Virus genome (UHGV): UHGV-0036148
Strand: one strand, 5' to 3'
Source of the DNA: a virus
Length of the DNA: 55,727 nucleotides
In this document: piece by piece, positions 1 to 55,727 of the stretch
Numbering within the stretch: position 1 is the first letter of the stretch
Layout of the letters: the number at the start of each line of letters is the position of its first letter
The notes under the pieces: model-generated
The model's database searches: none
Told to the model about the DNA's origin: nothing
Seen by the model: the letters and a program-made list of their open reading frames with translations, nothing else
Program-made: the position numbers and the translations under genes

Positions 1-89
1 TCAATGTATCCGCATTCGTGATACCAGTACGCAATGCCAGCACGGACAAAAAAGCGGGTTTTATCCCGCTTGTGTTCATAGATACGCAT
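1..89 (-). CDS. hypothetical protein, N-terminal part of an ORF that runs off the window start and is in frame with the partial ORF at 55590..55727
   Basis: ATG at 89..87 preceded by GGGGTGA SD; frame stays open to position 1 and joins the open frame at the window end. Confidence 0.3.
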   Translation of the reverse strand, partial: MRIYEHKRDKTRFFVRAGIAYWYHECGYI

Positions 90-99
90 ATTCACCCCG

Positions 100-330
100 T
101 TATGCAGTTGTGTAGCTGTCCACCAGCTTTTCATCTTTCATTCTGGCAAGCTGGTCGATGTTCATCGTGTAGCCGCCATCGGAGAAAAGCAATTCAGCCG
201 CAGCGCGACGAAAAGCAATATCATCATGGTTACGTGTCCATGTAGCGATCACAACGCGTTTCCCGTTAGTGGCGAACATAGACAATTCGTTATCAACAAC
301 GTCGATAGCCTGCCAGATTTTTAATTCCAT
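100..330 (-). CDS. hypothetical protein (76 aa)
   Basis: six-frame ORF in tightly packed minus-strand operon; no recognisable motif. Confidence 0.4.
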   Translation of the reverse strand: MELKIWQAIDVVDNELSMFATNGKRVVIATWTRNHDDIAFRRAAAELLFSDGGYTMNIDQLARMKDEKLVDSYTTA

Positions 331-686
331 GATTTATCCCCGTAGATCTTGAATAGTTCACACGCTTCCTGATTTTCAAATATATTCATATGCAGGTCAC
401 GCAGGCGGCGCATTGTGCGGAAGCGCGGCCTGAACTCCTGGCTACGTTTAATGTATTTGCCGCCAATTGAATAAATATGCCCGTATGCGTACCATCTGTT
501 ACCTACCCATATATCATATTCTTTGCCTTCGTAATTAAATTTTATCGTTAGCTCGCCAACCTCAACTATTAACCCTTTGTCAATAATGTCATTAAGCATT
601 TCGTCCCATTCTTTGAGGAATGGTTGTTGATAAAAACCAAAAAGCGTATTTACAGCATGGCAAAGATAGTCAATGATTATTTGCAT
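321..686 (-). CDS. hypothetical protein (121 aa)
   Basis: ORF in operon context; no recognisable motif. Confidence 0.4.
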   Translation of the reverse strand: MQIIIDYLCHAVNTLFGFYQQPFLKEWDEMLNDIIDKGLIVEVGELTIKFNYEGKEYDIWVGNRWYAYGHIYSIGGKYIKRSQEFRPRFRTMRRLRDLHMNIFENQEACELFKIYGDKSWN

Positions 687-690
687 ATTA

Positions 691-903
691 TCACCACATC
701 ATATAATAAACGTTCTCGTCAGCTAACATGTCAGCTACATCCTGCGTCATGTGTCTGGCCTCAAGGAAAAAATCCTCACTATGCCATTCCCTTACAAGCA
801 TGCGCGCCCATTTACGGCGCTGGCGCTTATTGCGTCGCAGATCATCAAAAGCCTTTAATGCTTTGTCATATGCCCTTACCAGGCGTTTACGGTTACTTTT
901 CAT
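691..903 (-). CDS. small basic protein, tandem paralog A
   Basis: MKSNRKRLVRAYDKALKAFDDLRRNKRQRRKWARML closely parallels adjacent ORF 916..1104. Confidence 0.45.
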   Translation of the reverse strand: MKSNRKRLVRAYDKALKAFDDLRRNKRQRRKWARMLVREWHSEDFFLEARHMTQDVADMLADENVYYMMW

Positions 904-915
904 TTTTCACCCCAA

Positions 916-1104
916 TTAACCAAATAAATCCTCAGCAACAACATCATAAGCCTGATCAGCGGTTAATTTAGTATCACCAAAATTCCAATCCTTTGCTAAT
1001 TTCCTGGCTATGCGTCTTCTCTTGCGCTTATTGTTTTTCAGGTCGTCAAAATAACACAAACATTTATCATACGCCCTTACAAGGCGCTTAAGGTTACTTT
1101 TCAT
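916..1104 (-). CDS. small basic protein, tandem paralog B
   Basis: MKSNLKRLVRAYDKCLCYFDDLKNNKRKRRRIARKL; paralog of 691..903. Confidence 0.45.
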   Translation of the reverse strand: MKSNLKRLVRAYDKCLCYFDDLKNNKRKRRRIARKLAKDWNFGDTKLTADQAYDVVAEDLFG

Positions 1105-1107
1105 ATT

Positions 1108-1407
1108 TTAAATCCTATATTGCCAATAAATATCGCAGTGGATAGCAAAAACCTTAACAGGATCGTCACCAAACAAAGGATGTTGAATTGTCTTAATTGT
1201 GTACCCCATGTAAGGGAGAACAAGAATCCGCTTCTTATCTTCGTTTGCAGGGTATCCCCATTTAAGAATCAATCTTGTGTAGTCGCGCCCCTCAAGGCGT
1301 TTGCGCCAATAGTCATTATAAAGCCGGTATTCCTCTACCTTCTTCCCCGCCCGGATAGCGTGGAAGTATTCTCCTTTTAAATTCAAATGCAGGTGTTTAC
1401 TTGCCAT
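1108..1407 (-). CDS. putative ASCH-domain protein
   Basis: AGKKVEEYR fits the ASCH GxKxxExR signature; ATG at 1407 with AGGA SD; assignment from motif only. Confidence 0.35.
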   Translation of the reverse strand: MASKHLHLNLKGEYFHAIRAGKKVEEYRLYNDYWRKRLEGRDYTRLILKWGYPANEDKKRILVLPYMGYTIKTIQHPLFGDDPVKVFAIHCDIYWQYRI

Positions 1408-1669
1408 TGCTATGATCCTGTAAACAGTCGTTATAGCCTTCAATGTATCCGGTTAATCCGGTGTTACTCACTGACCATTCAGCTGAACGGCGCTTGATGG
1501 CCTCATCCATCGTAATTTCACCTTTACGGTGACATCCGGCGTCAATGTAACGGTTGACAACTGAAGACAACCTTCCGCGTAACTGTTGTGTTCCGGCGTA
1601 ATGGTGGGCCGTTTCCGTTAGTTCGTTAACTAGTTTTGCAAATAGATGTTCCTTTAATTTAGGCTTCAT
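1397..1669 (-). CDS. hypothetical protein (90 aa)
   Basis: ATG at 1669 overlaps upstream stop (translational coupling), GGGGTGA SD. Confidence 0.4.
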   Translation of the reverse strand: MKPKLKEHLFAKLVNELTETAHHYAGTQQLRGRLSSVVNRYIDAGCHRKGEITMDEAIKRRSAEWSVSNTGLTGYIEGYNDCLQDHSNGK

Positions 1670-1859
1670 TATCGTCACCCCGTTTGTATATTTTGATTGG
1701 CTTGATTGGGATTGCTGGCAATTCACCTTCATTCAATGCGCTTGCCATGCCCAATATTAAACGCGCTTCAGCACCAGTAACTTTCTTACACCACGCACCG
1801 CCCGTTTTATCTTCGAACAAGATAACGGCAAACTGATCGTTTATTTCCAGCTTATCCAT
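1659..1859 (-). CDS. hypothetical protein (66 aa)
   Basis: start overlaps Q stop codon (TAATG); operon context. Confidence 0.4.
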   Translation of the reverse strand: MDKLEINDQFAVILFEDKTGGAWCKKVTGAEARLILGMASALNEGELPAIPIKPIKIYKRGDDNEA

Positions 1860-2581
1860 TATTCACCCCGTGTCACTCGTTTGATTTCGTTGTCAGCCCG
1901 CGCCTCTTCTTTGAACAATTCGGCAATGGCGTCTTCATAGAAAGCCCGGTATTTCTTCCACCATGTTGATCGGCTTACCGGGAAAACAAGCTGATTAACC
2001 GCCTGCCGGACAAGATCTACAGGGAAACGCGAGTACCCGCGCCCGCCGCAGTGCTGGCACGTTTTGAACACTGGCATTTCCGCCGCTTCACTGGCTGCTT
2101 TATCCGGTACTTCGCCACGGCCCTTGCATTGTTTGCAATGATTGCGAACCGTCCCATGCCCCTTGCATTTTTTGCAAAGGTGTTTCTCACCGTATTCGTC
2201 AAACGTAAATTTATATCCGCCGCACTCCATACAAGTTTTTTCCGTCGCGGCGCTTTGGCAATAATCCCGAAACGCGAAAACGGCAACAAGAATAATGAGA
2301 TCATTGCGTTTGGCCTCGTCCAGTTCCATAACGTATTCATAATCTTTTGCCATAGCCCTTAAACGCTCTGTAAGCAAAACTACGGCCTTATGTTTTTCGG
2401 CTTGTGATAGTTCCATCTTTCCCAAAAAAGCGCTATAACCAAGCTCTACGCGCGATTGCGCCATACCTGCCGCAGTTAGTGCATCCGTAGTATTAAGAGC
2501 GTCCGGGGACGTGCCCCGGCTTTCATCTGATAAACGCGGTGATTTTGGGAAGTGGAATTTAAGAATAGATTCCAGATTCAT
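1859..2581 (-). CDS. Q: late antiterminator Q (lambda type) with extra CxxCxGxG zinc-finger repeats
   Basis: N-terminus MNLESILKFHFPKSPRLSDE... and C-terminus ...GYSRFPV...ADNEIKRVTR parallel lambda Q as I recall it; four CxxCxGxG motifs. Confidence 0.8.
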   Translation of the reverse strand: MNLESILKFHFPKSPRLSDESRGTSPDALNTTDALTAAGMAQSRVELGYSAFLGKMELSQAEKHKAVVLLTERLRAMAKDYEYVMELDEAKRNDLIILVAVFAFRDYCQSAATEKTCMECGGYKFTFDEYGEKHLCKKCKGHGTVRNHCKQCKGRGEVPDKAASEAAEMPVFKTCQHCGGRGYSRFPVDLVRQAVNQLVFPVSRSTWWKKYRAFYEDAIAELFKEEARADNEIKRVTRGE

Positions 2582-2763
2582 TATTTGCCCCCGTAACGAG
2601 CAATAAGGTGTTTACGATCAGAAATAGACTGAACTAACTTTCTCTCAAGCTCTTTCAATGCAAGCAATTCGCGCATATGAAAAGCCTGGATTTGTCGGAC
2701 TGTAGCTAAATAATGCTCATCGCGCTGAATATCTATTTGCAGATCTTTAATTTCGTTTTTCAT
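2581..2763 (-). CDS. hypothetical small protein (60 aa)
   Basis: ORF between rusA and Q; no recognisable motif. Confidence 0.35.
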   Translation of the reverse strand: MKNEIKDLQIDIQRDEHYLATVRQIQAFHMRELLALKELERKLVQSISDRKHLIARYGGK

Positions 2764-2766
2764 TTG

Positions 2767-3168
2767 TCACCCCCACATATTAGTTTCGTATTCACCAATA
2801 TCCGGTAACAGGTCGCCGCGTTCGCGAACTTTAATAAACAATCGCCCGCCTTTTACCTTCCGGCAGCGAACAATTTTTATTGCGTCGATTTGTCCGTCAT
2901 CATTCCAGAACTCTGCATAAGTAAGACTATCAAAAAGGCATTTGGGGATATTATCTAGATCTCTGGTTCGGTTATCCGGCGGCGCGGCATGAATGGTAAT
3001 TGCCAGTCGGCAAGATAGGTTGATGTTTAAATTTAATAGCTCGATGATGTCTCTTACTTGCTCACGGTATTCTTTTCCAACCTTGCTGATATAGTGAAAA
3101 CCGCGTGAATGCCGATAATATCGGTTATTAGATGGCGGGTAAGGTAGGCTAAATGTATATTCATTCAT
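2767..3168 (-). CDS. rusA: Holliday junction resolvase RusA
   Basis: LPYPPSNNRYYRH ... RDLDN ... KGGRL motifs match the RusA family. Confidence 0.85.
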   Translation of the reverse strand: MNEYTFSLPYPPSNNRYYRHSRGFHYISKVGKEYREQVRDIIELLNLNINLSCRLAITIHAAPPDNRTRDLDNIPKCLFDSLTYAEFWNDDGQIDAIKIVRCRKVKGGRLFIKVRERGDLLPDIGEYETNMWG

Positions 3169-3770
3169 GCTGCCTTTCTCCTTAAGGCGTCTAATTTAGC
3201 CTGATAGACTTTTATGATTTCCTTACATTCTTCTATCGTCCATTTGTGAGTTTCGTTGTTGTTCTCCAGCGCCACCACCCTGGCGAGGCCAATTTTTCGA
3301 ATCAGTGCCGGGCGATACCCTCCGATGTTGCCGTCTAGTGTCTGGTTGCAGTGCCTGCATTGCTTGTGACAATTATCATCGTTGAAACGAAGATGTCCTG
3401 CGGCGGCTACCGTCCTGTAATGGCCTGCATCCCACCCGCATTGCTCACCGTAGTAAGTCCCGCATGATATGCACGGCAATCGCGAGTCACGCTCGCGTAT
3501 ATAAGCGTTAAAAACGTTTTGTGCCTGTTTAATCCAGTAGCTACGCGGATTTAACTGCTTCCGCTTCCGGCTGCGCTCTTCCCGCTGGCTATCACGGCGT
3601 CTCTTCCGCTCCATAGCCTTCATAGCCTTCTCACGGTCGCGGCATAGCTGATCAAACTTCAGCTCTTCCAGACATTCATCGCTGCACCATGTTTGATTGT
3701 GATATTTAGGCTCAAAAAAAACGCCGCAGCATTTGCAACGGCGTCTTATGGGTTTTTTAGGGTTCTGCAT
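3165..3770 (-). CDS. ninG: NinG/Rap-like recombination protein
   Basis: RRRCKCCG, PRSYWIKQAQ, LPCISCGT, DAGHYRT, LRFN, HKQC, HRWTIEECK parallel lambda NinG; ATG at 3770 with GGGGTGG SD. Confidence 0.75.
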   Translation of the reverse strand: MQNPKKPIRRRCKCCGVFFEPKYHNQTWCSDECLEELKFDQLCRDREKAMKAMERKRRRDSQREERSRKRKQLNPRSYWIKQAQNVFNAYIRERDSRLPCISCGTYYGEQCGWDAGHYRTVAAAGHLRFNDDNCHKQCRHCNQTLDGNIGGYRPALIRKIGLARVVALENNNETHKWTIEECKEIIKVYQAKLDALRRKAA

Positions 3771-3784
3771 AAAAACCACCCCGA

Positions 3785-3961
3785 TTATTTTTGATTCTCT
3801 GTTTCGTTCAGCCTTTCGGCGTGTCCGGCCCTTAGCCAATGTTCTAAGCATTCGTTGCACTCGTTACAGCCTCCTTTCTTCGTGCTGCATACATTGCACA
3901 TTGCACGCATGACGCTCTCTCGTTCATAGTCGTCATGCCATTGGTAATTATCAAAAGGCAT
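3785..3961 (-). CDS. small Cys-rich protein (putative zinc-binding)
   Basis: CNVCSTKKGGCNECNEC motif; ATG at 3961 with AAGGAG SD. Confidence 0.4.
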   Translation of the reverse strand: MPFDNYQWHDDYERESVMRAMCNVCSTKKGGCNECNECLEHWLRAGHAERLNETENQK

Positions 3962-4120
3962 AATGCTCTCTCCTTTTAAGGTGATTTCTACGCATTTCAG
4001 CGCTGCCGGATTTTTAAAGAGCATTTTGCTTGCTTGAAGTATACAAAATGGATACGTGTAAACAAGACGAATAGCGCCATTATGTGATCCACATCACGCA
4101 ATGGCGCCATTTTGTAAATT

Positions 4121-4909
4121 TCAGTCCGGCAAAACGCGGTTGAGCGTAGTACGATTGATGGCCCTGTCGTTAGCCAGGAACACAGCACGGGCAAAGCCGC
4201 GCGGCGTTAGTGAGCGGATCATCTTAGTGCGTTTCGACTTTCCTCCCAACTTCGCGTGCTGCTTACTGTCTTCCCATTCGTCCGGCATTGGCACAGGCCG
4301 GAACAGCGGCTGTTTAAATCCGTTGCCGCACCAAATACAAGTTTTCTTCGTGTATGCGTCGCGGGCCGCTATGTATTCAGGGAAGGCAGGATGTTTGTCA
4401 TCTTCCGGCAGGTAGCCACCGTAAGCGCACGGGTTGAAAATAAAATCAGGTTTACGCCATAGCGTTGACAGTGCGCCCACCGGATTTTCCACCATCCACG
4501 GCACGTTATACATATTCGCCAGTTTTTCTACCAATTTTGCGTTATACGCCGCCTTTACCTGGAAAGCAGGATCTTTTTTTCGCTTATCAGCGAACCAGCG
4601 AGCACCAGACACAGCGAGATCGTCGCACGGCGGAAAGCCCAATATAATGTCAGGTGCTGGATAAGAAGATAATTCAGGCGAGAACATTGCCAGGAAATGG
4701 CTGTCAATCCACACGTTAACGTATTCAATATTCGGATGAATGATTTTAACGCCTTCATAATCGCCGTGATTTGCGCCGTCATAGTTGAAGCAATAGCACT
4801 TATATCCTGCTTCCGCCCAATCTTTAACGGCGTACCCGCTGCCGTCGTACAGCGACCACACAACCCAACTTCTAAGCCAATTATTTAACCAGTGTTTAGC
4901 CTTGCTCAT
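4121..4909 (-). CDS. putative DNA C5-cytosine methyltransferase-like protein
   Basis: LYDGSGY (motif I-like), GFPPCDD (PC motif IV-like), MVENPVG (ENV motif VI-like); short, no obvious target-recognition domain. Confidence 0.45.
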   Translation of the reverse strand: MSKAKHWLNNWLRSWVVWSLYDGSGYAVKDWAEAGYKCYCFNYDGANHGDYEGVKIIHPNIEYVNVWIDSHFLAMFSPELSSYPAPDIILGFPPCDDLAVSGARWFADKRKKDPAFQVKAAYNAKLVEKLANMYNVPWMVENPVGALSTLWRKPDFIFNPCAYGGYLPEDDKHPAFPEYIAARDAYTKKTCIWCGNGFKQPLFRPVPMPDEWEDSKQHAKLGGKSKRTKMIRSLTPRGFARAVFLANDRAINRTTLNRVLPD

Positions 4910-5451
4910 TTTCTGCCCTCAAACGTGAAATAGCGGCGCATGATGATAGTGATCACCGTTACCGCTGCCATTTTTGAGATGAATTGCATAGCTGATATTT
5001 CAGGCATAAACGCCATAAACGATAGCGTGGGGAAAATCAACGCATCGCCAATGGCTGACGCTATATTTGCAGGCCAGCGTTTCGAATCGAAATCACCAGG
5101 CAAAACCCGGTAAACACCGCCAGATATAAGCGCACCGGAAACAACCGCGACGAATGACGCGATTGCCACCATCCCTGCGTCATAATTTATCAGCACCGTG
5201 ATCGCGCCAGCGGCGGCGCATGTTGTAGCCGACCATTTCAGGCCGCCGTCATATAACAGAAAGTCGCGGATCATCATATTGACACACACTACGGCTACCG
5301 TGGTGATAGGGATCACCCACGGTCCGCAATGGTTAACAATAAGGTTGATGATCACGAAAACGGCGACATAAACGCAGGCCAATAACCTGTCAATTGCCAC
5401 CTTTTTCATTTGGGTCATACCTCTTATCGCGAATAGCTTCAGATCTGTCAA
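4906..5451 (-). CDS. multi-pass membrane protein
   Basis: several long hydrophobic segments (VYVAVFVIINLIV, ITTVAVVCV, IASFVAVVSGALISGGV, AVTVITIIM). Confidence 0.45.
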   Translation of the reverse strand: MTDLKLFAIRGMTQMKKVAIDRLLACVYVAVFVIINLIVNHCGPWVIPITTVAVVCVNMMIRDFLLYDGGLKWSATTCAAAGAITVLINYDAGMVAIASFVAVVSGALISGGVYRVLPGDFDSKRWPANIASAIGDALIFPTLSFMAFMPEISAMQFISKMAAVTVITIIMRRYFTFEGRK

Positions 5452-5887
5452 AACTCAAATCAAGCCGAGTTGAAATACAACCGCATTGAGGGTTAAGCAT
5501 TGAAGGGGGCAACCCCTTACAGCTTGTTATTGCTCCGTCATTTATTATTCCATCATTAATATTGGCGGCAGTGAACTGATTTTTCTTTAGCTCTTCATCG
5601 CGATCATTTAATATTTGCTCCGCTTTTAGTGCGCTGTAGCTGATTAAGTCAACCAAAGTATCAGTAGGGTCAGAACCATTAGCCAAAATGGCCTCTAAAC
5701 GCGCTTCCTTGAGGCAAATCATCAGATCCCATACATCAAGTGGTGTTAAGTTTGCGCCCTTCTTAGCGTTGTATATAGTGGCTATTTTTGGCGCTGATTT
5801 TTCCTCTTTTCTGTCGTAGCCGTTTTGTTTACCTCTTTGCTCTATTGTTTCCGCTGCAAGTCGTAATAAATCTGCTGCATTAGTCAT
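5390..5887 (-). CDS. hypothetical protein
   Basis: ORF between the two methyltransferase genes; start taken at internal ATG after Dam stop. Confidence 0.35.
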   Translation of the reverse strand: MTNAADLLRLAAETIEQRGKQNGYDRKEEKSAPKIATIYNAKKGANLTPLDVWDLMICLKEARLEAILANGSDPTDTLVDLISYSALKAEQILNDRDEELKKNQFTAANINDGIINDGAITSCKGLPPSMLNPQCGCISTRLDLSFDRSEAIRDKRYDPNEKGGN

Positions 5888-6419
5888 TATCTGCACCTCT
5901 TGCATATAGCTCTTTACGTGTTATCTGCGTGAAAATACATTCATGTCTGCACCGTGGATGCCAGATCAAAAACAAGCTCCCTTTGTTGTTTCCGCTCACT
6001 GGCTTACCAGTCGCAGCATTTATAAAAGCCAGCCGCCCGCGCGTGATTAATCGGCATTCGCTTGCCGTCTCAACGCCGTTCATAAACCAGCTAACAGAAA
6101 TGTCAGCGGGCAATAACATTACGCAACCGATGTGGTTTCGGCTGTGTTCAAGCGCCGCTTTATCAACGAATGGCCCCGGGTTCGAATATGGTGGATTCAT
6201 CCAGACATACTCACCAGGCATTGCCACCGCTCCCCACGGATAATGCAACGTGTCCATTTCTTCGGTTATATATCGCGGTATTAATGCGTTTGCTTCGTTT
6301 GCTGCCACATCTGCGACAAACTCGAACTCGCGATCCATTCCTCTAAAAACTGGTTTAGGTGTCTGCCACAGGTCTTTAATTTCCTTCGGCGTACTGCTGC
6401 CTCCAAAATCATTTTTCAT
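5880..6419 (-). CDS. phage DNA N6-adenine methyltransferase (Dam-like)
   Basis: LWQTP ... MNPPYS (NPPY catalytic motif) typical of phage Dam N6-MTases; ATG at 6419 with GGGTGG SD. Confidence 0.7.
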   Translation of the reverse strand: MKNDFGGSSTPKEIKDLWQTPKPVFRGMDREFEFVADVAANEANALIPRYITEEMDTLHYPWGAVAMPGEYVWMNPPYSNPGPFVDKAALEHSRNHIGCVMLLPADISVSWFMNGVETASECRLITRGRLAFINAATGKPVSGNNKGSLFLIWHPRCRHECIFTQITRKELYARGADND

Positions 6420-6431
6420 TATGACCACCCA

Positions 6432-6683
6432 CTAGAAATAGTCCTGTTCCGTTCCCCAACGGTTGTTCAAATATCCCACCAACCAGATAAAACGCTCAAT
6501 ACTGATTAGTGGGGCGACCTTGCGATAATGCTTTTCTAATATCAGCCGCGTAGCTTTATCGCTGTAGCCGTTTCTTTCTACCTCCGCTTTGCAGGCAGAA
6601 AGCGCAGCGCGGGCGGCAGCTTTTACGGCATTAAATTGCAGTTCTGACATATTGAACAAAGCCATAGGATCACCATTCATCAC
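6432..6683 (-). CDS. hypothetical protein (83 aa)
   Basis: ORF in operon context. Confidence 0.35.
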   Translation of the reverse strand: MMNGDPMALFNMSELQFNAVKAAARAALSACKAEVERNGYSDKATRLILEKHYRKVAPLISIERFIWLVGYLNNRWGTEQDYF

Positions 6684-6906
6684 CCCAATCAGGCGCTACA
6701 GTCCAGCAAAAACCAATGAATGCGCTAACAGCCAATAAAGCGCGGGCTGCAAAAAGAATATTCCCAATGTCGTTAAATTCAGGCAGCGACCACGTAATAA
6801 ACATAGCCCCCAGCATGATAACACCGATAGCAGTCAGGGCCGCCAGGAAAACAAAAAGCGTAGCCAAAAGCCACGCCCCCAACCAGTTAAAAAAGCTCTT
6901 AACCAT
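6670..6906 (-). CDS. small membrane protein (78 aa)
   Basis: two hydrophobic helices (WLGAWLLATLFVFLAALTAIGVIMLGAMFI ; ALLAVSAFIGFCW). Confidence 0.4.
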   Translation of the reverse strand: MVKSFFNWLGAWLLATLFVFLAALTAIGVIMLGAMFITWSLPEFNDIGNILFAARALLAVSAFIGFCWTVAPDWGDEW

Positions 6907-6907
6907 T

Positions 6908-7111
6908 TTAAACCTCGTCTATTACACCGCCTTGCACGCGCTCATTAATGTCCCATGTGTGAGATTTGCACACTTCTTGATAATAGTGATCCGGCCTGCT
7001 GCCGAAATACCATTTACCTTCCATATAAAAATAAACGCCCGAAAATATTCCGGGCGCTGCCTTTGTTGCTGATTCTGGAATCTTCCATTCTTTATATTGT
7101 TTAAACTTCAT
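6908..7111 (-). CDS. hypothetical protein (67 aa)
   Basis: ORF in operon context. Confidence 0.35.
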   Translation of the reverse strand: MKFKQYKEWKIPESATKAAPGIFSGVYFYMEGKWYFGSRPDHYYQEVCKSHTWDINERVQGGVIDEV

Positions 7112-7292
7112 ACATTAACACCGCCTTTTTAAGTGCGCTTAATTCAAAGTGCATAAGACGAAAATGCTGTACACCACCAACAATACTAACCTGATAAATA
7201 TCACCGACACAGTTATAGTAATAACAACCAAATTGACCGATTCCGGCTAATTTAGCGTTATCCGGTATCATGTATTCGCCAACCTTTTTCAT
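7101..7292 (-). CDS. hypothetical protein (63 aa)
   Basis: ATG at 7292 with GAGGTGA SD. Confidence 0.35.
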   Translation of the reverse strand: MKKVGEYMIPDNAKLAGIGQFGCYYYNCVGDIYQVSIVGGVQHFRLMHFELSALKKAVLMYEV

Positions 7293-7295
7293 ATA

Positions 7296-7388
7296 TCACC
7301 TCATATGGTATTCAATAAACCACCTGATAAACAGGCATAAGGCAATAAAACCCCAGCAACAGCACATATAAAACAATGTGTCGTCCAT
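7296..7388 (-). CDS. mini membrane peptide (30 aa)
   Basis: MDDTLFYMCCCWGFIALCLFIRWFIEYHMR; GAGG SD; stop overlaps SD of next gene. Confidence 0.35.
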   Translation of the reverse strand: MDDTLFYMCCCWGFIALCLFIRWFIEYHMR

Positions 7389-7390
7389 AA

Positions 7391-7609
7391 TTAAGCCTCA
7401 ATAACACCGTAATCAAACGTGCCTAAATACCGTTCGATGCTTACAACCTCAATACCATCAATGCACCGTTTCCACACAGACACCCGGCTTTCATTTTCCC
7501 GGAAGTGCATATTAGAAAGCACTTCATCGGCTGGATAGCCTTTCCCGGCGACGTAGGCATCGTGACCTACTCCACCCTCAACACAATAAAGCATTAATTC
7601 GCGGGCCAT
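7391..7609 (-). CDS. hypothetical protein (72 aa)
   Basis: first ORF after the 100-bp intergenic gap that carries a CRP-consensus site. Confidence 0.35.
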   Translation of the reverse strand: MARELMLYCVEGGVGHDAYVAGKGYPADEVLSNMHFRENESRVSVWKRCIDGIEVVSIERYLGTFDYGVIEA

Positions 7610-7686
7610 CTTGTCTTCCTCCGTGCCGTAAACCTTTTAATTTCAGTTCACAAAACGGATTCGCAATCACAACACAAAATGTATAT

Positions 7687-7708
7687 TTATGTGATCGCAA
7701 TCACAATG
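7687..7708. promoter_or_regulatory. CRP-consensus palindrome TGTGA-N6-TCACA
   Basis: ttaTGTGAtcgcaaTCACAatg, perfect half-sites with 6-bp spacer, in a 100-bp intergenic gap. Confidence 0.45.
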
Positions 7709-8329
7709 TTAATGAAGTACGCGTTTTTCAGGTTCAGGCACTAGCTGTGCGTCTTTCCGCGCGTCATTAAGCACAGCTATAGCTGCCTGTACACCTAAAT
7801 CATTTGCGCGCATATTATTGCCAACCATTTCGCCGTAAAATAATGGCATGATCGCCTTTACTTCTTCCTCTGTGTGACCTTCATCAATACACTTCTGTAA
7901 CGCTTTAGCCTCGAATACTTTTTTCATTACGCCGCGCACAGAATACAGCGCAACGCTACCCATATGATTTTCATCTAACGGGAAAATAACAGCACTTCCG
8001 AACGCCAGCGGGTCAATCTCTTCCGGTACTGGTACTCGCCCAAATTCTTCTTCCATTCGTTTTACGAAAGCGAGGCAGAAGACATAACGAGCTACGGCAG
8101 TTTTTTCTTCAGCGTTTAAAGACACATAATCGCGGATCGACGCGTCCATCACAATATCAACAATCTGTAACGCCAGATTCAAATCAGCGTCATACGCACC
8201 AGCTTCCATATCTTTTAATACTTCGTGATAATCTTTAATTTCTACTTCATGAAAACTTGCATCTTCAGTGTAGCGAGTGATTAACATGCCTTCGCTGCCG
8301 AGTGAATAAGCCGTTTTGATGTCTTTCAT
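7709..8329 (-). CDS. hypothetical protein (206 aa)
   Basis: long ORF in early-left operon; no recognisable motif. Confidence 0.45.
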   Translation of the reverse strand: MKDIKTAYSLGSEGMLITRYTEDASFHEVEIKDYHEVLKDMEAGAYDADLNLALQIVDIVMDASIRDYVSLNAEEKTAVARYVFCLAFVKRMEEEFGRVPVPEEIDPLAFGSAVIFPLDENHMGSVALYSVRGVMKKVFEAKALQKCIDEGHTEEEVKAIMPLFYGEMVGNNMRANDLGVQAAIAVLNDARKDAQLVPEPEKRVLH

Positions 8330-8342
8330 GATATTTATCCTT

Positions 8343-8675
8343 TTATAGTGGGTGATGCCATTTCATTTCAGTTTCTGGATTGAACGGGTTTCCTTCGCTT
8401 AAAAGGAATAAGTCACGCGCCCGTTTTAGCTCTTCCTGGTTTATTTCGATTTCATCAATCTGACCGAACGATCCAGGCATCATCCGTTTTAAATCAGATA
8501 GCGGGCGCATAAGGCCGCAGCCACGTAACAACATGTCTAACGCGAATTGCCGCCGCCCAGCCGCATCATTAAAGCGACGTGCCCACGGTACACACACGAT
8601 CCGGCGCTCGAACTCAATAAATAGCGATAGCTTGTTAGTTTCTGCATCATATGCTTTATGTAATTTAATTTTCAT
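8343..8675 (-). CDS. hypothetical protein (110 aa)
   Basis: ORF in operon context. Confidence 0.4.
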   Translation of the reverse strand: MKIKLHKAYDAETNKLSLFIEFERRIVCVPWARRFNDAAGRRQFALDMLLRGCGLMRPLSDLKRMMPGSFGQIDEIEINQEELKRARDLFLLSEGNPFNPETEMKWHHPL

Positions 8676-8856
8676 CTAACACCTCGATATATTGTTCAAG
8701 ATGCCATCTGCCGACTTCCTTCAGGTCTTCATCGTATATAACGACTTCCCCGCCCTGCATGATCATGAAGGCAGCGGCTGTAAATTCACGCCCCCACCAC
8801 GCCTTTAATCGCTCACCGCCTTTCAGGTCTTTGACCTTTACTTCTTTTATAGCCAT
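8665..8856 (-). CDS. hypothetical protein (63 aa)
   Basis: ORF in operon context. Confidence 0.35.
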   Translation of the reverse strand: MAIKEVKVKDLKGGERLKAWWGREFTAAAFMIMQGGEVVIYDEDLKEVGRWHLEQYIEVLDEN

Positions 8857-9119
8857 ACGCCGAACATCCCATTCAGTCCGGCGAACAATTTCCGCCAGTG
8901 GTTTTCAGCATAAGCCCGGAACGGCTTAACGCGAACATTGCGGGCCTTCAGTTCAATCTTGTCGAAGAAACGCGGCTCTATAATTGTTCCGTCCAGATAT
9001 TTAACCAGGATCGGACGCTCAAGATCGTCATGTGTCTTGTTCAGCACAACCAGACCAGGGTCTTTACGGTATTCCGGGAGCACGACCAGATCACCCGTTT
9101 TGATATTCATGAATGGCAT
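8847..9119 (-). CDS. hypothetical protein (90 aa)
   Basis: ATG at 9119 overlapping stop of upstream mini-ORF. Confidence 0.4.
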   Translation of the reverse strand: MPFMNIKTGDLVVLPEYRKDPGLVVLNKTHDDLERPILVKYLDGTIIEPRFFDKIELKARNVRVKPFRAYAENHWRKLFAGLNGMFGVWL

Positions 9120-9235
9120 CACATCACCCCGCCGATATAGCTAATAATTGCCGCAGCCGCGCCAGCCATTACCACCATGAAGACGAAAGCGACCACACAG
9201 AAAACGGCCTTGACAGTATTTTTGTCTACTCGCAT
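9119..9235 (-). CDS. mini membrane peptide (38 aa)
   Basis: MRVDKNTVKAVFCVVAFVFMVVMAGAAAAIISYIGGVM; GAGGT SD; TGATG overlap with next gene. Confidence 0.35.
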   Translation of the reverse strand: MRVDKNTVKAVFCVVAFVFMVVMAGAAAAIISYIGGVM

Positions 9236-9242
9236 ATAAACC

Positions 9243-9350
9243 TCACATGTCAGTAATCAGCTTAACAATCGCCACAGTGATATAGAGTGACGCACTAAGG
9301 TAAACAGCCGCCACAGCGACGGCGGCGGATAACATTGCAATCTTTTTCAT
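9243..9350 (-). CDS. mini membrane peptide (35 aa)
   Basis: MKKIAMLSAAVAVAAVYLSASLYITVAIVKLITDM; ATGA overlap with upstream stop. Confidence 0.35.
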   Translation of the reverse strand: MKKIAMLSAAVAVAAVYLSASLYITVAIVKLITDM

Positions 9351-9571
9351 TTGCCACCCTCCGCAATGAACTTATCAAGCCATTTGTTATTAGCCAGCCG
9401 TTCGGCATCTTCGCCAAATGATTTACGTTCGCTTAATTCCTGTCGAGTTGGAAAAGGCCACTTATCGATCCATCCTGCCGACGTTTCAAACTCGTACAGC
9501 CCGCCACCGAAAGTAATAAGTTCATCAGCGCCGTCAGGAATTTCATTGTCAACTTCTTTATCTTCGATCAT
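9347..9571 (-). CDS. hypothetical acidic protein (74 aa)
   Basis: ORF in operon context. Confidence 0.4.
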   Translation of the reverse strand: MIEDKEVDNEIPDGADELITFGGGLYEFETSAGWIDKWPFPTRQELSERKSFGEDAERLANNKWLDKFIAEGGK

Positions 9572-9585
9572 GATTTAATACCTCA

Positions 9586-9864
9586 TTAATCGTTAATAAC
9601 CTGGCCCATACGCCCGCGATATTTGCGCATACGTGGATCGACATATTCAGGCCAGTGCATATCCGGTTTTCTTTGCAGTGGGTAAAAACTTGCCTGCCAG
9701 TTGTCGAACCATATTTGCTTTGCGTACAGGTCACTAAATCTTTTTGCCATCCGTTCCGCTGCCGTTCCGCATAAAAAAAGCCCATGATCGATATGATCAC
9801 GGGCTTCTTTGAGAACTTGCTCTTTTGTTCGCGGTGGCGGTGGCGTTTTTAAATAATCAACCAT
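9586..9864 (-). CDS. hypothetical protein (92 aa)
   Basis: ORF downstream of ssb. Confidence 0.4.
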   Translation of the reverse strand: MVDYLKTPPPPRTKEQVLKEARDHIDHGLFLCGTAAERMAKRFSDLYAKQIWFDNWQASFYPLQRKPDMHWPEYVDPRMRKYRGRMGQVIND

Positions 9865-9879
9865 CGCTAACCTATTGAT

Positions 9880-10284
9880 TTAAAACGGGATGTCGTCATC
9901 GAAGTCAGGAGGAACATTATTCCCGTTATTATTCTGCTGCTGCGGCGGCGCTTTCTGCTGCTGGCCTTGCTGGTTAACAGCCATGAACTCAAACTCATTG
10001 ACCGCCACTTCTACCGCAGTTCCCTTCGTGCCGTCGTTCCGGTCATATTGCCGAACATCCAGGCGACCGCTTACCACTATTTTTCCACCCTTACGGATAT
10101 GTGGCGCTAATTTTTCCGCACGCTCGCCAAATACAAGACAAGTGATCCACATTACCCGCTTATTATCACCGTAGCCATTCGTTACAGCTAACGGGAAGCT
10201 ACCAATCGCTTTACCATTTTGCGTGTAGCGAACCTCCATATCATTCCCGATATTACCGCCCAGTGTGATTGAATTTAAGCTCAT
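9880..10284 (-). CDS. ssb: single-stranded DNA-binding protein
   Basis: OB-fold-like N-terminal region, Gln/Pro-rich linker, acidic C-terminal tip PPDFDDDIPF. Confidence 0.85.
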   Translation of the reverse strand: MSLNSITLGGNIGNDMEVRYTQNGKAIGSFPLAVTNGYGDNKRVMWITCLVFGERAEKLAPHIRKGGKIVVSGRLDVRQYDRNDGTKGTAVEVAVNEFEFMAVNQQGQQQKAPPQQQNNNGNNVPPDFDDDIPF

Positions 10285-10937
10285 TAACCGATCTCCCCGT
10301 TAAGCTCTTTTAAGCGAATGTCATAAACGTCTTTCGCTTTCTGTTGCTGTTCTGAATCTTTAGGCAGTAGTTTCCAGCACTTCCCGAAGATCTCGCGTAA
10401 CTTGTTAGCGTCCTGCGCTTTCGCTGCCGCATCACAGAAACGCGCTAACACCTCATCAGGATTTGGCGGCGCTTTCTGCTGCTGTGGTTTCTGATTAGGT
10501 TGTTGTTTTGGTGGGTTTTTCTGCTGGCGAGGCTGCTGCCCTGTCTGTTTAGCGTATGCGTCGCTATCTAAATCTTTCGCATCGTCAATACAGAACAAGC
10601 CATTCAAGCAATATTTGCGAGCATAAGAAGATGTCGCGCCAGTTAATTGACCAGCCGACATTCCTTTTTGTTCCTTCTCCTCGCGAGCGAAAGCAGTAGC
10701 CGTTATTTCGTCTTCTCCATCGCTCAATACCGCCGTAGCCTTAATGTAATAACGATCACCAATTAACACAACTTCATCATTAAGCGTTAATGTAATGCCT
10801 TCCAGTAAAGGCTTGACAGCCTCCAAAATATCCTCAGCCGACCTATAATTGTAACCCCCGTATGAGTTGCGCTGAGATTTTGGCGCCTTTAATTGTTGCT
10901 GTATTAGCCACAATTTTTTATATAAATCTTTCTTCAC
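10284..10937 (-). CDS. erf: Erf-family single-strand annealing protein
   Basis: N-terminal region resembles the Erf family (recalled); position beside ssb; GTG start at 10937. Confidence 0.6.
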   Translation of the reverse strand: MKKDLYKKLWLIQQQLKAPKSQRNSYGGYNYRSAEDILEAVKPLLEGITLTLNDEVVLIGDRYYIKATAVLSDGEDEITATAFAREEKEQKGMSAGQLTGATSSYARKYCLNGLFCIDDAKDLDSDAYAKQTGQQPRQQKNPPKQQPNQKPQQQKAPPNPDEVLARFCDAAAKAQDANKLREIFGKCWKLLPKDSEQQQKAKDVYDIRLKELNGEIG

Positions 10938-11379
10938 ATCGTTTCCCCTTTTTTAAAGGAAGAAGTACAGCGGCCTCATGAGTCCAGCCGCGACGCAATC
11001 TTGTATGTATAGTGTGCTCACATATACCGTATTTTTCAGAAAAATAATGTACCGTGTTTGTTTCCCCCTTCACTGTTAACATCATGGTTCTGCATGTATT
11101 GCGCATGTTTTCAGCGTGCGTAACCCATCGGCAATTATCAGGTGAATACCCCTTGTCGTTGTCAATCCTGTCTATTTCTAACCCTTCACGATAACCGTTA
11201 TTTAAAGCCCACTCGATAAACTTTGACGAATCATTCAACCATTCGTCACATATAGTTATATTTTTATCCTTATAGTGTTTATTTCGTGGATTCTTATCGC
11301 TTTCCCTGCATCTCGTTTTCATTCCCTTAAAAACGTCATAAAGTTTTGTATGCGTCATTCCATGTTTTGAATAACCCAT
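10918..11379 (-). CDS. HNH endonuclease
   Basis: IDRIDNDKGYSPDNCRWVTHAENMRN HNH-type motif; AAGGAGA SD. Confidence 0.6.
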   Translation of the reverse strand: MGYSKHGMTHTKLYDVFKGMKTRCRESDKNPRNKHYKDKNITICDEWLNDSSKFIEWALNNGYREGLEIDRIDNDKGYSPDNCRWVTHAENMRNTCRTMMLTVKGETNTVHYFSEKYGICEHTIHTRLRRGWTHEAAVLLPLKKGKRCEERFI

Positions 11380-11528
11380 TAACTAATCTCCTTCGCTGTT
11401 AACACTACATACAAGGCTTTATTCGCGGCGCTCCACATATCGGCATCATGAAGCACTTCCGCTACCGCCAGTTTGAATTGAAGCGCCTGAATAACCATAA
11501 TGTCACCTCAGAATGTTTACATTTTGTA

Positions 11529-11819
11529 TTAATGGTAGCGGACTTTATCCAGGGGTTTCTCCCCTAAATGGCGTGGTTGCGTTGCGTGGTAGTAGCTGCC
11601 GCTTTCATTTTCCGTATACCATTTTACTGATCCTTTGCGACGTTCTTTAATGCTATTTGGTTTGCATCTTTCCTCGTTTGCAAATCGAATAGCTTTATCC
11701 ACATTGTCTGTTTTATTAATTGCAGGTGATGATTTTCTTTCGTTTTCTCTTTTTATCCTTCTGCGTTCCCTGGCGTTCATTTTGCTATCACATTTTCCAT
11801 ACATAATTGTAACGCTCAT
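11529..11819 (-). CDS. putative N-like antiterminator (arginine-rich motif protein)
   Basis: NARERRRIKRENERK arginine-rich motif near N-terminus; first gene of the leftward operon. Confidence 0.3.
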   Translation of the reverse strand: MSVTIMYGKCDSKMNARERRRIKRENERKSSPAINKTDNVDKAIRFANEERCKPNSIKERRKGSVKWYTENESGSYYHATQPRHLGEKPLDKVRYH

Positions 11820-12160
11820 AATCTGATCTCCGTATATCCTTGATGAAACTTAATAAAAAATCATCTTCGTTAATTGCCGCACTTCCAGCGGCTGACCAGA
11901 TTTTTAATGAGCGGCTTAACATCTTTCAACTAATCCCGCAATCATCGCCGTTTCCGGTGTGACCTTGCTCACTCCAAGCAAGCTGACTCGTCGCCTTGCG
12001 TGCGGTTTCGTGGGGGATGTAACGCTTTAAACACCCCATGCGCCTTGTTATCAGTGCCGCTTTCGGTCCCCCATCGGGGAGTTACTCCACGGTTGACAAG
12101 GTGTTAAGCCTGATTTTTAAAGTGCCAGGAAGCTGCTTTTGTTACCTACGCCCTTCCTTT

Positions 12161-12196
12161 GATTCGCAATATACGCCCCGTAAAACACCGAGTCAA
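12161..12196 (-). promoter_or_regulatory. candidate leftward early promoter (PL-like)
   Basis: minus strand TTGACT - 17 bp - TATATT between cI terminator and N-like gene. Confidence 0.35.
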
Positions 12197-12289
12197 TCCA
12201 TTTTGTATACTTTTTTAAAATATTTTATATGCTATTGATATCTAAACAATAAATAGCGTTTTCTGTTTACGTTTTGGTGTTTTTTTGGG

Positions 12290-12320
12290 CGAAGAAAAGC
12301 CGCCATCCGGCGGCTAATGT
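12290..12320 (-). terminator. rho-independent terminator after repressor gene
   Basis: minus strand GCCGCCGGATGGCGGC hairpin followed by TTTTCTT. Confidence 0.5.
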
Positions 12321-12968
12321 TTATGGCAGGTTTACGATCTTCGCATCAACCACCACGCCCAATATTTTTGACTCTGGATTCATAGGGATCGGCGGATACA
12401 ACGGATTCAGTGAACGCAAAAGTTTTCGGCCTCCATCAATAATCAACTGTTTAAACGTAGGTATCTGCCCTTCCTCCAGTTGTGCTATAACAAGTTTTCC
12501 GTCAATAGCTGGCGCGTGCGGGTCAACGAGTATCATAGTCCCCGCCGGGATGCTTAACCCCTGCGGTGCGTTCATTGATTCACCTTTAGCAACCAGCCAA
12601 TAACTATCATCCGAACAAATAACGCTAGTAGCAACGTGTGGCAATGTTGATCGGTGTGTGCCTTCCATATTGTTTGCTACATCCTTCCAGTCAACAACCG
12701 GATAACTGCCTAAATCACGCGGTGGCGCTCCCGGCAACGTGTTAGAAACAGAATCATCAATGACCATTCCGTCATGAGTAACAGTGAATTGCCGACGCCC
12801 AAGCGCCCGCATGATACGCGCAATATCTTCAAGATTCGGCTCACGGCGACCGTTCAGCCAGTGAGAAAGGCCGCCTTTGGTTATCCCCATAAGATCAGCC
12901 AATGAATCCTGGCTCATGCCCTGCGCCCGCATGAGTTGTTTTGCTAAGTCATACCATTTTGTTTTCAT
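12321..12968 (-). CDS. cI: CI-like repressor (HTH_XRE + S24 LexA-like peptidase)
   Basis: N-terminal HTH (QDSLADLMGITKGGLSHWLNG), C-terminal S24 domain with AKGESM serine motif and K later. Confidence 0.8.
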   Translation of the reverse strand: MKTKWYDLAKQLMRAQGMSQDSLADLMGITKGGLSHWLNGRREPNLEDIARIMRALGRRQFTVTHDGMVIDDSVSNTLPGAPPRDLGSYPVVDWKDVANNMEGTHRSTLPHVATSVICSDDSYWLVAKGESMNAPQGLSIPAGTMILVDPHAPAIDGKLVIAQLEEGQIPTFKQLIIDGGRKLLRSLNPLYPPIPMNPESKILGVVVDAKIVNLP

Positions 12969-13273
12969 GTCGCTACCCTATAACCTAAAAAATTTTGATG
13001 CAAGTCACAAAACGTGTTTTTCAAGTCTTGACCCGTTAGCGCCATTCTGTAAACTTGCTGACAAGGTAAAGCCATACTTGCAATGATGCAAGGAAAAAGA
13101 TAAGGGAAAGCACAAAAAGGCCGACGCCTTAAGCTCTTTAAAAATCCGGTGTCGCTGCGAAGCGAAAAACAAATATCACGCAACGGCGGGATCTGTTGAG
13201 CGGTCAGTCACTGCTATCTAATGCTAATGGGATGCCCGCCCGCGCGTTCATTTTAACCATAGGAGAAAATACA

Positions 13274-13528
13274 ATGAGCATGAACATGATTAGCGAAGTA
13301 TGGAAAGTAAAACTTAACAGCCCGATTCAAAAACTGGTCTTAATGGCTCTGGCTGAAAAGGCAGATAACCGCCGTCACGTCATGGTATCACGACAAGAAA
13401 TTGCAAAAATGTGTGAACTTCCTGTTCATACGGTACATGATGCCTTCGCTGCGTTAATGCATAAAGGGTTTGTTTGTCGTCTTGATGCGTTCAGTGATGT
13501 CTATGTAGTGATGTTACCGGAGGAATGA
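13274..13528 (+). CDS. HTH DNA-binding protein, Cro-like candidate
   Basis: first gene of rightward operon divergent from repressor; AGGAG SD before ATG 13274; HTH-like segment. Confidence 0.45.
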   Translation: MSMNMISEVWKVKLNSPIQKLVLMALAEKADNRRHVMVSRQEIAKMCELPVHTVHDAFAALMHKGFVCRLDAFSDVYVVMLPEE

Positions 13529-13531
13529 TCT

Positions 13532-14578
13532 ATGAAGTGGTTTAAGCATGATAGCGATGCGAACCGCGATGAAAAACTTCAAAACGTTTTATTAGATTAT
13601 GGCCTGGAAGGGTACGGGCTTTATTGGTATTGCCTCGAACTAATAACTTATGACGTAGATCAGCACAATCTGACTTTTGACCTACGACATGACGCGAGAA
13701 TCATTGCGCGAAACGTCGGATCGACTGAAAAACGTATAGAAGAAATGATGAAATACTTCATCGAAATTGGTTTGTTTGAATGTTCTCAAGGCCACATAAC
13801 TTGTTTAAAGTTATTGAAAAGGCTGGACCAATCAATGACTTCTAAAAGCGCTTACAGGGCCGCCATAAACACAGCGAAGGAGCAATTAAAATTAGAAAAG
13901 TTAATCAATCCAACACAAAAAGGTCATGATAGGGTCATGACCGGGTCAGGAAAGGGTCATGAATTAGAATTAGAAGAAGAAAGAGAAAAAGATATATACA
14001 CTTCGTGTATTGTCGAAAATGAACAAAAAATGGTCAATCAGGATGGCGTAAACGAAGCGGCGTTGCGTTGCCTGGCCTTCTACAACGACAAGGCAGGATG
14101 CAAATGTCGTGATGCGAAGCCATTCATCGAACTACTGACAGAAACAAAAACACGTAAAGCGTATACGGAGGATGAGATCACATTAGTGATTGAGTGGGCT
14201 TTAACGCAATGGCGTAGCCGTGGTGGAACACCTAAGCCTATCAATATTTGCCGGGTAACTAAATTTGATGGGTATCTGACTGATGCTGAACAATGGCGCA
14301 AACTGTCAGCCACCGCAAACGCTGCCGACGTGGTGGAAGCATTTAACAGCACGTTTGACAGCCTGTTACCACCTGTCGAACTGGATCGGGATCTTGAGCG
14401 CAAGATCTATGCGTTCACTGACTACCTGAAAGACAAAAGCATTAACGGCTTTGTCGCCTACTTCGAAACGTTCAAAAACACGGCTTCAGATTTTTACTTC
14501 GGCGATGGCTTCACAGCGACACTTGATTTTCTGCTTAAACCAAAAACGCTACGCGATACACGCGCAGGCGCTCTTTGA
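13532..14578 (+). CDS. replication initiator / replisome organizer
   Basis: N-terminus MKWFKHDSDANRDEKLQNVLLDYGLEGYGLYWYCLE resembles the phage replisome-organizer N-terminal domain; contains iterons. Confidence 0.6.
   Translation: MKWFKHDSDANRDEKLQNVLLDYGLEGYGLYWYCLELITYDVDQHNLTFDLRHDARIIARNVGSTEKRIEEMMKYFIEIGLFECSQGHITCLKLLKRLDQSMTSKSAYRAAINTAKEQLKLEKLINPTQKGHDRVMTGSGKGHELELEEEREKDIYTSCIVENEQKMVNQDGVNEAALRCLAFYNDKAGCKCRDAKPFIELLTETKTRKAYTEDEITLVIEWALTQWRSRGGTPKPINICRVTKFDGYLTDAEQWRKLSATANAADVVEAFNSTFDSLLPPVELDRDLERKIYAFTDYLKDKSINGFVAYFETFKNTASDFYFGDGFTATLDFLLKPKTLRDTRAGAL
13915..14010. other. candidate origin of replication (iterons + AT-rich tract) inside initiator gene
   Basis: four 11-bp-spaced copies of GGTCATGA/GGTCAGGA followed by AT-rich attagaattagaagaagaaagagaaaaagatatata. 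Confidence 0.5.
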
Positions 14579-14712
14579 CCACCCACGATCCGCAAAAACC
14601 CAAAATAACCCGCAAAACAAGCTCGCCAGCGAGATAAATCGCATGTGGTGCTACACTTACTTACCTTTTTGCGATTAGCTCGTTATAGAGCGTTACAGAG
14701 AGGATTTCAAAA

Positions 14713-14814
14713 ATGGACGGTAAACACGTTTTCGCCCTGGCTTTTGCCATCGCCGCTGCAATAGCTGTTAACGTCGCCTTGTTCGGCGGTTTGTTCCTTC
14801 TCGTCAATCCATAA
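14713..14814 (+). CDS. mini membrane peptide (33 aa)
   Basis: MDGKHVFALAFAIAAAIAVNVALFGGLFLLVNP; GAGG SD. Confidence 0.3.
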   Translation: MDGKHVFALAFAIAAAIAVNVALFGGLFLLVNP

Positions 14815-14946
14815 CCTACCTACCAGTCTGTAAATCAAAAATTAGCCACCCGATAGCGCCTCTAGCGCAATAAGACACTGCAACCTGTGCAAACGGGTTA
14901 CGCGGTGGGATTTTTGCGTTGTAGAGCGTTTTACGGAGAAATTACA

Positions 14947-15684
14947 ATGTCTGAGTTGATGTGTTTTAATTTTGATGACAATAAAATCACTGCTGTAATT
15001 TATGACGGTAAACCTGCTTTTGTTGCGGTTGATGTGGCCCGTGCGCTGGGGTACAACGACGAGCATCAGGCCATTAAAAAACATTGTAAGTCATTGATTA
15101 AACTTGATTCCGTTAAAACAACGGAATTAGGTTTTGGGTTCAGACCAAAAGGCATAATTATAATTCGAGAGGCAGATATATACCGTCTTGTTATGAGATC
15201 AAAATTAGAATCAGCCGAGCGCTTCCAGGATTGGGTGTGCGAGGAGGTTCTTCCGGCTTTGCGTGAAAATGGGTGTTACGGTTGCAAACCTGCTTTGCCT
15301 GACTTCTCTAACCCTGCGGAAGCGGCGCGGGCGTGGGCTAATGAATACGAGCAAAAATTGTTAGTTAAGCAAGAAAATGAACGTCTTGCGCTTGAAAATA
15401 AAGTGCTGGCTCCGAAAGCGGCTGTATGTGACGCGATAGTCAAAAACGATATGCACCGAACGGCTTCAGAGGTAGCTAAACCGCTGGGAATGTCAGCCGT
15501 AAAATTAAACAGAAAACTTTCGGCGGTTGGTGTTTATGATCTTCGCTGTCGCCGCCGTGTATTCAGTCAGTGGTTTATTGATGAGGGCTACGGTGAAATG
15601 AGGGTAACTCACGATGGATATGAGCAGGCTGTATTCACTGCTAAAGGACAAGTATGGATCACTGAGCTTTTAACTTGCAACTAA
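14947..15684 (+). CDS. antirepressor (Bro-N + KilA-C/Ant domains)
   Basis: FNFDDNKITAVIYDGKPAFVAVDVARALGY Bro-N signature; C-terminal Ant-like region; GGAG SD. Confidence 0.75.
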   Translation: MSELMCFNFDDNKITAVIYDGKPAFVAVDVARALGYNDEHQAIKKHCKSLIKLDSVKTTELGFGFRPKGIIIIREADIYRLVMRSKLESAERFQDWVCEEVLPALRENGCYGCKPALPDFSNPAEAARAWANEYEQKLLVKQENERLALENKVLAPKAAVCDAIVKNDMHRTASEVAKPLGMSAVKLNRKLSAVGVYDLRCRRRVFSQWFIDEGYGEMRVTHDGYEQAVFTAKGQVWITELLTCN

Positions 15685-15718
15685 GTATACAATTTGTTAT
15701 TCGTGAGGAAATGACACT

Positions 15719-16837
15719 ATGTCACAAAGAAAAATCAGCGATGAGCAATTGATCGCTGAATATAACAACGGTTTAACGTACAAGCAGATCGCTGAAAAAT
15801 ATGGCATGTCAAAACGCAACGTCGAGCGGCTAGGCGCAAAACTGGCGAAACGCGGTTTAATATCCACGCGTCGCGCACCGGGTTTTGGCGTCAATGCTGA
15901 GTCATTGCTCGTCGATAAGGATGGCAATGTGATCATGCGCTGGATTAAAACAGCCCGTGACCGCGACGAAATGGAACAGTTAATGGAAGCGGCCCGCGAC
16001 GCTTTCACGGATGAAATACCACGCGCGGAGGCTGTGCCAGTGCCTGAAATTGATTTTCAAAAAAGCCTGGCCCTTTATCCGGTGTTTGATCTGCATATCG
16101 GGGCGCTTGCTCATAAAGCTGAATGCGGCGAGAGCTACGACACTGGGATCGCTGAGCGCGTGTTGAATGACTTCTTTGACTACGCTGTTGGCGCTGCTCC
16201 GATGTCTGAAAAAGCCGTACTGCTCCTCGGTGGCGATCTGCTTCATTCTGACGGTATGGTCCCGGTGACGCCAATAAGCGGGCACATTCTTGATCAAGAT
16301 AGTCGCTACGCAAAACTTGTTTATGTGGCGATCCGGTCTGTCCGGCGGGCGGTAGGTAAAATGTTGTTAAATCATAAGGATGTTGAAATCCAGGTGTTAT
16401 CAGGCAATCACGATCAGTCAGGCATGATTTGGCTACGTGCGGCGCTGGCGGCTTTTTACGAAGATGAACCGCGCGTGACGGTTGATGTGTCCCCTACTAT
16501 CGTCCACCACACACAGTACGGCAAAACATTCCTTGCTTACCACCACGGGCACACTATCAAAAAGCCGGAAAATTTATTGTCTGCTTGCGTAGCTGACTGG
16601 CGTGAGGATTTCGGCAAGTCTGCGGCGGTTTACGCTCATTGCGGGCACTGGCATCATCAACGGCTGATTGAATCATCGTTAGGCGTTGTTGAGTATCACG
16701 GCACATTAGCGGGTAAAGACGCTTATTCAACGAATGGCGGTTGGCGGTCGCGGCGTCTGGCGGCGGTGATTATTTACAGCCCGGATCATGGGGAAATTGG
16801 GCGCTTTGTTTATTACCCTGAATATTCCATTTTGTAA
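15719..16837 (+). CDS. HTH domain fused to calcineurin-like metallophosphoesterase
   Basis: N-terminal HTH (LTYKQIAEKYGMSKRNVERL); phosphoesterase motifs DLHIG, GGDLLH, GNHD, HHGH, GHWHH. Confidence 0.6.
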   Translation: MSQRKISDEQLIAEYNNGLTYKQIAEKYGMSKRNVERLGAKLAKRGLISTRRAPGFGVNAESLLVDKDGNVIMRWIKTARDRDEMEQLMEAARDAFTDEIPRAEAVPVPEIDFQKSLALYPVFDLHIGALAHKAECGESYDTGIAERVLNDFFDYAVGAAPMSEKAVLLLGGDLLHSDGMVPVTPISGHILDQDSRYAKLVYVAIRSVRRAVGKMLLNHKDVEIQVLSGNHDQSGMIWLRAALAAFYEDEPRVTVDVSPTIVHHTQYGKTFLAYHHGHTIKKPENLLSACVADWREDFGKSAAVYAHCGHWHHQRLIESSLGVVEYHGTLAGKDAYSTNGGWRSRRLAAVIIYSPDHGEIGRFVYYPEYSIL

Positions 16838-16855
16838 ACCGGAGGCAATAACATA

Positions 16856-18271
16856 ATGGTAACTGAGCAAATAAACTCACTACGGCAGGAACGTGAAGCG
16901 TCAGTTATCGGCGGGCTACTGTTAGGTGGCCTTACTCCTAACGCGCAAGATGTTCTCGCCACACTTGATCCTGAAGTGTTCACGATCCCGCTTTATAAAC
17001 GTGCGTTTGAAGTTATCCGGGCGCAAGCCAGAAACAGGAATCTTATCGACGCGTTATTAGTTGGCGATGAGATTGGCAATGAAAACTTTGTACCGCTAAT
17101 GCAAACGGCGCGATCGTGTCCTTCTGCTGCCAACCTGAAGGGATACGCACAGCTACTACGTGAAGAGCACCAGCGGCGGCAGATGCTGGAACTCATCGAC
17201 GATATGCGCTACAAGCTGGAAACGGGGACGCTTGAAGTCGTCAAAGAGACGATGAAAGATTTTGATTCCCGGTACTCAAAATTAAAGGTAACGAAAGACA
17301 AGATTATTCCGGTTCTGTTGCGCGATGCGGTACAGGAATACACGGAGGTGTTAAGCAAACGCATGGAATGCGGTGTCAATTCTGACAACATCAAAACAGG
17401 GATAGAACCACTCGACGAAATGTTAGGCGGAATTAACGCTACTGATTTGGTACTTCTCGCCGGACGTCCTGGGTCTGGTAAATCTGCGTTGGCGCTTGCA
17501 ATTGCTCGCGAGGCTGCCGAGCGCCCTTACCCTGGTGGCGAAGGTCAGCGGGTAGGCGTTTTGCTGTTTACGCTTGAAATGTCACTCGATCAGATGACTG
17601 AACGGGCCATTGCTGGCGCTGGTAATTTATCAACTGACTGCCTGCGCAATCCGGTAAAACTTGATGATGAGGGTTGGGCGCATGTCGGCCAGGGTATGAG
17701 CGCACTTGCTAATCTTGAGGTGTGGATCGTTGACGCGTCGCAGTTAACGGTTGAGGAAATACGCGCAACAACGGAACGCATGAAGCAGGATCACCCAAAC
17801 TTGGGCATGGTAATGATTGACTACATCGGTTTAATGAAGCTGGCTAAAGCCGAACGTCACGATCTCGCTGTAGGGCAATTGTCATGGTCGTTGAAGATGA
17901 TGGCGAAAGAATTGCGCGTACCAGTGTTGGCGCTGGCCCAGTTATCCCGCCGCGTTGAGGAACGACCTAACAAGCGCCCTAATAATTCAGATCTTCGAGA
18001 TTCAGGGAACCTTGAGCAAGACGCTGACAGGATCATCATGGTTTACCGCGATGGTTATTACGATGAGCAGTCTGTAGCACGCGAATACATGGAAATAATT
18101 GTATCTAAAAACCGTCACGGGAAAACTGGTACTGTTTACCAGCGGTTTGATGACAACGGCAATATCCTCCCTTGTGACCAGGCCCGCGCAGCGTCTGCAT
18201 GTATTCAGTCTATGAATCATCGTACAAGCAGATTTAACCAACGAAACAACCAGAATAACGCATCCTTTTAA
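16856..18271 (+). CDS. dnaB: DnaB-family replicative helicase
   Basis: Walker A GRPGSGKS, Walker B MVMIDYIGLM, DnaB-like N-terminal domain. Confidence 0.85.
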   Translation: MVTEQINSLRQEREASVIGGLLLGGLTPNAQDVLATLDPEVFTIPLYKRAFEVIRAQARNRNLIDALLVGDEIGNENFVPLMQTARSCPSAANLKGYAQLLREEHQRRQMLELIDDMRYKLETGTLEVVKETMKDFDSRYSKLKVTKDKIIPVLLRDAVQEYTEVLSKRMECGVNSDNIKTGIEPLDEMLGGINATDLVLLAGRPGSGKSALALAIAREAAERPYPGGEGQRVGVLLFTLEMSLDQMTERAIAGAGNLSTDCLRNPVKLDDEGWAHVGQGMSALANLEVWIVDASQLTVEEIRATTERMKQDHPNLGMVMIDYIGLMKLAKAERHDLAVGQLSWSLKMMAKELRVPVLALAQLSRRVEERPNKRPNNSDLRDSGNLEQDADRIIMVYRDGYYDEQSVAREYMEIIVSKNRHGKTGTVYQRFDDNGNILPCDQARAASACIQSMNHRTSRFNQRNNQNNASF

Positions 18272-18347
18272 TCAATATGAGCAAACGGCTTACCAGAAAG
18301 TTTACCGCTTTCTGGTGGCTGTTATCGCGTTTAAAGCGAGGCTGAAA

Positions 18348-18857
18348 ATGAAAACTTCATACCAACAACAAATAATTGATTTTTTAAATGACGCTGTTAT
18401 TTCAGGTGAGGGAACGATAGTTAAATCTATTCCTGGACCGGAAGGTGAAATAATTTGCGCTTTGGATGCTTTGGTTTCTGATGGCGTTATTATAAAAGTA
18501 GATCTAAATAGTAAAAGATTATCATATTGCTTGAAGTCAGTAAGGGAAATGGCGATAAGGGATATAATCCCTTTGTTTTCAAATAGTAGCGGGTATTTTT
18601 CAGCGGAAGATGTTAAGAATGAATTGAATATTAATATAAACAAAGGAAAGGTCGGCAGAATATTGCGGATGTTAGGAAGTGAGAATCTATTAACCGTTAA
18701 TAAGTTTGACGGTAAATATTTTTTCAGAAACGCGCGTTTTTATGGTTATTCAAATGTTGTCGCATTTAATTTTAGTAACTTATTAAACGAATACCGTAAA
18801 GATAACGGCCTACTGCCTGATAAACCAGTATTTGAGATTGAAAAACTTAACGGTTAA
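18348..18857 (+). CDS. hypothetical protein, AT-rich gene
   Basis: ORF with visibly lower GC than neighbours; GAGG SD; no motif. Confidence 0.4.
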   Translation: MKTSYQQQIIDFLNDAVISGEGTIVKSIPGPEGEIICALDALVSDGVIIKVDLNSKRLSYCLKSVREMAIRDIIPLFSNSSGYFSAEDVKNELNININKGKVGRILRMLGSENLLTVNKFDGKYFFRNARFYGYSNVVAFNFSNLLNEYRKDNGLLPDKPVFEIEKLNG

Positions 18858-18871
18858 ACGGGGTTGGAACT

Positions 18872-19078
18872 ATGAGGCGTGTAATTTTTTATTCAGTTGA
18901 AACGTTTGTTGACGATACGCGCGTTTATTATCCGTGGGAAGTATACGACGCAATGGTGTATACGCCGCCACTAATGCGGAAATATAAACACGTAAAATTT
19001 AACCGGGTTTTCGTGCCGATGCGCGATGCATTACGGGCGCTGCGTGGGGAATTAAGAAACACAATGCGGATTGTGTAA
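18872..19078 (+). CDS. hypothetical protein (68 aa)
   Basis: ORF in operon context. Confidence 0.3.
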   Translation: MRRVIFYSVETFVDDTRVYYPWEVYDAMVYTPPLMRKYKHVKFNRVFVPMRDALRALRGELRNTMRIV

Positions 19079-19088
19079 GGGGGGGGGG
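19079..19088 (+). repeat. G10 homopolymer tract forming the RBS of the downstream gene
   Basis: ten consecutive G between stop TAA (19076-78) and ATG 19092. Confidence 0.9.
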
Positions 19089-19091
19089 ATT

Positions 19092-19319
19092 ATGAACAAG
19101 GATTTAGAATTGACCGTGGAGGATTTAAGCACTATCGCGGAATACAAGCGCGGCGGTGATCCTGATAAACCTGTCACGGTTGATATGAAATATTTAAAAG
19201 ACGCTTTTATGACTTCTTCAAGATTGATAAGTCTTGATGCAATTATAAAGGCTCGCTGGGAAAGTTGGCAGGAATACAAAGCAAAAAATAAGGCAAAAAG
19301 AAATAATGCGGCAAATTAG
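19092..19319 (+). CDS. hypothetical protein (75 aa)
   Basis: ATG 4 nt after the G10 tract. Confidence 0.35.
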   Translation: MNKDLELTVEDLSTIAEYKRGGDPDKPVTVDMKYLKDAFMTSSRLISLDAIIKARWESWQEYKAKNKAKRNNAAN

Positions 19320-19737
19320 ATTTGAAATAGTAAACGACGCCGTAAAAGAAAACGCTATCAGGCAGATAAGGGAGATCCATCCTGATAGCAAAAGCCCGCT
19401 GGTAATTACCATCCAGGAGAAAACCCGCTCACTGAGTCAAAACGCGTTACTTTGGGCGCTGCTGACAGACGTTAGCAATCAGGTTAATTGGTACGGCAAA
19501 AAGCTGTCGCCGGAAGACTGGAAGGCGGTATTCACTGCCGGGCTTAAGAAATATGGCGTTGTCCCTAACCTGGATAAATCAGGTTTTGTTGTGCTGGGAA
19601 CGTCAACCAGCCGGATGAGTAAAGCGGAATTTAGCGAATTAATCGAACTGATCTACTCGTTCGGCGCGGAACACGGTGTTCAGTGGTCTGGCGATACGAA
19701 GTTAAACGAGGAATTTATAAAACGCTGGGGGCAATAA
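19306..19737 (+). CDS. ninB: NinB recombination protein
   Basis: PLVITIQEKTRSLSQNALLWALLTDVSNQVNWYGK...VPNLDKSGFVVLGTSTSRM parallels lambda NinB. Confidence 0.85.
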   Translation: MRQIRFEIVNDAVKENAIRQIREIHPDSKSPLVITIQEKTRSLSQNALLWALLTDVSNQVNWYGKKLSPEDWKAVFTAGLKKYGVVPNLDKSGFVVLGTSTSRMSKAEFSELIELIYSFGAEHGVQWSGDTKLNEEFIKRWGQ

Positions 19738-19913
19738 TGGTTAGTTATTACAGGGCAAAGCCTACGGGCATTTTGTATAAGATTGATGGCGAATACGTTT
19801 ACTATTTTCACAACCAGGCGCGTGATTGGCGACTGTGTCACGCGCACTTTCAGCACGAAATAGAAAATCACCCTGAATATTTTATCAAAGTTGACAATGT
19901 AACGGTGGCGTAA
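19737..19913 (+). CDS. hypothetical protein (58 aa)
   Basis: TAATG overlap with ninB stop; GGGGG SD. Confidence 0.35.
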   Translation: MVSYYRAKPTGILYKIDGEYVYYFHNQARDWRLCHAHFQHEIENHPEYFIKVDNVTVA

Positions 19914-19914
19914 T

Positions 19915-20568
19915 ATGGCAAATAAAACACCTCGCGCAATAGGAAGAATAGTTCATCGTTTCGACACTGATATTCCAAGTTTTGAAGTAACAACGTTTTT
20001 AAGCTATTACGATTTTGGTACTGAGTATTACGCAGGATCTAAGGTTGGCGGCGAGAGTTATACGCTGATGGCTAATACGTGGAGTTTTGTGCGCTACTCT
20101 GAAAAGGATGATGACGGTATGAACAAAGAAAGCGAAATCATTGATGAATTGATCGAAGATGAGCGCCATGATTGCGAGATGCAACCGGAAAAAACGGAAT
20201 GGCGGGCATGTGAAAAACCTCCGGTTGGCGTGTGGCTTGATTGCGTAGGTCTTACGAGCGGAACGGTTCTCGATGTCGTTAAATTTAAGTATATCGGCGA
20301 TAATTGGGCTATCGCTCACAGTAAATTAGTATCAGACATGGAAACAGCAATATCATGGGAAAAATACTCTTACCGCATTCACATTGACCAGAAGGAAAAG
20401 GCGCTCGCTGAAATCGCGTTCGCACTTGCCACTAAGGTAATGGGTGAAGACGCGGCAAGCGAGATTGACTTTAGCTGTGACAACGATTTTACGTGCGATT
20501 ATCGCAATATGGCGCGAGCTATTATTGTTGGATGTATCGGACACGTTGAATACACGGGGAAAAGATAA
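19915..20568 (+). CDS. hypothetical protein (217 aa)
   Basis: ORF in operon; no recognisable motif. Confidence 0.4.
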   Translation: MANKTPRAIGRIVHRFDTDIPSFEVTTFLSYYDFGTEYYAGSKVGGESYTLMANTWSFVRYSEKDDDGMNKESEIIDELIEDERHDCEMQPEKTEWRACEKPPVGVWLDCVGLTSGTVLDVVKFKYIGDNWAIAHSKLVSDMETAISWEKYSYRIHIDQKEKALAEIAFALATKVMGEDAASEIDFSCDNDFTCDYRNMARAIIVGCIGHVEYTGKR

Positions 20569-20786
20569 TGGATAAGATCGGCACAATTCTTATTAATCGT
20601 GAACAAGTGCAAAAAATGTTAGGCGGGCTTAGTAAGTCAGCATTTTTTAAACTGGTTAAAAAATGGAAGGATTCAGGTACTCCATTCCCTGAACCCGTTA
20701 AGGGGATGCCAGCGTTAAAGCGCGGCGGATATCTTTACCGTTATCAGGATGTTATTTCATTTTGTAAGTCAATGGGTTTCATGTAA
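20568..20786 (+). CDS. AlpA/excisionase-family small DNA-binding protein
   Basis: INREQVQKMLGGLSKSAFFKLVKK...PFPEPVKG pattern resembles AlpA/Vis-type HTH; convergent with integrase. Confidence 0.5.
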   Translation: MDKIGTILINREQVQKMLGGLSKSAFFKLVKKWKDSGTPFPEPVKGMPALKRGGYLYRYQDVISFCKSMGFM

Positions 20787-21958
20787 TAATCAGCCAGCTT
20801 ATTCATCGCCTCTATTTGTTCCCTCACATAGTCATACTGATCGTATATAGCAAACATCCCAGCCAGCTTATGCCCCAAAACCTTTTCCGCAACGTGAGGC
20901 GCAACGCCAAGCGCTGAAAGGTTTGTTCTCACGGTGCGGCGTAGATCGTGACACGACCACGACTCGCCGCCCATCCTTATCATTAAATCCCTCGCTGCTG
21001 TTTTCGGTACACTTCTGTCCACTGCTTCATCCCTTCCAGAAAGCACAGGAACGAAGACAAAATCAAAGCTATGCAGATCCATAGCCTCGCGCAATAAAGC
21101 TACGCTAACGTCTGATAAACCGCGTTTAAACTCGTTCCTGTTCTTACTCAATGCACCTGGCACCGTCCACACACAGCTATCAAGATCGAAATGCTCGCGC
21201 CTTGCGTTTGTCAGTTCGCTTGTTCTACATCCGGTGAGTATAATCAGCTTCATCAATATCTGGTTCAGCCGCGCCATTTTTGAACTGTCTATAAGGCTGA
21301 TTAGATGGTGAATCTCTTGTATTGACAAAACGCGTTTCCTTTGCGCCGGGTTTTTGCCTACATCTTTCACACGTAGCAATGATATGTCGTCACGATCCAC
21401 GCGGCGGCGGCGCATGGCGTACTTTATTACCGCCTTCATTCTGTTGAGAACTATCCCTGCCTGAACTGGTGCGCCACCACTGGCTACCTTTCTAAAAACC
21501 CCCTCCCACATCATAGCGTCCATATCATCGACTATATAGCTACCGTATGGTTTTATGACGTGCTTATCTAGCATGCCCTCAACCTGCTTATAATTGACCA
21601 TGTTCCTTGCCTGCGGCGATTCCATGTACTCCCTTACAATATCCTCAACCGTTGCCCGTGTCGTAACGCGGGAAAGGTGCATTCTTTTTGCTACCGATGG
21701 ATCTCGACCTGAGTTTAGCACTTCCTTATGCTCCGCCACCGCCGCCCGCGCTTCCTTGAGTGTTATTTCTCCGTATGTTCCTATCTTCATCCGTCGAGGC
21801 TTGCCGTTGAATCGGTAGCGATACTGGAAGGATATAACTCCTCGCGGGCTTATCCTGGCAGACAATCCGCCAGCGTCCGGTACTTCTTTCGGGCCGTCGT
21901 ATGGCTTGCCGTGGATGTTTCGTAATTTGGTATCTGTAAGCATAATTTTGGTCACCAT
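20744..21958 (-). CDS. int: tyrosine integrase
   Basis: C-terminal catalytic region HDLRRT...LGH...Y; ATG at 21958 (longer upstream-extended frame exists). Confidence 0.85.
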   Translation of the reverse strand: MVTKIMLTDTKLRNIHGKPYDGPKEVPDAGGLSARISPRGVISFQYRYRFNGKPRRMKIGTYGEITLKEARAAVAEHKEVLNSGRDPSVAKRMHLSRVTTRATVEDIVREYMESPQARNMVNYKQVEGMLDKHVIKPYGSYIVDDMDAMMWEGVFRKVASGGAPVQAGIVLNRMKAVIKYAMRRRRVDRDDISLLRVKDVGKNPAQRKRVLSIQEIHHLISLIDSSKMARLNQILMKLIILTGCRTSELTNARREHFDLDSCVWTVPGALSKNRNEFKRGLSDVSVALLREAMDLHSFDFVFVPVLSGRDEAVDRSVPKTAARDLMIRMGGESWSCHDLRRTVRTNLSALGVAPHVAEKVLGHKLAGMFAIYDQYDYVREQIEAMNKLADYYMKPIDLQNEITS

Positions 21959-22256
21959 TTGGTACACACATTTTACGCATGGATAGTACCACGATAGAAA
22001 ACGATATGACACGATAGAATAAATATTTCTTTTAAAATCAAGGTGAAGAGGTAACGATGTGACACGATGTGAAATGATAGAAATGGCACTATCCATTTAT
22101 CTTTTGAATGGGTGGACTAACGAAAAACTGATTTATATTCAACATCTTATGCTTTGTTTTTGCTTTTAATTTATCGATTTGGTCACAATTTGGTACACAA
22201 AAAGAAACGAGGCGTTAGCCTCGTTTCGCGCGGCGATGTTCTTCGCACATCACCTC
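21944..22256. other. attP-like region with direct repeats and clustered short repeats
   Basis: 22-bp direct repeat TTTGGTCAC(C/A)ATTTGGTACACA at 21947 and 22188; multiple ACGATAG/GACACGAT repeats between. Confidence 0.4.
22214..22238 (-). terminator. rho-independent terminator downstream of tail fibre gene
   Basis: minus strand AAACGAGGC-taac-GCCTCGTTT followed by CTTTTTG. Confidence 0.5.
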
Positions 22257-25200
22257 TTATTCTTCGCTTCCGGTCAACTGACTGATAAGCGCTTCAAGTT
22301 TTGCTATCCGCTCATCCATTGCTGCAATGTTAGCTTTCAGGCTTGCGTTCTCCTCTTCCAGTTCAGTGACGCGGTTATCCGTTTCGCGTGCCACCTGGAC
22401 AAGTAAACCAGTCACCGCCGCATAGTCAACATTAAGGTAACGTGTTTCTTCTCGTAGCTCGTTGCCGTCAACGGTCGGACCCTGCAATTCATTACCGTAA
22501 CGAGTAAACGATCCTACGGCTTCCGGTAGCGCCTCCATTACTTCCTGTGCAATAACGCCAGCATAAGGAAGGCCGTTTTCCCTGAGCGTGTAGGTGTACC
22601 CGTTCATTTTGCGGATTGATTCAGTGGCTTCACCTATAACCTGAATGTTATCTTTAAGGTCGCGGTCAGATGATTGGTGAAGTGTCTGGCATGTGATATT
22701 ACCGCTAACATCAAACATTTGACCTGATGATGTTTTTTGTGCATAAAACAGGTATCCGGCAGATGTTCCAACCTCAAAAACGTTTTGTCGATCACTTGAC
22801 CCCCAGACCCTGATGCTAACTGGCAGTTCTGAATTACCTGAATTAAGTAAAGCAAAACGACTGCCCGTCCCTGCTTGTTTTCTAATTACTAAATCGGCAG
22901 TTGAGTTAACCTCATCTTTGTTGATGGTTAGCGCCTGTTTTGTAGCACCTTTGACAGTACCACTTAGTAATTGAACTGCGCCGTCGTCGCCATTTAACAG
23001 CACTTGAGCGCTGCTTCTGTGGTTTTTCAGGAACAACATTTTGCCTGTGCTTTCTGATGTGCCTACCGACCACGCCGAATTGGTTCCAGTGCTATCAACA
23101 CCGCGTACAGTACAATTCATCGCGCTATAATCTGACGTACTTCCAAGTACATCAACGCGCCCGCCACCTAATTTTGATGGAGCCGCCGAGGTTAACGACC
23201 TGACGGTTACATCCTGATTTCTTCCTGAAACAACAATCTGACTCCATGCAGACCAGTTACCATTTTCACAATAGCGAACGTATATTTGTTTCGTGTCTGT
23301 GCCAACAAGGGTTTGCAAGTTTGTATAATCTGAATCCGTGATCTTACGAATTGACTCTACACGAAGCAAAAAGTTGCCGCCTACGCCGTCAGGCTTATTG
23401 GTAATATTTGCACCGCCTCCGGCAGTTCTGCATTGATAGTATTTAACTGACCCTTTATCTGTGCCTTTTATGGTCAGATTATTAAGATCAACAGCCACTT
23501 CAGAAATGCTTTCAGGCTCAATTGCTCCCGCCATACCTGCGTTAAATGTGGCAAGGTCAGAAAAGGTTGTTTTGCCGCCTACCGTTACCCCGCTATCGAG
23601 TATTGCTTGTGTAATTACTTTGCTGTTTTTTGTGTGGTCAGAATAACTACCAAAATACAAATCACCGTCACCAGCTATACCCAGGTATTTTTGATCAACA
23701 TCATCAACCTTAAACCCAATGGACAAGTTTTTAATTGTGTTGTTGCGCGTTAAAACCAAAGGCGTATGCTGAGATCCTTTGATGCTTACCGTAGTGTTAT
23801 CGGAACTGGTGCTTGTGTTTGCAAATTCTGCGGTGGCTCCGCTGATTTTGTAAGTTACTTTTAGATCGCGGGCCTCAACCCTCCCGTCGTGGCGAACAAT
23901 AAGATCCCCTCCTGTTACGCCTTTTGCGTTTTTGGCCCTGATGCGAACTTCGCCAAGCGTATCAGTATTTGCAGGCGCCCAAACAATGCCGCGCTCACTA
24001 TCATCGTTATTATAAAACCGCAAAGCTGCGATTCCATCGACTGCCCGCAGGAAGACTGACGGTGTACCTTTTTTGATTGTCAAGTCACCGGTCATTGTAT
24101 CGCCGGTTTTTTTTACCTGCGCATCGTTAGTTACGTTACCAAGTCCAACGTCCGATTTCGACGGCTTATTTTGGGTTCCGTATAGCTCATTAATGGCATA
24201 AGTGCCGCTGTTGAGTCCAGTATCGTTACCAGCGAAAATCTTGACCCTGGCATTTTCGTATTCGATATTAATCGCTGACCACGTATCACCGCACCGCGAG
24301 AATATACCAGAACCGTGGCTATAAATGGTCGCCGTGCTTCCGGTCGGCCTATCACCGCGCCAGAAATGACCACCTTTGTCACGCAGAGCTTTTAATAGTT
24401 CTGTATTGCTCATCTTGCCGTTTGTTGCTATCCCGCTACCGCCAAGACCGAAAGCGCCTGTAAGCATAGCATTAGAAAGGCCCAGATCTGCCTTGCTGGG
24501 TTTGTTTACCTGGTCGTAAATCCTTGCTGCTGGGCTTTCAATATATCCAGCGGGTGCGTCGGCTTGCTTAACAAATCCTTCAGGAATGTATAATTCCGTG
24601 TTGCCAGTCTGCGCCAGCACCGCTACTTTTGTGTTTTTAATATAAGATCGCTGGTAGCACCAGACCTCGATATAGCCGTCACCTTTAACCAGGCCGTAAC
24701 ACATTTGACTATTATTGGGAAGGTTTGGTGAACCGAGTCGGCGAATACTTAAAAATTTAGATATATTTTCACTGGTTACTTCGCCTGTGTCGTTAAGACC
24801 TCGAGCGGAGATCTCTATAAAGTCAATATTCCCGTAACTTAAACCGTAGCCACCGCCATTTGTAACCATTAGCGTTAAGTGGCAGTCTGATGACTTTGGA
24901 TCGCTAAGTTTAGCAATCTTAACGTAAGCGCCATTACCGCTAGTTTCAACAGGCCAAGCACATTGGACCATTGGGCTGGTAAGCCTTCCCATTTGATTCA
25001 GATATTCTTGCGCCCTGTCCTCTGATGTTTTGGCTTTGGTTTCGCTTGTTTTCGCTGCCGTCTCGCTTGCCTTAGCGTTGGTTTCTGATGTTTTCGCTGC
25101 CGTGGCGGATTTTGCAGCCGCTGTTTTTGACGCTTCTGCTGCGTTTTTGTCGGATCCTGTTTTTTGAGCGTTGGCGGTTGATTTGGCTGTTTCTGCGCGA

Positions 25201-25577
25201 ATGTTGGTAAGAAGCTGATCCAACTGACCTTCGCCGCCAAAATCTTCCCACCACTCGACAGCGGAGGCGATTTCTGTTTCCTTGCCCTGGTAGTAACGCA
25301 GGGTTTCAGCTACGTCCTGAGCAAGCCCATCAACTGAGATCGAGTCAGATAGCAGGATGCTGAATTTTGTCCCGGCAGGGATGGCGGGGTTAGCCGCTGG
25401 CGTCACTGACAGTTCAGTGCCGCTTTTAATTTCTGTGATGGTAAAGATCTGTACCGGATTGCCAACAGCAATGAGCGTGCAACCTACACGAATAAGAGAA
25501 AGCGGCGCGGAAAAGTTTGTTCCCGTGCCTTTAACAGTATTGCCGTTAATGGCAACTGTTCCAGTTGTGTAAATCAT
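22257..25577 (-). CDS. tail fibre protein with C-terminal intramolecular chaperone (S74-like) domain
   Basis: 1106 aa; Ala/Lys/Thr low-complexity linker; C-terminal SDRDLKDNI...GYTYTLRENG...GVIAQE motif typical of autocleaving chaperone domains. Confidence 0.8.
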   Translation of the reverse strand: MIYTTGTVAINGNTVKGTGTNFSAPLSLIRVGCTLIAVGNPVQIFTITEIKSGTELSVTPAANPAIPAGTKFSILLSDSISVDGLAQDVAETLRYYQGKETEIASAVEWWEDFGGEGQLDQLLTNIRAETAKSTANAQKTGSDKNAAEASKTAAAKSATAAKTSETNAKASETAAKTSETKAKTSEDRAQEYLNQMGRLTSPMVQCAWPVETSGNGAYVKIAKLSDPKSSDCHLTLMVTNGGGYGLSYGNIDFIEISARGLNDTGEVTSENISKFLSIRRLGSPNLPNNSQMCYGLVKGDGYIEVWCYQRSYIKNTKVAVLAQTGNTELYIPEGFVKQADAPAGYIESPAARIYDQVNKPSKADLGLSNAMLTGAFGLGGSGIATNGKMSNTELLKALRDKGGHFWRGDRPTGSTATIYSHGSGIFSRCGDTWSAINIEYENARVKIFAGNDTGLNSGTYAINELYGTQNKPSKSDVGLGNVTNDAQVKKTGDTMTGDLTIKKGTPSVFLRAVDGIAALRFYNNDDSERGIVWAPANTDTLGEVRIRAKNAKGVTGGDLIVRHDGRVEARDLKVTYKISGATAEFANTSTSSDNTTVSIKGSQHTPLVLTRNNTIKNLSIGFKVDDVDQKYLGIAGDGDLYFGSYSDHTKNSKVITQAILDSGVTVGGKTTFSDLATFNAGMAGAIEPESISEVAVDLNNLTIKGTDKGSVKYYQCRTAGGGANITNKPDGVGGNFLLRVESIRKITDSDYTNLQTLVGTDTKQIYVRYCENGNWSAWSQIVVSGRNQDVTVRSLTSAAPSKLGGGRVDVLGSTSDYSAMNCTVRGVDSTGTNSAWSVGTSESTGKMLFLKNHRSSAQVLLNGDDGAVQLLSGTVKGATKQALTINKDEVNSTADLVIRKQAGTGSRFALLNSGNSELPVSIRVWGSSDRQNVFEVGTSAGYLFYAQKTSSGQMFDVSGNITCQTLHQSSDRDLKDNIQVIGEATESIRKMNGYTYTLRENGLPYAGVIAQEVMEALPEAVGSFTRYGNELQGPTVDGNELREETRYLNVDYAAVTGLLVQVARETDNRVTELEEENASLKANIAAMDERIAKLEALISQLTGSEE

Positions 25578-25620
25578 CTCGATGACTCCATTTTGTTAAT
25601 TAACGGAATAATTCTACCAT

Positions 25621-25642
25621 TTTGTGATCTGTGTTGCATTTT
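25621..25642. promoter_or_regulatory. degenerate CRP-like site upstream of lipoprotein gene
   Basis: tttTGTGAtctgtgTTGCAttt; left half-site perfect, right half degenerate. Confidence 0.25.
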
Positions 25643-25754
25643 CTGCTTACACAAAATGTATTTGTTGATTTATATCAATATACGAAATGTTGTTTTGTCG
25701 GATATTCAAGACACCGGATGAACCGGACGAGCTAACAAGAACGAGGATTAAAAA

Positions 25755-26003
25755 ATGAAAAACATGTTCAAAGTGGTTTTATTCTCTGCGGCTGTAGCTC
25801 TTACTGGTTGCGCTGTTGACAAAGAGGCCGCATTGCATAACCTGCCGAATAGCGGAGTAATTCCACAAGATGTTGTCTATGATGGTGAAGGTCATCTTGT
25901 CTATGACACTGAAAAACTGCCTTATACTGGTCAATGGTGTCATGAACTCGATCACAACATGCGCCGCATCGGTAGCCCTTCTAACTGTGTAGCTAACTAC
26001 TAA
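25755..26003 (+). CDS. small lipoprotein (moron)
   Basis: signal peptide with lipobox LTGC; AGGA SD; opposite strand between J and tail fibre; own terminator. Confidence 0.6.
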   Translation: MKNMFKVVLFSAAVALTGCAVDKEAALHNLPNSGVIPQDVVYDGEGHLVYDTEKLPYTGQWCHELDHNMRRIGSPSNCVANY

Positions 26004-26008
26004 AAGAA

Positions 26009-26032
26009 AACCCCGCGCGAAGCGGGGTTTTT
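26009..26032. terminator. bidirectional rho-independent terminator
   Basis: CCCCGC-gcgaa-GCGGGG hairpin flanked by A-run and T-run, between lipoprotein and J stops. Confidence 0.6.
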
Positions 26033-26034
26033 GT

Positions 26035-29000
26035 TTATCCTGAGAATGAACCAGAACCGCGCGACACTATGACTGTCGGCGAATTTATATAAGCCCCCTT
26101 GTCATTTTGAGCAGATACCTTAATTTTAACTGTAACGCCCCTGCTGGTTACTGCTGCTGAATGCATAACAAGGCGCTCCGTGCCATCCAGTGCTGAATCT
26201 TTTGATGAACCGCCGATTGTTATTGTGCAACCACCAAAACCCTTAACGTTAGCCATAACGCAGATATGTCGGCTATACGCTGCGTCAGATGTGTCATTGT
26301 ATGTTATTACTTTTTCCAGCATCCCATCCCTTAACGTGCTAACGTCAGAACCTGTGTACATGTTTGCAACATCACCGATAAAGGTTTTCGCCTCAAGTGA
26401 ACCGGTAAACTTGCCGCTGTCTGCATGTATTTCACCCCTTACAACAACGTTGTTAAATTCTGATGCGCCGCTTTGTGTTATCCTCCAACCATTGGAACCG
26501 GGGACGAAGTTTGCTGATTTAATTTCATTGACAATTTTAGCCATAGTAATAGAGGCATCTGCAATTTTAGCTGTCCCTATTGATGCATCCTTAATAAATG
26601 CCTCTTTCACATACATTGCGCCGTTAGTGACATAGAAGGGCGATGTATATGCGCCGTTTGCCGCCGTCATTAACACGAAGCGGTCAACAAGGAAAATGCA
26701 CTGCGACTGAAAGTTAGTGCCATCACCAGTCAGGCCAAGCGACATACCTGTTGCGTATTTCATGCCGTTGTTGTCGGTGGCGAGCTTGATTGAATATGTC
26801 GCATCAACATTACCCCTAAAGTCGGTTAACGCTTTAGATGTCGTCTCTATTGCTGTCTTATTCCCGTTAACGGTAACTGTTAGCTGATCAATTTTCGTTG
26901 ACAACGCCTTATCTGCTGTAGCCATTGCCTGCGACCATTCTGTAATGCTTGAGTTTACCGATTCGAAAGACGCTGAGATCTGGCTAAATTTTTCTGCGCT
27001 TGATTCCTCATGCGTAGAAAGTGCCGTTGATACTTCAGACACTTTTGAATTGATCGTACTGGTAAGCGATGCGCTAAGGCCGCTTATTGCGTCTGCGCGT
27101 GCTTTTGTTTCGTCGGCGATGGCTTTGTCCATCCTGGTGACGTTGCTTGTCACTTTATTATCAAGCGTGCTGACACTTGCGCTAACTTCGCTGATAGCTT
27201 GTCCTCTGGCGCTTGTTTCGTCAGCAATTGCCTGATCAAGACGGTTTACGCTGGCTTCAGTCTTCTTATCAAGATTAGTGATCGATGCGCTTACCCCGCT
27301 AATGGCTTCCGCTGTTGCTTTTTTCTCTTCTGCCACAACGTTGTCAATGCGGTCGATTTTCGCGTTGGTTTCCCTGATTCCTTTCTTGTATTGGGCAGAA
27401 AGAGTAACACGCGTGTTGGTTTGAGCGATTGAGTTATTGATAAGTGCAATAGATGCGTTTTGCAGGCTTGCTTTTGCCTGATTTATTTCGTCGCTGTTTT
27501 TGCCAACATTATTTTCAACAGTGCCAAGATTTGCGCTGAGTCCTGATATTGCTTGTGCGCGGGCGCTTGATTCATCGGCAATTGCCTGATCAAGACGCTT
27601 AACGCTGGCGTTTGTGCTGTTCTCAAGCGTTGTTAAATCTGCTTTAACCTCTGTTATTGCGTCGCTTCTTGCCTGCGTTTCATCTGCTATTGCTTTATCA
27701 AGACGGGAAACGCTCGCGTCGGTTTTTCTTTCTAGACTGTCTATTGAGGCGTTCACGCCACTGATTGCTTGTGCGCGTGCGCTGGCCTCGTCAGAAATTG
27801 CCTGATCAAGTCTGCTTACTTCTGATTTGGTGTTGCTTTCAAGTGTGCTAATACTTGCATTCACGCTGCTGATAGCGTCAGTGCGTGCCTTCGTTTCGTC
27901 AGCAATCGCCTTATCAAGACGATTAACGTTACTTGTGACCTTACCGTCAAGTGTGGAAATTGACGCCTTCACACCGTTAATGGCTTCAGTTCTCGCGCTC
28001 GTCTCGTCTGCTATTGCCTTATCAAGACGGCTTATACTTGAGTCAGTTTTCTTGTCGAGAGCTGATACCGAGGCGTTTACTCCACTAATAGCCTCGCTGC
28101 GGGCGCTTGTTTCGTCTGCAATAGCTTGATCCAAACGTTTAACGCTGGCGTCAGTTTTCTTGTCAAGTGCTGAGATATTTGCGTTAACGTCGCTGACTGC
28201 CTGGGTGCGTGCGCTTGTTTCGTCGGCGATAGCTTGATCAAGGCGGTTAACGCTGGCGTCAGTTTTCTTGTCAAGATTGCTTATTGAGGCGTTTACACCG
28301 TTAATAGCTTCAGCGCGTGCGCTGGCCTCGTCAGCTACTGCGCGTTGCACGCTAGAAATCTGACCTTTGAGGTTTGAATCCATCGTATTCATTTCTGCCG
28401 TGATGGTTTTCAGTGATTCCGCTGTCGCTTTTTTCTCTTCAGCGATAACGTTGTCAATACGGTCAATTTCCGCTTTAGTCTCTGTCCTGCCTTTCTTGTA
28501 CTGAGCGGTAAGAGTTACGCGCGTGTTTGTCTGTGCAAGTGAGTTATTAATAAGAGCAAGTGACGCGTTTTGCATGCTTGCTTTCGCTTGCGCCAGTTCG
28601 CTGCCAACTTTTTCGCTGGACACTTCTAATGAATCAATTCTTGACTCATGCTGACCAATATCATCGGCGTTTTCCTTAACTTTTTTATAAAGATCTTCTG
28701 TTTCTTTTTTTAGCGTATCTGTATCAGCTTTTATTGATCCTGTTTCTGTAATCAGGTTGTCAGTATCATTTCTTAAATCTTCGGTTATGTTAGTCAGGTT
28801 GTCGGTTTCAGTTCTTAAATCGTCAGTTATGTTGGTCAGATTATCAGTTGCAGTTTTGAGGTTGTCGGTAGCTGCTTTTAGTTCATTTGTGGCATTTTCA
28901 ATAACATCCGTGCGATCACCAAGATCTTTGATGTCACCAATCATTTCCTTGAACTGTTCTGAGTTCATCACGTCTTTGGTGACGTAATCGCTGATTTCAT

Positions 29001-31413
29001 CAAAATTCTCTGTCGGCTTACCTGATGCCTCCACAAAGTCAGACACGCCAAAAGCATTGCGTGTGCGCACATAAACGTAATAGGTGTGCCCCGTGTTCAT
29101 GCCGCCAAAAGTCCACTGATGACCACGCCCGGTATATTGTGCCTTAGTGGTTACTGATGCCGGATCGGTGATCTGTTTTTCACCTGAGTAATAAAACTCA
29201 TAACTGGTGTCAGTGGTAAGCGTTGTTCTGCTGATCGGGTAAACTGTAGCCTGAAATACACCGGGAACCCAGTTAACTCCTACCGGGGCCGCTGGTGCAC
29301 CAATAACCAGATCCACAATACTTTCTGCACCCTTCATGCCCGTGTCATTTCTGCCACGGATGCCTAATGAGTAGGTTCCCGCATCAATGCCATAAAAATC
29401 ATAACTGTAATTAGTAGTTTCGTAGTATTTAACTACTGCCCCCGCTGAATTGTATACGCGGATTTCAAAGGTCAGGCGATGAGTTGTCGTCAGTGTTTCC
29501 CATGTTGCGCGGCATTGAACTGTTTCAGATCCAATGTTTAACACCTTCAGGTTTTCAATGTTCGGCACGCGGAAGTGATTAAGCGTATCGTTGTTGACCT
29601 CAAAGATTGCGCCATTATCAACTACAGCCTGTTTGTGCGGGTCATGCTGTGATGCCTCGATCGTGTACACGCTGTTATTTTCTGTTTCTGCCACACTGAT
29701 AATTCGACACAATACGGGTTTTGCCGCGTTAGTTGACACAGCAAATACAGTACCGTTACGAATCCACGCCGGGGCGGATGCAAGGGTAATTTTGTTTCCG
29801 CTAACTCCGGTGATCTGGTGTTTTTTAAATTTGCCGTCACTATCAAGCAGGCTAATGGTGTCGCCAGGGGTGATATATTCAGAATCAACCTTATCGACAG
29901 TGATAACCCTGCCATTGTTTGCCACGATACGACCACCTAGACGGGCGCCAGCGCGGTTATTGTCGAGTATCTCGATAATATCACCAGGGGTGAAGTGAAT
30001 TGCGTCACGGGCCATTTTAAACGTGAATTTAGACGGCTCGCGTTTTGCTGTTTCTATCAGCCATTTGCCAGCGCGGTACGCTTGCCCGCGTGACGTGCAC
30101 CCGAACGCCTCCAACGTGGTTTCGTTATAACCATCGCGGGCGATTAGTTCATCATCTGCCACGTATTCTTTTGATTGCTCCCAGCCGTTTTCCGGGTCAG
30201 TCCATGATACGATCACGGCGTTGTAACACTCTGCAAGCGGAAGACTTGAGCGAGTAAACGCGCCATCAACGACGTTTGCGTTTGTGATGGTGGCAATTGG
30301 ATCCTGTGGTGCATCAATCATCACGGTAAGGCGTTGCCCGTCCCATAACGCGATACCACGGAACATACCTGCAATGTTATCCAGTAGGTCGCGGGCGCTC
30401 ATTTGCTCCGTAATGTAAGCGTTAAGCGTCATGCGAGGTTCAAGGCCACCATAGCCATCATCAACCAACTGATCGCAGTATTGGGAGAGCACGTACAAAG
30501 CGCCATCATCAACATCAATGTAACCAGCATGTTTAGCAAGCCCGAAGCGCTCGTTTTTAACCAGATACCGGAAAATCCACGCAGGGTTATTGGTGTACGC
30601 TTTTTTGAATCCGCCAAGCCATAAACCAGAATACGCGCGCGTTTCTGTGTTGTAGTTATCAGGAACATCAACAATCAGGCCGCGAAGGTGATAGGTACGT
30701 GTAGGCGTATCAGTATATTGATCGTGGTCAATTACCGCGCCAGCTACAGCGGTATGAGGATAAGACAGGTTATCGTCAATTATTTCGCTGTAACTACTCC
30801 ACCGCGTATCATTCCTCAATAGATCGCCGTTGCTGTCTGGTGTTACGCGACGAACGCGAATATCAAATGGTTTTTCATCCGGCGCTTTAATGATGTGAGC
30901 TTCCAGATATTCACCACTTTGCTTGCCGGGGCCAATGTGTATATCCTTAATCAGCGACCACGTAGAAGATAATGACGGTTTAACATCAACCATCAACATG
31001 ACAGATGTATTGTACTGGTTGCCCTTTTCATCTGACTGGACTAGAGCATCGACACCAAGATTTAACCTGACACGGGTAACGTTTGGATCTGAAACAGTCC
31101 TGATTATTGGTGTGTCGTGAGTTACCTTTGCGTTGACAATAACGGTTGATTCGATGGCATTAAAGCCATTAATCGGCGATTGGTCAGCCGTGCCGTTGCG
31201 CCAGGCTACACTAATCCCGGGGATTGATGTATTCCCGTTTGCGTCAGTAACAGGTGTGTCATTAAGCATCACGTCATTCAGTGGCGCTTTCTGGTTTACC
31301 GGACCGTATATCGGCCCTTCACTGAGAATGTCTAAAACACGATAAAACTGTTTGTGATACAGGTTATCGTTCAATAATGTTGGTGTTTTGGCTTTGCCGC
31401 CGCCGCTACTCAT
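26035..31413 (-). CDS. J: host specificity / central tail fibre protein J with expanded repeat region
   Basis: N-terminus MSSGGGKAKTPTLLNDNLYHKQFYRVLDILSEGPIYGPV parallels lambda J; 1792 aa with about ten 35-aa tandem repeats. Confidence 0.9.
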   Translation of the reverse strand: MSSGGGKAKTPTLLNDNLYHKQFYRVLDILSEGPIYGPVNQKAPLNDVMLNDTPVTDANGNTSIPGISVAWRNGTADQSPINGFNAIESTVIVNAKVTHDTPIIRTVSDPNVTRVRLNLGVDALVQSDEKGNQYNTSVMLMVDVKPSLSSTWSLIKDIHIGPGKQSGEYLEAHIIKAPDEKPFDIRVRRVTPDSNGDLLRNDTRWSSYSEIIDDNLSYPHTAVAGAVIDHDQYTDTPTRTYHLRGLIVDVPDNYNTETRAYSGLWLGGFKKAYTNNPAWIFRYLVKNERFGLAKHAGYIDVDDGALYVLSQYCDQLVDDGYGGLEPRMTLNAYITEQMSARDLLDNIAGMFRGIALWDGQRLTVMIDAPQDPIATITNANVVDGAFTRSSLPLAECYNAVIVSWTDPENGWEQSKEYVADDELIARDGYNETTLEAFGCTSRGQAYRAGKWLIETAKREPSKFTFKMARDAIHFTPGDIIEILDNNRAGARLGGRIVANNGRVITVDKVDSEYITPGDTISLLDSDGKFKKHQITGVSGNKITLASAPAWIRNGTVFAVSTNAAKPVLCRIISVAETENNSVYTIEASQHDPHKQAVVDNGAIFEVNNDTLNHFRVPNIENLKVLNIGSETVQCRATWETLTTTHRLTFEIRVYNSAGAVVKYYETTNYSYDFYGIDAGTYSLGIRGRNDTGMKGAESIVDLVIGAPAAPVGVNWVPGVFQATVYPISRTTLTTDTSYEFYYSGEKQITDPASVTTKAQYTGRGHQWTFGGMNTGHTYYVYVRTRNAFGVSDFVEASGKPTENFDEISDYVTKDVMNSEQFKEMIGDIKDLGDRTDVIENATNELKAATDNLKTATDNLTNITDDLRTETDNLTNITEDLRNDTDNLITETGSIKADTDTLKKETEDLYKKVKENADDIGQHESRIDSLEVSSEKVGSELAQAKASMQNASLALINNSLAQTNTRVTLTAQYKKGRTETKAEIDRIDNVIAEEKKATAESLKTITAEMNTMDSNLKGQISSVQRAVADEASARAEAINGVNASISNLDKKTDASVNRLDQAIADETSARTQAVSDVNANISALDKKTDASVKRLDQAIADETSARSEAISGVNASVSALDKKTDSSISRLDKAIADETSARTEAINGVKASISTLDGKVTSNVNRLDKAIADETKARTDAISSVNASISTLESNTKSEVSRLDQAISDEASARAQAISGVNASIDSLERKTDASVSRLDKAIADETQARSDAITEVKADLTTLENSTNASVKRLDQAIADESSARAQAISGLSANLGTVENNVGKNSDEINQAKASLQNASIALINNSIAQTNTRVTLSAQYKKGIRETNAKIDRIDNVVAEEKKATAEAISGVSASITNLDKKTEASVNRLDQAIADETSARGQAISEVSASVSTLDNKVTSNVTRMDKAIADETKARADAISGLSASLTSTINSKVSEVSTALSTHEESSAEKFSQISASFESVNSSITEWSQAMATADKALSTKIDQLTVTVNGNKTAIETTSKALTDFRGNVDATYSIKLATDNNGMKYATGMSLGLTGDGTNFQSQCIFLVDRFVLMTAANGAYTSPFYVTNGAMYVKEAFIKDASIGTAKIADASITMAKIVNEIKSANFVPGSNGWRITQSGASEFNNVVVRGEIHADSGKFTGSLEAKTFIGDVANMYTGSDVSTLRDGMLEKVITYNDTSDAAYSRHICVMANVKGFGGCTITIGGSSKDSALDGTERLVMHSAAVTSRGVTVKIKVSAQNDKGAYINSPTVIVSRGSGSFSG
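27150..28420 (-). repeat. tandem ~105-bp coding repeats within J
   Basis: recurring gcttgtttcgtc(a/g)gcaat(t/a)gc(c/t)tgatcaag...aacgctggcg units; protein repeats LDxAIADETSAR... Confidence 0.7.
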
Positions 31414-31427
31414 GGCTTTTTCTCCTG

Positions 31428-31964
31428 TTAACTTACAACGTCTAAGGCGTCTTTGTTGTTGCTTGTGTCTATGCCTAACGATCCGACGTTTGAACCTATT
31501 TTCATTTCACCCAACAGGATTGGCACTGGCCTGCCCTGTCCCACCTTGTTTTCAATGCTGGTGTAGGTGTTGTTCGTTATGGTGTTATCTTGTGCGCTTT
31601 CTGCTGATGTTTTTATCTTCATGTTGCGTGACATAAAGATTGAGAACGCAACGCTAACAACCGAAACACCAATCAGAACCCAGCCAAGCAATCCTATTTC
31701 TAAACCACCGAGTCCACCTTCCACCACTGGCGCAACAATGACAGTAGTCCCATTAGGGTATTTACTGTTAACCGCTGCGGGCGCGGTCTTTTCGTCATAA
31801 TCTTTTCCGGCAATTCGCAAGCGCAATGGGGTACTTAAAAACGCCTTTTTGAACTCATAATTTTGCGCAACCAACAAGCTAAGCCCCTGCGCTGGCGTTT
31901 CAACGTTTAAACACACCTTGCCGTAATATCTTCGAAGATTGCCCGTAAATCTAAATTTGAGCAT
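31428..31964 (-). CDS. I: tail assembly protein I-like
   Basis: position between K and J; internal hydrophobic segment. Confidence 0.55.
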   Translation of the reverse strand: MLKFRFTGNLRRYYGKVCLNVETPAQGLSLLVAQNYEFKKAFLSTPLRLRIAGKDYDEKTAPAAVNSKYPNGTTVIVAPVVEGGLGGLEIGLLGWVLIGVSVVSVAFSIFMSRNMKIKTSAESAQDNTITNNTYTSIENKVGQGRPVPILLGEMKIGSNVGSLGIDTSNNKDALDVVS

Positions 31965-32644
31965 TTGTCAGATCTCCATATTGAATTGGTCTGTCGAACA
32001 TACGCGGGCCGCATTTGCTCGCGGCGGCTTAACAGTCCGGCATTGTCATGATGCAAAACAGTGTTATCGCCCAGGTAAATCATCGCGTGGCATGGGTCAG
32101 CGCCTTTAAACGGCTGGCGGATAATCACATCACCGGGCTGAATGTTTTGCGCGTCAACCATGAAAAACCCGTTCAATGGCAGGTTTTTTATGTACAGGTT
32201 TTCCCCACGCAGCCACCACCCATCGCGGCGCTCAAAGTCAGGCAGATCCACGCCGCAAAGGTGATAGGCGTCACGAAAAAGCGAGTAGCAGTCTGTTTTC
32301 CCGTGCTCAAATTTACGGCCTAACAGGTGCGCTACCGGGCGGAATTTTCTTACCCTGCCACCGGAACATAAAAACCACGGTAGGCCGGAAATAACCTGCT
32401 GTTGTCGATCCCGTGCTGACAATACCAATGAATCGTTAGTATGTGAGTGGAAAACGGCTGTTATAACGCCTAATTCGTCAGCTTTGATATAATCGTCAGG
32501 CGAGATTTTAAAGCTGTTGTGCGGCGTTTCAGACACGTTTAAACACGGGTAAAAATAATCGTTATCTATCACCAGCCCACACACTTCTTCGTCAGGGTGG
32601 GCCGCTGCATAGCGAATCATTTTATCTTCAAGTGCCATAATCAA
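31907..32644 (-). CDS. K: tail assembly protein K (JAMM/MPN + NlpC/P60-like)
   Basis: CGLVI, AVFHSHTN (JAMM HxH), AMIYLGDNTVLHH parallel lambda K. Confidence 0.85.
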   Translation of the reverse strand: MIMALEDKMIRYAAAHPDEEVCGLVIDNDYFYPCLNVSETPHNSFKISPDDYIKADELGVITAVFHSHTNDSLVLSARDRQQQVISGLPWFLCSGGRVRKFRPVAHLLGRKFEHGKTDCYSLFRDAYHLCGVDLPDFERRDGWWLRGENLYIKNLPLNGFFMVDAQNIQPGDVIIRQPFKGADPCHAMIYLGDNTVLHHDNAGLLSRREQMRPAYVRQTNSIWRSDKCSNLDLRAIFEDITARCV

Positions 32645-33345
32645 CCCACCTTGCTGGATCCAGGGAAACAGGAAATTGGTAACGGATTAGGGCGCGGAAA
32701 ACGCAAACGGCAACCGCTTAGGCGGTGGCTGCATTTATCCAGCTTCGGATCACTGGTTAGCTCGTCTTTGTCAGTAGCTACGGGGCCGCCACTGTATCTG
32801 CAACCGTCGCCGCGATATTGCCACTGGCAAACGTCAGCGAGAATTGTGCGCCCGGGGATAACCGCCTTGTCAGCATCAATTGGCGTTGACAGTTCATATT
32901 GCACCTGGTCGGCTGTTTCTTCGCTCATCGCCTCAACGACGTAAAAAGATACAGCCTCAATAGATGGATCTGCATCTGGATTGCCGTTGGGGAAGTTAAC
33001 AGCGTCCAGGTATTTTACTTCCACCTGGCGGCGCGTAACCTTCATTCCTCGCAGGTCGTTAAAATCGTTGTTCATCCCGGTGATTAGCCCGCCAATGTTG
33101 GCTACTACCATTTGCGGGCGCGAGTAAACGCCTTCGTTTTTCATTTCGAAGCCAGTAGCCTCGATTGGGTAGCTGTTGTAAGTCACTCCCTTCCAGATAA
33201 CCGGGCCGTAATAGCCATTCGCGCCGGAATGGAAGCGGATAACCTCGCCACCCAGGGGCGTGAGGTCTAATTCAAACAAATCAATTACCGCGCCGACTCC
33301 GGCATCGACGGAATCAATAATCATTTCTGTAGGTATGCTGCGCAT
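32641..33345 (-). CDS. L: minor tail protein L
   Basis: YLDAVNFPNGNPDADP, LSTPIDADKAVIPGR, QWQYRGDGCRYSG, KCSHRLSGC parallel lambda L. Confidence 0.85.
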   Translation of the reverse strand: MRSIPTEMIIDSVDAGVGAVIDLFELDLTPLGGEVIRFHSGANGYYGPVIWKGVTYNSYPIEATGFEMKNEGVYSRPQMVVANIGGLITGMNNDFNDLRGMKVTRRQVEVKYLDAVNFPNGNPDADPSIEAVSFYVVEAMSEETADQVQYELSTPIDADKAVIPGRTILADVCQWQYRGDGCRYSGGPVATDKDELTSDPKLDKCSHRLSGCRLRFPRPNPLPISCFPGSSKVG

Positions 33346-33361
33346 TTTTTCACCTTGTCAT

Positions 33362-33383
33362 TTTGTGATCGCCGTCACGCTAA
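33362..33383. promoter_or_regulatory. degenerate CRP-like site in divergent region between L and plus-strand moron cassette
   Basis: tttTGTGAtcgccgTCACGc. Confidence 0.25.
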
Positions 33384-33473
33384 ATCATACCAAAACGGTT
33401 GATAGCGATTTTTACAATATGTATATTGTACTCAAAAGGAAGCATGGTTAACAAAATGGCGCGGAGGTGTGAG

Positions 33474-33629
33474 ATGACTGATAAGGTGTGGAGGTTGACG
33501 GTATTCCTGTCAGGCGGCAGGGAAATGACTGTGGCTCTGTATAAAGACGAAGGCGAGGCACTGACTGACGCGCTTTTACTTACTGAAGATGACCGCGTTT
33601 TGGGATACAGGATCGAACCTGCCAAATGA
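33474..33629 (+). CDS. hypothetical small protein (51 aa), moron cassette gene 1
   Basis: GGAGGTG SD; plus strand inside minus-strand tail module. Confidence 0.35.
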   Translation: MTDKVWRLTVFLSGGREMTVALYKDEGEALTDALLLTEDDRVLGYRIEPAK

Positions 33630-33642
33630 AAGGTTAACAAAA

Positions 33643-33993
33643 ATGCAAAAATACAGATTAGACGTGTGGACTGATAAATGTGAGTGGGAAAGCATAGGAC
33701 TATTTGACACATTCGAATCAGCGCGTAATGAAGGTTGTGAATTGCTCCGCTGTTGGTCTGGTGCTCGTGATTATTATGTTATTCCGGTGCAAGTGCCGGA
33801 TAAGGTGGAAGAGATGAACCCGAAAGATATTAACTTTAACGTCAATGTTGAATTTGCCGACTCTATGGATCAGGCTTGCCCTGGTGAAATACACGCAAAA
33901 GGTTTCCCGGCAGACAATCCGCAAGCAAAACGCGAATACGAAAAAGCGGCAAAAGATTTCTGTATCGACAATTTGTCTGCGTTCGATAAATAA
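33643..33993 (+). CDS. hypothetical protein (116 aa), moron cassette gene 2
   Basis: ORF following gene 1 on plus strand. Confidence 0.4.
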   Translation: MQKYRLDVWTDKCEWESIGLFDTFESARNEGCELLRCWSGARDYYVIPVQVPDKVEEMNPKDINFNVNVEFADSMDQACPGEIHAKGFPADNPQAKREYEKAAKDFCIDNLSAFDK

Positions 33994-34002
33994 GGCGGCA
34001 AC

Positions 34003-34251
34003 ATGGGGCGGCGCAATCACGGCGATTATGTGTACACGTTGAAACAGGCCGCCCGCCTCGTTGGTTATCATGAACACGAATTTATTGATTTGCTGATTGA
34101 GCGCGGGATACTGTACCAGGTCTGTTTAACGCTGTACCCGAAAGCGAAATACCTACAGGAAAAGTTATTCATCATCATGACGGATGAAAACCAGGTTAAC
34201 CATTCATTCGTCACTGATAAGGGCGTTAATTATCTGCGTGATAACTTATAG
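34003..34251 (+). CDS. hypothetical protein (82 aa), moron cassette gene 3
   Basis: AAGGCGG SD; plus strand. Confidence 0.4.
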   Translation: MGRRNHGDYVYTLKQAARLVGYHEHEFIDLLIERGILYQVCLTLYPKAKYLQEKLFIIMTDENQVNHSFVTDKGVNYLRDNL

Positions 34252-34261
34252 GTGACAGATT

Positions 34262-34378
34262 ATGAAAATAGAAGTTTTGGCGCTAATAATAATGGGATTG
34301 ATAGTATTTGGCGTTCATGCTGTAGATCTGGACTGGAAAACGATAGCGGAAAATATAGCATTAATGGAAATGGAATAA
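34262..34378 (+). CDS. mini membrane/secreted peptide (38 aa)
   Basis: MKIEVLALIIMGLIVFGVHA... hydrophobic N-terminus; GGTGA SD. Confidence 0.3.
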   Translation: MKIEVLALIIMGLIVFGVHAVDLDWKTIAENIALMEME

Positions 34379-34382
34379 TAAT

Positions 34383-34410
34383 AACCCCGCTTCTCGCGGG
34401 GTCGTGTTTA
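34383..34410. terminator. hairpin terminator closing the plus-strand moron cassette
   Basis: CCCCGC-ttctc-GCGGGG hairpin; T-rich on minus side, TCGTGTTTAT on plus side. Confidence 0.45.
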
Positions 34411-34605
34411 TACGCCATCAACCAAAAATAAAACTTCCTTCCCTTCCCGGGATCTACACCCCACGTACCCATCGCCAACGTCGTGAAGATACCATATATC
34501 GCCGTTGTCAGCTTTTACAGTAAGGTCGTTGATCTCATAGTCGTCAAACAATGTAAAAGCGTCAGTTTTGTCAACTACACAAGTCCCGTACATATCAACC
34601 CCCAT
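34408..34605 (-). CDS. hypothetical protein (65 aa)
   Basis: ORF immediately downstream of M. Confidence 0.35.
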   Translation of the reverse strand: MGVDMYGTCVVDKTDAFTLFDDYEINDLTVKADNGDIWYLHDVGDGYVGCRSREGKEVLFLVDGV

Positions 34606-34958
34606 TAGCCGACAACTTGCTCAAATGTTGCGTTTAGCGTGTATACAGGCCCATCTTTGGTCATGCTCCAGCTACGACAAACAAAAAGCCTCTGCACGTT
34701 ATCCATAGATGGCGACCAGTAAAAAGCCTCGATAGCGCCTCGCGCCCTCAAGAATGCTTCTGCCTGGATCGCCACGTTCCCTCCATCACCACATCCCGCG
34801 CTACTGCCTTTAAAAACCAGGGTGTAACTATCAAGTAATGTGTTAATCCCTTTCGCCTGGCGTTGTTCATACCCATCACCAAGTTTAATGACAGATACGT
34901 TTGGCTCCCTGGTCACGCTGTAGCTTCTTTGCGGCGTCCATCTGAAAACTTCTGGCAT
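34605..34958 (-). CDS. M: minor tail protein M
   Basis: FRW...LGDGYEQRQAKGIN...EQVVG parallels lambda M; GGGGGAAT SD. Confidence 0.8.
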   Translation of the reverse strand: MPEVFRWTPQRSYSVTREPNVSVIKLGDGYEQRQAKGINTLLDSYTLVFKGSSAGCGDGGNVAIQAEAFLRARGAIEAFYWSPSMDNVQRLFVCRSWSMTKDGPVYTLNATFEQVVG

Positions 34959-34984
34959 GATTCCCCCTATAAGTTACATATTGC

Positions 34985-35020
34985 ATACATCTTTACGCGC
35001 TTCTACGCGAAAAATGAGAA
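34985..35020 (-). promoter_or_regulatory. conserved intergenic element (copy 1) upstream of M
   Basis: atacatCTTTACGCGCTTCTACGCGAAAAATGAGAAA; near-identical copy at 47609..47645. Confidence 0.4.
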
Positions 35021-35127
35021 ATTCATCACAAGAATTATAACCAGTTTACAAAATGGCTTCACACAGTGCGTGACAATATGTATATAGTAAGCAAGAAGAA
35101 AAAGCAGTACCGACAAAGGAGGCCAAC

Positions 35128-35283
35128 ATGAAGCGTTATGTAGTGGTAATGCTGAACAACGCATTCGAACAGGTGGAAGTGGCGATAGTCAAAGGCTTTG
35201 ATGACGCATTCAAATACGGTCAATTCATGATGAATGCGAAGGAAAACGAGTACCGTGATTTCTTCCTGAAAGTGGTCAACTAA
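35128..35283 (+). CDS. hypothetical small protein (51 aa)
   Basis: AGGAGG SD; plus strand between M and tape measure. Confidence 0.35.
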   Translation: MKRYVVVMLNNAFEQVEVAIVKGFDDAFKYGQFMMNAKENEYRDFFLKVVN

Positions 35284-35301
35284 TGGATTGCGGGGTGGGT
35301 T

Positions 35302-35556
35302 ATGAAATTGGTAGCGATTGGTAAAAATCTGAAAGCACAGAAAAACGCACAGGACCGGATCATCAAAAAGGGCAAGGCTTTATTAAATGCTTTCCTGAGA
35401 AAAGAGGCCACCCCCAAAAAATTACGCGATGGTTACGGTTATAAATTTGATATTAACCCCGATTGGCGGTTATTCAGCGAAGATTTAAAGGCGTGGTTAA
35501 TTATCGACCATCTGGAATATAACAGACACTGTGGGGTTAAAGGGGCGCATAAGTAA
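35302..35556 (+). CDS. hypothetical protein (84 aa)
   Basis: GGGGTGGG SD; plus strand. Confidence 0.4.
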   Translation: MKLVAIGKNLKAQKNAQDRIIKKGKALLNAFLRKEATPKKLRDGYGYKFDINPDWRLFSEDLKAWLIIDHLEYNRHCGVKGAHK

Positions 35557-35691
35557 GGCGGGCATGAAGGGCGATAAATTCACCCGGCGGGGGAACTGGA
35601 ATGTTTGACAGGTAATTTTGGATAGGGTGTATCGCGCGGAATGGTTGTTTATAAATACGAAAATAGCCCCGGCATTGTGCCGGGGTTTGGT

Positions 35692-38600
35692 TTATTTGCG
35701 GCGAGGTTGCAACATTCCTCCAGGGCGTTGCGACTCCCTTGCCATCATTTTCATTGCTACGCGTTCCATTGTCTGCTCAAGCCTGCGGCTATCCTCGTCA
35801 CTAAATCCGTTTGTGGTCTGGACGGTGATGTTTACAGGCATATTGATACCGCCACCGCTGAAAAGATCGCGGCCAGGAATAACCCTGCCATTTTCACCAG
35901 GAATCATATACTGACGCCCGTTGCTCGTCTGGAATAGCTCCGGTATCCCGTGTTCCCCTACGCGATACAGGCTACCACCATTAACCGCACCGCCGTTATA
36001 GCGAGCGCCAGCCAGTCCAAGCGTTTTGGCGGCAGCTACGCCAGTAGTAAGCCCAGTAAGTCCAGTGGCCCCAGCGCCGCCCATCGTGGCAACGTTTGCC
36101 AGGTATGCAGGAGTAGCCCACGCTGATGATAACGCTGCCGCCTCTGCCAGTGCTTTGGTTGTTGCCATAGTTCTTGCTGTATCACCAATCAATTGCTGCT
36201 TGACCCACTCAGTACCCATTTGAACAATCGTACCAATCACAGAGGAAAGGATTGTATTGCCAATGTTAGCCAGCGCCTGTTGCCAGCTTTGAGTACCGTT
36301 AATCAGGCCGACAAGCGCGTTAGTTGCAGATCCGCCCATTGCATCAACAGCATCACCTAACAGTTGGTTGGTCAATGACTGCGCCTTATACCTCTCCCAC
36401 TGAAGTGATAGCATTTCCCTCTCGTGCGCTTTTTCTTGCTCCCTCATATATTGCTCTGTAGCGCCTAAATCTGTGAGCATTTGTTTGCGAACCGCCCATT
36501 CGTTCATCGCCTGCTGAATTGGGTCTAGCTGCCCGCGTAGTTGCAGCTCATTGTTTACCAGATTATCCCAACTAGATTGGCGTTTGCGTTGCTCTTCCGC
36601 CGCAACCAGCGCTTTCCATGCCGTAGTATATTGTTCGGTATTTATTTTTCCGCTTTTAAGTGCGGCGTTTAGCGCATCCTGATCCTCTTTTAATTTCCGT
36701 TGTGCTGCGGCTTCTACGTTGTATTTGTCTGCAACATTCTGGCCCCGCTTCTCAATCTCTTTGCGCAGGCGTTCAGCCTCTTTTAGACGTTTTTTCTCCT
36801 CGCTTTCGCCAGTTTTTTTCCCATGACTGGCCTTTCTTTCAGCTTCGGCGCGTTTCTGCTCGGTGTCGTATGCTTTGGTCATTGTAGCCATGTATTTTTC
36901 ATACGCTTCCCCGGTCAGGTTTGCTTTCTCAGCCTCACGCTTAAACCCATCAATCGCCTTTTCCCTGCTGGCTGTTTTGGAGTCGAGTTTTGCCAGTTCC
37001 AGGCGGCGGTTTGCCAGATCCATTAGTTCTTGTTGATCTGCGTTAAGTGCTGCTGAAGCGTGTTGCGTTGCTGCTGCTGCGCGTTCTGCTTCTGTGGTGA
37101 TTCTTCCGTATGCATCCGCCACCAACCCTAATGAAGTGGCAAGGGTCTTCATTAGCGGATCTGTATCCTGCATAAGCAAAATATATTTGCGCTGCATTTG
37201 ATTAAGGCGGTCGAGAATATCCTCACGCTGCGCCTCTTCCCTGGTCAGGCGGGCTGTGATTTCCTGATTAGCTTTCGATAGGTTGGCGTAAGCGCGTGAC
37301 CCCTCCTCTGCTTTCTCCAGTGCCTGTTTATTCAGCTCCAGCGCCTGCGTGTCCTGGTCAATCTGTTTGTTGAGACTGGCAACGTCTTCCTCTAACTGAC
37401 CCATTGATATTTGTAGTTTATCTGCGCCAGCCAGTTTAGCCGCCTTGCTCATTCGCTCCAGTGATTCGGTACTAACATCCACTGAATCAGCAAGGTTGCG
37501 GTTTGCCTCTGCCGTTTGATCTACGTGATCTACATATGCTGTCAACCCGTAAACAGCAAGCATTAACGCGCCAGGGATACCACCAATCGCGCCCAGAGTA
37601 GCGCTAAATGCTGTTTTTAGTAGTCCCGCATTAGTCGCCGCCGCAGTGTGGGCCGCAGCAAGGCGCTGCTCTGCCGCAGTAAGGGCGTTTGATGCCGCCG
37701 TGTTCTGTGCTTTGGCTACAGCCAATTCTTTCAGCGTCTGAACTTCGAATTTTGTTCCGGCGTTTGCCGCAGCATAAGCCTGCGCCTCTCTCAGCCTTGC
37801 CGCCGCCGCCGCTGCTGATTGCCGTGCTGATACCACCTGAGCGTTAGCTAGCGCCAATTCACTCTGAGCGGCCTGCCGTGCCGCTGCCGTTTGTGCCCTG
37901 GTTGCCTGAGCGTTAGTTAATGCCTCTGCTGTTGCAGCTACGAATTTATTTACCACTCTGCCACCCATCACAGTGGCAAGGCCAATAAATGCAGTAGCTA
38001 TTTCGTTAAGGTTTTCTGACAGGGTTACAACTGCCGAATTAAAAGCACCAATCCCGCCCATAATTGACGAATTGCTGCCGAAAAATTTAGCTGCGTTGTT
38101 GCCTGCAACAGTGAAAGCCTCCTGCATAGTTGGGGTGAGTTTAGAAAACTCAGCATCAACCTCCGCTTTCATTTCCTTAAGGGCTTTAATGATAGCTTCA
38201 CGGGTGATCTTCCCTTCTGCTGCCATCTTGCGCATTTCTGCCGACGATACGCCCAATGATTTAGCCAAACCCTCTGACAGCCTGGTAGCGTTTTCTGTAA
38301 CGGAGTTAAATTCATCGCCATTCAAAACACCTTTGGCGAGGGATTGACCCAACTGACGGATCCCGCCTTCTGCTTCAGCGGCAGAAGCGCCAGAAATGCG
38401 GAATGTTTTGTTAATGGTTTCAACCATATCACCAAGTGCTTGCGTCGATAAACCAGCGTCGCGCGTCGAGCGCTCTAATTTACCGTAAAGATCTGCCGTA
38501 GCATCAAGATCGCTTCGTGAATTTTGCGCGATCTGAAATACACGCTGATTAACGTCTGCCAGTGATTCACCAGCACGAACGCTATTGATTAGCCTGTTAT

Positions 38601-38841
38601 TCACCTCCTGCCAGGCGTTTGCATACTCAATGATTTTTTTTGCTGCCATTGCAGCACCCAGGGCACTGGCAATCGAGGATAGCTTTGACAGTGACTTACT
38701 TGCCTGAGTGGCGGCACTATCCACGCGCTCCAAATCCTTTTCCATTTTGCCAGTTGCGCGATCTACCTCGCGCTGAACAGTCAGAAGCTGACCCGTTTTT
38801 GCATCAACCTCGTAATAAATTGTGCCTAAATTTGTTGACAT
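35692..38841 (-). CDS. H: tail tape measure protein
   Basis: 1049 aa, Ala/Gln-rich coiled-coil, position between chaperone and M; GAGGT SD. Confidence 0.85.
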   Translation of the reverse strand: MSTNLGTIYYEVDAKTGQLLTVQREVDRATGKMEKDLERVDSAATQASKSLSKLSSIASALGAAMAAKKIIEYANAWQEVNNRLINSVRAGESLADVNQRVFQIAQNSRSDLDATADLYGKLERSTRDAGLSTQALGDMVETINKTFRISGASAAEAEGGIRQLGQSLAKGVLNGDEFNSVTENATRLSEGLAKSLGVSSAEMRKMAAEGKITREAIIKALKEMKAEVDAEFSKLTPTMQEAFTVAGNNAAKFFGSNSSIMGGIGAFNSAVVTLSENLNEIATAFIGLATVMGGRVVNKFVAATAEALTNAQATRAQTAAARQAAQSELALANAQVVSARQSAAAAAARLREAQAYAAANAGTKFEVQTLKELAVAKAQNTAASNALTAAEQRLAAAHTAAATNAGLLKTAFSATLGAIGGIPGALMLAVYGLTAYVDHVDQTAEANRNLADSVDVSTESLERMSKAAKLAGADKLQISMGQLEEDVASLNKQIDQDTQALELNKQALEKAEEGSRAYANLSKANQEITARLTREEAQREDILDRLNQMQRKYILLMQDTDPLMKTLATSLGLVADAYGRITTEAERAAAATQHASAALNADQQELMDLANRRLELAKLDSKTASREKAIDGFKREAEKANLTGEAYEKYMATMTKAYDTEQKRAEAERKASHGKKTGESEEKKRLKEAERLRKEIEKRGQNVADKYNVEAAAQRKLKEDQDALNAALKSGKINTEQYTTAWKALVAAEEQRKRQSSWDNLVNNELQLRGQLDPIQQAMNEWAVRKQMLTDLGATEQYMREQEKAHEREMLSLQWERYKAQSLTNQLLGDAVDAMGGSATNALVGLINGTQSWQQALANIGNTILSSVIGTIVQMGTEWVKQQLIGDTARTMATTKALAEAAALSSAWATPAYLANVATMGGAGATGLTGLTTGVAAAKTLGLAGARYNGGAVNGGSLYRVGEHGIPELFQTSNGRQYMIPGENGRVIPGRDLFSGGGINMPVNITVQTTNGFSDEDSRRLEQTMERVAMKMMARESQRPGGMLQPRRK

Positions 38842-39100
38842 GATTTAACCTCATACAAAATGTGATCTATGCCTCTATTTTATACAAAATGGATTTACCT
38901 CAGTGAACACATTTTGTATAAAGAAGCCAAAGGAAAGGGATAGAGCGAAGGGACTTAAAAGGCCGGATTGACCGGAGGAAGCAAAAGAGGATAAGAAAAT
39001 GAAAAACGTAAACTACCACCCCAACGAACATGAGCGCTATGCTGACTTTATCGAGCAAATGTTAAAAGCGCTGAAAAACAAAAACTAAGCGGGGTGAAAT

Positions 39101-39460
39101 ATGAAAAGTCTGGCAAAAATCTTAATCGTGGCGGTACTTGCAGGAGTTGCGCTTAATGCTAATGCTGAGCACTCTCCGTCCGCAAAATACATACTTCGTG
39201 AATGTGCGCATAATGCTCAGTTGTACGATATAAAGCATGGTGACGGTAATGGTGATCTGGAAATGCCATTTAACGTTGGCTGTATTCATTACGCAATGAA
39301 GCCAGTATTAGAAAAAACCGCTGAATGGAAAGATCTTAATAGCAAGTACAATGAATTAAAAGAGGCGGCAAAAAACAATAAAGCGTCACTAAATGCGTTT
39401 AAGGATGGCGAGTCTTATGGTGTAAACGTGGCCCACAGAGTTGATGCGTATTTCAACTAA
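39101..39460 (+). CDS. secreted protein with signal peptide (moron)
   Basis: MKSLAKILIVAVLAGVALNANA signal peptide; opposite strand within tail module. Confidence 0.5.
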   Translation: MKSLAKILIVAVLAGVALNANAEHSPSAKYILRECAHNAQLYDIKHGDGNGDLEMPFNVGCIHYAMKPVLEKTAEWKDLNSKYNELKEAAKNNKASLNAFKDGESYGVNVAHRVDAYFN

Positions 39461-39472
39461 CACAGAATTTTA

Positions 39473-39499
39473 GAGGCCCGGCTAATCCCGGGCTTTTTC
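39473..39499 (+). terminator. rho-independent terminator after secreted-protein gene
   Basis: GCCCGG-ctaatc-CCGGGC followed by TTTTTC. Confidence 0.5.
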
Positions 39500-40162
39500 T
39501 TGCTCGCTATTTTCCATTCTTTTTAGTATCTCCATAGCCTCCCTCATTCCATCGTCATAAGCCTTTTTATCCAGTAATACATCTGGTCGTTTTTGTTTGT
39601 TTCTTGCTTCTGGCGGCGTTTTAGCACGCACAGCGGCCCTATATCCGGTCATTGTCATATTCCACGCTTCTGATTCTGATAACCCCAGGTGAGCAACGGC
39701 AGAATAAACAAACTCCAGTATGTCGAACGTTGGTTTGTATTCACCTTCCTGTCTATCGCTTGCGACCTCTTCAGGGCCATCACCAATTAAGCCGTGGTAC
39801 ATGCAGTGTTGCGCCAGCGTAATAACATCATCAACCGGCATTATTCCCGGTTTTAATCTCAATTTACCCGAAGGAGTGAACCTGCATTCGCCCAATAACG
39901 GGCCTGTTTCGTCGTCTGAGCAACATTTCAGTATGTGGATGGATGTTTGTACTATCTCACCATAACACCGCGCCATAATGCGATTGCGGAGGTCTGGATC
40001 TGTGGGTAATCGTGATGGGTATTTGCTGCCGTGGATAAGTGCGAAATATTCGACAAGCTCACTATCGTTGCCGATTTTAGCCATCGCAGCAAAGCAAGGA
40101 TTAAATTCATAGCGCTTACCGTTCACCACAGCCGCAAATTGTCCTGTACGAACATGGATCAT
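39482..40162 (-). CDS. putative tail assembly chaperone (by position)
   Basis: occupies the G/GT position between major tail gene and tape measure; ATG 40162 with AGGGTGA SD. Confidence 0.3.
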   Translation of the reverse strand: MIHVRTGQFAAVVNGKRYEFNPCFAAMAKIGNDSELVEYFALIHGSKYPSRLPTDPDLRNRIMARCYGEIVQTSIHILKCCSDDETGPLLGECRFTPSGKLRLKPGIMPVDDVITLAQHCMYHGLIGDGPEEVASDRQEGEYKPTFDILEFVYSAVAHLGLSESEAWNMTMTGYRAAVRAKTPPEARNKQKRPDVLLDKKAYDDGMREAMEILKRMENSEQEKARD

Positions 40163-40181
40163 AGTATTCACCCTAAAAGGA

Positions 40182-40199
40182 AGGGGCTAAATAGCCCCT
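40182..40199. terminator. hairpin between major tail gene and chaperone (possible attenuator)
   Basis: AGGGGCT-aaat-AGCCCCT stem-loop. Confidence 0.3.
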
Positions 40200-40206
40200 T
40201 TATTGT

Positions 40207-40683
40207 TTATGCGGCAACTGGATCGGTTACAGTTACCTGGCCCGCGCTTTCGCACTCAATGGACCAGGTTGTCACATCATCGTGCGGCGCTTCTTCTTCG
40301 AAAGATGTGCAAAGGAATGGACCCTCAGTCACATCGGTGGGGGTGACGATTTTTAGCCACACGTATGGCTGATTTCCGGTAGCAGTGCCCGGTGACATTA
40401 CATGACGCTTTAGTTCTTTCTGGTTGTGTAGAGCATCACTACGTGATACGCCGTCGCCGGAGAAAGAAACAGATTTGTAAGTGACCAGGGATTCTTTGGT
40501 ATAGTCGGCGGATTTATCAGCGGTGGCGTCTGCGGTTTCCCATTCTACGGAAAGCGTTTTGCCGCGCATCATGCCTAACGCTTTATATGCTTCTTTACCA
40601 GGTTTCGCATTAGGGCAAGCGATAGCAAAGAATACAGCAACGTCACGGCCTGTAAATGAGCCATTTTCGCAAGTCTGAGACAT
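40207..40683 (-). CDS. major tail protein (V-like, by position)
   Basis: 158-aa ORF in the V position upstream of chaperone/tape measure. Confidence 0.5.
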   Translation of the reverse strand: MSQTCENGSFTGRDVAVFFAIACPNAKPGKEAYKALGMMRGKTLSVEWETADATADKSADYTKESLVTYKSVSFSGDGVSRSDALHNQKELKRHVMSPGTATGNQPYVWLKIVTPTDVTEGPFLCTSFEEEAPHDDVTTWSIECESAGQVTVTDPVAA

Positions 40684-40696
40684 GGTTTGTTACCTC

Positions 40697-41083
40697 TTAT
40701 CTAGATATGATAGTTTGAAAAGCTACGGTAAAAATAAAGCGCCCTTCTTTTGTCTGCATTGCAGGAATAGCGCCTACTGGCTTCATGTGTGTAATTTTAT
40801 CAGTTTTATACTCTGTTATCATACTTTGCCGTATAGCGTCGGCGAGATCTTCCACTTCACTGATATTTGCGTCATTACGCGCTGAAATAACCAGGATGCG
40901 GAAATAATCACGGGTTATTGCTTCTTCACCAGCCGCCCCGCCGTTTTGCTGTATGACAATGTATCTGCTGTTATTCGAATTGGATCGCTCATTCCAGAAA
41001 CGGGCCTGCAAAATATAACCTTCGTCGTACCCGTGGGATTTAATCCAATCCCTTATTTCGTCGTATACTTCGCTGCGTTTCAT
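40697..41083 (-). CDS. tail terminator-like protein (U position)
   Basis: 128 aa, position immediately upstream of major tail gene. Confidence 0.4.
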   Translation of the reverse strand: MKRSEVYDEIRDWIKSHGYDEGYILQARFWNERSNSNNSRYIVIQQNGGAAGEEAITRDYFRILVISARNDANISEVEDLADAIRQSMITEYKTDKITHMKPVGAIPAMQTKEGRFIFTVAFQTIISR

Positions 41084-41520
41084 GTTTTGTAACCTTCTAC
41101 AATCGTTTTATAAATATCGTCGGCGTTATCTGGTTCTTCGAATGCCTTGCGCAAAAATTCCGGTTCCGCGTTTGGATCCCAGTAATCACCCTTACCAGTA
41201 CCGCCGCCAAATTCGACGCCTTCTCTTGTTTTACCGAAATGTTCGCGCGGCTGGCCTTTTAATTTACCCGGCATATTATGCACCCATTCAGCGTAACGGG
41301 CCGTATATCCCAGCCGTAACTGCATACCCTCAGCCGTGTTACCTATGTACTGGAATTGACTGTTAATTAAAAAACCAGTATCGATCGGTGTCATGTTCGC
41401 AGCGAATCCACCAGCAACAAGCCCCACTCGCCATAATACATCGTGCGTTTTTCTGTCTGTAATTTCCTTTATTTCCTGCTTCAATCGCTCCCTGACGCGT
41501 TTAACACCCTTAATAGGCAT
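41080..41520 (-). CDS. head-tail joining / tail completion protein (by position)
   Basis: 146-aa ORF in neck module. Confidence 0.4.
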   Translation of the reverse strand: MPIKGVKRVRERLKQEIKEITDRKTHDVLWRVGLVAGGFAANMTPIDTGFLINSQFQYIGNTAEGMQLRLGYTARYAEWVHNMPGKLKGQPREHFGKTREGVEFGGGTGKGDYWDPNAEPEFLRKAFEEPDNADDIYKTIVEGYKT

Positions 41521-41531
41521 AGAAAACCCCT

Positions 41532-41924
41532 TTAATATTTACTTCGCACGCTGTTACCTGTAATGATTTTATAATCCGGCGTGTCGTTAAACATGCTCAT
41601 ATCCCATTCAACCACGCCGGAGATCTCATTCGCGCCAGCTTCAAGCGGATCAGAAAAAGCCGTGGTGTCACCTGGTGCAATCATCCACCCTTTCTTGGGG
41701 CGCTCCACTGGTTGCAGGTTGTAAAGCAGTTCGGTAAATATGATGTAACTAACATCGGTTTCACTCCCGCGCTCGTCTTCGTCTTTACCTTCCGTCGTCG
41801 TCCAGGCGCAATCAATCAGGTAAGGTTGCCCGTATACCTTCGAATTATTCCAGTCGTCACGCGTTACGGGGTAAACGGTGGCTAATGCCTTGTAGCTGAA
41901 TCTCGCAATCTTACTCATAGCCAT
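41532..41924 (-). CDS. head-tail joining protein (by position)
   Basis: 130-aa ORF in neck module. Confidence 0.4.
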   Translation of the reverse strand: MAMSKIARFSYKALATVYPVTRDDWNNSKVYGQPYLIDCAWTTTEGKDEDERGSETDVSYIIFTELLYNLQPVERPKKGWMIAPGDTTAFSDPLEAGANEISGVVEWDMSMFNDTPDYKIITGNSVRSKY

Positions 41925-42096
41925 AGCTCCATTTGACGATTTTCGGATGGGTTTTCGCCACGCGCGGGCAAAGAATTACCCATTCGCCAGCGTCATTAAG
42001 ATAGGCCGCCACCTGTCGCCCGGTATCAGTTTTCACCCACACGCGGGTAAACAGTTTCGGCAATAGCGGATCCGGTAATGTCAGGTCGTTCCACAT
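41911..42096 (-). CDS. hypothetical small protein (61 aa)
   Basis: ORF in neck module. Confidence 0.3.
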   Translation of the reverse strand: MWNDLTLPDPLLPKLFTRVWVKTDTGRQVAAYLNDAGEWVILCPRVAKTHPKIVKWSYGYE

Positions 42097-42098
42097 TG

Positions 42099-42485
42099 TT
42101 ACATCCTCCCGCTTTTACCTATCCAAAGCCCAGCGTGTGCGGTGTTTTCTGGATCTGGTGGAATCAGTTCGGCTGTACAGTGATGTTTATCAAGGGAGTA
42201 AAGCAACGAGCAGGCTGCCTTCCATTTTTTATTGAAATCGACATAGCGGTATGACTGGCCTGCACCGTTCGGACCAGTTTGCGAGGAAACGTACTTGTTA
42301 GCCTGGGTGAGTCCTAACAGGCCGATCAGATAAAGTTGGATCAATGTTGCAATGGAGGCCGGATAGTTGGCATCAAGGCATTCATTAACGCTATTTGCCT
42401 GCTCCACCAGCAAGGATAAGATAATGTCTGGCAGGTCAATACCCTGGCTTTCAAGATATTCCCGCGCCTGTTCTGTAGTGACCAT
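42099..42485 (-). CDS. head completion / DNA-packaging adaptor (by position)
   Basis: ATG 42485 with GGAG SD just downstream of terminator. Confidence 0.4.
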   Translation of the reverse strand: MVTTEQAREYLESQGIDLPDIILSLLVEQANSVNECLDANYPASIATLIQLYLIGLLGLTQANKYVSSQTGPNGAGQSYRYVDFNKKWKAACSLLYSLDKHHCTAELIPPDPENTAHAGLWIGKSGRM

Positions 42486-42502
42486 TTTGTCTTCTCCACA
42501 TA

Positions 42503-42531
42503 CAAAAAAAATCCCCGGCATCGCGCCGGGG
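42503..42531 (-). terminator. rho-independent terminator after major capsid gene
   Basis: minus strand CCCCGGC-gcgat-GCCGGGG followed by TTTTTTTT. Confidence 0.65.
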
Positions 42532-42550
42532 AGTTACAGGAAATAAGAAA

Positions 42551-43600
42551 TTATTTGTGACCGTAAACAACACCGGAACGGCCCAGCATGTCGCAGGTGA
42601 TTTGTAAGCCTTCGGCAGACATGATTTTGAAGTTATAATTATCAGTCGGCATAAAGCGCGGTACAGGTACTACGCCAGTGGTCATACCGATCAGCGGGGT
42701 GATAACGTCACGACGGCGCTGATAAGCAATGATTTCGTTACCTTTCAGTGCAAAGGTCTGACGGATTCCACCAACAGGGGCGAACGGCATAACCGTATTG
42801 AGTACGCTGCCAACAACAGCACCGTTAACGATGTGCGGACGGGCCAGGTTAGCCATGATTTCAGGTGATACCCACATCACATCATATTTAGCAACGAAGT
42901 TATTGCGGGCCATCACGCCAAATTCGCCAACAGTGAAGAAGTCGATCAGTGCGTCAAATTTTGCAGTGGTAAGGTCAGTGGTCAGTTTCAGTTGCTGGGT
43001 GTTTTTATGTTTTTTAATACCCATAGCTTTATGACCATCAACCACGATGTTTTCGTTACCTTCAAGGTAGAATTTAACGCGTGCTTTGTTGAATTTTTTC
43101 AGTTTCAGGCGCTGGCTGTCCAGGGCAAGGTCGATGCCTACAGTATTTAAGCCCTGGGCTAAACGCCAGTTAACACCGTAACCCGCTGCGAACATCGGGA
43201 TCGGGTCGCCATCGCTGCCGTATTCGGTGTGATCATAGCCGTGTGGCGCCTGACCATCCATAGACATTACGACTTCATCGTTGATGTCACCGGATACGCT
43301 GTACATTTTCAGTGTTTTACCGATTGGCAGTACGGTTTGCACACCCATCAGGTCGTTGACGATTTCAATACCGATTTCTTCGGTGTTCAGTTCGATAATC
43401 TGGTTGTCGATTTCTTTCCAGAACTCTTTTGCAAAGCCGCCAACGGCGTTACAGGCAATCATTTCAGCGGTCATGTTCGCCTTGTTTGCTGCAATCATGG
43501 CGTCATGCTGATCGTTGAAGATGTTGCGTTGCGCCCACAGTTCTTTCCAATGGCCCTGCATACGGGCGTTGGTAGCAAGGTTTTCTTTAGTAAAGTACAT
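42551..43600 (-). CDS. major capsid protein (by position and size)
   Basis: 349 aa, follows decoration-size gene and is followed by a strong terminator. Confidence 0.6.
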   Translation of the reverse strand: MYFTKENLATNARMQGHWKELWAQRNIFNDQHDAMIAANKANMTAEMIACNAVGGFAKEFWKEIDNQIIELNTEEIGIEIVNDLMGVQTVLPIGKTLKMYSVSGDINDEVVMSMDGQAPHGYDHTEYGSDGDPIPMFAAGYGVNWRLAQGLNTVGIDLALDSQRLKLKKFNKARVKFYLEGNENIVVDGHKAMGIKKHKNTQQLKLTTDLTTAKFDALIDFFTVGEFGVMARNNFVAKYDVMWVSPEIMANLARPHIVNGAVVGSVLNTVMPFAPVGGIRQTFALKGNEIIAYQRRRDVITPLIGMTTGVVPVPRFMPTDNYNFKIMSAEGLQITCDMLGRSGVVYGHK

Positions 43601-43617
43601 GTTTTTCCCCTTTTAAA

Positions 43618-44046
43618 TTAAGCGACGCGAACGCGAATGAAGTCTTCCGCTTCCAGGGTTACGTCTTCCTGGCAGTATGCGATGATTGGGTCCGCAGTAC
43701 CCTCATCACTCGGCGCGGTAAACAGCTTGACGCCAGTAGCAGAAAGAGCGATAGCCGCGCCTTTGGTGTAAGCGTCAGCGGGAACACGAAGAGCAAACTC
43801 ACGGCCCTGCTCTACATAATCAGCAACAGCCGTAGCATTAGCTGCGATTGCATCAGCAATGGTTTTACCTTCATGGAATGCCGGGTTAACGACAAACAGT
43901 TGAGTTGCGCCTACATCAGTTGGGGCGGCTTTAGCAAATTTACCGCTAGCCAGTTTAACCAGTTCACCCGGTTTTAATTCAGCACCAGCTAGGCGGGTTT
44001 CGGTGATGGATTTACCATCAATATTTACACGACGAAAACGAAACAT
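43618..44046 (-). CDS. head decoration-like protein (by position)
   Basis: 142 aa, Ala-rich, immediately upstream of capsid gene. Confidence 0.4.
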   Translation of the reverse strand: MFRFRRVNIDGKSITETRLAGAELKPGELVKLASGKFAKAAPTDVGATQLFVVNPAFHEGKTIADAIAANATAVADYVEQGREFALRVPADAYTKGAAIALSATGVKLFTAPSDEGTADPIIAYCQEDVTLEAEDFIRVRVA

Positions 44047-44062
44047 TGTGATCCCCTTTTAA

Positions 44063-45346
44063 TTAGAAATAGGTGTTAAAGTCTGGGACTTCGCCTTTTT
44101 TGCCTTCGCTTGCTGCGTTGGTTGCCATCGGCGCGGCTTTACCCAGGGATTTAAACATTGCTTCTAACGCTTCACCACTTAATGCGTTAGCAACAATTTC
44201 GCCGTGTACTTTCATAACTGCGGCGCGTTTTTCTGCTTCTTCTTTATTTGCGTTTGCTGCAATTTCTTCTTTAATTGCTTTCTGGTTGGTCTGTAATTCT
44301 TCAACGCTTGCCTGTACTGGTTTTAATGCCTCTGCTACTGCATTAGCGATATTAGCGGCTAAACCTTCGTTAATTTCTTTTACCAGTTCGGCGCGTTCTT
44401 CTTTGGTTAAAGGCATGGGTTCACCCTCCGATTTATTGGCCTTAATTTTTTCATTCAGGGAGAAAAGATTAGATAGGTGTTCAGCGAACTGAGCGAACCA
44501 TGATTTACTTTCCTCATTGGTTGCAAGCTCGCCATTATTGAGAATAATTTTATCAGCCTGTTTTTGGTAGTTGTATTTTTCTGCGTAATTTTTATTGGTG
44601 GCAATTGTCACCTCTTTGTCTGTGAAGTCCACGACATAGACATAATCGGCATCAGGAAGCAATTCACGCGCCGCTTCCGTCAGTTGTCTTTCAAGCGTGC
44701 GATAGCTGTTTTCTTTCATTGCCACCGCCATTAAAGGCTTCGCCTGGTCAGTGTTAACCATCAGGCCAACGCCCTGTTCTGGCGATGCGGCTGGCGGTTC
44801 ATGCAGTAAGATGGCGTCATGGTCAATCGACATAATTTTGACAACGCTGTCAGCACCCTGGGCTTTCATTTCTTCGGTGGCTGGCATGCGCTGACGATAT
44901 ACGGCAACAGATGACCAGATCGGATCTTTGCTTTCGCCTTTTTCCAGCGCTTCCAGTCGGCTTAATAATTCGCGGCCTTGTTCTGAATGGCTGGCAGTTT
45001 CAACATCCACCCATTTTTCCACATAAACACGGTTGCCGCGTAATTCCACGTTTCTGTTCCACGCTCCACAAAAGCCAATATTCAGACCTTCAGGGCTAAA
45101 TGCGGAAACAAATTCACCGTCAACAGTAGGATGGCCCAACGGTGCGAGTGTACCTTCCAGTGACTGATAATTAGCGATAATTTCAGCTTCAGGGTAATAT
45201 TCACGATTCATAACGATGTTGAAGGGCAATGTATATGACGGGACTACAATATGCTCGCGCCCGTTATACGTTTCCCGGCGGATGGTATTAGCGGTTAATT
45301 TGGTATTAACCTGAATCAATTCTTTACTCACGGTTTTTACTCCCAA
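44063..45346 (-). CDS. head maturation protease / scaffold-like protein (by position)
   Basis: 427 aa with C-terminal Ala/Glu/Lys coiled-coil typical of scaffolds. Confidence 0.4.
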   Translation of the reverse strand: MGVKTVSKELIQVNTKLTANTIRRETYNGREHIVVPSYTLPFNIVMNREYYPEAEIIANYQSLEGTLAPLGHPTVDGEFVSAFSPEGLNIGFCGAWNRNVELRGNRVYVEKWVDVETASHSEQGRELLSRLEALEKGESKDPIWSSVAVYRQRMPATEEMKAQGADSVVKIMSIDHDAILLHEPPAASPEQGVGLMVNTDQAKPLMAVAMKENSYRTLERQLTEAARELLPDADYVYVVDFTDKEVTIATNKNYAEKYNYQKQADKIILNNGELATNEESKSWFAQFAEHLSNLFSLNEKIKANKSEGEPMPLTKEERAELVKEINEGLAANIANAVAEALKPVQASVEELQTNQKAIKEEIAANANKEEAEKRAAVMKVHGEIVANALSGEALEAMFKSLGKAAPMATNAASEGKKGEVPDFNTYF

Positions 45347-46287
45347 TCTTCGCCATATTTAGCGTGCGCAACCTTATAGTTTTCTTGCGCCCGTTCTAAT
45401 ATTCGTTTGTTTAATATATTACCGTCTTCGTCAACTAATACGGTAATAGTGCTGCATTTGCAGTTAATTGAATTAGGGGATCTACTCCACCATTCGCGCT
45501 GCTCTTCTATGGTGTACGTTTTCCCGTGCCGCTGTGCGTGTGACAGCCTGGTAGTCGGCGACAATGCCGAAATGTGCATCTGCATAGTGCGCAAGTTAAG
45601 CTCATCCGATGCGGCCTCTGCCTCATCCATACGCGCTGTGCGCAACGCTGTGCATATTTCAGTGCGGGCAATACGTTTGCACCTGTATAGTGGTAATTGC
45701 GTTTCCTGCTGCAATGTGCGCGCTATTTCGAGTGGGTTTAAGCCACGAGCCATGCCTTCAGTTAATCGGCGGGCCATATCCTTCTTGATCTGTGCTGTAA
45801 GCCCGCGCATCTCTTCAAATACACGGGTACGAACAAGGGCAAGGCGCGTGCGATAGGTCTGACTGGTTAATACCGCCGACACTTCAGGGTAAGCCCTGGA
45901 ATATGTGACCGACTGGTTAGCGAGGTTGGCATATTCCTGTGCAGTACCGCGCTGATATGCCACTTTCACGTACTCCTGCCAAAACCAGAAGTTTTCCGGG
46001 TCGGTAAGGTCGAATATCTCATCAATCATGTCGCTGGCGTCTTCAAGCAAATCATGCAATTCGTCGATGTAGATCTGAAAAGTGTATTTCTTGTTAACAG
46101 CCAGGGTGTATTGCATCCGGTCCAGTATGGCGATATACGGTTCCGCAACTTTCTTAAGGCAGGCTTTAAAACGCTTGATAGCACCGGACCTCAACTTCCC
46201 TGTCATGGTCGGGTCTTCGGTGTTAGATGGCATTATCGCGGCTGGAGGTATTCGCCTGATTATCTTCTTCACCTTCATCATCGTCAC
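45337..46287 (-). CDS. MuF-like minor head morphogenesis protein
   Basis: central and C-terminal regions resemble the Mu F / SPP1 gp7 family (recalled). Confidence 0.55.
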   Translation of the reverse strand: MTMMKVKKIIRRIPPAAIMPSNTEDPTMTGKLRSGAIKRFKACLKKVAEPYIAILDRMQYTLAVNKKYTFQIYIDELHDLLEDASDMIDEIFDLTDPENFWFWQEYVKVAYQRGTAQEYANLANQSVTYSRAYPEVSAVLTSQTYRTRLALVRTRVFEEMRGLTAQIKKDMARRLTEGMARGLNPLEIARTLQQETQLPLYRCKRIARTEICTALRTARMDEAEAASDELNLRTMQMHISALSPTTRLSHAQRHGKTYTIEEQREWWSRSPNSINCKCSTITVLVDEDGNILNKRILERAQENYKVAHAKYGEDWE

Positions 46288-47593
46288 CCTCTTCCGTTTC
46301 TACTACACTAGCGGGGCCATCGTATCCGGCAGCCTCGCGGATTTCGTCACCGCTAAATATCTCTTCACCAGTAGCCAGACAAGCCTGATTGATTTGTGCC
46401 ATTTTGTGTGCCGCTTCCAGTAGTTCGGCTTTGGTCATGGCGTTCAGGTCGTCCCATATTACTGATACATCAATTGGCATACTGATAAGGCGGAGATCTG
46501 CCATCTTGCGGAACAGATCTTCAAGTTCACCGCCAATTTCCTCCCTGCGGGTCATACAGCGGCTGTTGAAATAGCGGAGATCTTCGGTTGATGCGCGTTC
46601 TCCCTGCTGGTTCCCTACCAGGATGCGGGTCGGAATATCAATACCAGCGGCGGCGGTTTGCAGGTTGACGTCATAGGTTGCTGACGGGTCAGATACGGCA
46701 GTCACCAGCGGGCTGACTGTTGCCCCCTGTAATGCCATCATCACATCGTTACCCTTATTCATTTCAGCCGCAGCCTCATTGAATCTTTCGCGTAGCTCTG
46801 TAACGTCGCAATCGTATGTTGCAGCCAGGGAACGGAAGTCAATTTCCTTATCGAATGAGATAGCAAGCTGGCGGGCGGCGTTTTTCAGGAATGATTCACC
46901 GCTACCACCTTCCACCTTCTCCAGTGACACAAAGGCGTTATAGGAAGGTTCAAGGAAAGCGATAGCATCATCAGAATAGTCGCCAAAGATGAATATGCGG
47001 TCAGGGTGGATCTTTCTGGCAATGGTTTTACTGTTTATGCGCTCTTTGTATTCCCACCATGTCGGCAGGCCATAATTTTCACTGTTCGGGTCTTCTTCGA
47101 CCTCCTTCGGTGTAAGAGCGCCAGCCCATACCGGGGTAAATTTGGCAATACCTACGCCTTTTGTCACTGGCTGATCCCACGGCTGGTTATCTCTGACATG
47201 AATCAACAGGCCAGCATAACGACCAATGAGGCGGCGGCGGTCACATTCGGCAATGATGCGCCAAAATCTGTTATCAAACTGTTTCTTGATTTCTCTTTCC
47301 CAGGATGTTTCTGTTTCCGCTTTCTCGTCTTCTGTTCCTTCAATCATCGTTGGCCTGGTGCGCCAGCAAGTTGTGATGATTTTCTCAATAGCACCGTGAG
47401 CAATACCACCGCGACGATACAGTTTGTATAGATCGTCATACGTGATCTCTTCTTTGAATCCGTATTCACTCCACGCAGCATCGCGTTTGGCATCTATCCC
47501 CATAGTGAATGGGTTGGCGGCTGCATAGCGGGCATAGGCCGCCTGACGTTGTGACAAGGCAGCATTAACCGCCAATTCTAAATTGGATGGCAT
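46223..47593 (-). CDS. portal protein
   Basis: large ORF directly downstream of TerL with acidic C-terminus; ATG 47593 with AGGAG SD. Confidence 0.65.
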   Translation of the reverse strand: MPSNLELAVNAALSQRQAAYARYAAANPFTMGIDAKRDAAWSEYGFKEEITYDDLYKLYRRGGIAHGAIEKIITTCWRTRPTMIEGTEDEKAETETSWEREIKKQFDNRFWRIIAECDRRRLIGRYAGLLIHVRDNQPWDQPVTKGVGIAKFTPVWAGALTPKEVEEDPNSENYGLPTWWEYKERINSKTIARKIHPDRIFIFGDYSDDAIAFLEPSYNAFVSLEKVEGGSGESFLKNAARQLAISFDKEIDFRSLAATYDCDVTELRERFNEAAAEMNKGNDVMMALQGATVSPLVTAVSDPSATYDVNLQTAAAGIDIPTRILVGNQQGERASTEDLRYFNSRCMTRREEIGGELEDLFRKMADLRLISMPIDVSVIWDDLNAMTKAELLEAAHKMAQINQACLATGEEIFSGDEIREAAGYDGPASVVETEEGDDDEGEEDNQANTSSRDNAI

Positions 47594-47608
47594 AATGTTT
47601 ACTCCTGA

Positions 47609-47645
47609 ATACATGTTTACGCGTTGCTACGCGAAAAATAGAAAA
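47609..47645 (-). promoter_or_regulatory. conserved intergenic element (copy 2) upstream of portal
   Basis: atacatGTTTACGCGTTGCTACGCGAAAAATAGAAAA. Confidence 0.4.
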
Positions 47646-47671
47646 ACTTGTGGGGGATTGTGGGATGGTTT

Positions 47672-49150
47672 TTAAAATCCGCGCAGGCGCTTCGGTAACA
47701 TGAGGCCCATAGCCTGTGGCTGGCTTAATTCAGTGATACCCCACACCATTGCGTCGAGGCGGTCCGGGGATTTTTTAGCGGTAGCTGGCACGTATTCCAT
47801 CATTTGATTTTCCAGCGTGTACAGACTGCCAGTGTGTGCTACTCTGCCTTGTGCATACAGTGCAGATATTGGTTCGGCACGGGCAAATTTACCTTTGCTT
47901 GCGTGCACCTTAACAATGCGGCCTTTGAATCCGGCATTGCGTAGCGTGGCCTCCGCCATTTCACCGCCCTGGTTGGTTTCGATAACTATCGCATCAGCCT
48001 CATGGATGTCATAGGCGTTCATTGCTGCTTGCGCCCAGTCGTTAGGCGACATGCGGCCTGAGTAGTCACCATCAACAGAATACTGAGCATTCTTACCGCC
48101 ACCATAAGCGGAACACGCCACGATACCCGTTTCGTCAGACTCATCAGATGATGTTGTCGCAGGGTCAATGGCTACCACCGTGCGGATCTTGTCCTGCGTT
48201 ATCTGCATCCGGTGTGCTGCTGTTATCATAGCCTCAGTCCACAATGCACCCTCTTCGTCGAACTTACGCGGGCGCTGCATGTACTGGGCCTCAAATGACC
48301 GCCTGTGTGCTTTCAGTCCAGCTTCATGATCGTCATTGTGCTTCCTGGGCCACAGCCAGCCATCAGGAAGATTGTGAGCAATAGGGATTGCGAACTCGTT
48401 TTCAGGGTACAGATCCCAATAGTCAACGCTGTTGTCAATCTTCACTGGCAGGTTCAGGTGATACCACTTCTCCCCGCTCCCACCGCGTAACAGGTAGCCG
48501 GACAAATCATCGTAGTGGATGCGCTGCATAATGACGATAACAGGCGTTGTTTGCACTGCCAGACGTGACGCAAGCGTGTCGTTATAGTTTGTGTTAACCT
48601 GCTTTCTCACCACGTCAGAATAAGCGTCAGCGGGTTTTAATGGGTCATCGATTATTAACGCACCGTTAAATCCCGGTTCCATATACCCAGCACGGAACCC
48701 AGTTACCTGGCCCAGCGATGAGGTTGCGTACACGCCGCCACCGTATTCGGTCCACCACATCGATTTTGAGTTGGCATCGTTGCGGATCTTCATAGGCCAC
48801 ATTGCCTGATACTCAGGCGTGCAGATCATGTTTCTTACGGTTGAGGAATTGAGTAACGCGAGGTTATTGGAATAGGAAACGTGAAGGAATCTTGTGCGGG
48901 GATTTATTGCGAGGGACCGTGCCATCATATTGATGGTAGCGATCATGGTCTTACCGTACCCTGGGGGAATGTTGATGATGAGTCGGGTTATCTCACCATT
49001 GACAACGCGTTGCAGTGCGTCGCGGATAGCTAAGTGATGGCCTGATAGTAACATCTTCGTCCCGTTCGCTTGCTTATAGAAGTAGCGATTGAAAAACAGG
49101 CCATCGTTTTCACATTTGGACTGAATAACTCGTTCTTTGATTGTCAGCAT
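47672..49150 (-). CDS. terminase large subunit
   Basis: P-loop-like NIPPGYGKT, C-terminal nuclease-like acidic motifs (AIDPA, IVIETNQGG, DRLDA); GAGGTG SD. Confidence 0.85.
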   Translation of the reverse strand: MLTIKERVIQSKCENDGLFFNRYFYKQANGTKMLLSGHHLAIRDALQRVVNGEITRLIINIPPGYGKTMIATINMMARSLAINPRTRFLHVSYSNNLALLNSSTVRNMICTPEYQAMWPMKIRNDANSKSMWWTEYGGGVYATSSLGQVTGFRAGYMEPGFNGALIIDDPLKPADAYSDVVRKQVNTNYNDTLASRLAVQTTPVIVIMQRIHYDDLSGYLLRGGSGEKWYHLNLPVKIDNSVDYWDLYPENEFAIPIAHNLPDGWLWPRKHNDDHEAGLKAHRRSFEAQYMQRPRKFDEEGALWTEAMITAAHRMQITQDKIRTVVAIDPATTSSDESDETGIVACSAYGGGKNAQYSVDGDYSGRMSPNDWAQAAMNAYDIHEADAIVIETNQGGEMAEATLRNAGFKGRIVKVHASKGKFARAEPISALYAQGRVAHTGSLYTLENQMMEYVPATAKKSPDRLDAMVWGITELSQPQAMGLMLPKRLRGF

Positions 49151-49152
49151 AA

Positions 49153-49638
49153 TCACACCTCATCTTCTACTTCCTGGACGATGCGGGCGATTTCTTCTTT
49201 CGTGACTTCTACCTGTACGGGCGCTTCTTCCCTGTTGCCTACGATTTCCTGCGTAACGCGTTCGCCATACTTACGCGGTTGCAGTTTTGCTAACAGCCAT
49301 TTACGAGTCTCAATCATCAAATGGTGTCTGTTCAGTTCTTCCTTTTTGATGTTCTCTGGCGCGTCAGCAAGATCGATAATCTCATCAGCTAACACCTCGA
49401 AGCCGATCTCCTTCGCGCGTATGTACATGTCCGAAAATTCTGGCACGTCACGGAACCACTTAAGGATTGTTGAGCGTGCAGGCATACCAGGCATCTTCGA
49501 AATTTTGTTAATGCTTTCGCCGTCCGCCACCAGTTCACAAATCTCTAATGCCTTTTCTTCGGTATAACCATGCGGACGGCCCGTCTTTTTGGCTGCTGGC
49601 TTTTTGTCTTCAGCCTTTGCCTTTTTCGTGCGGGCCAT
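49153..49638 (-). CDS. terminase small subunit
   Basis: basic N-terminus plus HTH-like segment; immediately upstream of TerL; AGAGGTGA SD. Confidence 0.6.
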   Translation of the reverse strand: MARTKKAKAEDKKPAAKKTGRPHGYTEEKALEICELVADGESINKISKMPGMPARSTILKWFRDVPEFSDMYIRAKEIGFEVLADEIIDLADAPENIKKEELNRHHLMIETRKWLLAKLQPRKYGERVTQEIVGNREEAPVQVEVTKEEIARIVQEVEDEV

Positions 49639-49649
49639 AATGTCACCTC

Positions 49650-49736
49650 TTAAAACCATTTACATAGAATATATAAGCACGCAATTAATGTTGCGCAGTA
49701 CGTTAATACTTCCAGCCAGTCGAATAGCTCTTTCAT
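49650..49736 (-). CDS. mini membrane peptide 9 of array (28 aa)
   Basis: MKELFDWLEVLTYCATLIACLYILCKWF; AGGTGA SD; stop overlaps terS SD. Confidence 0.4.
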   Translation of the reverse strand: MKELFDWLEVLTYCATLIACLYILCKWF

Positions 49737-49743
49737 TGTTCAC

Positions 49744-49812
49744 CTACTGAGTTAGTGCAGCCATAGTCAGAGAAATAGCGACAAACAGGAAGAAGAAATC
49801 AAGCCATTTCAT
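49744..49812 (-). CDS. mini membrane peptide 8 of array (22 aa)
   Basis: MKWLDFFFLFVAISLTMAALTQ; AGGAG SD. Confidence 0.4.
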   Translation of the reverse strand: MKWLDFFFLFVAISLTMAALTQ

Positions 49813-49829
49813 TTTTGAACTCCTGCGAT

Positions 49830-49901
49830 TCAGTTAACACTTAAAAGCACCGCAATAATGACAATCACTATAATCATGCAAAAGAAATCTGCTTCCCTCA
49901 T
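49830..49901 (-). CDS. mini membrane peptide 7 of array (23 aa)
   Basis: MREADFFCMIIVIVIIAVLLSVN; ATGA overlap with upstream stop. Confidence 0.4.
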   Translation of the reverse strand: MREADFFCMIIVIVIIAVLLSVN

Positions 49902-49978
49902 TTCCTGAACCCTCGATAAAAGTCAACAGCAACGACCACAACTACAGCCACCAATAACAGCATTTCATATGCGTTCAT
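49898..49978 (-). CDS. mini membrane peptide 6 of array (26 aa)
   Basis: MNAYEMLLLVAVVVVVAVDFYRGFRK; GGGAG SD. Confidence 0.4.
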   Translation of the reverse strand: MNAYEMLLLVAVVVVVAVDFYRGFRK

Positions 49979-50072
49979 CGACACTCCCTATAACCAGCCC
50001 AATAATAAGGATGATGGCGACAACGCCCAGCATCATGCCGAACATGATCGCCAGTAATTCGAATATATCCAT
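49965..50072 (-). CDS. mini membrane peptide 5 of array (35 aa)
   Basis: MDIFELLAIMFGMMLGVVAIILIIGLVIGSVDERI; AGGTGA SD. Confidence 0.4.
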   Translation of the reverse strand: MDIFELLAIMFGMMLGVVAIILIIGLVIGSVDERI

Positions 50073-50080
50073 GCCGTCAC

Positions 50081-50155
50081 CTATACGACATTCTTCCACC
50101 AGAAATAGATAATGACGGCGACCACTGACCACCAGATGAGATCGTAAACACTCAT
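50081..50155 (-). CDS. mini membrane peptide 4 of array (24 aa)
   Basis: MSVYDLIWWSVVAVIIYFWWKNVV; GAGG SD. Confidence 0.4.
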   Translation of the reverse strand: MSVYDLIWWSVVAVIIYFWWKNVV

Positions 50156-50164
50156 GCGGATGCC

Positions 50165-50239
50165 TCAGCTTTCAATGAATATCATGATCGCCAGCCATAC
50201 AGCGAAGCAGGCGGAAAGGATGATGAGCGGGTCAATCAT
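50165..50239 (-). CDS. mini membrane peptide 3 of array (24 aa)
   Basis: MIDPLIILSACFAVWLAIMIFIES; GGGGTGG SD. Confidence 0.4.
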   Translation of the reverse strand: MIDPLIILSACFAVWLAIMIFIES

Positions 50240-50252
50240 CTTGCCACCCCGT

Positions 50253-50348
50253 TTAGCATTTGCTCTTTGTGGCTATCAGCACAGCGATAACAAAACCCAC
50301 CAGGAATACAGACACGCCGATCAATCCGGCTATTTCGTAAGCGTTCAT
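50253..50348 (-). CDS. mini membrane peptide 2 of array (31 aa)
   Basis: MNAYEIAGLIGVSVFLVGFVIAVLIATKSKC; shares MNAYE start with peptide 6. Confidence 0.4.
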   Translation of the reverse strand: MNAYEIAGLIGVSVFLVGFVIAVLIATKSKC

Positions 50349-50352
50349 ATAG

Positions 50353-50421
50353 TTAATCCCATAACAGAAAGACTACAGCTATAACCATTCCGATGAATAA
50401 ACCACACAGAAAAGTGAGCAT
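50353..50421 (-). CDS. mini membrane peptide 1 of array (22 aa)
   Basis: MLTFLCGLFIGMVIAVVFLLWD; GGGGG SD; ATG 2 nt after stop of HExxH gene. Confidence 0.4.
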   Translation of the reverse strand: MLTFLCGLFIGMVIAVVFLLWD

Positions 50422-50423
50422 AA

Positions 50424-51008
50424 TTACCCCCGTTTAAAGCTCATCACACGCGGTACAAGCGCCTCTTTTGTTTTAGGCTTACGTTTGCCTTTCTTAGCTG
50501 GTTTTTTCTCTTCTTTCGGCTCCTCTGCCTGTTCAACTGCCTGTTCTGCTGCATCAGTCGCCTTCTCTGCCTGTTCCAGTGCCTTCTCTACGACTTCGGC
50601 GGCCTGCATAGCTGCCAACTGTGCTTCGTTAGATTCAGCAAGGATCGGGAAGAATGCGTCAAAGATGCGGCCCACCATGTAAGCATAAGTCTCGTTCGCT
50701 GGATGGCTTGGATCAGTGGTCGCTACGACGCCCACATCGCTCAGTACGTGGAATGTAGTGTGTGCGCATTCATGGACCAGAGTACCAAGCTCATTATCGA
50801 ATACTGCGATCACGTAGAAGTTACCGCCTTTCTCGCCAGTGCAAGTAAGTGTTAAACCTCCTGCCAGTTCAAAATCAGGTTCGATTGGAATGCCTGCCTT
50901 TTCGCAAAACTCGTAAAACATGTCGCGAGTAGGGCAGAAGAAAACTGTTGTATGCTCAAAGAGCGGGACTTTGAATTGAGGCAATTTAATGCCTTTAGCC
51001 TTAGCCAT
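50424..51008 (-). CDS. HExxH motif protein (putative zinc metallopeptidase-like) with Ala/Glu/Lys-rich basic tail
   Basis: LVHECAHTTFH motif; AGGAG SD; low-complexity C-terminus. Confidence 0.45.
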   Translation of the reverse strand: MAKAKGIKLPQFKVPLFEHTTVFFCPTRDMFYEFCEKAGIPIEPDFELAGGLTLTCTGEKGGNFYVIAVFDNELGTLVHECAHTTFHVLSDVGVVATTDPSHPANETYAYMVGRIFDAFFPILAESNEAQLAAMQAAEVVEKALEQAEKATDAAEQAVEQAEEPKEEKKPAKKGKRKPKTKEALVPRVMSFKRG

Positions 51009-51287
51009 CAGAATAATCTCCTATTCTGAAAAATATAACCCCCGCAAAACTCGACACCGCAGGGAGTGAAAACAGCTATAAAACACTGAAAACGGCGCTT
51101 CATCAGTACCGTTTCCAGAATTTTATAAAATTGGTGAATGGCGCTTTCTTCTACCCAGGTAGCGCCCGACCTGTTAATGGGACTGTTGATCCGGTATTAC
51201 GTGTTTTTGACTATTCCGCCGTCGCTCGCGGGAAGGATTGGCCCGGTTATGGCTGGCTGGCGAAAACGGCGACACGTCCACGCGCTG

Positions 51288-51758
51288 TTATTTTTTGCGT
51301 AAGCACTGCGTTTTGATATAGCTCTGAAGTCCGGCGATCTTCGCGTCTTTCTCTTTTAGTTGTTCTCTGAGGGATAGATAAGCCGATTCAGCGTCTGGAG
51401 TGAGTCTACAGGTGGCTCCATCAATGCGGCTGGCGGTTCCGGTATTGTCGAGCAATCGCACTGGCTCGGCGTTGACGTGCAACCGGATAGCACCGCTATC
51501 AATGCCAGCACGCAGATCGGCAATGTCAGATCTGATAGCTTTAATCTCATCGTGATACCTCTTATCAAGTTTTGACAGTTCGGCGTTTCGCTCCTTCATC
51601 TGCTGAATAGTGTTACTTGCTGTTTTTAGTGCGCCTTTCGTCACCGTGACTTCTTCCTGCAACCTTGCCGTTTCACCCTGGTAATAACACGTTACGGCTG
51701 TAAGGCTGGCAATAATGCAAACAACAACGGCGATGATTAACGTCTTCACCTTGTCCAT
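51288..51758 (-). CDS. i-spanin (Rz-like)
   Basis: N-terminal TM helix then coiled-coil; directly downstream of endolysin. Confidence 0.65.
51356..51550 (-). CDS. o-spanin (Rz1-like) embedded in Rz in alternate frame
   Basis: [24 protein letters not shown] lipobox, Pro-rich mature part; fully nested in Rz. Confidence 0.55.
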   Translation of the reverse strand: MRLKLSDLTLPICVLALIAVLSGCTSTPSQCDCSTIPEPPAALMEPPVDSLQTLNRLIYPSENN

Positions 51759-52237
51759 TTCTCACCCCATTCGCAAACGGCATATTCAACCTCGCGGCGG
51801 TTTACCAGGCCTTGCCACTTCTTACCGCCAGCGTATACCCAGCGTTTAAGCTGTGCGCACGCTTCTGATTTCTTGCCGTCATTGAGTAGTTTTAATAAGG
51901 TTGATGTTTTAAAGTTGGTTGTGCCTACGTTATAGGCGAATGAATAAAGTGCTGCGCGGGTAAAATCTGATATTTCGACTTTAATATAGGGATCGATCGC
52001 TTTTGCGGTCTTGTGTAGATCTTTATTTAACAAAGTATCGCATTCTGATTGCGTGTAAGTCTTGCCAAGCATGATGTCTTTTCCGGTGTGACCGTGGCAA
52101 ACAGTCCACACACCAACAACATCACGATAAGGATTGTAATCAACTCCCTCTAATGGCTTAATCATCACCGCCGCAATAGCGATCGCCCCACCAGCCGCCG
52201 CCGCAACAATCTTGTTTTTCAGCGATTGGCTAATCAT
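51746..52237 (-). CDS. SAR endolysin (T4-lysozyme-like muramidase)
   Basis: Gly/Ala-rich N-terminal SAR segment [18 protein letters not shown]; E...D...T catalytic spacing in [18 protein letters not shown]. Confidence 0.85.
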
Positions 52238-52438
52238 TTACTTATTCCCCATTCGCGCGTCGTGTTCCTCTTGCGCTCGCTTGTTCTCCTGTGATTTGAA
52301 GTAATAGTTAACGGCAAATGTGCCTACGGTTGATAAGATACCCACAAAGACGGCAATATCATTGATGGTTATCGCGCCGAAAAAAGCAGTTACGGCCCCA
52401 GTCACATACGCGCACGCCTCCCGTATTCTGTCTAACAT
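52238..52438 (-). CDS. holin (pinholin-like, two TM segments)
   Basis: 66 aa, two hydrophobic segments, charged C-terminus, immediately upstream of SAR endolysin. Confidence 0.65.
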   Translation of the reverse strand: MLDRIREACAYVTGAVTAFFGAITINDIAVFVGILSTVGTFAVNYYFKSQENKRAQEEHDARMGNK

Positions 52439-52455
52439 AGATTTACCTCCAACAA

Positions 52456-52480
52456 AGCAAAAACCCGGCGCGGGGCCGGG
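52456..52480 (-). terminator. rho-independent terminator immediately upstream of holin (tR'-like)
   Basis: minus strand CCCGGC-cccgc-GCCGGG followed by TTTTTGCTTTGTT. Confidence 0.55.
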
Positions 52481-52508
52481 TAATTACAATTTCGCATTGT
52501 TAGGTAAT

Positions 52509-52537
52509 ATTTTAATCTGTTTGTTTACGCTCTACAA
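52509..52537 (-). promoter_or_regulatory. candidate late promoter (PR'-like)
   Basis: minus strand TTGTAG - 17 bp - TAAAAT about 30 nt upstream of terminator hairpin. Confidence 0.3.
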
Positions 52538-52545
52538 ATACGGCT

Positions 52546-52722
52546 TTACGACTTTCTTTTTATCAGGCCATTATCAAGCAATAATTGCATTTGTTCACGG
52601 CTCATATTTACACCAGACCAGAAAGGCCGCTCACTCGACATAACAAAAACCTTTTCACCTTTCAGCAAGTAAGCAATATCAAATACATTATGCAAATAGA
52701 TGCCGTCTTCGATCTCGTTCAT
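52546..52722 (-). CDS. hypothetical protein (58 aa)
   Basis: ORF below 60-aa cutoff found by manual translation; MNEIEDGIYLHNVF... Confidence 0.3.
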   Translation of the reverse strand: MNEIEDGIYLHNVFDIAYLLKGEKVFVMSSERPFWSGVNMSREQMQLLLDNGLIKRKS

Positions 52723-52916
52723 AGCTCACCAACCTTGCGCCAATATCCGTGATTAAACATCGTGATGATCTCCACAGATGTCATAGGTAAAAACGGCTCA
52801 TGCCACTTCTCAAACTGACTTAATCGCATCATCACTTGTTCACCTTCAAGGCGATAATAAGCGCGTGAAGCCAATGACTGATAAACACCGTCATATTGAT
52901 GGTTGCTATTTCCCAT
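52719..52916 (-). CDS. hypothetical protein (65 aa)
   Basis: ORF in operon context. Confidence 0.35.
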   Translation of the reverse strand: MGNSNHQYDGVYQSLASRAYYRLEGEQVMMRLSQFEKWHEPFLPMTSVEIITMFNHGYWRKVGEL

Positions 52917-53148
52917 TTTTACGCTCCTTAATGGCTCGCTTGATCTGCTCTACCGTAGCATCGAAGAAAGCAAGAAACATAACTACAGGCCATAAAGGAA
53001 TCTCAAGGCCACCAGGTTTAGCACCGCTAAACTTAATAAAACATGACATCAGGATCGCGCCAGCGATATAAAGCAAAACAATCACAGCAATAAGGCATTC
53101 AATCATCATCGTCCTCATCGTCCTCATGTTCAGCCAGGAACTCATCAA
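52906..53148 (-). CDS. small membrane protein (two TM)
   Basis: IAVIVLLYIAGAILMSCFI and LWPVVMFLAFF hydrophobic segments. Confidence 0.4.
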   Translation of the reverse strand: MMSSWLNMRTMRTMMIECLIAVIVLLYIAGAILMSCFIKFSGAKPGGLEIPLWPVVMFLAFFDATVEQIKRAIKERKNGK

Positions 53149-53353
53149 CTACGCGGTAAGTCACTGGCGGGATGTATTCGAAATCATCAGAATCAAGATC
53201 AAGCGTCCGGCTGTCGCCGTCATCGTCCAGCGTATTCATCCCTAATTCACCGAAAGGGCCGTACCCAATACAGCCCAGATATTCGCAACCAATCGTAAAG
53301 CCAGGATATTCTCCCTTACACCTGATCTTGTACAGCTTATTTGATGCGCTCAA
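53099..53353 (-). CDS. small protein with poly-acidic C-terminal tail
   Basis: ends ...AEHEDDEDDDD; Cys/Gly-rich N-terminal half. Confidence 0.4.
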   Translation of the reverse strand: MSASNKLYKIRCKGEYPGFTIGCEYLGCIGYGPFGELGMNTLDDDGDSRTLDLDSDDFEYIPPVTYRVVDEFLAEHEDDEDDDD

Positions 53354-53660
53354 TGTTAATTCCCCCTTCCGCGCCCTCAGTCATTTTGTATTCCGCCACC
53401 AGTTCAGCACCGATCAATTCCACTTCATCACCAGGGAACGGAACGAGCGCCAGCGACGCGAAAACAAACTGTTTAATGTGGTTCAGATGGTCAAGGTCTT
53501 TCACGTCAAAAGGCGGTTCCGCTACATCGAAGCACTTAACACATGATTCATCATCAGTTGCTACACGGAAACATGCGCCAGGTTGTCCAGCGAATTGTCC
53601 AAGTTTTTTATTTTCTGCAAAAGTGCCACGGAAAACCTTAACGCTGATAAATTTAGACAT
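53337..53660 (-). CDS. hypothetical protein (107 aa)
   Basis: ORF in operon context. Confidence 0.4.
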   Translation of the reverse strand: MSKFISVKVFRGTFAENKKLGQFAGQPGACFRVATDDESCVKCFDVAEPPFDVKDLDHLNHIKQFVFASLALVPFPGDEVELIGAELVAEYKMTEGAEGGINIERIK

Positions 53661-53663
53661 TTG

Positions 53664-53921
53664 TCATTCTCCTTCGTAAAGAATTGTTACCAGTTCTGCA
53701 TCTGTTAGCGTGTTGTGATCTTTATAAGTACCGTAGCGAGCAACGAAAGCTATTTCGCCAGCTATTTTCCGCCACATAGGGATCGACTCATCAAAATAGG
53801 TGTTCTCCATTGCCTCCCTGTATGCCAGTTCATAAAAACGCCCACGGTTAACATCTTCAATCACGCGGCTATACGTGCCATCGGTACGACTTACGCCGCG
53901 CCATAGCCTGAACACAACCAT
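53664..53921 (-). CDS. hypothetical protein (85 aa)
   Basis: ORF in operon context. Confidence 0.4.
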   Translation of the reverse strand: MVVFRLWRGVSRTDGTYSRVIEDVNRGRFYELAYREAMENTYFDESIPMWRKIAGEIAFVARYGTYKDHNTLTDAELVTILYEGE

Positions 53922-53923
53922 AA

Positions 53924-54223
53924 TTAAAACTCCGCACCAGGTAAGCTACGCGCTTTGTTTACCACATCGCTTTCTAGTCTACGACGCGCTTTATAATTCA
54001 TGTTCGACATAAAGATTGCAGGTGTTTCATCATACCATGCCTTAATTTTTAACAACTGATCCACAGTGAAAACCATGTCATCATCTGTTATGTATAGCCA
54101 GTCTTCGCGCTTGCCGACCACAACATGAGATTTTCCCCAACTGTCTTTAAACTCATAATCGCAGAAGGCATCACCTTTAGGCACTTCAACAAAACAGCAC
54201 GCTATGAACTTATTGCTTTTCAT
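53924..54223 (-). CDS. hypothetical protein (99 aa)
   Basis: ATG 54223; longer frame would begin inside an intergenic hairpin. Confidence 0.4.
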   Translation of the reverse strand: MKSNKFIACCFVEVPKGDAFCDYEFKDSWGKSHVVVGKREDWLYITDDDMVFTVDQLLKIKAWYDETPAIFMSNMNYKARRRLESDVVNKARSLPGAEF

Positions 54224-54262
54224 GATTTTGTCCCATCTGTCTTTCTGTGGTTTATATATAAC

Positions 54263-54292
54263 AAAATGGCATCGCCGGAGAAATGCCATTTT
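54263..54292. promoter_or_regulatory. perfect 10-bp inverted repeat hairpin in intergenic gap
   Basis: AAAATGGCAT-cgccggagaa-ATGCCATTTT. Confidence 0.4.
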
Positions 54293-54295
54293 GTA

Positions 54296-54317
54296 TACAT
54301 TGTGATACAGATCACAT
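54296..54317. promoter_or_regulatory. CRP-consensus palindrome TGTGA-N6-TCACA
   Basis: cattgTGTGAtacagaTCACAtttt; perfect half-sites, 6-bp spacer, A/T flanks as in CRP consensus. Confidence 0.45.
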
Positions 54318-54326
54318 TTTGTTCAT

Positions 54327-54614
54327 TTAACTTGCATTTTCATCTACCTTTAAATAATTTTTCGTGTCAATACCTGCCGGATACCTTGAAAATTGCGCTA
54401 ACCATTGTCCGGTAATGTTTTTCACCAGTGCATAATCAAGATCGCCGCAGTAGAATACCTGGTACATTGTCCCTTCGTTATCATCCATAACAAAGACCAT
54501 CGGATCAGTAGTCGCATTGCGCAGCCTGTGAATCGTGTAAGCCTGGCCAGTAGTGAATTTGTACTCGTTACACGTTGTGCGGCAAAACATCCGGTCAAAA
54601 TAGCTTTCCATCAA
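54327..54614 (-). CDS. hypothetical protein (95 aa)
   Basis: ORF in operon context. Confidence 0.4.
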   Translation of the reverse strand: MMESYFDRMFCRTTCNEYKFTTGQAYTIHRLRNATTDPMVFVMDDNEGTMYQVFYCGDLDYALVKNITGQWLAQFSRYPAGIDTKNYLKVDENAS

Positions 54615-54862
54615 AAAATCCCCTTATAATCGACCGTGTATTTTGCTATCAGCTTCCATTCACAATAGCTTTCCATGTCTCGCGGCTGCCAGCCTTTCAT
54701 GCCTACAGCACTCCGCGCAGCGTGACGGCGATAATCGTCATTAAGATCCGCAATACACCACGGCTGAAGAAAAAACATATAATTCGCTTCGTTAACCAGG
54801 ATAGACATTAGTCTTCCAGTGGCCTTATCTTTCGCCCTGAAATAACTTACCTTGATTTTCAT
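54611..54862 (-). CDS. hypothetical protein (83 aa)
   Basis: ORF in operon context. Confidence 0.4.
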   Translation of the reverse strand: MKIKVSYFRAKDKATGRLMSILVNEANYMFFLQPWCIADLNDDYRRHAARSAVGMKGWQPRDMESYCEWKLIAKYTVDYKGIF

Positions 54863-55073
54863 TTTTAATTACCTCGATCAACATTTCTTCTTCCAGGTTA
54901 GCCGGACGTTTACGAAATATTCCGGCAAAAACCAAATCGTCGAGTAGGTCTTTACGCTTAAATAACCACTCCTTCATTATTACCCCGTCGTCGCTGCGAT
55001 ATACGACGCCGTTTTTCAGAAAATAAAAAGTACGGGTGTTTGTCTGGAGGTATAGATCTTCGTAAACGTCCAT
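54825..55073 (-). CDS. hypothetical protein (82 aa)
   Basis: ORF in operon context. Confidence 0.4.
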   Translation of the reverse strand: MDVYEDLYLQTNTRTFYFLKNGVVYRSDDGVIMKEWLFKRKDLLDDLVFAGIFRKRPANLEEEMLIEVIKNENQGKLFQGER

Positions 55074-55077
55074 GATG

Positions 55078-55305
55078 TTAACCCTCGACTACTTCCAGCC
55101 CGCGCCCCTTGTCGCCAACGAAGCCCCCCAGGCTGAACGTATACGACCATGCCGGATTAATGTAATGGTCATCAGCGCCAGCGGCTATCAGGTCAGCACC
55201 GTTAATCATGCATGTGACATTATCGCTATGCACCACTTTAACGACCTTACCAACAACCTGTTTCAGTGACGGATAACCGTGATCGTGCAAGAATTTTACT
55301 TTCAT
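55078..55305 (-). CDS. hypothetical protein (75 aa)
   Basis: ORF in operon context. Confidence 0.4.
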   Translation of the reverse strand: MKVKFLHDHGYPSLKQVVGKVVKVVHSDNVTCMINGADLIAAGADDHYINPAWSYTFSLGGFVGDKGRGLEVVEG

Positions 55306-55307
55306 CT

Positions 55308-55586
55308 TTACCCCTTATAAGTAACAGCATCAGAAAGCAACAATACCGCCAACATCTCACCGCCATGTAACGGATCTGGAATACCAAAAAATATATCGCT
55401 TTTACTGTCAGGCACTACTACGCGCATATTTCCCTGTTTGTCTTCATGCACGAACCACAGCTTTTCGTGTGGCTCAAACATGCCGAAAAGCAATTTAAGA
55501 TCTATCTCTTCGCCCTTCGTGAATAACGAAACATCCGTTGTGGCTATAACTAACGCTTTCTGATCTGCTGTTTTCTTCGTTCTCAT
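55308..55586 (-). CDS. hypothetical protein (92 aa)
   Basis: ATGA overlap with upstream partial ORF. Confidence 0.4.
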   Translation of the reverse strand: MRTKKTADQKALVIATTDVSLFTKGEEIDLKLLFGMFEPHEKLWFVHEDKQGNMRVVVPDSKSDIFFGIPDPLHGGEMLAVLLLSDAVTYKG

Positions 55587-55589
55587 TCC

Positions 55590-55727
55590 TCTGTCTCCCA
55601 GCGTTCAATACTGATTAAGAAGTCCCGGATAGCGTGTCGCTCGTCGCGCGTTGGTTTGCGCTTACGGTAGATCCTGAAATCGAACCATTCTTTTTCCTGC
55701 TCAAAATCCAAATCGTAAGCAACAGCT
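55590..55727 (-). CDS. hypothetical protein, C-terminal part of ORF running off the window end (in frame with 1..89)
   Basis: open frame ...AVAYDLDFEQEKEWFDFRIYRKRKPTRDERHAIRDFLISIERWETEE ending at 55590. Confidence 0.35.

Follow-up and report, generated by a model that had tools for sequence, protein, structure and literature searches.

A probably autonomous moron cassette encoding a predicted periplasmic protein at a polymorphic tail-gene junction of an mEpimmI-type coliphage

Temperate phages carry hotspots of variable accessory and defence genes (for example, in P2/P4), and the prophage envelope-protein genes bor and lom of phage lambda lie in or beside the late genes. Lambda bor, a lipoprotein gene on the opposite strand, comes with a promoter and a terminator of its own; lom encodes an outer-membrane beta-barrel. 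The first moron, for which the word was coined, is gp15 of phage HK97, encoded between the tail-assembly-chaperone and tape measure protein (TMP) genes, and its product blocks genome injection (PMC3594210). A second type of exclusion gene is known from the mEpimmI group, in which a lipoprotein type (Lpp021/Lpp010) was shown experimentally to exclude mEp021 and mEp515 (PMC11893012). The mEpimmI phages, mEp515 included, are temperate, Nus-dependent, non-lambdoid coliphages whose source is human stool, in which they are reported to be as common as lambdoid phages (PMC11893012).

The DNA analysed here (the whole 55,727-nt stretch of virus genome UHGV-0036148, hereafter the window) is that of an mEpimmI-type temperate Escherichia coli phage. 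At the locus described below it is 97% identical to Escherichia phage mEp515, and we located a cI-type repressor gene, an N-like gene and predicted early promoters PL and PR elsewhere in the window. Phages with this type of locus are prophages of human gut E. coli (PMC11893012). The late, head and tail operon is entirely on the minus strand. The genes outside the cassette that are needed below are the following.

1859–2581, minus strand: Q-type antiterminator gene
12321–12968, minus strand: cI-type repressor gene
25755–26003, opposite strand to the tail genes: Lpp-type lipoprotein gene, 82 aa, lipobox found by regular-expression scan
35692–38841, minus strand: TMP gene, left flank of the cassette, 1049 aa
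39482–40171, minus strand: DUF6246 gene, right flank of the cassette (Pfam DUF6246, E = 3e-54)
40207–40683, minus strand: tail tube gene, directly before the DUF6246 gene in operon order
51356: spanin-like ORF with a lipobox, found in the same regular-expression scan of the window

The TMP gene was assigned from its ORF, from Pfam TMP_3 matches in homologous loci and from RefSeq annotation. DUF6246 is listed as of unknown function by both Pfam and PHROGs; judged by its position, the gene would be the tail assembly chaperone. In the window, the DUF6246 and TMP genes are separated by 640 nt, and this gap is occupied by a cassette on the plus strand.

The position of this cassette invites comparison with HK97 gp15: both lie in the chaperone/TMP slot, encode a small envelope-targeted product, have their own terminator and are absent from the junction in related phages. 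However, gp15 is a 62-aa single-pass inner-membrane protein encoded on the tail-gene strand, whereas the target is a 119-aa precursor, predicted to have a cleavable signal peptide ahead of a soluble domain of four helices, and is encoded on the opposite strand behind a small ORF and at a multi-allelic locus. BLASTP of the target protein against gp15/YebO gave no alignment at E ≤ 100, and neither homology nor topology places it in the gp15/YebO family. The gene at 25755–26003 is the copy in the window of the lipoprotein type that has been shown to exclude mEp021 and mEp515. Like the target gene, Lpp021/Lpp010 genes belong to this phage group and are opposite-strand genes within the tail module, and the region upstream of the Lpp-type gene in the window is paralogous to that of the cassette; unlike the target gene, they occupy a different slot (after J) and are unrelated in sequence. 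Membership of the Cor/Llp/Lpp lipoproteins was ruled out, given that the target has no lipobox.

The target gene itself comprises the following parts.

39101–39460, plus strand: target ORF, ATG start, 119 aa
39101–39166, plus strand: signal peptide, residues 1–22, with predicted signal peptidase I (SPase I) cleavage between ANA and E
39167–39460, plus strand: mature 97-aa domain and stop codon, a predicted four-helix bundle with invariant C35 and C61 (precursor numbering)

The ORF, which is present exactly as the initial annotation gave it, is a real gene. An ORF of 119 codons is expected by chance a few times per 56 kb, but the target is under purifying selection (dN/dS 0.16–0.19, from approximately 35 synonymous and 31 non-synonymous differences from a 79%-identical allele), which disfavours a chance origin. 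A second branch of the family, at approximately 37% identity, keeps 28 invariant columns, as a genuine gene would; in the family alignment, the invariant residues include both cysteines, A20, N21, A22, E34, Y42-D43, P68, D102-G103-E104 and R113. The homologue in mEp515 was deposited as a 'hypothetical protein' (mEp515_83; RefSeq WP_053888260.1), and the gene is not discussed in the paper on the mEpimmI phages (PMC11893012). Scans of the 119-aa protein and of the small ORF with Pfam, PHROG, NCBIfam and PADLOC returned nothing usable; the sole PHROG match (E = 0.05) covers the signal peptide alone and was set aside. When 1.84 billion representative proteins were searched with a profile, the yield was only five family clusters, all of 116–129 aa and with the same leader type, and one further marginal match (633 aa, E = 6.4e-4), and in a tblastn search of 50,697 phage records mEp515 was the only match. 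All family members that could be placed, down to approximately 26–32% identity, reside in the slot between the DUF6246 and TMP genes. The rarity of the family (5 of 5,426 complete E. coli genomes and 5 of 46 cassette loci) and the lack of a known domain would fit a decaying or non-exported remnant without current function. We consider this highly improbable, given the purifying selection, the invariant cysteines and motif residues at approximately 37% identity, the confidently predicted fold and the intact expression signals.

The N terminus has the layout of a classical signal peptide cleaved after ANA, as had been proposed from the sequence: an n-region MKSLAK with two lysines, a 12-residue h-region (ILIVAVLAGVAL; I7–L18, with an 11-residue Kyte–Doolittle mean of up to 3.1) and a c-region NANA that precedes E23, with alanine at −3 and −1 and all three residues A20-N21-A22 invariant. 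An h-region of 12 residues, with A-x-A and then a polar mature domain behind it, predicts cleavage and not membrane anchoring, and the regular-expression scan of the window for a lipobox ([LVI][ASTVI][GAS]C) found none in the target ORF, the A-N-A site before E23 being without cysteine. On the basis of these features, Sec export and SPase I cleavage after A22 are predicted, and the assignment of the product as a periplasmic or secreted protein is supported. AlphaFold2, run from the family alignment, modelled the mature domain with high confidence (pLDDT 93.7, pTM 0.85) as four helices (mature-domain residues 4–24, 32–48, 52–70 and 72–96) and left the signal peptide unplaced (pLDDT <50 across residues 1–20). 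The invariant cysteines lie in helices 1 and 2 of the model, for which a structural disulfide is the natural reading; such a bond would point to an oxidising compartment.

Around the target gene, the cassette contains the following elements.

38853–38922, no strand: regulatory block in the TMP/cassette intergenic region, with three ATACAAAATG copies (38853 plus, 38882 plus and 38910 minus) as inverted repeats
38858–38879, no strand: CRP-like site, left half perfect, right half poor
38879–38907, minus strand: mirror-image promoter-like site (TTCACT, 17 nt, TATAAA), aimed at the TMP gene, overlapping the plus-strand promoter; inverted repeat I1
38894–38922, plus strand: predicted sigma-70-type promoter (TTTACC, 17 nt, TATAAA), with ATACAAAATGGA just before it
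38963–38976, plus strand: 5′-untranslated region (UTR) hairpin, CCGGATTGACCGGA
38999–39088, plus strand: small ORF, 29 aa (MKNVNYHPNEHERYADFIEQMLKALKNKN), first cistron of the cassette
39089–39106, plus strand: intercistronic junction with Shine–Dalgarno-like GGGGTG and start codon (GCGGGGTGAAATATGAAA)
39473–39501, plus strand: intrinsic terminator, with the hairpin at 39473–39496 and then a T-run to approximately 39501

With 21 occurrences in the window, the motif ATACAAAATG (or ATACAAAATGG) exceeds the 7.6 expected, and TCTATTTTATACAAAATG and ACATTTTGTATAAAGA are invariant across eight loci with differing cargo. The predicted promoter matches the sigma-70 consensus at 9 of 12 positions, a match read from the sequence; the promoter scan, whose rule accepts a −10 hexamer only with T at position 6, reported none. 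The prediction is supported by conservation in relatives, in which the −35 hexamer is kept as TTTAC(C/T), TTCACT or TTCATT, by the motif ATACAAAATGG immediately 5′ of the promoter and by the same arrangement of motif and −35 at the predicted PL (ATACAAAATGGATTGACT-N17-TATATT) and at a plus-strand island in the tail module (35046). The mirror-image site is a poor candidate for a functioning promoter, because its −35 hexamer is not conserved in relatives. A CRP half-site had been noted upstream, and AAATGTGATCT at 38858–38868 indeed agrees at every position with the left half of the CRP consensus; the right half matches at 5 of 11 positions. The TGTGATC of this site is invariant in relatives and the site is centred approximately 61 bp upstream of the predicted plus-strand start, which is a class I position. 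The window contains 9 palindromes of the form TGTGAT-N4-ATCACA where 1.6 are expected; given that this enrichment is phage-wide, a phage-encoded regulator is an equally possible reader of the site.

The small ORF, also part of the initial annotation, is genuinely a conserved coding gene: pooled pN/pS is 0.05, and variable sites are distributed 3/1/15 over the three codon positions. It stands 5′ of four unrelated cargo families and is optional, being absent from two loci (L011 and L093). The small ORF and the target gene would be co-transcribed as a bicistron from the predicted promoter. The 18-mer pattern of the junction between them was found twice in the window against 0.03 expected; its repeat copy, at 35290, precedes a ParE-like gene. 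The 5′-UTR hairpin CCGGATTGACCGGA recurs upstream of the Lpp-type lipoprotein gene, at 25714 (approximately 0.03 chance matches expected), and hairpin, motif, Shine–Dalgarno sequence and first codons of the cassette are all paralogous to the region upstream of that gene (25755–26003). A CCGGATTAACCGGA match at 1448 lies within a coding region and was discarded. The RNA of the 5′ UTR and small ORF was no more structured than shuffled sequences (z = 0.35), and an Rfam scan of the region gave sub-threshold matches alone, produced by the terminator.

The terminator that the initial annotation had attributed to the gene consists of a G+C-rich hairpin and a T-run (−15.7 kcal/mol, z = −2.25), extends over the final codons of the DUF6246 gene, stop codon included, and was annotated at the same site in the mEp515 record by its authors (ARNold); its stem is invariant in ten relatives. 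Base composition also sets the cassette apart, with G+C of 0.41–0.42 over 38750–39500 against 0.45–0.58 in the flanks and with GC and AT skew reversing sign. The reading as a moron is supported by the insertion between adjacent genes, the lower G+C, the gene's own terminator, the conserved, predicted sigma-70-like promoter and the orientation away from the late operon. Judged by this architecture (promoter-like region, hairpin, small ORF, gene and terminator, at a polymorphic locus), the stretch from approximately 38.87 to 39.50 kb is very probably an autonomous moron cassette.

Because its transcription would run head-on into the Q-dependent late operon, the cassette is probably active while the late genes are silent, either in the lysogen or in early infection; with a Q-type antiterminator present, late transcripts can also read through it. 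An element, ATACAAAATGGATT(G/T)AC, is common to the cassette promoter and the predicted PL. If this were a repressor operator, lysogens would not express the cassette; a search for the operators of the cI-type repressor, meant to show whether that repressor shuts off the cassette promoter in lysogens, defined none. The shared upstream element and −35 architecture could mean repressor control, under which the cassette would be expressed only after induction or infection, as expected of an accessory of the early lytic cycle that shields the infected cell or its progeny against secondary adsorption (as T5 Llp does), tunes lysis from the periplasm (as T4 RI does) or inhibits a host periplasmic enzyme. 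We regard such a lytic role as quite unlikely: the target gene is outside the lysis module, its head-on orientation in the late operon disfavours late expression, and phages that are near-identical elsewhere have a variant of it or another gene in its place, so it cannot be essential for the lytic cycle.

To compare the locus across phages, we used 77 viral contigs that encode a relative of the DUF6246 protein, together with E. coli prophages. Close relatives were defined by a DUF6246 protein at least 70% identical and a readable junction (n = 46); distant relatives had 25–41% identity, and 29 were readable. In most of these 29 phages, the DUF6246 and TMP genes abut or overlap, with a gap of −4 to 72 nt, in agreement with the initial proposal that the cassette interrupts a usually contiguous chaperone–TMP pair. 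Inserts in distant relatives, where present, usually code on the same strand for a lipoprotein or an Ail/Lom outer-membrane protein; one distant DUF6246 phage has a member of the Ail/Lom family at precisely this junction. All 46 close relatives have an opposite-strand cassette and the site is never empty. The main product, which is the first product in most cassettes, is always envelope-targeted (periplasmic, lipoprotein or membrane).

The cargo of these cassettes is diverse. The family of the target (119/116 aa) occupies five loci and an unrelated secreted family of 137–141 aa occupies 15. The commonest cargo, at 17 of the 46 loci, is a VasI/TagO-like lipoprotein (Pfam VasI, E = 1.7e-15), whose gene is followed by that of a 106-aa protein in seven loci and of a BamE/OsmE-like lipoprotein in nine, and stands alone in one. 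A 100-aa membrane protein is encoded alone in seven loci and downstream of a 116-aa allele in two others; it too has no similarity to gp15. Further cargos are a 165-aa secreted protein and a 245-aa lipoprotein, and some alleles at the site have an MKRLAK-type leader with a lipobox in place of A-x-A. The mature domains of the secreted cargo families have no detectable similarity to one another, and three phages of the mEp collection (mEp010, mEp044 and mEp013) have three different cargos.

Two features of this cargo bear on whether the target could be an orphan periplasmic immunity protein against a competitor toxin (a type VI secretion system (T6SS) effector, colicin or other bacteriocin): the commonest product is VasI/TagO-like and thus T6SS-associated, and polymorphic alleles behind a conserved leader look like immunity-gene arrays. 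Small, disulfide-bonded periplasmic binding proteins are typical immunity proteins, and the predicted form of the target is of this kind. The target gene, however, has no adjoining toxin gene, its product matches no known immunity family in sequence or fold, and its family is confined to a phage slot, with five clusters and one marginal match among 1.84 billion proteins. A role in immunity to toxins is, in our judgement, very unlikely.

The boundaries of the exchanged DNA are sharp. In ten loci with unrelated cargo, sequence similarity on the right-hand side begins again precisely with the invariant terminator stem (GCCCGG...CCGGGCTTTTT). The left-hand side has an invariant promoter block together with a conserved small ORF and start region. 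When mEp010 (138-aa cargo) is compared with the E. coli prophage locus L009 (116 aa), the upstream DNA is 92% identical, as are the 66 nt that encode the signal peptide, and identity falls to 38% immediately past the cleavage site. The signal peptide in the window is a diverged version of the L009 type, and an MK(R/S)L-type signal peptide is kept in most relatives in front of unrelated mature domains. Within the target family, the cargo of the window is only 32% identical to that of contig L093, as against 96% for the protein in the chaperone position, 97% for the tail tube and 98% for the TMP N terminus. Unrelated cargo between conserved boundaries indicates that the cargo is exchanged as a module, for which signal peptide and terminator would serve as recombination handles. 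Like P2/P4-type hotspots, the locus combines a fixed position, conserved flanks and interchangeable cargo in syntenic genomes; unlike them, it has an envelope-targeted main product in every cassette, and its left recombination boundary falls within a gene, where the signal peptide ends. No known defence family was detected in the cassette by PADLOC. Cargo type does not co-vary with the length or the N terminus of the TMP, nor does it track LamB or OmpA receptor type, phages that use LamB carrying three different cargos (PMC11893012); no phage-side partner is thus indicated. The initial annotation did not extend to the polymorphic site filled in 46 of 46 close relatives, the coding nature of the small ORF or the correspondence with the slot of HK97 gp15. 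Two features, a cassette exchange bounded by the signal peptide and a conserved small ORF as leader, go beyond the textbook moron.

We propose that Sec exports the precursor and that SPase I cleaves it after A22; a 97-aa four-helix-bundle protein, probably with a disulfide bond, would then be free in the periplasm. By analogy with the known systems, this protein may be a small binding module that stops other phages at some step of their infection (superinfection exclusion at injection) or shields the envelope; the step most likely to be targeted would follow adsorption, so that the lysogen would be protected at the envelope. An exclusion role is favoured by the gp15 slot, by expression signals in common with a proven exclusion gene, by envelope-targeted main products throughout the clade and by allele swapping. 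The swapping of ancient alleles between near-identical phages also fits specificity determinants under frequency-dependent selection. Counted against exclusion is that the target protein has no similarity to a known exclusion or defence protein (BLASTP against gp15, PADLOC), that cargo co-varies with neither TMP nor receptor type, and that the element in common with PL may be a repressor operator. We therefore hold an exclusion function of the target protein to be possible and put it forward tentatively, and our confidence in the best explanation as a whole—an autonomous cassette, an exported periplasmic protein and an envelope or infection-blocking role—is slightly short of even. More doubtful is the specific form in which the chaperone/TMP junction is a plug-and-play envelope-effector locus, with promoter, small ORF and signal peptide as fixed handles on one side and the terminator on the other for the shuffling of unrelated periplasmic, lipoprotein and membrane effectors among prophages, and the 119-aa family is a new anti-injection protein that binds an incoming tail-tip/TMP component or a periplasmic host partner.

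The same envelope-targeted products can be read as lysogenic-conversion factors unrelated to phages, which, like lambda Bor and Lom, would alter the envelope physiology of the host (stress tolerance, serum or bile resistance, adhesion). This fits the Ail/Lom-family protein at the site in one distant relative and the BamE/OsmE-like and VasI-like lipoproteins in close ones, as well as an opposite-strand target gene with a predicted promoter and a terminator of its own, like lambda bor. The carrier phages are prophages of human gut E. coli (PMC11893012). However, the target is a predicted soluble helical periplasmic protein without homology to either Bor or Lom, it resembles no known envelope-stress or virulence factor, and deep allelic divergence beside near-identical flanks fits the target of an arms race better than housekeeping. 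Conversion is thus unlikely in our assessment, and an effect of the target protein on surface or virulence properties, which the initial annotation had raised for morons of this kind, is speculation.

The biology proposed for the target, exclusion at the envelope by an exported protein, is plausible and experimentally tractable and overturns no expectation. The target adds to the phage proteins an orphan, predicted periplasmic four-helix family with a confidently predicted fold, one to which a function can be assigned. If the cargos instead alter envelope traits of the host, they would be candidate lysogenic-conversion factors in a phage group that is common in human stool (PMC11893012). Morons in the chaperone/TMP slot are where superinfection exclusion by prophages was first defined (HK97 gp15), and the locus described here is a natural test set: eight or more unrelated cargos, all envelope-targeted, under the same expression and export signals in otherwise near-identical phages. 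Given that the host phages can be cultured on E. coli K-12 (the mEp collection), tests of exclusion specificity by cargo swapping would be straightforward.

In this phage group, the minus-strand tail operon is repeatedly broken up by plus-strand islands. Besides the cassette that carries the predicted exported 119-aa protein (39101–39460, plus strand), the tail module carries two such islands and a plus-strand lipoprotein gene:

25755–26003, plus strand, lipoprotein gene (82 aa, lipobox LTGC) directly after the J-like tail tip gene
33589–34251, plus strand, third opposite-strand island, flanked by tail L and minor tail genes
35129–35556, plus strand, opposite-strand island with a 51-aa ORF followed by the gene for an 84-aa ParE-like toxin-family protein

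The 82-aa lipoprotein probably corresponds to the type-A Lpp exclusion protein described for mEpimmI phages (PMC11893012), and the region 5′ of its gene is paralogous to the region upstream of the cassette. The 51-aa ORF and the ParE-like protein may represent a toxin–antitoxin-like pair, and the sequence at the junction of their genes (GCGGGGTGGGTTATGAAA) recurs at the junction between the gene for the 119-aa protein and the small ORF that precedes it. The island at 33589–34251 contains an 82-aa fragment (KilAC-domain antirepressor in the RefSeq annotation).

Comparison of the cassette loci revealed that this small ORF is kept 5′ of four unrelated cargo families:

38999–39088, plus strand, small ORF encoding a hydrophilic 29-aa peptide, MKNVNYHPNEHERYADFIEQMLKALKNKN

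The ORF has a pN/pS of 0.05 and is absent from some cassettes (compared loci L011 and L093); it could encode a leader peptide or a small regulator, or serve as a translational coupling device.

Two short motifs are over-represented in the window. The 10-mer ATACAAAATG occurs in 21 copies with at most one mismatch (7.6 expected), including those at 4041, 12199, 19769, 35046, 38853, 38882, 38910 and 54287. At three places, namely the predicted cassette promoter, position 35046 and the predicted early promoter PL, it is located immediately 5′ of the −35 hexamer; it could serve as a promoter element specific to the phage or as a regulator site. CRP-like palindromes (TGTGAT-N4-ATCACA) number 9 against 1.6 expected:

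7690–7705 and 54301–54316, perfect palindromes
4083, 33364, 35015 and others, palindromes with one mismatch

Those at 33364 and 35015 fall within the tail module, in its other divergent intergenic regions. Either host CRP or a phage protein is a candidate reader of these sites.

The tail-chaperone position is occupied by a single ORF, and no separate frameshift-extension ORF was found between it and the cassette in the window:

39482–40171, minus strand, DUF6246 gene (226–229 aa)

In two of the compared loci (L005 and L006), the cargo alleles are 100% identical and lie beside tape measure proteins of 1,049 and 735 aa (genes at 4592–7741 and 5535–7742, respectively); tape measure length is thus polymorphic in the group, which implies differing tail lengths or internal deletions. 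In the L091 prophage (98.8% DNA identity at the query region), the portal-position gene (27697–29067 in L091 coordinates) is named 'anti-CBASS protein Acb1 family protein' in RefSeq, and its counterpart in related loci matches Pfam Phage_portal_3; an annotation artefact or a fused function is possible.

In distant DUF6246 phages, the chaperone–tape measure junction holds same-strand envelope genes (3664–4209 in L085; 3661–4125 in L086 and L087; 3746–4543 in L060, L061 and L069). These encode an Ail/Lom-family outer-membrane protein, a DUF2846 lipoprotein or a lipoprotein pair, and are independent acquisitions at this junction.

Follow-up and report, generated by a model that had tools for sequence, protein, structure and literature searches.

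Small membrane-active peptides are encoded by several kinds of compact loci. Staphylococcal PSM-alpha 1-4 and multi-peptide leaderless bacteriocins, such as aureocin A70, derive from three to four mini-ORFs in a row on one transcript, 20-35 codons long and each preceded by a Shine-Dalgarno (SD) sequence of its own; these amphipathic, usually cationic peptides leave the cell through dedicated ABC transporters whose genes lie close by, and their action is extracellular. Type I toxins depolarise the membrane, and some of their families are present in several copies on the chromosome. In the interval between lysis and packaging genes, phages carry morons and accessory genes, for example, lambda bor and the gene for the HK97 gp15 exclusion protein, which are dispensable and variable and lie between conserved late modules. 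A moron is expressed from the prophage under a promoter of its own and has its own terminator, and some moron-type small inner-membrane proteins block DNA entry by other phages.

Within phage late regions, the closest described organisation is that of actinobacteriophage holin-like sets, which comprise at most four genes for proteins with 1-4 transmembrane (TM) helices, usually longer than 60 aa, directly adjoin the endolysin gene and are described as not duplicated (PMC9671378, PMC13148394). Such an organisation has been stated to be undescribed for phages of Gram-negative hosts (PMC9671378). Bacterial small membrane proteins bind larger membrane partners or form pores (review PMC12648545), and one of them, the 27-aa YohP, reaches the membrane by SRP-mediated insertion and depolarises it (PMC7549839; bioRxiv 10.1101/2025.05.06.652344). 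The phages considered here, the mEpimmI group, reportedly occur in human gut samples as often as lambdoid phages do (PMC11893012); the sole paper on them makes no mention of transmembrane or small ORFs at the site described below, and no published tandem array of tiny hydrophobic phage genes came up in a literature search.

The mini-gene block and its coding evidence

The window, that is, the whole stretch of 55,727 nucleotides that was analysed, comes from a mEp021-like (mEpimmI) non-lambdoid temperate coliphage, which corrects the lambdoid framing of the initial annotation. On its minus strand (50421..49650), the sequence and the ORF listing give exactly nine ATG mini-ORFs of 22-35 aa, bounded upstream by the gene for a 194-aa HExxH protein (hex) and downstream by an Sf6-type terS (Table 1). 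The run of nine consecutive tiny ORFs claimed in that annotation is found in full, as are the two coupled junctions to which it had pointed: TAATTATG at hex/ORF1, with 2 nt between the hex stop and ORF1, and the ATGA overlap of ORF6 and ORF7. The plus-strand ORF antisense to the array, which it had called spurious, is without support. Neighbouring mini-ORFs are separated by gaps of 0-17 nt or overlap by 4-14 nt, the 14-nt overlap being that of ORF5 and ORF6; apart from the overlaps and the hex junction, gaps in the window measure 4-17 nt. The start of ORF5 comes after a TAGGTGA stop/SD junction, and an SD, AGAGGTGA, precedes the terS ATG at 49638.

Table 1. Features of the hex-terS region, with anti-SD duplex energy and Hessa dG (17-residue window, dG17) in kcal/mol, occurrence of each peptide family among 54 loci, and pN/pS
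Feature	Family	Position	Strand	Sequence or product	Length (aa)	SD energy	dG17	Loci	pN/pS
holin		52238-52438							0.07
hex		50424..51008	minus	invariant HExxH (H79, E80, H83) and N105-E106-T107-Y108	194				0.06-0.08
ORF1	A	50353..50421	minus	MLTFLCGLFIGMVIAVVFLLWD	22	-10.0	-3.9	27	0.38
ORF2	B	50253..50348	minus	MNAYEIAGLIGVSVFLVGFVIAVLIATKSKC	31	-4.0	-3.2	46	0.26
ORF3	C	50165..50239	minus	MIDPLIILSACFAVWLAIMIFIES	24	-9.5	-3.8	51	0.29
ORF4	D	50081..50155	minus	MSVYDLIWWSVVAVIIYFWWKNVV, Trp-rich	24	-5.6	+2.8	34	0.29
ORF5	E	49965..50072	minus	MDIFELLAIMFGMMLGVVAIILIIGLVIGSVDERI	35	-6.7	-3.6	25	0.14
ORF6	F	49898..49978	minus	MNAYEMLLLVAVVVVVAVDFYRGFRK	26	-8.5	+1.8	53	0.27
ORF7	G	49830..49901	minus	MREADFFCMIIVIVIIAVLLSVN	23	-6.4	-5.3	19	0.21
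ORF8	H	49744..49812	minus	MKWLDFFFLFVAISLTMAALTQ	22	-6.9	+0.6	50	0.13
ORF9	M	49650..49736	minus	MKELFDWLEVLTYCATLIACLYILCKWF, 11 nt upstream of terS	28	-7.7	+0.8	54	0.08 (lowest)
terS		49153..49638	minus	Sf6-type small terminase (Pfam Sf6_terminase, E 1.7e-36)					0.11
Antisense ORF		50154-50384	plus	spurious	76				
Sigma-70-like match		49978-50006	antisense to array	10 of 12					
Sigma-70-like match		50085-50113	antisense to array						

Translation signals accompany this arrangement. Anti-SD duplex energies range from -5.6 to -10.0 kcal/mol at eight of the nine starts, which bears out the claim that each mini-ORF has its own SD, although that of ORF2 is weak. Across related loci (described below), the array junctions (n = 436) have a median gap of 8 nt, with 96% at no more than 20 nt and 31% overlapping, and SD pairing at array starts averages -6.5 kcal/mol, compared with -2.4 at random positions.

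The pattern of substitution is that of protein-coding DNA. The NG86 pN/pS of the array ORFs, an average over non-independent pairs and hence a rough measure rather than a phylogenetic test, is 0.23 in the proposed frame (0.08-0.38 per family), compared with 0.99 and 1.38 in the other sense frames and 0.82, 0.35, and 1.84 in the antisense frames, and variable sites show a third-position excess (136, 88, and 245 at codon positions 1, 2, and 3). By the same script, the neighbours give the values in Table 1 and, for the endolysin and Rz, 0.10 and 0.38, respectively; purifying selection on the mini-ORFs thus matches that on neighbouring genes in strength. Two findings that the initial annotation had named as speaking against the coding claim, frames that are not kept in relatives and a structured untranslated RNA, did not appear: frames and amino-acid sequences are kept in 56 related genomes, the region has no Rfam match at E up to 1, and its folding does not exceed that of shuffles (z = +0.93). 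When the region was shuffled 2000 times, the count of hydrophobic ORFs averaged 0.09 and never exceeded 2, compared with 5 observed. Structured-RNA and chance-ORF readings were rejected on these grounds (Rfam, shuffles, and fold z), and, judged from sequence, the mini-ORFs are almost certainly real protein-coding genes.

The peptides share a simple design: the N-terminus is short and usually acidic, 13-26 apolar residues follow, and a tail is short or missing. This agrees with the earlier description of short hydrophobic peptides with acidic N-termini. The further claim of one TM helix per peptide stands for five of the nine, which are clear predicted membrane helices with dG17 below -3 kcal/mol, whereas D, F, H, and M (ORFs 4, 6, 8, and 9) are marginal, with uncharged cores of just 13-16 residues (an apolar core of 15 residues in D and an apolar run of 13 in F); for these four, membrane spanning is plausible. 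By comparison, the window has 235 other small ATG ORFs, of which only 3.4% have a dG below 0. M is the least membrane-like, with an amphipathic acidic N-half followed by a 15-16-residue core. The family A peptide carries a GxxxG motif (GLFIG), and that of family E carries two. Among 23 families in related phages, the N flank is net negative in 18 and the C flank positive in 11; C-terminal tails measure 0-5 residues in most families and are net neutral or negative in 12 of the 23, a basic 11-residue tail being confined to family L, which the window lacks. For family B, the acidic N flank and the basic C tail predict an N-out/C-in topology, and the same orientation is predicted for D, F, and M. 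Overall, the array peptides are probably located in the membrane.

With respect to transcription, no minus-strand promoter-like site was found between 52100 and terS, and the only terminator-like signals in the block are two weak hairpin/T-run matches inside ORFs 4 and 9. The absence of an internal same-strand promoter and of a convincing terminator fits a single polycistronic message read together with the packaging genes. The combination of a promoter upstream and a terminator downstream that characterises morons was not found around the array. Without a promoter of its own, the array is probably silent in lysogens, which argues against classical prophage-expressed exclusion or moron functions.

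Families and turnover in related phages

The comparison covered 54 loci (the window, 7 GenBank phages, and 46 IMG/VR contigs) and two further contigs (L097 and L098). The order hex-array-terS is kept in all of them, with 2-13 mini-ORFs of 20-47 codons each; mEp021 has five. The peptides fall into about 23 strictly collinear families, which combine into 41 architectures in the 54 loci. Only M is universal, being present as M, its allele M2, or an E3K variant in all 54 loci as well as in L097 and L098. Other slots hold alternatives, as in family A, which is allelic with A2, A3, A4, and O. While array content varies, the holin, endolysin, hex, and terS are mostly 80-100% identical across loci; the family C peptide is unchanged even in a phage with just 60% identity in the HExxH protein.

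Several families resemble one another beyond what composition explains. Similarity between families in different slots (G~K, z = 10.4; F~D2, 10.2; G~H, 6.6; H~K, 6.4) identifies true paralogues, since the pairs occupy different slots, and same-slot alternatives are also related (M~M2, 10.8; I~I2, 9.1; D~D3, 8.9; A~A4, 5.7). Family D is paralogous or allelic to D3 and D2 as well. The suggestion in the initial annotation that the array arose partly by duplication is supported by the paralogous pairs. Its own argument, the start MNAYE common to peptides 2 and 6, holds in the window but not in most relatives, where peptide 2 starts with MDAY or MDDY. Family pairs other than peptides 2 and 6 offer better support for duplication. 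The gain and loss of whole genes follows the stop/SD/ATG junctions exactly; TAGGTGA-N3-5-ATG boxes recur and coding 5' ends are alike (ATGAAYnnnTAC), which points to unequal recombination between paralogues.

Searches outside this phage group returned nothing comparable. The peptides, run by tblastn against 50,697 phage records, found only the 7 mEp-type phages, and an M-family DNA pattern in IMG/VR found only the contigs of the group already known. No arrays were found in 25 loci with TerL 56-70% identical, nor beside hex homologues in P22-like phages. A query of concatenated peptides against a set of 5.8 billion proteins returned three ENA proteins only, which are TGA-read-through mis-calls of the same locus, and in the E. 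coli prophages listed, PGAP places nothing or a single hypothetical protein under the array match; standard gene callers largely miss these mini-genes. Within the sequences searched, the array is a lineage-specific, partly paralogous tandem cluster found only in mEp021-like (mEpimmI) temperate coliphages.

Candidate functions of the array peptides

None of the nine peptides has a significant match in Pfam, PHROGs, or NCBIfam, and PADLOC models match neither hex nor the five peptides searched with it. The initial annotation had offered membrane-acting toxins or antitoxins, holin modulators, superinfection exclusion, and regulators of host membrane complexes as speculative roles. M is universal, F, C, H, and B are nearly so, and the rest vary with same-slot alleles, a distribution that can be read as that of an accessory battery. 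We propose that the mini-ORFs would be translated by ribosome hand-over along one polycistronic message shared with the packaging genes, and that the peptides would enter the inner membrane of the host at a late stage of infection, with an N-out/C-in orientation where the N flank is acidic and the C tail basic. They may then act through helix-helix contact with larger membrane proteins, or through self-assembly that perturbs the membrane, and the repertoire would constitute a variable accessory battery for phage-host or phage-phage conflict at the inner membrane, for example, by blocking membrane-embedded host functions or defence effectors. This explanation as a whole, conflict role included, is given a probability of roughly 0.4; the conflict role taken by itself is tentative, with the odds somewhat against it. 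The low pN/pS of some families (0.08-0.14) fits, but does not prove, specific contacts with a larger membrane protein. Pfam, PHROGs, NCBIfam, and PADLOC give no match, so that nothing links the peptides to conflict systems, and the fixed order together with the near-universal core (M, F, C, and H) could alternatively reflect a cooperative or structural role. We do not regard the array peptides as core lysis or packaging machinery.

A role in lysis timing is a possible but doubtful alternative. Accumulating in the inner membrane late in the infection, the peptides would either bind the class II holin or cause a partial loss of the proton-motive force, thereby tuning the firing of the holin and a SAR-type endolysin; as unequal recombination raises or lowers the number of genes, lysis time would be adjusted in evolution as by a rheostat. 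The holin-endolysin-Rz/Rz1 cassette is transcribed in the same direction as the array and lies about 0.9 kb upstream of it. The holin matches Phage_holin_2_3 and HP1/class II families and, weakly, the P21 S family, and the endolysin has, ahead of a lysozyme domain that begins at residue 29, a hydrophobic, Gly/Ala-rich N-terminus of the kind typical of SAR endolysins, which depolarisation releases. In addition, IbsC, DinQ, TisB, and YohP, which are of like size, depolarise the membrane. The initial annotation had set the array beside both packaging and lysis genes; however, only the adjacency to terS holds, as about 280 nt of non-coding DNA, where mEp021 has a predicted terminator, and the 585-nt hex separate the array from Rz, and the array is coupled to terS rather than to the endolysin gene. 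No peptide matches a holin family in Pfam or PHROGs (the best hit is Holin_SPP1 with ORF4, E 0.59), and the hydrophilic, highly charged C-terminal domain that follows the TM domain in holins is absent from most of them, just as the array abuts terS instead of lying within the lysis cassette. Moreover, the lysis proteins hardly differ between loci whose array content is very diverse, and no co-variation of the two is seen; a simple dosage rheostat would not be expected to yield distinct families that keep a fixed order and are each under purifying selection of their own.

Rather unlikely is the idea that the array forms a novel type of phage accessory locus, a recombining 'cassette rack' of micro-transmembrane proteins, each tuned to bind its own inner-membrane target, in the host or in rival elements, with a repertoire changed by unequal recombination at stop/SD/ATG junctions. 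Candidate targets of such a rack include membrane-embedded abortive-infection effectors, DNA-entry channels, and the phage's own pinholin.

It is improbable that M, and perhaps F, C, and H, support the expression of terS or a step in packaging or prohead initiation that is associated with the membrane, the variable members being dispensable duplicates. M is found in all 56 arrays, has the lowest pN/pS, ends 11 nt from terS, and is the least membrane-like member, all of which would suit such a helper. Nevertheless, phages with related Sf6-type terS and TerL (56-70% identity), as well as Sf6 and HK620, have no such ORF, nothing ties M physically to terminase, and the pS of family M (0.27) places the constraint on the peptide and not on a DNA site.

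Two further readings are very unlikely. In the first, the peptides would be type I toxin-like or addiction peptides, membrane toxins restrained by antisense RNA that stabilise the prophage or kill a stressed cell. Their size and hydrophobicity resemble those of IbsC, ShoB, and DinQ, and two antisense sigma-70-like matches lie inside the array; however, promoter-like matches in the region are fewer than in shuffles (4 versus 5.9), no peptide matches Hok, Ldr, Ibs, ShoB, TisB, DinQ, Fst, or other toxin families in Pfam and NCBIfam, and strong SDs, tight operon coupling, and the lack of an own promoter are the opposite of silenced stand-alone mRNAs, while up to 13 consecutive genes are unlike such loci. 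In the second, the peptides would be substrates or partners of the HExxH protein, a putative metallopeptidase that processes them or is anchored by them, as in a RiPP-like or maturation-type cluster. Hex is always immediately upstream, here 2 nt before ORF1, and its HExxH and NETY motifs are invariant across homologues; yet P22-like homologues (ST64T, HK620) stand alone without an array, an HNH gene stands between hex and the array in mEp013, and the peptides lack a leader/core organisation. Nor has the HExxH protein an assigned fold: its AF2 model (pLDDT 78.5) has no significant structural neighbour. The protein matches phrog_1365, an entry of function unknown. Finally, it is hardly credible that the peptides are irrelevant, whether as chance ORFs of DNA that is T-rich on the coding strand, with GC below the flanks, and readily yields hydrophobic ORFs (PMC11188072), as products of translation merely for anti-polarity or terS coupling, or as by-products of an RNA role, given the frame-specific purifying selection, third-position polymorphism, intact frames, shuffle counts, and RNA results above.

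Small membrane proteins are known to be under-annotated, and the array, with up to 13 consecutive genes, is an extreme case that could show the birth, divergence, and loss of tandem micro-gene families. Related phages differ by whole mini-genes between nearly identical flanks, a compact natural experiment that can therefore probe micro-protein action during infection. Should host membrane proteins or defence effectors prove to be the targets of the peptides, very small and specific binders of membrane proteins could be drawn from the array.

Comparison with known systems

Each of the systems described at the outset shares some features with the array. Type I toxins (IbsA-E, ShoB, DinQ, TisB, and Hok/Ldr) are likewise very small and very hydrophobic, but they are paired with antisense or sRNA antitoxins and their translation is silenced, whereas the array ORFs have strong SDs and are operon-coupled. 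Unlike the PSM-alpha and aureocin A70 peptides, those of the array have acidic N-termini and a uniformly apolar character, and they are not accompanied by genes for an exporter or for immunity. Morons differ in that the signal search gave no promoter or terminator belonging to the array itself.

The micro-membrane proteins YohP, AcrZ, MgtS, KdpF, and CydX, which are shorter than 50 aa, consist of a single hydrophobic helix, and are overlooked by annotation pipelines, provide plausible models, by analogy, for how the array peptides may act. The latter have the size and TM content of AcrZ, MgtS, and KdpF (below 50 aa, with a single TM helix that is clear in five and marginal in four). However, they share no sequence similarity with these proteins, which are the products of single chromosomal genes with their own regulation and form neither tandem arrays nor part of a phage late operon.

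The likeness to the lysis cassettes of actinobacteriophages (Gordonia phages and mycobacteriophages; PMC9671378, PMC13148394) is one of organisation, as these also have adjoining small membrane-protein genes in the late region, the content of which varies strongly between related phages through the gain and loss of single genes. In contrast to those sets, the array belongs to a phage of a Gram-negative host and consists of 2-13 genes of 20-47 codons, each encoding one short helix, which are partly paralogous, keep a fixed order, and lie between the HExxH gene and terS.

The array and its setting

Nine consecutive ATG ORFs of 22-35 aa lie on the minus strand, as read over 49300-50800 with ORFs of at least 20 aa listed, and occupy the whole interval from the stop codon of hex, the HExxH gene, to the start of the small terminase gene terS (see table). 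The initial annotation had claimed nine such mini-ORFs here, and its coordinates are exact, as are the stop/start contacts that it described: TAATTATG contains the hex stop and the first ATG, and F and G overlap by ATGA. E runs 14 nt into F, and the remaining gaps measure 4-17 nt. A Shine-Dalgarno (SD) sequence for each ORF, also claimed, pairs well with the anti-SD at every start (-5.6 to -10.0 kcal/mol) except that of B, where it is weak (-4.0). Likewise, the single transmembrane helix predicted for every peptide is clear for about half of them but merely plausible for the rest: on the Hessa scale, the insertion energy over a 17-residue window (dG17) is below -3 kcal/mol for A, B, C, E, and G, while values of +0.6 to +2.8 and uncharged cores of 13-16 residues make D, F, H, and M marginal. 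A dG17 below 0 occurs in just 3.4% of the window's 235 other small ATG ORFs, and a chance origin is ruled out, since 2000 shuffles of the region yielded a mean of 0.09 such hydrophobic ORFs and a maximum of 2, compared with the five observed. No second cluster of this kind exists elsewhere in the 55.7-kb window. Three isolated small ORFs of 30-38 aa, each with a hydrophobic helix and a good SD, stand outside long ORFs, one of them (34262-34378) running counter to the tail genes, and could be further unannotated micro-membrane proteins.

Coordinates of the array and of other features discussed (window positions unless another locus is named)
Feature	Coordinates	Strand	Description
A	50421-50353	-	ATG mini-ORF
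B	50348-50253	-	ATG mini-ORF
C	50239-50165	-	ATG mini-ORF
D	50155-50081	-	ATG mini-ORF
E	50072-49965	-	ATG mini-ORF
F	49978-49898	-	ATG mini-ORF
G	49901-49830	-	ATG mini-ORF
H	49812-49744	-	ATG mini-ORF
M	49736-49650	-	ATG mini-ORF
ORF overlapping M	49660-49743	-	other frame; MNNERAIRLAGSINVLRNINCVLIYSM
terS	ATG at 49638	-	matches Sf6_terminase
hex	50424-51008	-	194 aa, HExxH motif
ORF embedded in Rz	51356-51568	-	lipobox LSGC
endolysin	51746-52237	-	lysozyme domain from residue 29; Gly/Ala-rich hydrophobic N-terminus ahead
holin		-	class II, matches Phage_holin_2_3
sigma-70-like pair	49978-50006	+	10/12
sigma-70-like pair	50085-50113	+	9/12
isolated small ORF	34262-34378	+	hydrophobic helix
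isolated small ORF	9119-9235	-	hydrophobic helix
isolated small ORF	7296-7388	-	hydrophobic helix
HNH gene, mEp013 (L006)	2517-3002		between hex and array
HNH gene, contig L097	4250-4753		between terS and terL
HNH gene, contig L098	1752-2273		between endolysin and Rz

The region is 84-88% identical at the nucleotide level to seven GenBank phages, mEp021, mEp010, mEp013, mEp044, mEp515, mEp554, and MagusPhagus. These relatives are mEpimmI phages, for which a new family has been proposed and 48 genomes have been described (PMC11893012): Nus-dependent temperate siphoviruses that infect E. coli, come from human faeces, and are not lambdoid. The label 'lambdoid' in the initial annotation is therefore wrong. 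The genes run holin, endolysin, Rz, about 280 nt of non-coding sequence, hex, array, terS, TerL, and portal, all on the minus strand. The endolysin N-terminus looks like a SAR signal, typical of signal-anchor-release endolysins, and the lipobox ORF inside Rz is consistent with an Rz1-type outer spanin. The hex product is a conserved small putative zinc metallopeptidase, in which H79, E80, H83, and N105-E106-T107-Y108 are invariant, P22-like homologues included; it matches PHROG 1365, a family without assigned function, and a search for structural neighbours returned none. Beyond its core come a long helix (about 60 residues) and a disordered Lys/Arg-rich tail seen only in mEp-type phages. The 120-aa core is found elsewhere in P22-like phages, for example in the lysis-terS interval of ST64T and the immI region of HK620, and no array lies downstream of these homologues. 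HNH endonuclease genes are inserted at three distinct sites of the otherwise conserved block in different relatives, which suggests visits by mobile, homing-type elements to the lysis-packaging region.

Coding constraint

Selection was described by Nei-Gojobori counts over all unique sequence pairs per family, which are non-independent, so that the ratios are descriptive rather than tests: pN/pS is 0.23 in the proposed frame (pN 0.063, pS 0.279; per-family range 0.08-0.38), versus 0.99 and 1.38 in the other two sense frames. The antisense frames give 0.82, 0.35, and 1.84, the value of 0.35 arising where the antisense wobble position falls on the sense one, and variable sites at codon positions 1/2/3 number 136/88/245. 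With the same script, the neighbours score 0.07 (holin), 0.10 (endolysin), 0.06-0.08 (hex), 0.11 (terS), and 0.38 (Rz, with its embedded gene), so that constraint on the mini-ORFs is about as strong as on the accepted genes beside them. Over all arrays, the 436 junctions have a median gap of 8 nt, with 96% at most 20 nt and 31% overlapping (-4 in 85 junctions, -8 in 39), and SD pairing averages -6.5 kcal/mol at starts versus -2.4 at random positions. The initial annotation had named two contrary possibilities, conservation of nucleotides rather than frames and a structured untranslated RNA. The frames are kept, and the RNA is rejected, given no Rfam match at E up to 1 and a folding energy that does not beat that of shuffles (z = +0.93).

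An ORF overlapping M in another frame, 27-40 aa across loci and not hydrophobic, recurs in relatives (L018, L046, L047, and L049-L051), and some GenBank annotations and gene callers choose it over the real M frame. It is probably not a gene, because its frame has a pN/pS of about 1 or higher. No coding-strand promoter-like sites were found inside the block; two antisense sigma-70-like hexamer pairs are probably by-products of AT-rich coding sequence, since the whole region has fewer such matches than shuffles.

Gene turnover within one phage lineage

The interval was taken from the seven GenBank phages, 46 IMG/VR contigs (via terS), and two contigs (via a divergent hex). In every retrieved relative, hex is followed by mini-ORFs and then terS, the kind of syntenic block that the initial annotation had suggested searching for in related phages. 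Grouped by sequence motif, the peptides form about 23 families in strictly collinear order, with no inversion at any locus: a first slot of A/A2/A3/A4/O, then B, optional N and/or D2, C, D or D3, optional P, E, F, G, H, I or I2, J, K, L, and a last slot of M or M2. Arrays hold 3-13 ORFs (median 9) at the 54 loci, the window included; the two additional contigs carry 2 and 7. M is universal, counting allele M2 and one E3K variant; F (53/54 loci), C (51/54), H (50/54), and B (46/54) are nearly so, and all others are facultative. Because 41 distinct architectures, the window's being A B C D E F G H M, occur among the 54 loci while flanking proteins are mostly 80-100% identical, the array is a hot spot for changes in gene content, set between neighbours that are conserved. 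C and M peptides identical to common variants even occur in a phage whose hex protein is just 60% identical. At a single locus, L037 (IMGVR_UViG_3300045988_063525), B and C are naturally fused in frame upstream of terS into a 60-aa ORF with two helices (MDDYIIAGLIG...KRWLEGKMIDPLVILS...), a hint that neighbours may tolerate or prefer side-by-side membrane placement.

Local alignments of family consensus sequences, against 300 shuffles each, reveal likeness well beyond composition. G~K (z 10.4), F~D2 (10.2), G~H (6.6), and H~K (6.4) hold different slots and are thus true paralogues, in line with duplication, which had been suspected earlier from another pair (peptides 2 and 6), while M~M2 (10.8), I~I2 (9.1), D~D3 (8.9), and A~A4 (5.7) are same-slot alternatives. 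One design is common to nearly all families: after Met, positions 2-6 include 1-2 acidic residues, an uncharged stretch of 13-27 residues follows, and 0-5 residues form the tail. Junction sequences reveal that genes are gained or lost precisely as whole units, the upstream gene's 3' end and the SD being retained regardless of the following gene; C|D and C|F junctions, for example, are identical as far as the ATG. A TAGGTGA-N3-5-ATG box, with the stop codon embedded in the next gene's SD, recurs at D|E, D|F, D|P, P|E, H|I, H|I2, and H|M, and D and F open alike (ATGAAYnnnTAC). Unequal homologous recombination, acting at junction boxes and between the 5' ends of paralogues, probably drives this turnover.

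The array peptides are confined to this one phage lineage. Among 50,697 phage records, tblastn matched only the seven mEp-type relatives; a degenerate M DNA pattern recovered the same IMG/VR contigs and one more fragment; and the same script found no such ORFs upstream of the terminase genes in 25 IMG/VR loci with TerL 56-70% identical. Existing annotation captures little of the array. It was located in 32 of 5426 genomes, and among the listed E. coli prophages of complete RefSeq genomes, PGAP has nothing or one hypothetical protein under the match. PHANOTATE-annotated GenBank records carry some mini-ORFs as hypothetical proteins with partly wrong extents; in L098 the metagenome gene caller missed all seven ORFs, and in L097 it picked one in a wrong frame. 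Searches of Pfam, PHROGs, and NCBIfam with all nine peptides, and of PADLOC with five of them, gave no significant match, whether to holin, type I toxin, or other families. In a collection of 5.8 billion proteins, the only matches are three ENA metagenome proteins (P0001-P0003), read-through fusions of 158-166 aa that string together several mini-ORFs and out-of-frame stretches; they are gene-calling artefacts, in which an alternative code reads array TGA stops as Trp. The array is described neither in the sole paper on this phage group nor in the literature reached by full-text searches. The array is thus genuine and robustly supported, and its peptides constitute new families.

Predicted membrane placement, possible role, and comparison with known systems

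The mini-ORFs code for very hydrophobic peptides, have a coupled architecture, and evolve as modules. Judging from orientation, spacing, and the lack of internal signals, the array would be translated from the late message that also carries terS and terL, and insertion of the peptides into the inner membrane is predicted from sequence. Of the 23 families, 18 have an N flank with net negative charge and 11 a positive C flank, so that, by the positive-inside rule, about half of the families would adopt an N-out/C-in topology, that of the rest being ambiguous. Peptides this short can insert and act, given that the 27-aa YohP is inserted through SRP and depolarises the membrane (PMC7549839; bioRxiv 10.1101/2025.05.06.652344), and that IbsC, DinQ, and TisB also depolarise it, other small peptides binding larger membrane proteins (PMC12648545). 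The low pN/pS of M (0.08), D2 (0.12), H (0.13), and E (0.14) suggests specific contacts rather than mere hydrophobicity.

Since several families have such low ratios, mini-genes are individually dispensable, and alternative alleles share slots in an array that turns over rapidly between conserved flanks, we tentatively favour a variable battery of accessory inner-membrane factors for phage-host or phage-phage conflict (probability about 0.35). The main rival, somewhat doubtful, is that the peptides modulate membrane potential and the holin/SAR-endolysin trigger, i.e., lysis timing. A distinct core role for M, which is universal, the least membrane-like member, and abuts terS, seems improbable. 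Of the features tested, the array lacks those that define holins, morons, and structured RNAs, and it is probably not a set of type I toxins, none of whose families it matches.

The array's anatomy is striking and experimentally tractable, though limited to one phage lineage. A multi-gene holin-like set in actinobacteriophages was called unprecedented, and undescribed for Gram-negative phages, by its authors (PMC9671378). In contrast to that set, the array comprises up to 13 partly paralogous genes in fixed order, encodes peptides of 20-47 aa with one short helix each, and adjoins terS without holin features. Bacterial micro-membrane regulators and type I toxins are both alike in size and chemistry but unlike in sequence, regulation, and organisation. 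The array is best filed as small phage-encoded membrane proteins in an unusually large, recombining tandem array.

What the first reader, a model, noticed from the sequence alone, without database searches (positions are those of the whole stretch)
51288..52438. Pinholin / SAR-endolysin / Rz-Rz1 lysis cassette
The 66-aa two-TM holin, an endolysin with a Gly/Ala-rich signal-anchor-release N-terminus, and a nested Rz1 lipoprotein gene inside Rz indicate a phage 21-type lysis strategy rather than the lambda S/R type.
Basis: partly seen in the sequence, partly recalled or inferred. Interest (0 to 1): 0.35.

Follow-up and report, generated by a model that had tools for sequence, protein, structure and literature searches.

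The report
Pinholin-type phage lysis cassette
This is an ordinary, intact four-gene phage lysis cassette (small two-helix holin, membrane-anchored SAR lysozyme, and nested Rz/Rz1 spanins) of an mEp021-group coliphage, working like the well-studied phage 21 system although its holin belongs to the HP1 holin family rather than the phage 21 one.

Summary
The genes are a holin (52438..52238, 66 aa), an endolysin (52237..51746, 163 aa), Rz (51758..51288, 156 aa) and Rz1 (51550..51356, 64 aa), which lies wholly inside Rz in the +1 frame.

The endolysin is a close relative of the solved phage 21 SAR endolysin R21 (E 2.8e-64). It keeps the Gly/Ala-rich N-terminal anchor and the E-X8-D-X5-T catalytic triad. 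Rz and Rz1 match their Pfam families. The Rz1 ORF and its lipobox are intact in all 46 related loci.

One correction: the holin is not a phage 21 S-family member. It falls below the Pfam cutoff and BLASTP finds nothing. It belongs to the HP1 holin family, whose prototype was shown experimentally to behave as a pinholin. It is a remote S21 homolog (hhalign 98.3%) and has no dual-start antiholin. Its relatives sit next to SAR-type endolysins in 27 of 29 loci examined.

The window is an mEp021/mEpimmI-group phage, and the cassette is already annotated in relatives and in 35 E. coli genomes. The pinholin function itself is inferred, not shown. Novelty is low.

The parts
52238..52438 (-). Class II holin, 66 aa, HP1 holin family, putative pinholin. 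TMD1 is about residues 8-24 (53-59% G/A/S/T). TMD2 is about residues 28-47. The C-terminal tail is charged. It has a single start codon preceded by GGAGG.
   Evidence: Pfam and PHROGs. Hydropathy. hhalign against the S21 family gives 98.3%. No in-frame upstream start, and the internal GTG at codon 12 is not conserved.
51746..52237 (-). SAR endolysin, 163 aa, GH24 T4-type lysozyme, R21-like. The N-terminal basic region has K7 and K9. The SAR domain is residues 10-26. The catalytic triad is E30-X8-D39-X5-T45. There is no Cys in the SAR domain.
   Evidence: PF00959. PDB matches 3hde, 3hdf and 4zpu. 65% identity to R21. SAR composition. Triad motif defined in PMC9239132 and PMC3556154.
51288..51758 (-). 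Rz i-spanin, 156 aa. It has an N-terminal TMD (residues 6-22), a periplasmic coiled-coil-like domain, and periplasmic Cys117 and Cys152. It overlaps the endolysin 3' end by 13 nt.
   Evidence: PF03245 and phrog_13. 32% identity to Rz of phage 21. Hydropathy.
51356..51550 (-). Rz1 o-spanin lipoprotein, 64 aa precursor, fully embedded in Rz in the +1 frame. The lipobox is LSGC (Cys24). The mature protein is 41 aa, Pro-rich, with Thr at +2 and a C-x-C motif.
   Evidence: PF06085 and phrog_3198. 42% identity to Rz1 of phage 21. The ORF, its ATG and its lipobox are intact in 46/46 related loci, which carry 29 distinct sequences.
52439..52520 (-). Conserved non-coding leader directly upstream of the holin. 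It has a -10-like TAAAAT, a CCTAACA motif, an intrinsic terminator hairpin (52481..52463) with a U-tract, and then the holin Shine-Dalgarno sequence. It is probably a late promoter and terminator under Q-type antitermination.
   Evidence: Terminator scan. RNA fold z = -3.7. Nucleotide diversity 0.053 here against 0.38 just upstream. Colinear with the ST104 region downstream of gene 23. Annotated as TERM_5 in mEp021.

Best explanation
This is the late-expressed lysis cassette of an mEp021/mEpimmI-group temperate coliphage. It works by the pinholin and SAR-endolysin pathway.

1. The endolysin is exported by the host Sec system. Its weakly hydrophobic N-terminal SAR helix tethers it, inactive, to the periplasmic face of the inner membrane.
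2. The 66-aa holin accumulates in the inner membrane. At a set time it triggers and depolarises the membrane, most likely through small holes after its Gly/Ala/Thr-rich TMD1 leaves the bilayer.
3. Loss of proton-motive force releases the SAR domain. The lysozyme refolds into its active form, as R21 does without a cysteine switch, and degrades the murein.
4. The Rz (inner membrane) and Rz1 (outer-membrane lipoprotein) complex then disrupts the outer membrane.

Shown here: gene identities, architecture, homology, conservation and gene pairing.

Inferred: hole size, TMD1 externalisation, timing, and Q-dependent transcription from the conserved leader.
For: Identity and close relatives:
- Family matches for all four genes.
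- The endolysin matches R21 and RrrD structures at E about 1e-64, including the SAR segment and the GG pair. The catalytic triad spacing is retained.
- The crude insertion energy and the 59% G/A content of its SAR segment match those of R21. They differ from the true Rz TMD.

Holin evidence:
- It belongs to the HP1 family, whose prototype was lethal without lysis and did not leak beta-galactosidase, and which pairs with a SAR endolysin (PMC7312051).
- Profile-profile homology to the S21 pinholin family: 98.3%, E 2e-14, across both TMDs and the tail.
- Holin relatives are followed by endolysins with SAR-like N-termini in 17/18 distant IMG/VR loci and 10/11 annotated phages.
- The one clear exception, APSE-7, carries an additional lambda-type holin alongside a soluble lysozyme.

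Spanins and functionality:
- Rz1 is conserved in 46/46 loci.
- Plaque-forming relatives carry proteins with 81-98% identity (holin 95-98%, endolysin 93-97%, Rz 87-90%, Rz1 81-86%).

The general model is taken from PMC6116005 and PMC6139136.
Against: - No experiment on this protein or its close relatives was found. The mEpimmI paper does not discuss holins or endolysins.
- Holin TMD1 is much more hydrophobic than S21 TMD1 (crude sum +1.6 against +6.2 kcal/mol) and about equal to its own TMD2. Exit from the membrane is therefore less obvious.
- BLASTP finds no similarity to S21 or to HP1 Hol itself.
- SAR endolysins can also work with canonical holins, as in phage P1 (PMC6116005).
- There is no antiholin dual start.
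Confidence: 0.8

Rival explanations
1. The cassette is the same, but the holin is a canonical large-hole class II holin. It merely depolarises the membrane to release the SAR endolysin, as P1 LydA does with Lyz. It is not a pinholin.
For: TMD1 is about as hydrophobic as TMD2 and far more hydrophobic than S21 TMD1. There is precedent for SAR endolysins working with canonical holins (PMC6116005). Similarity to S21 is only remote.
Against: The holin belongs to the HP1 family, whose prototype behaves as a pinholin. It is homologous to S21. It pairs almost exclusively with SAR endolysins, and a second lambda-type holin is present where the lysozyme is soluble.
Confidence: 0.15
2. The N-terminal segment of the endolysin is a cleavable signal peptide, not a signal-anchor-release domain. 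The enzyme would then be secreted as a soluble periplasmic protein and regulated in some other way.
For: The N-terminus has the n-region and h-region layout of a signal peptide, and it contains small residues (AIA, IAA).
Against: The segment is about 70% identical to the R21 SAR domain, which is retained and refolds into the active enzyme in structure 3hde. The small-residue motifs lie inside the hydrophobic core, with no c-region. The catalytic Glu30 follows only 3 residues after the segment.
Confidence: 0.03
3. The cassette is a decaying, non-functional prophage remnant.
For: Homologous cassettes occur as prophages in 35 E. coli chromosomes.
Against: All four ORFs are intact with good ribosome-binding sites. 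The window is a full-length relative (about 55.7 kb) of plaque-forming phages, with 89% coverage at 92% identity to mEp515. The ORFs are conserved across 46 loci.
Confidence: 0.02

Closest known systems
Phage 21 lysis cassette S21/R21/Rz21/Rz1-21 (Escherichia phage 21, OL657228; also DLP12 essD-rrrD-rzpD/rzoD)
   Same: Same gene order and tight coupling. A two-TMD holin of 66-68 aa with a charged C-tail. An R21-type SAR lysozyme (65% identity in the catalytic domain, same triad, GG in the SAR domain, no Cys switch). Rz1 embedded in the +1 frame. A terminator shortly upstream of the holin.
   Different: The holin is in another Pfam family (PF16080, not PF04971), with no BLASTP similarity, a loop about 9 residues shorter, a more hydrophobic TMD1 and no dual-start antiholin. 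The linker between the SAR domain and the catalytic Glu is 6 residues shorter. Rz is only 32% identical and Rz1 only 42% identical. The first periplasmic Cys of Rz is shifted, and Rz1 has a C-x-C motif.
Haemophilus phage HP1 hol/lys (pinholin + SAR endolysin; PMC7312051)
   Same: Same Pfam holin family. A single start codon with no antiholin. The holin is followed directly by a SAR lysozyme and then a spanin.
   Different: HP1 Hol is only about 22% identical in the family alignment, and BLASTP finds nothing. HP1 Lys is P1-Lyz-like, with Cys in the SAR domain and the catalytic region. HP1 has a different spanin arrangement.
mEp021 genes 46-48, MagusPhagus CDS0063-65, and E. coli prophage copies
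   Same: Direct orthologs. About 93% nucleotide identity. Holin 95-98%, endolysin 93-97%, Rz 87-90% amino-acid identity. Same phage group.
   Different: Those records do not annotate Rz1, and they do not call the endolysin SAR or the holin a pinholin. The spanin genes are the most divergent part.
Salmonella P22-like phages ST104/BTP1/SPN9CC genes 13-19-15-Rz1
   Same: Holin 48-50% identical. R21-like SAR endolysin. Embedded Rz1. A similar promoter/terminator-like leader and the same Q family, PF03589.
   Different: The ST104 holin begins MYRMDK, a dual-start-like motif absent here. In ST104 the Q gene is adjacent to the leader, whereas here it lies about 5 kb away.

Membership tests
Phage 21 holin S family (Pfam PF04971 / TCDB 1.E.1) | Sequence match to the family model above the curated threshold | tested here: not met
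   22.9 bits against a cutoff of 26, and only residues 28-56 match. BLASTP against S21 finds no alignment. Only remote profile-level homology, hhalign 98.3%.
Phage 21 holin S family (Pfam PF04971 / TCDB 1.E.1) | Dual-start motif giving an antiholin (S21-71) and a holin (S21-68) | tested here: not met
   There is no in-frame start upstream of the ATG at 52438. The upstream codons are GGT AAA TCT. The internal GTG at codon 12 is not conserved among relatives.
HP1 holin family (Pfam PF16080 / TCDB 1.E.7, holin superfamily II) | Sequence match to the family model above the curated threshold | tested here: met
   54.1 bits against a cutoff of 28.8, covering residues 3-55. phrog_20 holin, E 4.7e-20.
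Pinholin (functional class) | Two TMDs with N-in/C-in topology and a weakly hydrophobic, releasable TMD1 | tested here: inconclusive
   Two hydrophobic segments are present and TMD1 is 53-59% G/A/S/T. However, TMD1 is no less hydrophobic than TMD2. The 2-TMD prediction is noted for the mEp021 ortholog.
Pinholin (functional class) | Holes too small to pass an endolysin; lethal depolarisation without protein release | not testable with these tools
   This needs expression assays. Indirect support comes from pairing with SAR endolysins in 27/29 relatives and from the HP1 experiments.
SAR endolysin (R21 type) | GH24 lysozyme domain with the E-X8-D/C-X5-T triad | tested here: met
   PF00959, 150.7 bits. 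E30, D39 and T45 align with the R21 triad. Motif definitions.
SAR endolysin (R21 type) | N-terminal basic residues followed by an uncharged, Gly/Ala-rich TMD that is not cleaved | tested here: met
   K7 and K9, then a 17-residue run that is 59% G/A, homologous to the R21 SAR domain. Non-cleavage is inferred from homology only.
SAR endolysin (R21 type) | Sec-dependent export, membrane tethering, and release on depolarisation | not testable with these tools
   This requires fractionation and lysis assays. The definitive test is release by a pinholin (PMC9239132).
Two-component spanin, embedded architecture (lambda Rz/Rz1 type) | [quoted passage not shown] | tested here: met
   PF03245, 84.3 bits. 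TMD at residues 6-22. 32% identity to Rz21.
Two-component spanin, embedded architecture (lambda Rz/Rz1 type) | o-spanin lipoprotein with a lipobox, encoded entirely within the i-spanin gene in another frame | tested here: met
   +1 frame, spanning 0.44-0.86 of the Rz length. Lipobox LSGC. PF06085, 39.3 bits. Conserved in 46/46 loci. Definitions.
Two-component spanin, embedded architecture (lambda Rz/Rz1 type) | Periplasmic cysteines available for intermolecular disulfides | tested here: met
   Rz has C117 and C152. Mature Rz1 has Cys at precursor positions 31 and 33. Actual disulfide formation was not tested.

The most novel reading that the evidence does not exclude
The mEp021-type holin may be an HP1-family pinholin that has dispensed with any antiholin. 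Its TMD1 is as hydrophobic as its TMD2, so it may be timed by a mechanism different from S21 TMD1 externalisation. One possibility is TMD1 staying in the bilayer, with hole formation by both helices. Together with the late promoter/terminator placed about 5 kb from its Q gene, this would be a distinct way of controlling a SAR-endolysin lysis system.
Probability: 0.12. Interest if true: 0.4.

Novelty: already known. Interest (0 to 1): 0.15.

Why it matters
This matters mainly for annotation. It shows that the mEpimmI coliphage group, which is common in the human gut, lyses by the pinholin and SAR-endolysin route. It adds the unannotated Rz1 o-spanin gene to these genomes. It also corrects the family assignment of the holin from phage 21 type to HP1 type. 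It does not open a new biological question. The lack of an antiholin and the unusually hydrophobic TMD1 are modest points that a lysis specialist could test.

Tried and rejected
- BLASTP of the holin against S21 and against HP1 Hol found nothing. Profile methods were needed.
- The word-indexed homolog search for the holin gave only 6 close hits. The exhaustive HMMER search gave 154.
- The search for related loci with the holin family alignment failed because no stretch was conserved enough. Annotated phage hits were used instead.
- An internal GTG at codon 12, preceded by GGGAGG, was considered as a second holin start. It was rejected because neither element is conserved in relatives.
- The TTG start for Rz1 at 51568 was rejected in favour of the ATG at 51550, which has an AAGAGG Shine-Dalgarno sequence and is conserved in all relatives.
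- The small ORFs 51174..51281 (-) and 51138..51302 (+), downstream of Rz, were rejected as genes because relatives carry 1-nt indels there.
- Rfam and tRNA scans of the whole window found nothing.
- The sigma-70 consensus scan gave fewer hits than shuffled sequence and did not flag the leader promoter.
- Sun et al. 2009 (PMC3075974), on the R21 mechanism, was not available.
- Structure prediction was not run, because solved structures at about 65-70% identity already answer the question.

Full report
**Observation.** The region 51288..52438 holds four genes on the minus strand.
- Holin: 52438..52238, 66 aa.
- Endolysin: 52237..51746, 163 aa. Its ATG directly follows the holin TAA.
- Rz: 51758..51288, 156 aa. 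It overlaps the endolysin 3' end by 13 nt.
- Rz1: 51550..51356, 64 aa. It lies entirely inside Rz in the +1 frame and has its own AAGAGG ribosome-binding site.

Pfam matches are all above the curated cutoffs: PF16080 for the holin, PF00959 for the lysozyme, PF03245 for Rz and PF06085 for Rz1. PHROGs assigns all four to lysis.

**Context.** The window is a full-length member of the mEp021/mEpimmI group of temperate coliphages.
- The cassette is 91-93% identical in nucleotides to seven phage records.
- A 25-kb stretch of the window has 89% coverage at 92% identity to mEp515.
- The group is described in PMC11893012. That paper does not analyse the lysis proteins.
- mEp021 annotates a 'putative class II holin' (2 TMDs by TMHMM and Phobius), a 'putative lysozyme' and a 'putative lysis protein'. 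MagusPhagus annotates holin, endolysin and Rz-like spanin. Neither record annotates Rz1.
- The cassette occurs in 35 of 5426 complete E. coli genomes and in 44 close IMG/VR contigs.

**Endolysin.**
- It matches the solved SAR endolysins RrrD (4zpu, E 2.4e-65) and phage 21 R21 (3hde, E 2.8e-64). The alignment begins at residue 5, so it includes the N-terminal hydrophobic segment.
- The catalytic domain is 65% identical to R21.
- The lysozyme triad E-X8-D-X5-T, as defined in PMC9239132 and PMC3556154, is present as E30, D39 and T45.
- The N-terminus has two lysines followed by [17 protein letters not shown], 17 uncharged residues that are 59% Gly/Ala. A crude insertion-energy sum is close to that of the R21 SAR domain and weaker than that of the true Rz TMD (scale values recalled from Hessa et al. 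2005).
- The SAR segment has no cysteine, so the regulation should be of the R21 refolding type and not the P1 Lyz disulfide type.
- The linker between the SAR segment and the catalytic Glu is 6 residues shorter than in R21. Short linkers are common in related endolysins.

**Holin.**
- It has two hydrophobic segments, residues 8-24 and 28-47, joined by a very short turn, and a charged C-terminal tail.
- It is an HP1-family holin (PF16080, 54 bits). The phage 21 S model scores below its cutoff (22.9 against 26) and covers only TMD2.
- BLASTP finds no alignment to S21 or to HP1 Hol. The S21 sequence used was verified as 100% identical to the phage 21 record.
- An exhaustive HMMER search gave 154 relatives. 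A profile built from 51 sequences aligns to an S21-family profile with 98.3% probability (E 2e-14) over both TMDs and the tail. The holin is therefore a remote S21 homolog in holin superfamily II, not a family member.
- It has a single start codon. Some relatives, such as ST104 with MYRMDK, have dual-start-like motifs.
- The HP1 prototype also lacks a dual start. In experiments it behaved as a pinholin paired with a SAR endolysin (PMC7312051).

**Pairing test.** A pinholin cannot release a cytoplasmic endolysin, so the family should be tied to SAR endolysins.
- In the distant IMG/VR loci, 17 of 18 holin relatives are followed by a lysozyme with a Gly/Ala-rich N-terminal hydrophobic segment. 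The exception, L063, matches only part of the holin.
- In 11 annotated phages, 10 show the same pairing. For phiE125 the endolysin ORF as annotated lacks the N-terminal part, so its SAR segment was not seen. It is counted with its close relative Bcep176, which is annotated as a SAR endolysin.
- The exception, APSE-7, has a soluble lysozyme but also a second, lambda-type holin.
- This supports the pinholin reading without proving it. SAR endolysins can work with canonical holins (PMC6116005), and TMD1 here is clearly more hydrophobic than S21 TMD1.

**Spanins.**
- Rz is 32% identical and Rz1 is 42% identical to the phage 21 proteins.
- Rz has an N-terminal TMD and periplasmic Cys117 and Cys152.
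- Rz1 has the lipobox LSGC, Thr at +2 (outer-membrane sorting by the standard rule), a Pro-rich 41-aa mature part and a C-x-C motif.
- The embedded ORF spans 0.44-0.86 of the Rz length, typical of embedded spanins (PMC6139136).
- Across 46 related loci with 29 distinct Rz1 sequences, the ATG, the 64-codon length and the lipobox are always kept. That is strong evidence for selection on the nested frame.
- The spanin genes are the most variable part of the cassette.

**Regulation (inferred).**
- The 82 nt upstream of the holin is as conserved as the coding sequence (diversity 0.053), while the sequence just beyond it is not (0.38).
- This stretch contains a -10-like TAAAAT, a CCTAACA motif and a GC hairpin with a U-tract. 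The hairpin is annotated as a terminator in mEp021.
- It is colinear with the region downstream of antiterminator gene 23 in P22-like phage ST104.
- The window has a Q protein of the same family (PF03589) at 1859..2581.
- I read this stretch as a late promoter and terminator under Q control. This is not demonstrated.

**Verdict.** The finding is real and correctly interpreted in function. The correction is that the holin is HP1-type, not phage 21-type, and has no antiholin. The cassette is already annotated in close relatives, so novelty and interest are low.

Noticed in passing
window 52439..52520 (minus strand): A conserved non-coding leader upstream of the holin. It has a -10-like TAAAAT, a CCTAACA motif and a terminator hairpin at 52481..52463. 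It resembles the P22/ST104 region downstream of gene 23. The Q-like gene (PF03589) lies at 1859..2581, about 5 kb upstream if the genome is circular, with only small ORFs between them.
   Followed up: partly
window 51125..51287 (minus strand, just downstream of Rz): A non-coding element of about 165 nt, highly conserved (diversity 0.038), with 1-nt indels in relatives that rule out the small ORFs called there. It contains CAGGTC-GGGCGCTACCT-GGG, which resembles lambda cosN (GGGCGGCGACCT, recalled from memory). It may be the cos site. Some relatives carry a 58-nt insertion right after it.
   Followed up: partly
window 51288..51758 and related loci L003-L046: Among otherwise about 90-98% identical phages, Rz (74-97% aa) and Rz1 (69-100% aa) vary much more than the holin and endolysin. 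The hot spots are Rz residues about 18-35 and 95-125, the latter overlapping the mature N-terminus of Rz1. This suggests mosaic exchange or co-evolution of the two spanin subunits.
   Followed up: partly
locus L034 (IMGVR_UViG_2703718833_000007) 3203..4660: This relative has a 92% identical holin and a 90% identical Rz. Its endolysin is different (54% identity, still SAR-like), and about 500 nt of extra DNA sits between the endolysin and Rz. This looks like module swapping inside the cassette.
   Followed up: no
locus L070 (APSE-7) 1801..2732: An HP1-family holin gene is followed by a lambda-family holin and a soluble lysozyme with no SAR domain. This two-holin arrangement is the only clear exception to the pairing of this holin family with SAR endolysins.
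   Followed up: partly
window 49965..50132 (-), 50253..50348 (-), 52906..53148 (-): Small ORFs flanking the cassette encode strongly hydrophobic peptides of 55, 31 and 80 aa. The two submitted to Pfam (55 and 80 aa) had no match; the 31-aa ORF was not searched. They could be lysis regulators, exclusion proteins or spurious ORFs.
   Followed up: no
window 52546..52722 (-) and 52719..52916 (-): Two adjacent small ORFs of 58 and 65 aa, just upstream of the holin leader, both match phrog_15318 (unknown function). They are tandem paralogs.
   Followed up: no
window 50424..51008 (-): A 194-aa ORF lies between the lysis cassette and the terminase genes. It matches phrog_1365 (unknown function), has no Pfam match, and has a Lys/Glu-rich C-terminal tail.
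   Followed up: no

Follow-up and report, generated by a model that had tools for sequence, protein, structure and literature searches.

The locus examined here raises the question of where the late genes of a phage are switched on when its Q antiterminator gene is not followed by a late promoter. The sequence, virus genome UHGV-0036148, was analysed over its whole length of 55,727 nt, referred to as the window. It derives from a temperate E. coli phage of the mEp021 group (mEpimmI), and seven phage records match the region at 86-95% identity. The mEpimmI phages were described in 2025 as Nus-dependent and non-lambdoid, and as a group that is common in the human gut (PMC11893012). Early (N-like) antitermination has been studied in this group, and the literature searched contains no account of a late promoter. 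Nearly all genes discussed are carried on the minus strand. The genes are co-directional all the way from the repressor gene via Q to the structural genes, with TERM_1..6 spaced along them. The following features are relevant for the analysis:

1859..2581, minus strand: Q gene, 240 aa, Qlambda family, with a stop codon overlapping the ATG of the next gene (TAATG)
1..1858, minus strand: part of the cargo region adjoining Q (5' half), directly downstream of Q, with a terminator-like hairpin at 71..52
52546..55727, minus strand: downstream half of the cargo region, small and tightly packed ORFs, continuing from 1858..1 across the window ends
52532..52537, minus strand: -35-like hexamer TTGTAG, 3/6 match to TTGACA, not conserved
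52515..52526 (-24..-13), minus strand: conserved part of the spacer, AAACAAACAGAT, candidate Q-binding element (QBE) with the core AAACAA, low diversity
52509..52514, minus strand: -10 hexamer TAAAAT of the putative PR', pi=0 in 37 unique relatives
52496..52501, minus strand: -10-like AACAAT at about +1..+6, 7 nt past the -10, putative SDPE, pi=0
52452..52481, minus strand: intrinsic terminator, tR'-like, with a 7-bp GC stem, a 5-nt loop and the tail TTTTTGCTTTG
52238..52450, minus strand: SD (GGAGG, 52450..52446) and holin gene (66 aa, class II, ATG at 52438), first gene of the putative late operon
52237..51746, minus strand: lysozyme gene after the holin gene, Pfam Phage_lysozyme
51758..51288, minus strand: Rz-like gene, Pfam Phage_lysis, followed by terminase and structural genes

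The family of the Q protein was determined by profile and structure-based comparisons. Q matched PF03589 with E=4.9e-30, above the cut-off, phrog_127 with E=9e-79, and the Qlambda chain of the loading complex 7UBM (chain Q) with E=4e-39, the N- and C-terminal halves both being aligned. PF03589 is assigned to the Qlambda family (PMC9388147). The matches to PF03589 and 7UBM bear out a preliminary description of the window, which had placed a lambda-type Q gene at 1859..2581. Identity to lambda Q is 35%, and a Cys-rich insertion of 31 aa is present at the base of the zinc 'arm'. A long arm is the usual state in the Qlambda family, lambda being a short outlier and most members having even longer insertions. 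Residues ~115-147 (window 2238..2140) contain extra CXXCXGXG motifs of the DnaJ-like zinc finger type (PF00684, sub-threshold, E=8e-6). They are located at the base of the Qlambda arm, which contacts QBE positions 11-13 and sigma region 4.

More than 25 related contigs carry the sequences of the two window ends side by side, which shows that the window is circularly permuted. Across this joint, the stop codon of Q (1859) and the ATG of the holin gene (52438) are 5,147 nt apart, in agreement with the 5 kb that had been estimated for a circular genome. The block of small genes described between Q and the unit is present, but it comprises 20 non-nested ORFs, not about 17, and these overlap or are at most 38 nt apart. 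Since the stop codon of Q overlaps the next ATG, there is no non-coding space at the place where lambda has PR', and a composite of a -10 and a second -10-like hexamer was detected just once in the window. The classical adjacency of Q and late promoter is thus broken for the putative PR', as had been proposed. The sole sizeable gap in the 5,147-nt interval is 107 nt long, holds the candidate unit and directly precedes the lysis cassette. Searches of the Q-to-holin interval for a second PR'-like unit, adjoining Q or elsewhere, found none. The only other sense-strand terminator-like hairpin in this interval is the one at 71..52, and no convincing -10 or SDPE (promoter or pause element) is present upstream of it.

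The hairpin at 71..52 on the minus strand (AAGCGGGATAAAACCCGCTT followed by TTTTGT) is located within the first ~15 codons of a small ORF (ATG at 89), midway between Q and holin. It is near-invariant in 45 of 48 related loci and corresponds to the ARNold-predicted 'T7' of mEp044. It could be a genuine internal terminator of the early operon. Three further observations concern the same strand. The nutR2 site of the mEp021 papers, a canonical boxA (TGCTCTTTAAAAA) followed by a hairpin with a GAAA loop, maps to about 4027..4000. As it overlaps the first codons of the listed ORF 4024..3785, the NinF-like gene probably starts at an internal ATG. The Rz-like gene is followed by a non-coding stretch of 280 nt (51287..51009) containing a weak hairpin and T-run (GGAAACGG..CCGTTTTC), the equivalent of TERM_6 of mEp021, which late transcription must cross to reach the terminase genes. 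Finally, a tandem array of about nine tiny ORFs (22-35 aa) occupies 50421..49650, between a phrog_1365 gene and the small terminase gene; each encodes little more than a single hydrophobic, transmembrane-like stretch, as in MLTFLCGLFIGMVIAVVFLLWD, MNAYEIAGLIGVSVFLVGFVIAVLIATKSKC and MIDPLIILSACFAVWLAIMIFIES.

The order of elements in the gap before the holin gene is, on the minus strand, TTGTAG, a 17-nt spacer, TAAAAT, ATTACCT, AACAAT, GCGAAATTGTAATT, the hairpin ACCCGGC-CCCGC-GCCGGGT, TTTTGCTTTG, GGAGG and ATG. Transcription is predicted to start near 52502/52501. The hairpin (52481..52463), which begins 27 nt past the -10 and is followed by TTTTGCTTTG, was found by a terminator scan and has a folding energy of -19.7 kcal/mol (z=-3.35). 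The predicted terminated RNA has a size of ~45-48 nt. The holin ORF matches Pfam Phage_holin_2_3 (E=1.6e-14). In the preliminary description, TTGTAG-17-TAAAAT had been taken as a minus-strand promoter, followed about 30 nt later by a GC-rich hairpin with a U-tract and by the SD and ATG of the holin gene, and the arrangement had been likened to lambda PR'-6S RNA-tR'. The hairpin, U-tract, SD and ATG are all present, and the likeness to lambda gained support from the comparative evidence given below, including the SDPE-like AACAAT that had been overlooked. Regarding the promoter, the sequence exists and its -10 is invariant, but the -35 is not conserved, and a promoter scan gave no call at this position because TTGTAG matches TTGACA at only three of six positions. 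An extended -10 is absent from the unit. The single Rfam hit to the unit region, rnk_pseudo, was sub-threshold (26.5 versus 55 bits) and was dismissed as chance.

Given the size and composition of the window, about 3.6 occurrences of a -10, 5-8 nt and AACRAT would be expected, and one was observed. The combination is therefore no rarer than chance, and the motif alone is no evidence. What lifts it above chance is where it lies, in the single sizeable gap (107 nt) immediately ahead of the lysis cassette, together with the conservation of its individual elements.

For the analysis of conservation, 62 loci were collected via the holin, Q was located in them and the pre-holin region was aligned. 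Diversity was calculated on 37 unique sequences. Among the relatives, gene content and length of the cargo region vary, the distance from Q to the unit ranging from 2.0 to 6.5 kb with 8-25 small genes. At least four unrelated cassettes occupy the position just upstream of the unit, and still a conserved block stretches from about -24 as far as the ATG. Within this block, no diversity is seen in the -10 and in AACAAT (pi=0 for both), and very little in the two stem arms (0-0.015) and in GCGAAA (0.018). For the spacer segment AAACAAACAGAT, pi is 0.056 compared to 0.157 at holin third-codon positions. Other segments drift at about the neutral rate, namely the hairpin loop (0.24), the discriminator (0.16) and +13..+20 (0.156). 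Overall, no variation is seen at 25 of the 26 positions for which a function is predicted, versus 19 of 66 holin third-codon positions (Fisher p=1.2e-9) and 5 of 20 non-coding positions predicted to be free (p=4e-7).

The -35 segment behaves differently from the rest of the unit. Its diversity is high (pi=0.36), and it is part of a mosaic junction. Variable cargo and the conserved start of the late operon meet at a recombination junction at about 52526..52540, approximately -25 to -35 of the putative promoter, and the -35 hexamer is consequently swapped along with the upstream cassette. Two classes were distinguished, one with TTGTAG, TTGTGG or TTGTTG, and a second one with TCGCGC, which comprises about one third of the relatives. 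The isolated phage MagusPhagus probably belongs to the second class, its match beginning only at position 20 of the 107-nt query. Among the relatives, no correlation was detected between the class of the -35 region and the Q subtype. When the same block was sought next to Q in other phage groups, it was not found, being confined to the seven mEpimmI records.

To go beyond close relatives, Q homologues were obtained by protein searches, with 76% identity in P0009 and 45-48% in P0010 and P0011. The contigs of all three show the same order of genes: NinG, RusA, a small gene, Q, 11-25 small genes (3.1-6.5 kb), a gap, holin, lysozyme, Rz and terminase. In L077/78, with a Q of 76% identity, the unit lies 6.5 kb from Q, and the gap of L077 reads TCGCGC-17-TAAAAT-ATCCTC-AACAAT-...-CCCGGCCACGCGCCGGG-TTTTT. 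In L073-76, the Q proteins of which are 48% identical, a 10-bp hairpin of unlike sequence with a T-run occupies the equivalent place before the holin gene. Here the gap, given for L073, is AAGCGC-17-TATAAT-TCCCTC-AATAAT-GG-...-AAGGCTGGAA-TTG-TTCCGGCCTT-TATTTTTTTG, and the hairpin has a folding energy of -22.8 kcal/mol (z=-5.6). The second -10-like hexamer is located 6 nt past the -10 in both, AATAAT in L073 and AACAAT in L077. From the two gaps it follows that the layout of the unit outlasts changes in its sequence. The holin gene is preceded, in order, by a consensus-like -10, a second -10-like hexamer 6-7 nt further on, a short leader and a hairpin with T-run. A poor -35 (TCGCGC in L077, AAGCGC in L073) is likewise common to the distant lineages. 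The displaced layout of Q and unit is therefore kept in three lineages, with Q identities down to 48% and distances of 2.0-6.5 kb.

The Q protein of lambda binds a 13-bp site in the spacer between -35 and -10, with its HTH at positions 1-4 and its arm at positions 11-13 (PMC9388147). In the three lineages, AAACAA is present throughout at -24..-19 or -25..-20. Furthermore, the spacer sequence co-varies with the putative recognition helix of Q over four classes:

lambda, P22: helix TQPTWSRTVK, spacer TTGAATAAARTTGGG
HK225, Eho49, Klebsiella phage, L051: helix DTWKKSVK-like, spacer TTCCCGAAnCTGnG
SEN22, P0013: helix PETTWRRxYK, spacer AAGTGGCGAT(T/A)TTTGTT
window, P0009, P0010: helix STWWxxYR, AAACAA at -24..-19 or -25..-20

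SEN22 and P0013 have the spacer in common despite differences in -10 and SDPE, which supports AAACAA... as the core of a QBE. On these sequence comparisons, AAACAA... is regarded as the candidate core. A similarity of the ITR to SEN22 and Eho49 (CTAACAGTAGAAAT...) seemed suggestive at first and was set aside, as P0013 combines the helix type and spacer of SEN22 with a different ITR.

Judged by its sequence, the 107-nt gap is likely to be the cis half of a Qlambda-type switch, PR'-QBE-SDPE-tR', which has been uncoupled from Q by variable early-gene cargo. Transcription start, pausing, Q binding and Q-dependent readthrough can be envisaged by homology to lambda (PMC9388147). RNA polymerase would start near 52502/52501 at a sigma70-dependent, PR'-like promoter with the conserved -10 TAAAAT and a weak, unconserved -35. 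Sigma region 2 would re-bind to AACAAT at +1..+6, and the complex would pause at about +16. Without Q, transcription would end at the hairpin and T-run (+21..+48), yielding an RNA of ~47 nt. Once Q has been produced from the early rightward operon, which lies 5 kb upstream, it would bind to the spacer (candidate QBE AAACAA..., -24..-13) and load onto the paused complex, rendering it resistant to the terminator. The modified polymerase would then transcribe holin-lysozyme-Rz and, passing later terminators such as the TERM_6 equivalent behind Rz, continue into the terminase and structural genes. Accessory genes inserted between Q and PR', and not downstream of tR', would fall into the delayed-early unit controlled by the N-like protein (Gp17). 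The 8-25 small genes found there are accordingly predicted to be delayed-early genes under N-like/Gp17 antitermination. Early transcription antiterminated by N-like Gp17 could itself read through the terminator, and Q would then not be the sole route to the lysis genes.

Several other explanations were weighed against this switch. The hairpin might be a terminator only, marking the end of a non-antiterminated early rightward operon (t5), with the late genes reached by readthrough of PR-initiated, Gp17- and/or Q-modified polymerase and with TAAAAT and AACAAT conserved for some other cause. The poor and unconserved -35 would fit, as would the co-directional arrangement from repressor to structural genes with TERM_1..6 along it, and t5 is treated in the mEp papers as a terminator of the antitermination system (PMC11893012). 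Nevertheless, a terminator only is unlikely, as it leaves unexplained why two -10-like hexamers at lambda-like spacing are invariant amid drifting non-coding bases, and why TATAAT-6-AATAAT is kept in L073 together with an unrelated hairpin sequence. Moreover, a Qlambda-family protein needs a QBE and an SDPE, and no other candidate for them is present in the window.

The unconserved -35 leaves room for two minority possibilities, a weak or activator-dependent promoter, or loading of Q on polymerases of the early operon. Sigma70 can access elongation complexes in trans, pausing them at -10-like elements. Based on the dispensability of the -35 in three lineages, the unit may be viewed as a promoter-independent or Q-activated loading station, at which Q with its enlarged double-zinc arm would recruit or reposition sigma70 on early-operon polymerases, or would activate a promoter lacking a -35. 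Such a station is quite improbable, but if it exists, early-operon readthrough and late-operon switching would merge at one site. It is very improbable that Q loads here without any dedicated promoter, with TAAAAT/AACAAT and AAACAA acting as a loading station for early-operon polymerases that have retained or rebound sigma70. Such loading would agree with the fact that none of the three lineages has a conserved -35, and with the position of the unit, in line with a co-directional upstream transcription unit of 5 kb containing Q, but the geometry is exactly that of the promoter-proximal Qlambda cassette, including a purine at the expected start and the consensus TATAAT in L073, and the literature examined contains no case of Q loading at a distance from a promoter.

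Three further readings, taken together, are hardly credible: a promoter independent of Q whose leader acts as an attenuator, a unit that gives rise to a small regulatory RNA tuning holin timing, and a boxB-like site serving the N-like protein as a fourth nut. In their favour, the leader is very short and ACAAT-GCGAA-ATTGT could pair into a 5-bp stem with a GNRA-like pentaloop, but Rfam offered only the sub-threshold chance match. The nut/boxB interpretation of this hairpin was rejected on three grounds. No boxA is present in 52545..52439, whereas nutR2 has one; the 3' arm varies (ATTGT to ACTGT, ACTAT and AGTGT) while the 5' arm stays invariant and offers no compensating change; and L073 lacks the hairpin.

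The probable PR'-QBE-SDPE-tR' unit provides the mEpimmI group with a model of the late switch that has exact coordinates. It would imply that a Q gene and its target are separable, which differs from the definition of the cassette as Q and then its transcription unit. Since Q is a diffusible protein, the displaced layout is only moderately surprising. The model predicts that the 8-25 hypervariable small genes are expressed delayed-early and not late, which bears on the roles guessed for them, such as host takeover or anti-defence. In a softer version, the layout may define a distinct hypervariable 'post-Q early cargo' compartment of 8-25 genes, with a timing unlike that of classical lambdoid moron cargo. 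In addition, the lineages offer a natural series of recognition-helix/spacer pairs for studies of QBE specificity in long-arm Qlambda proteins.

Parts of the unit are already on record. The 107-nt sequence is identical in mEp021, in which TERM_5 is annotated as a rho-independent terminator (MH706966.1), and a pre-holin terminator is annotated in mEp021, mEp010, mEp013, mEp044 and mEp515. 't5' is listed among the experimentally demonstrated terminators (PMC11893012), and from the ordered numbering t5 should correspond to TERM_5. The terminator is thus already known, as is the lambda-like nature of Q. A late promoter, qut or SDPE is neither annotated in the mEp021 record (MH706966.1) nor mentioned in PMC11893012, the supplements of which contain nothing on terminators or promoters. 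A non-exhaustive full-text literature search found no account of a Qlambda gene lying apart from its cassette.

[quoted passage not shown] Their sequences are as follows:

lambda: TTGACT-17-TAAATT-TGACTC-AACGAT-GGG
P22: same as lambda, with PR', qut, TSS and tR' annotated (OQ031658.1) and an RNA of ~58 nt
HK225, SfV, Klebsiella phage: AACGAT-GGG
L051: TTGACA-17-TAAATT-TGACGC-TAATAAT-GGG
P0013 (Citrobacter): TTTACA-17-TAATCT-GAAACC-AATGAT-GG

The geometry of -10 and SDPE in the unit matches that of lambda, P22, HK225, SfV, L051 and P0013. The -35 of every classical Qlambda-family PR' examined matches the consensus at 4-6 of six positions. With the lambda arrangement PR'-qut(QBE+SDPE)-6S RNA-tR' the unit shares a PF03589 Q, a -10 separated by 6-7 nt from AAC(G/A)AT at +1..+6, an intrinsic terminator before the lysis genes and co-directional late genes downstream. 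The differences are also clear. Lambda PR' starts 42 nt past the Q stop, whereas here the Q gene is not immediately followed by the unit, 5,147 nt and 20 ORFs intervening. The -35 is strong in lambda (TTGACT) but weak and unconserved here, and the leader is 194 nt in lambda compared to a predicted ~47 nt. The spacers, with the QBE of lambda and the candidate QBE here, are unrelated in sequence, and the zinc arm of Q is 31 aa longer in the window.

P22 resembles the unit in possessing a short-leader version of the cassette, with the TSS at 37887, the terminator at 37917-37945, an RNA of ~58 nt and the lysis genes following. Unlike the arrangement here, the P22 unit adjoins gene 23, has a consensus-like -35 and is separated by ~300 nt, from terminator to gene start, from the holin gene 13.

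Accessory genes between Q and the lysis genes are known from Stx phages, in which several kb of such cargo are located downstream of a PR'-SDPE-terminator unit adjoining Q. L051 likewise resembles the window in having several kb of accessory genes between Q and holin, but its PR'-SDPE-terminator adjoins Q, and 3 kb of cargo lie downstream of the terminator under late, Q-dependent control. In the phage described here, the cargo is located upstream of the unit, and, unlike in L051, early control is predicted for it.
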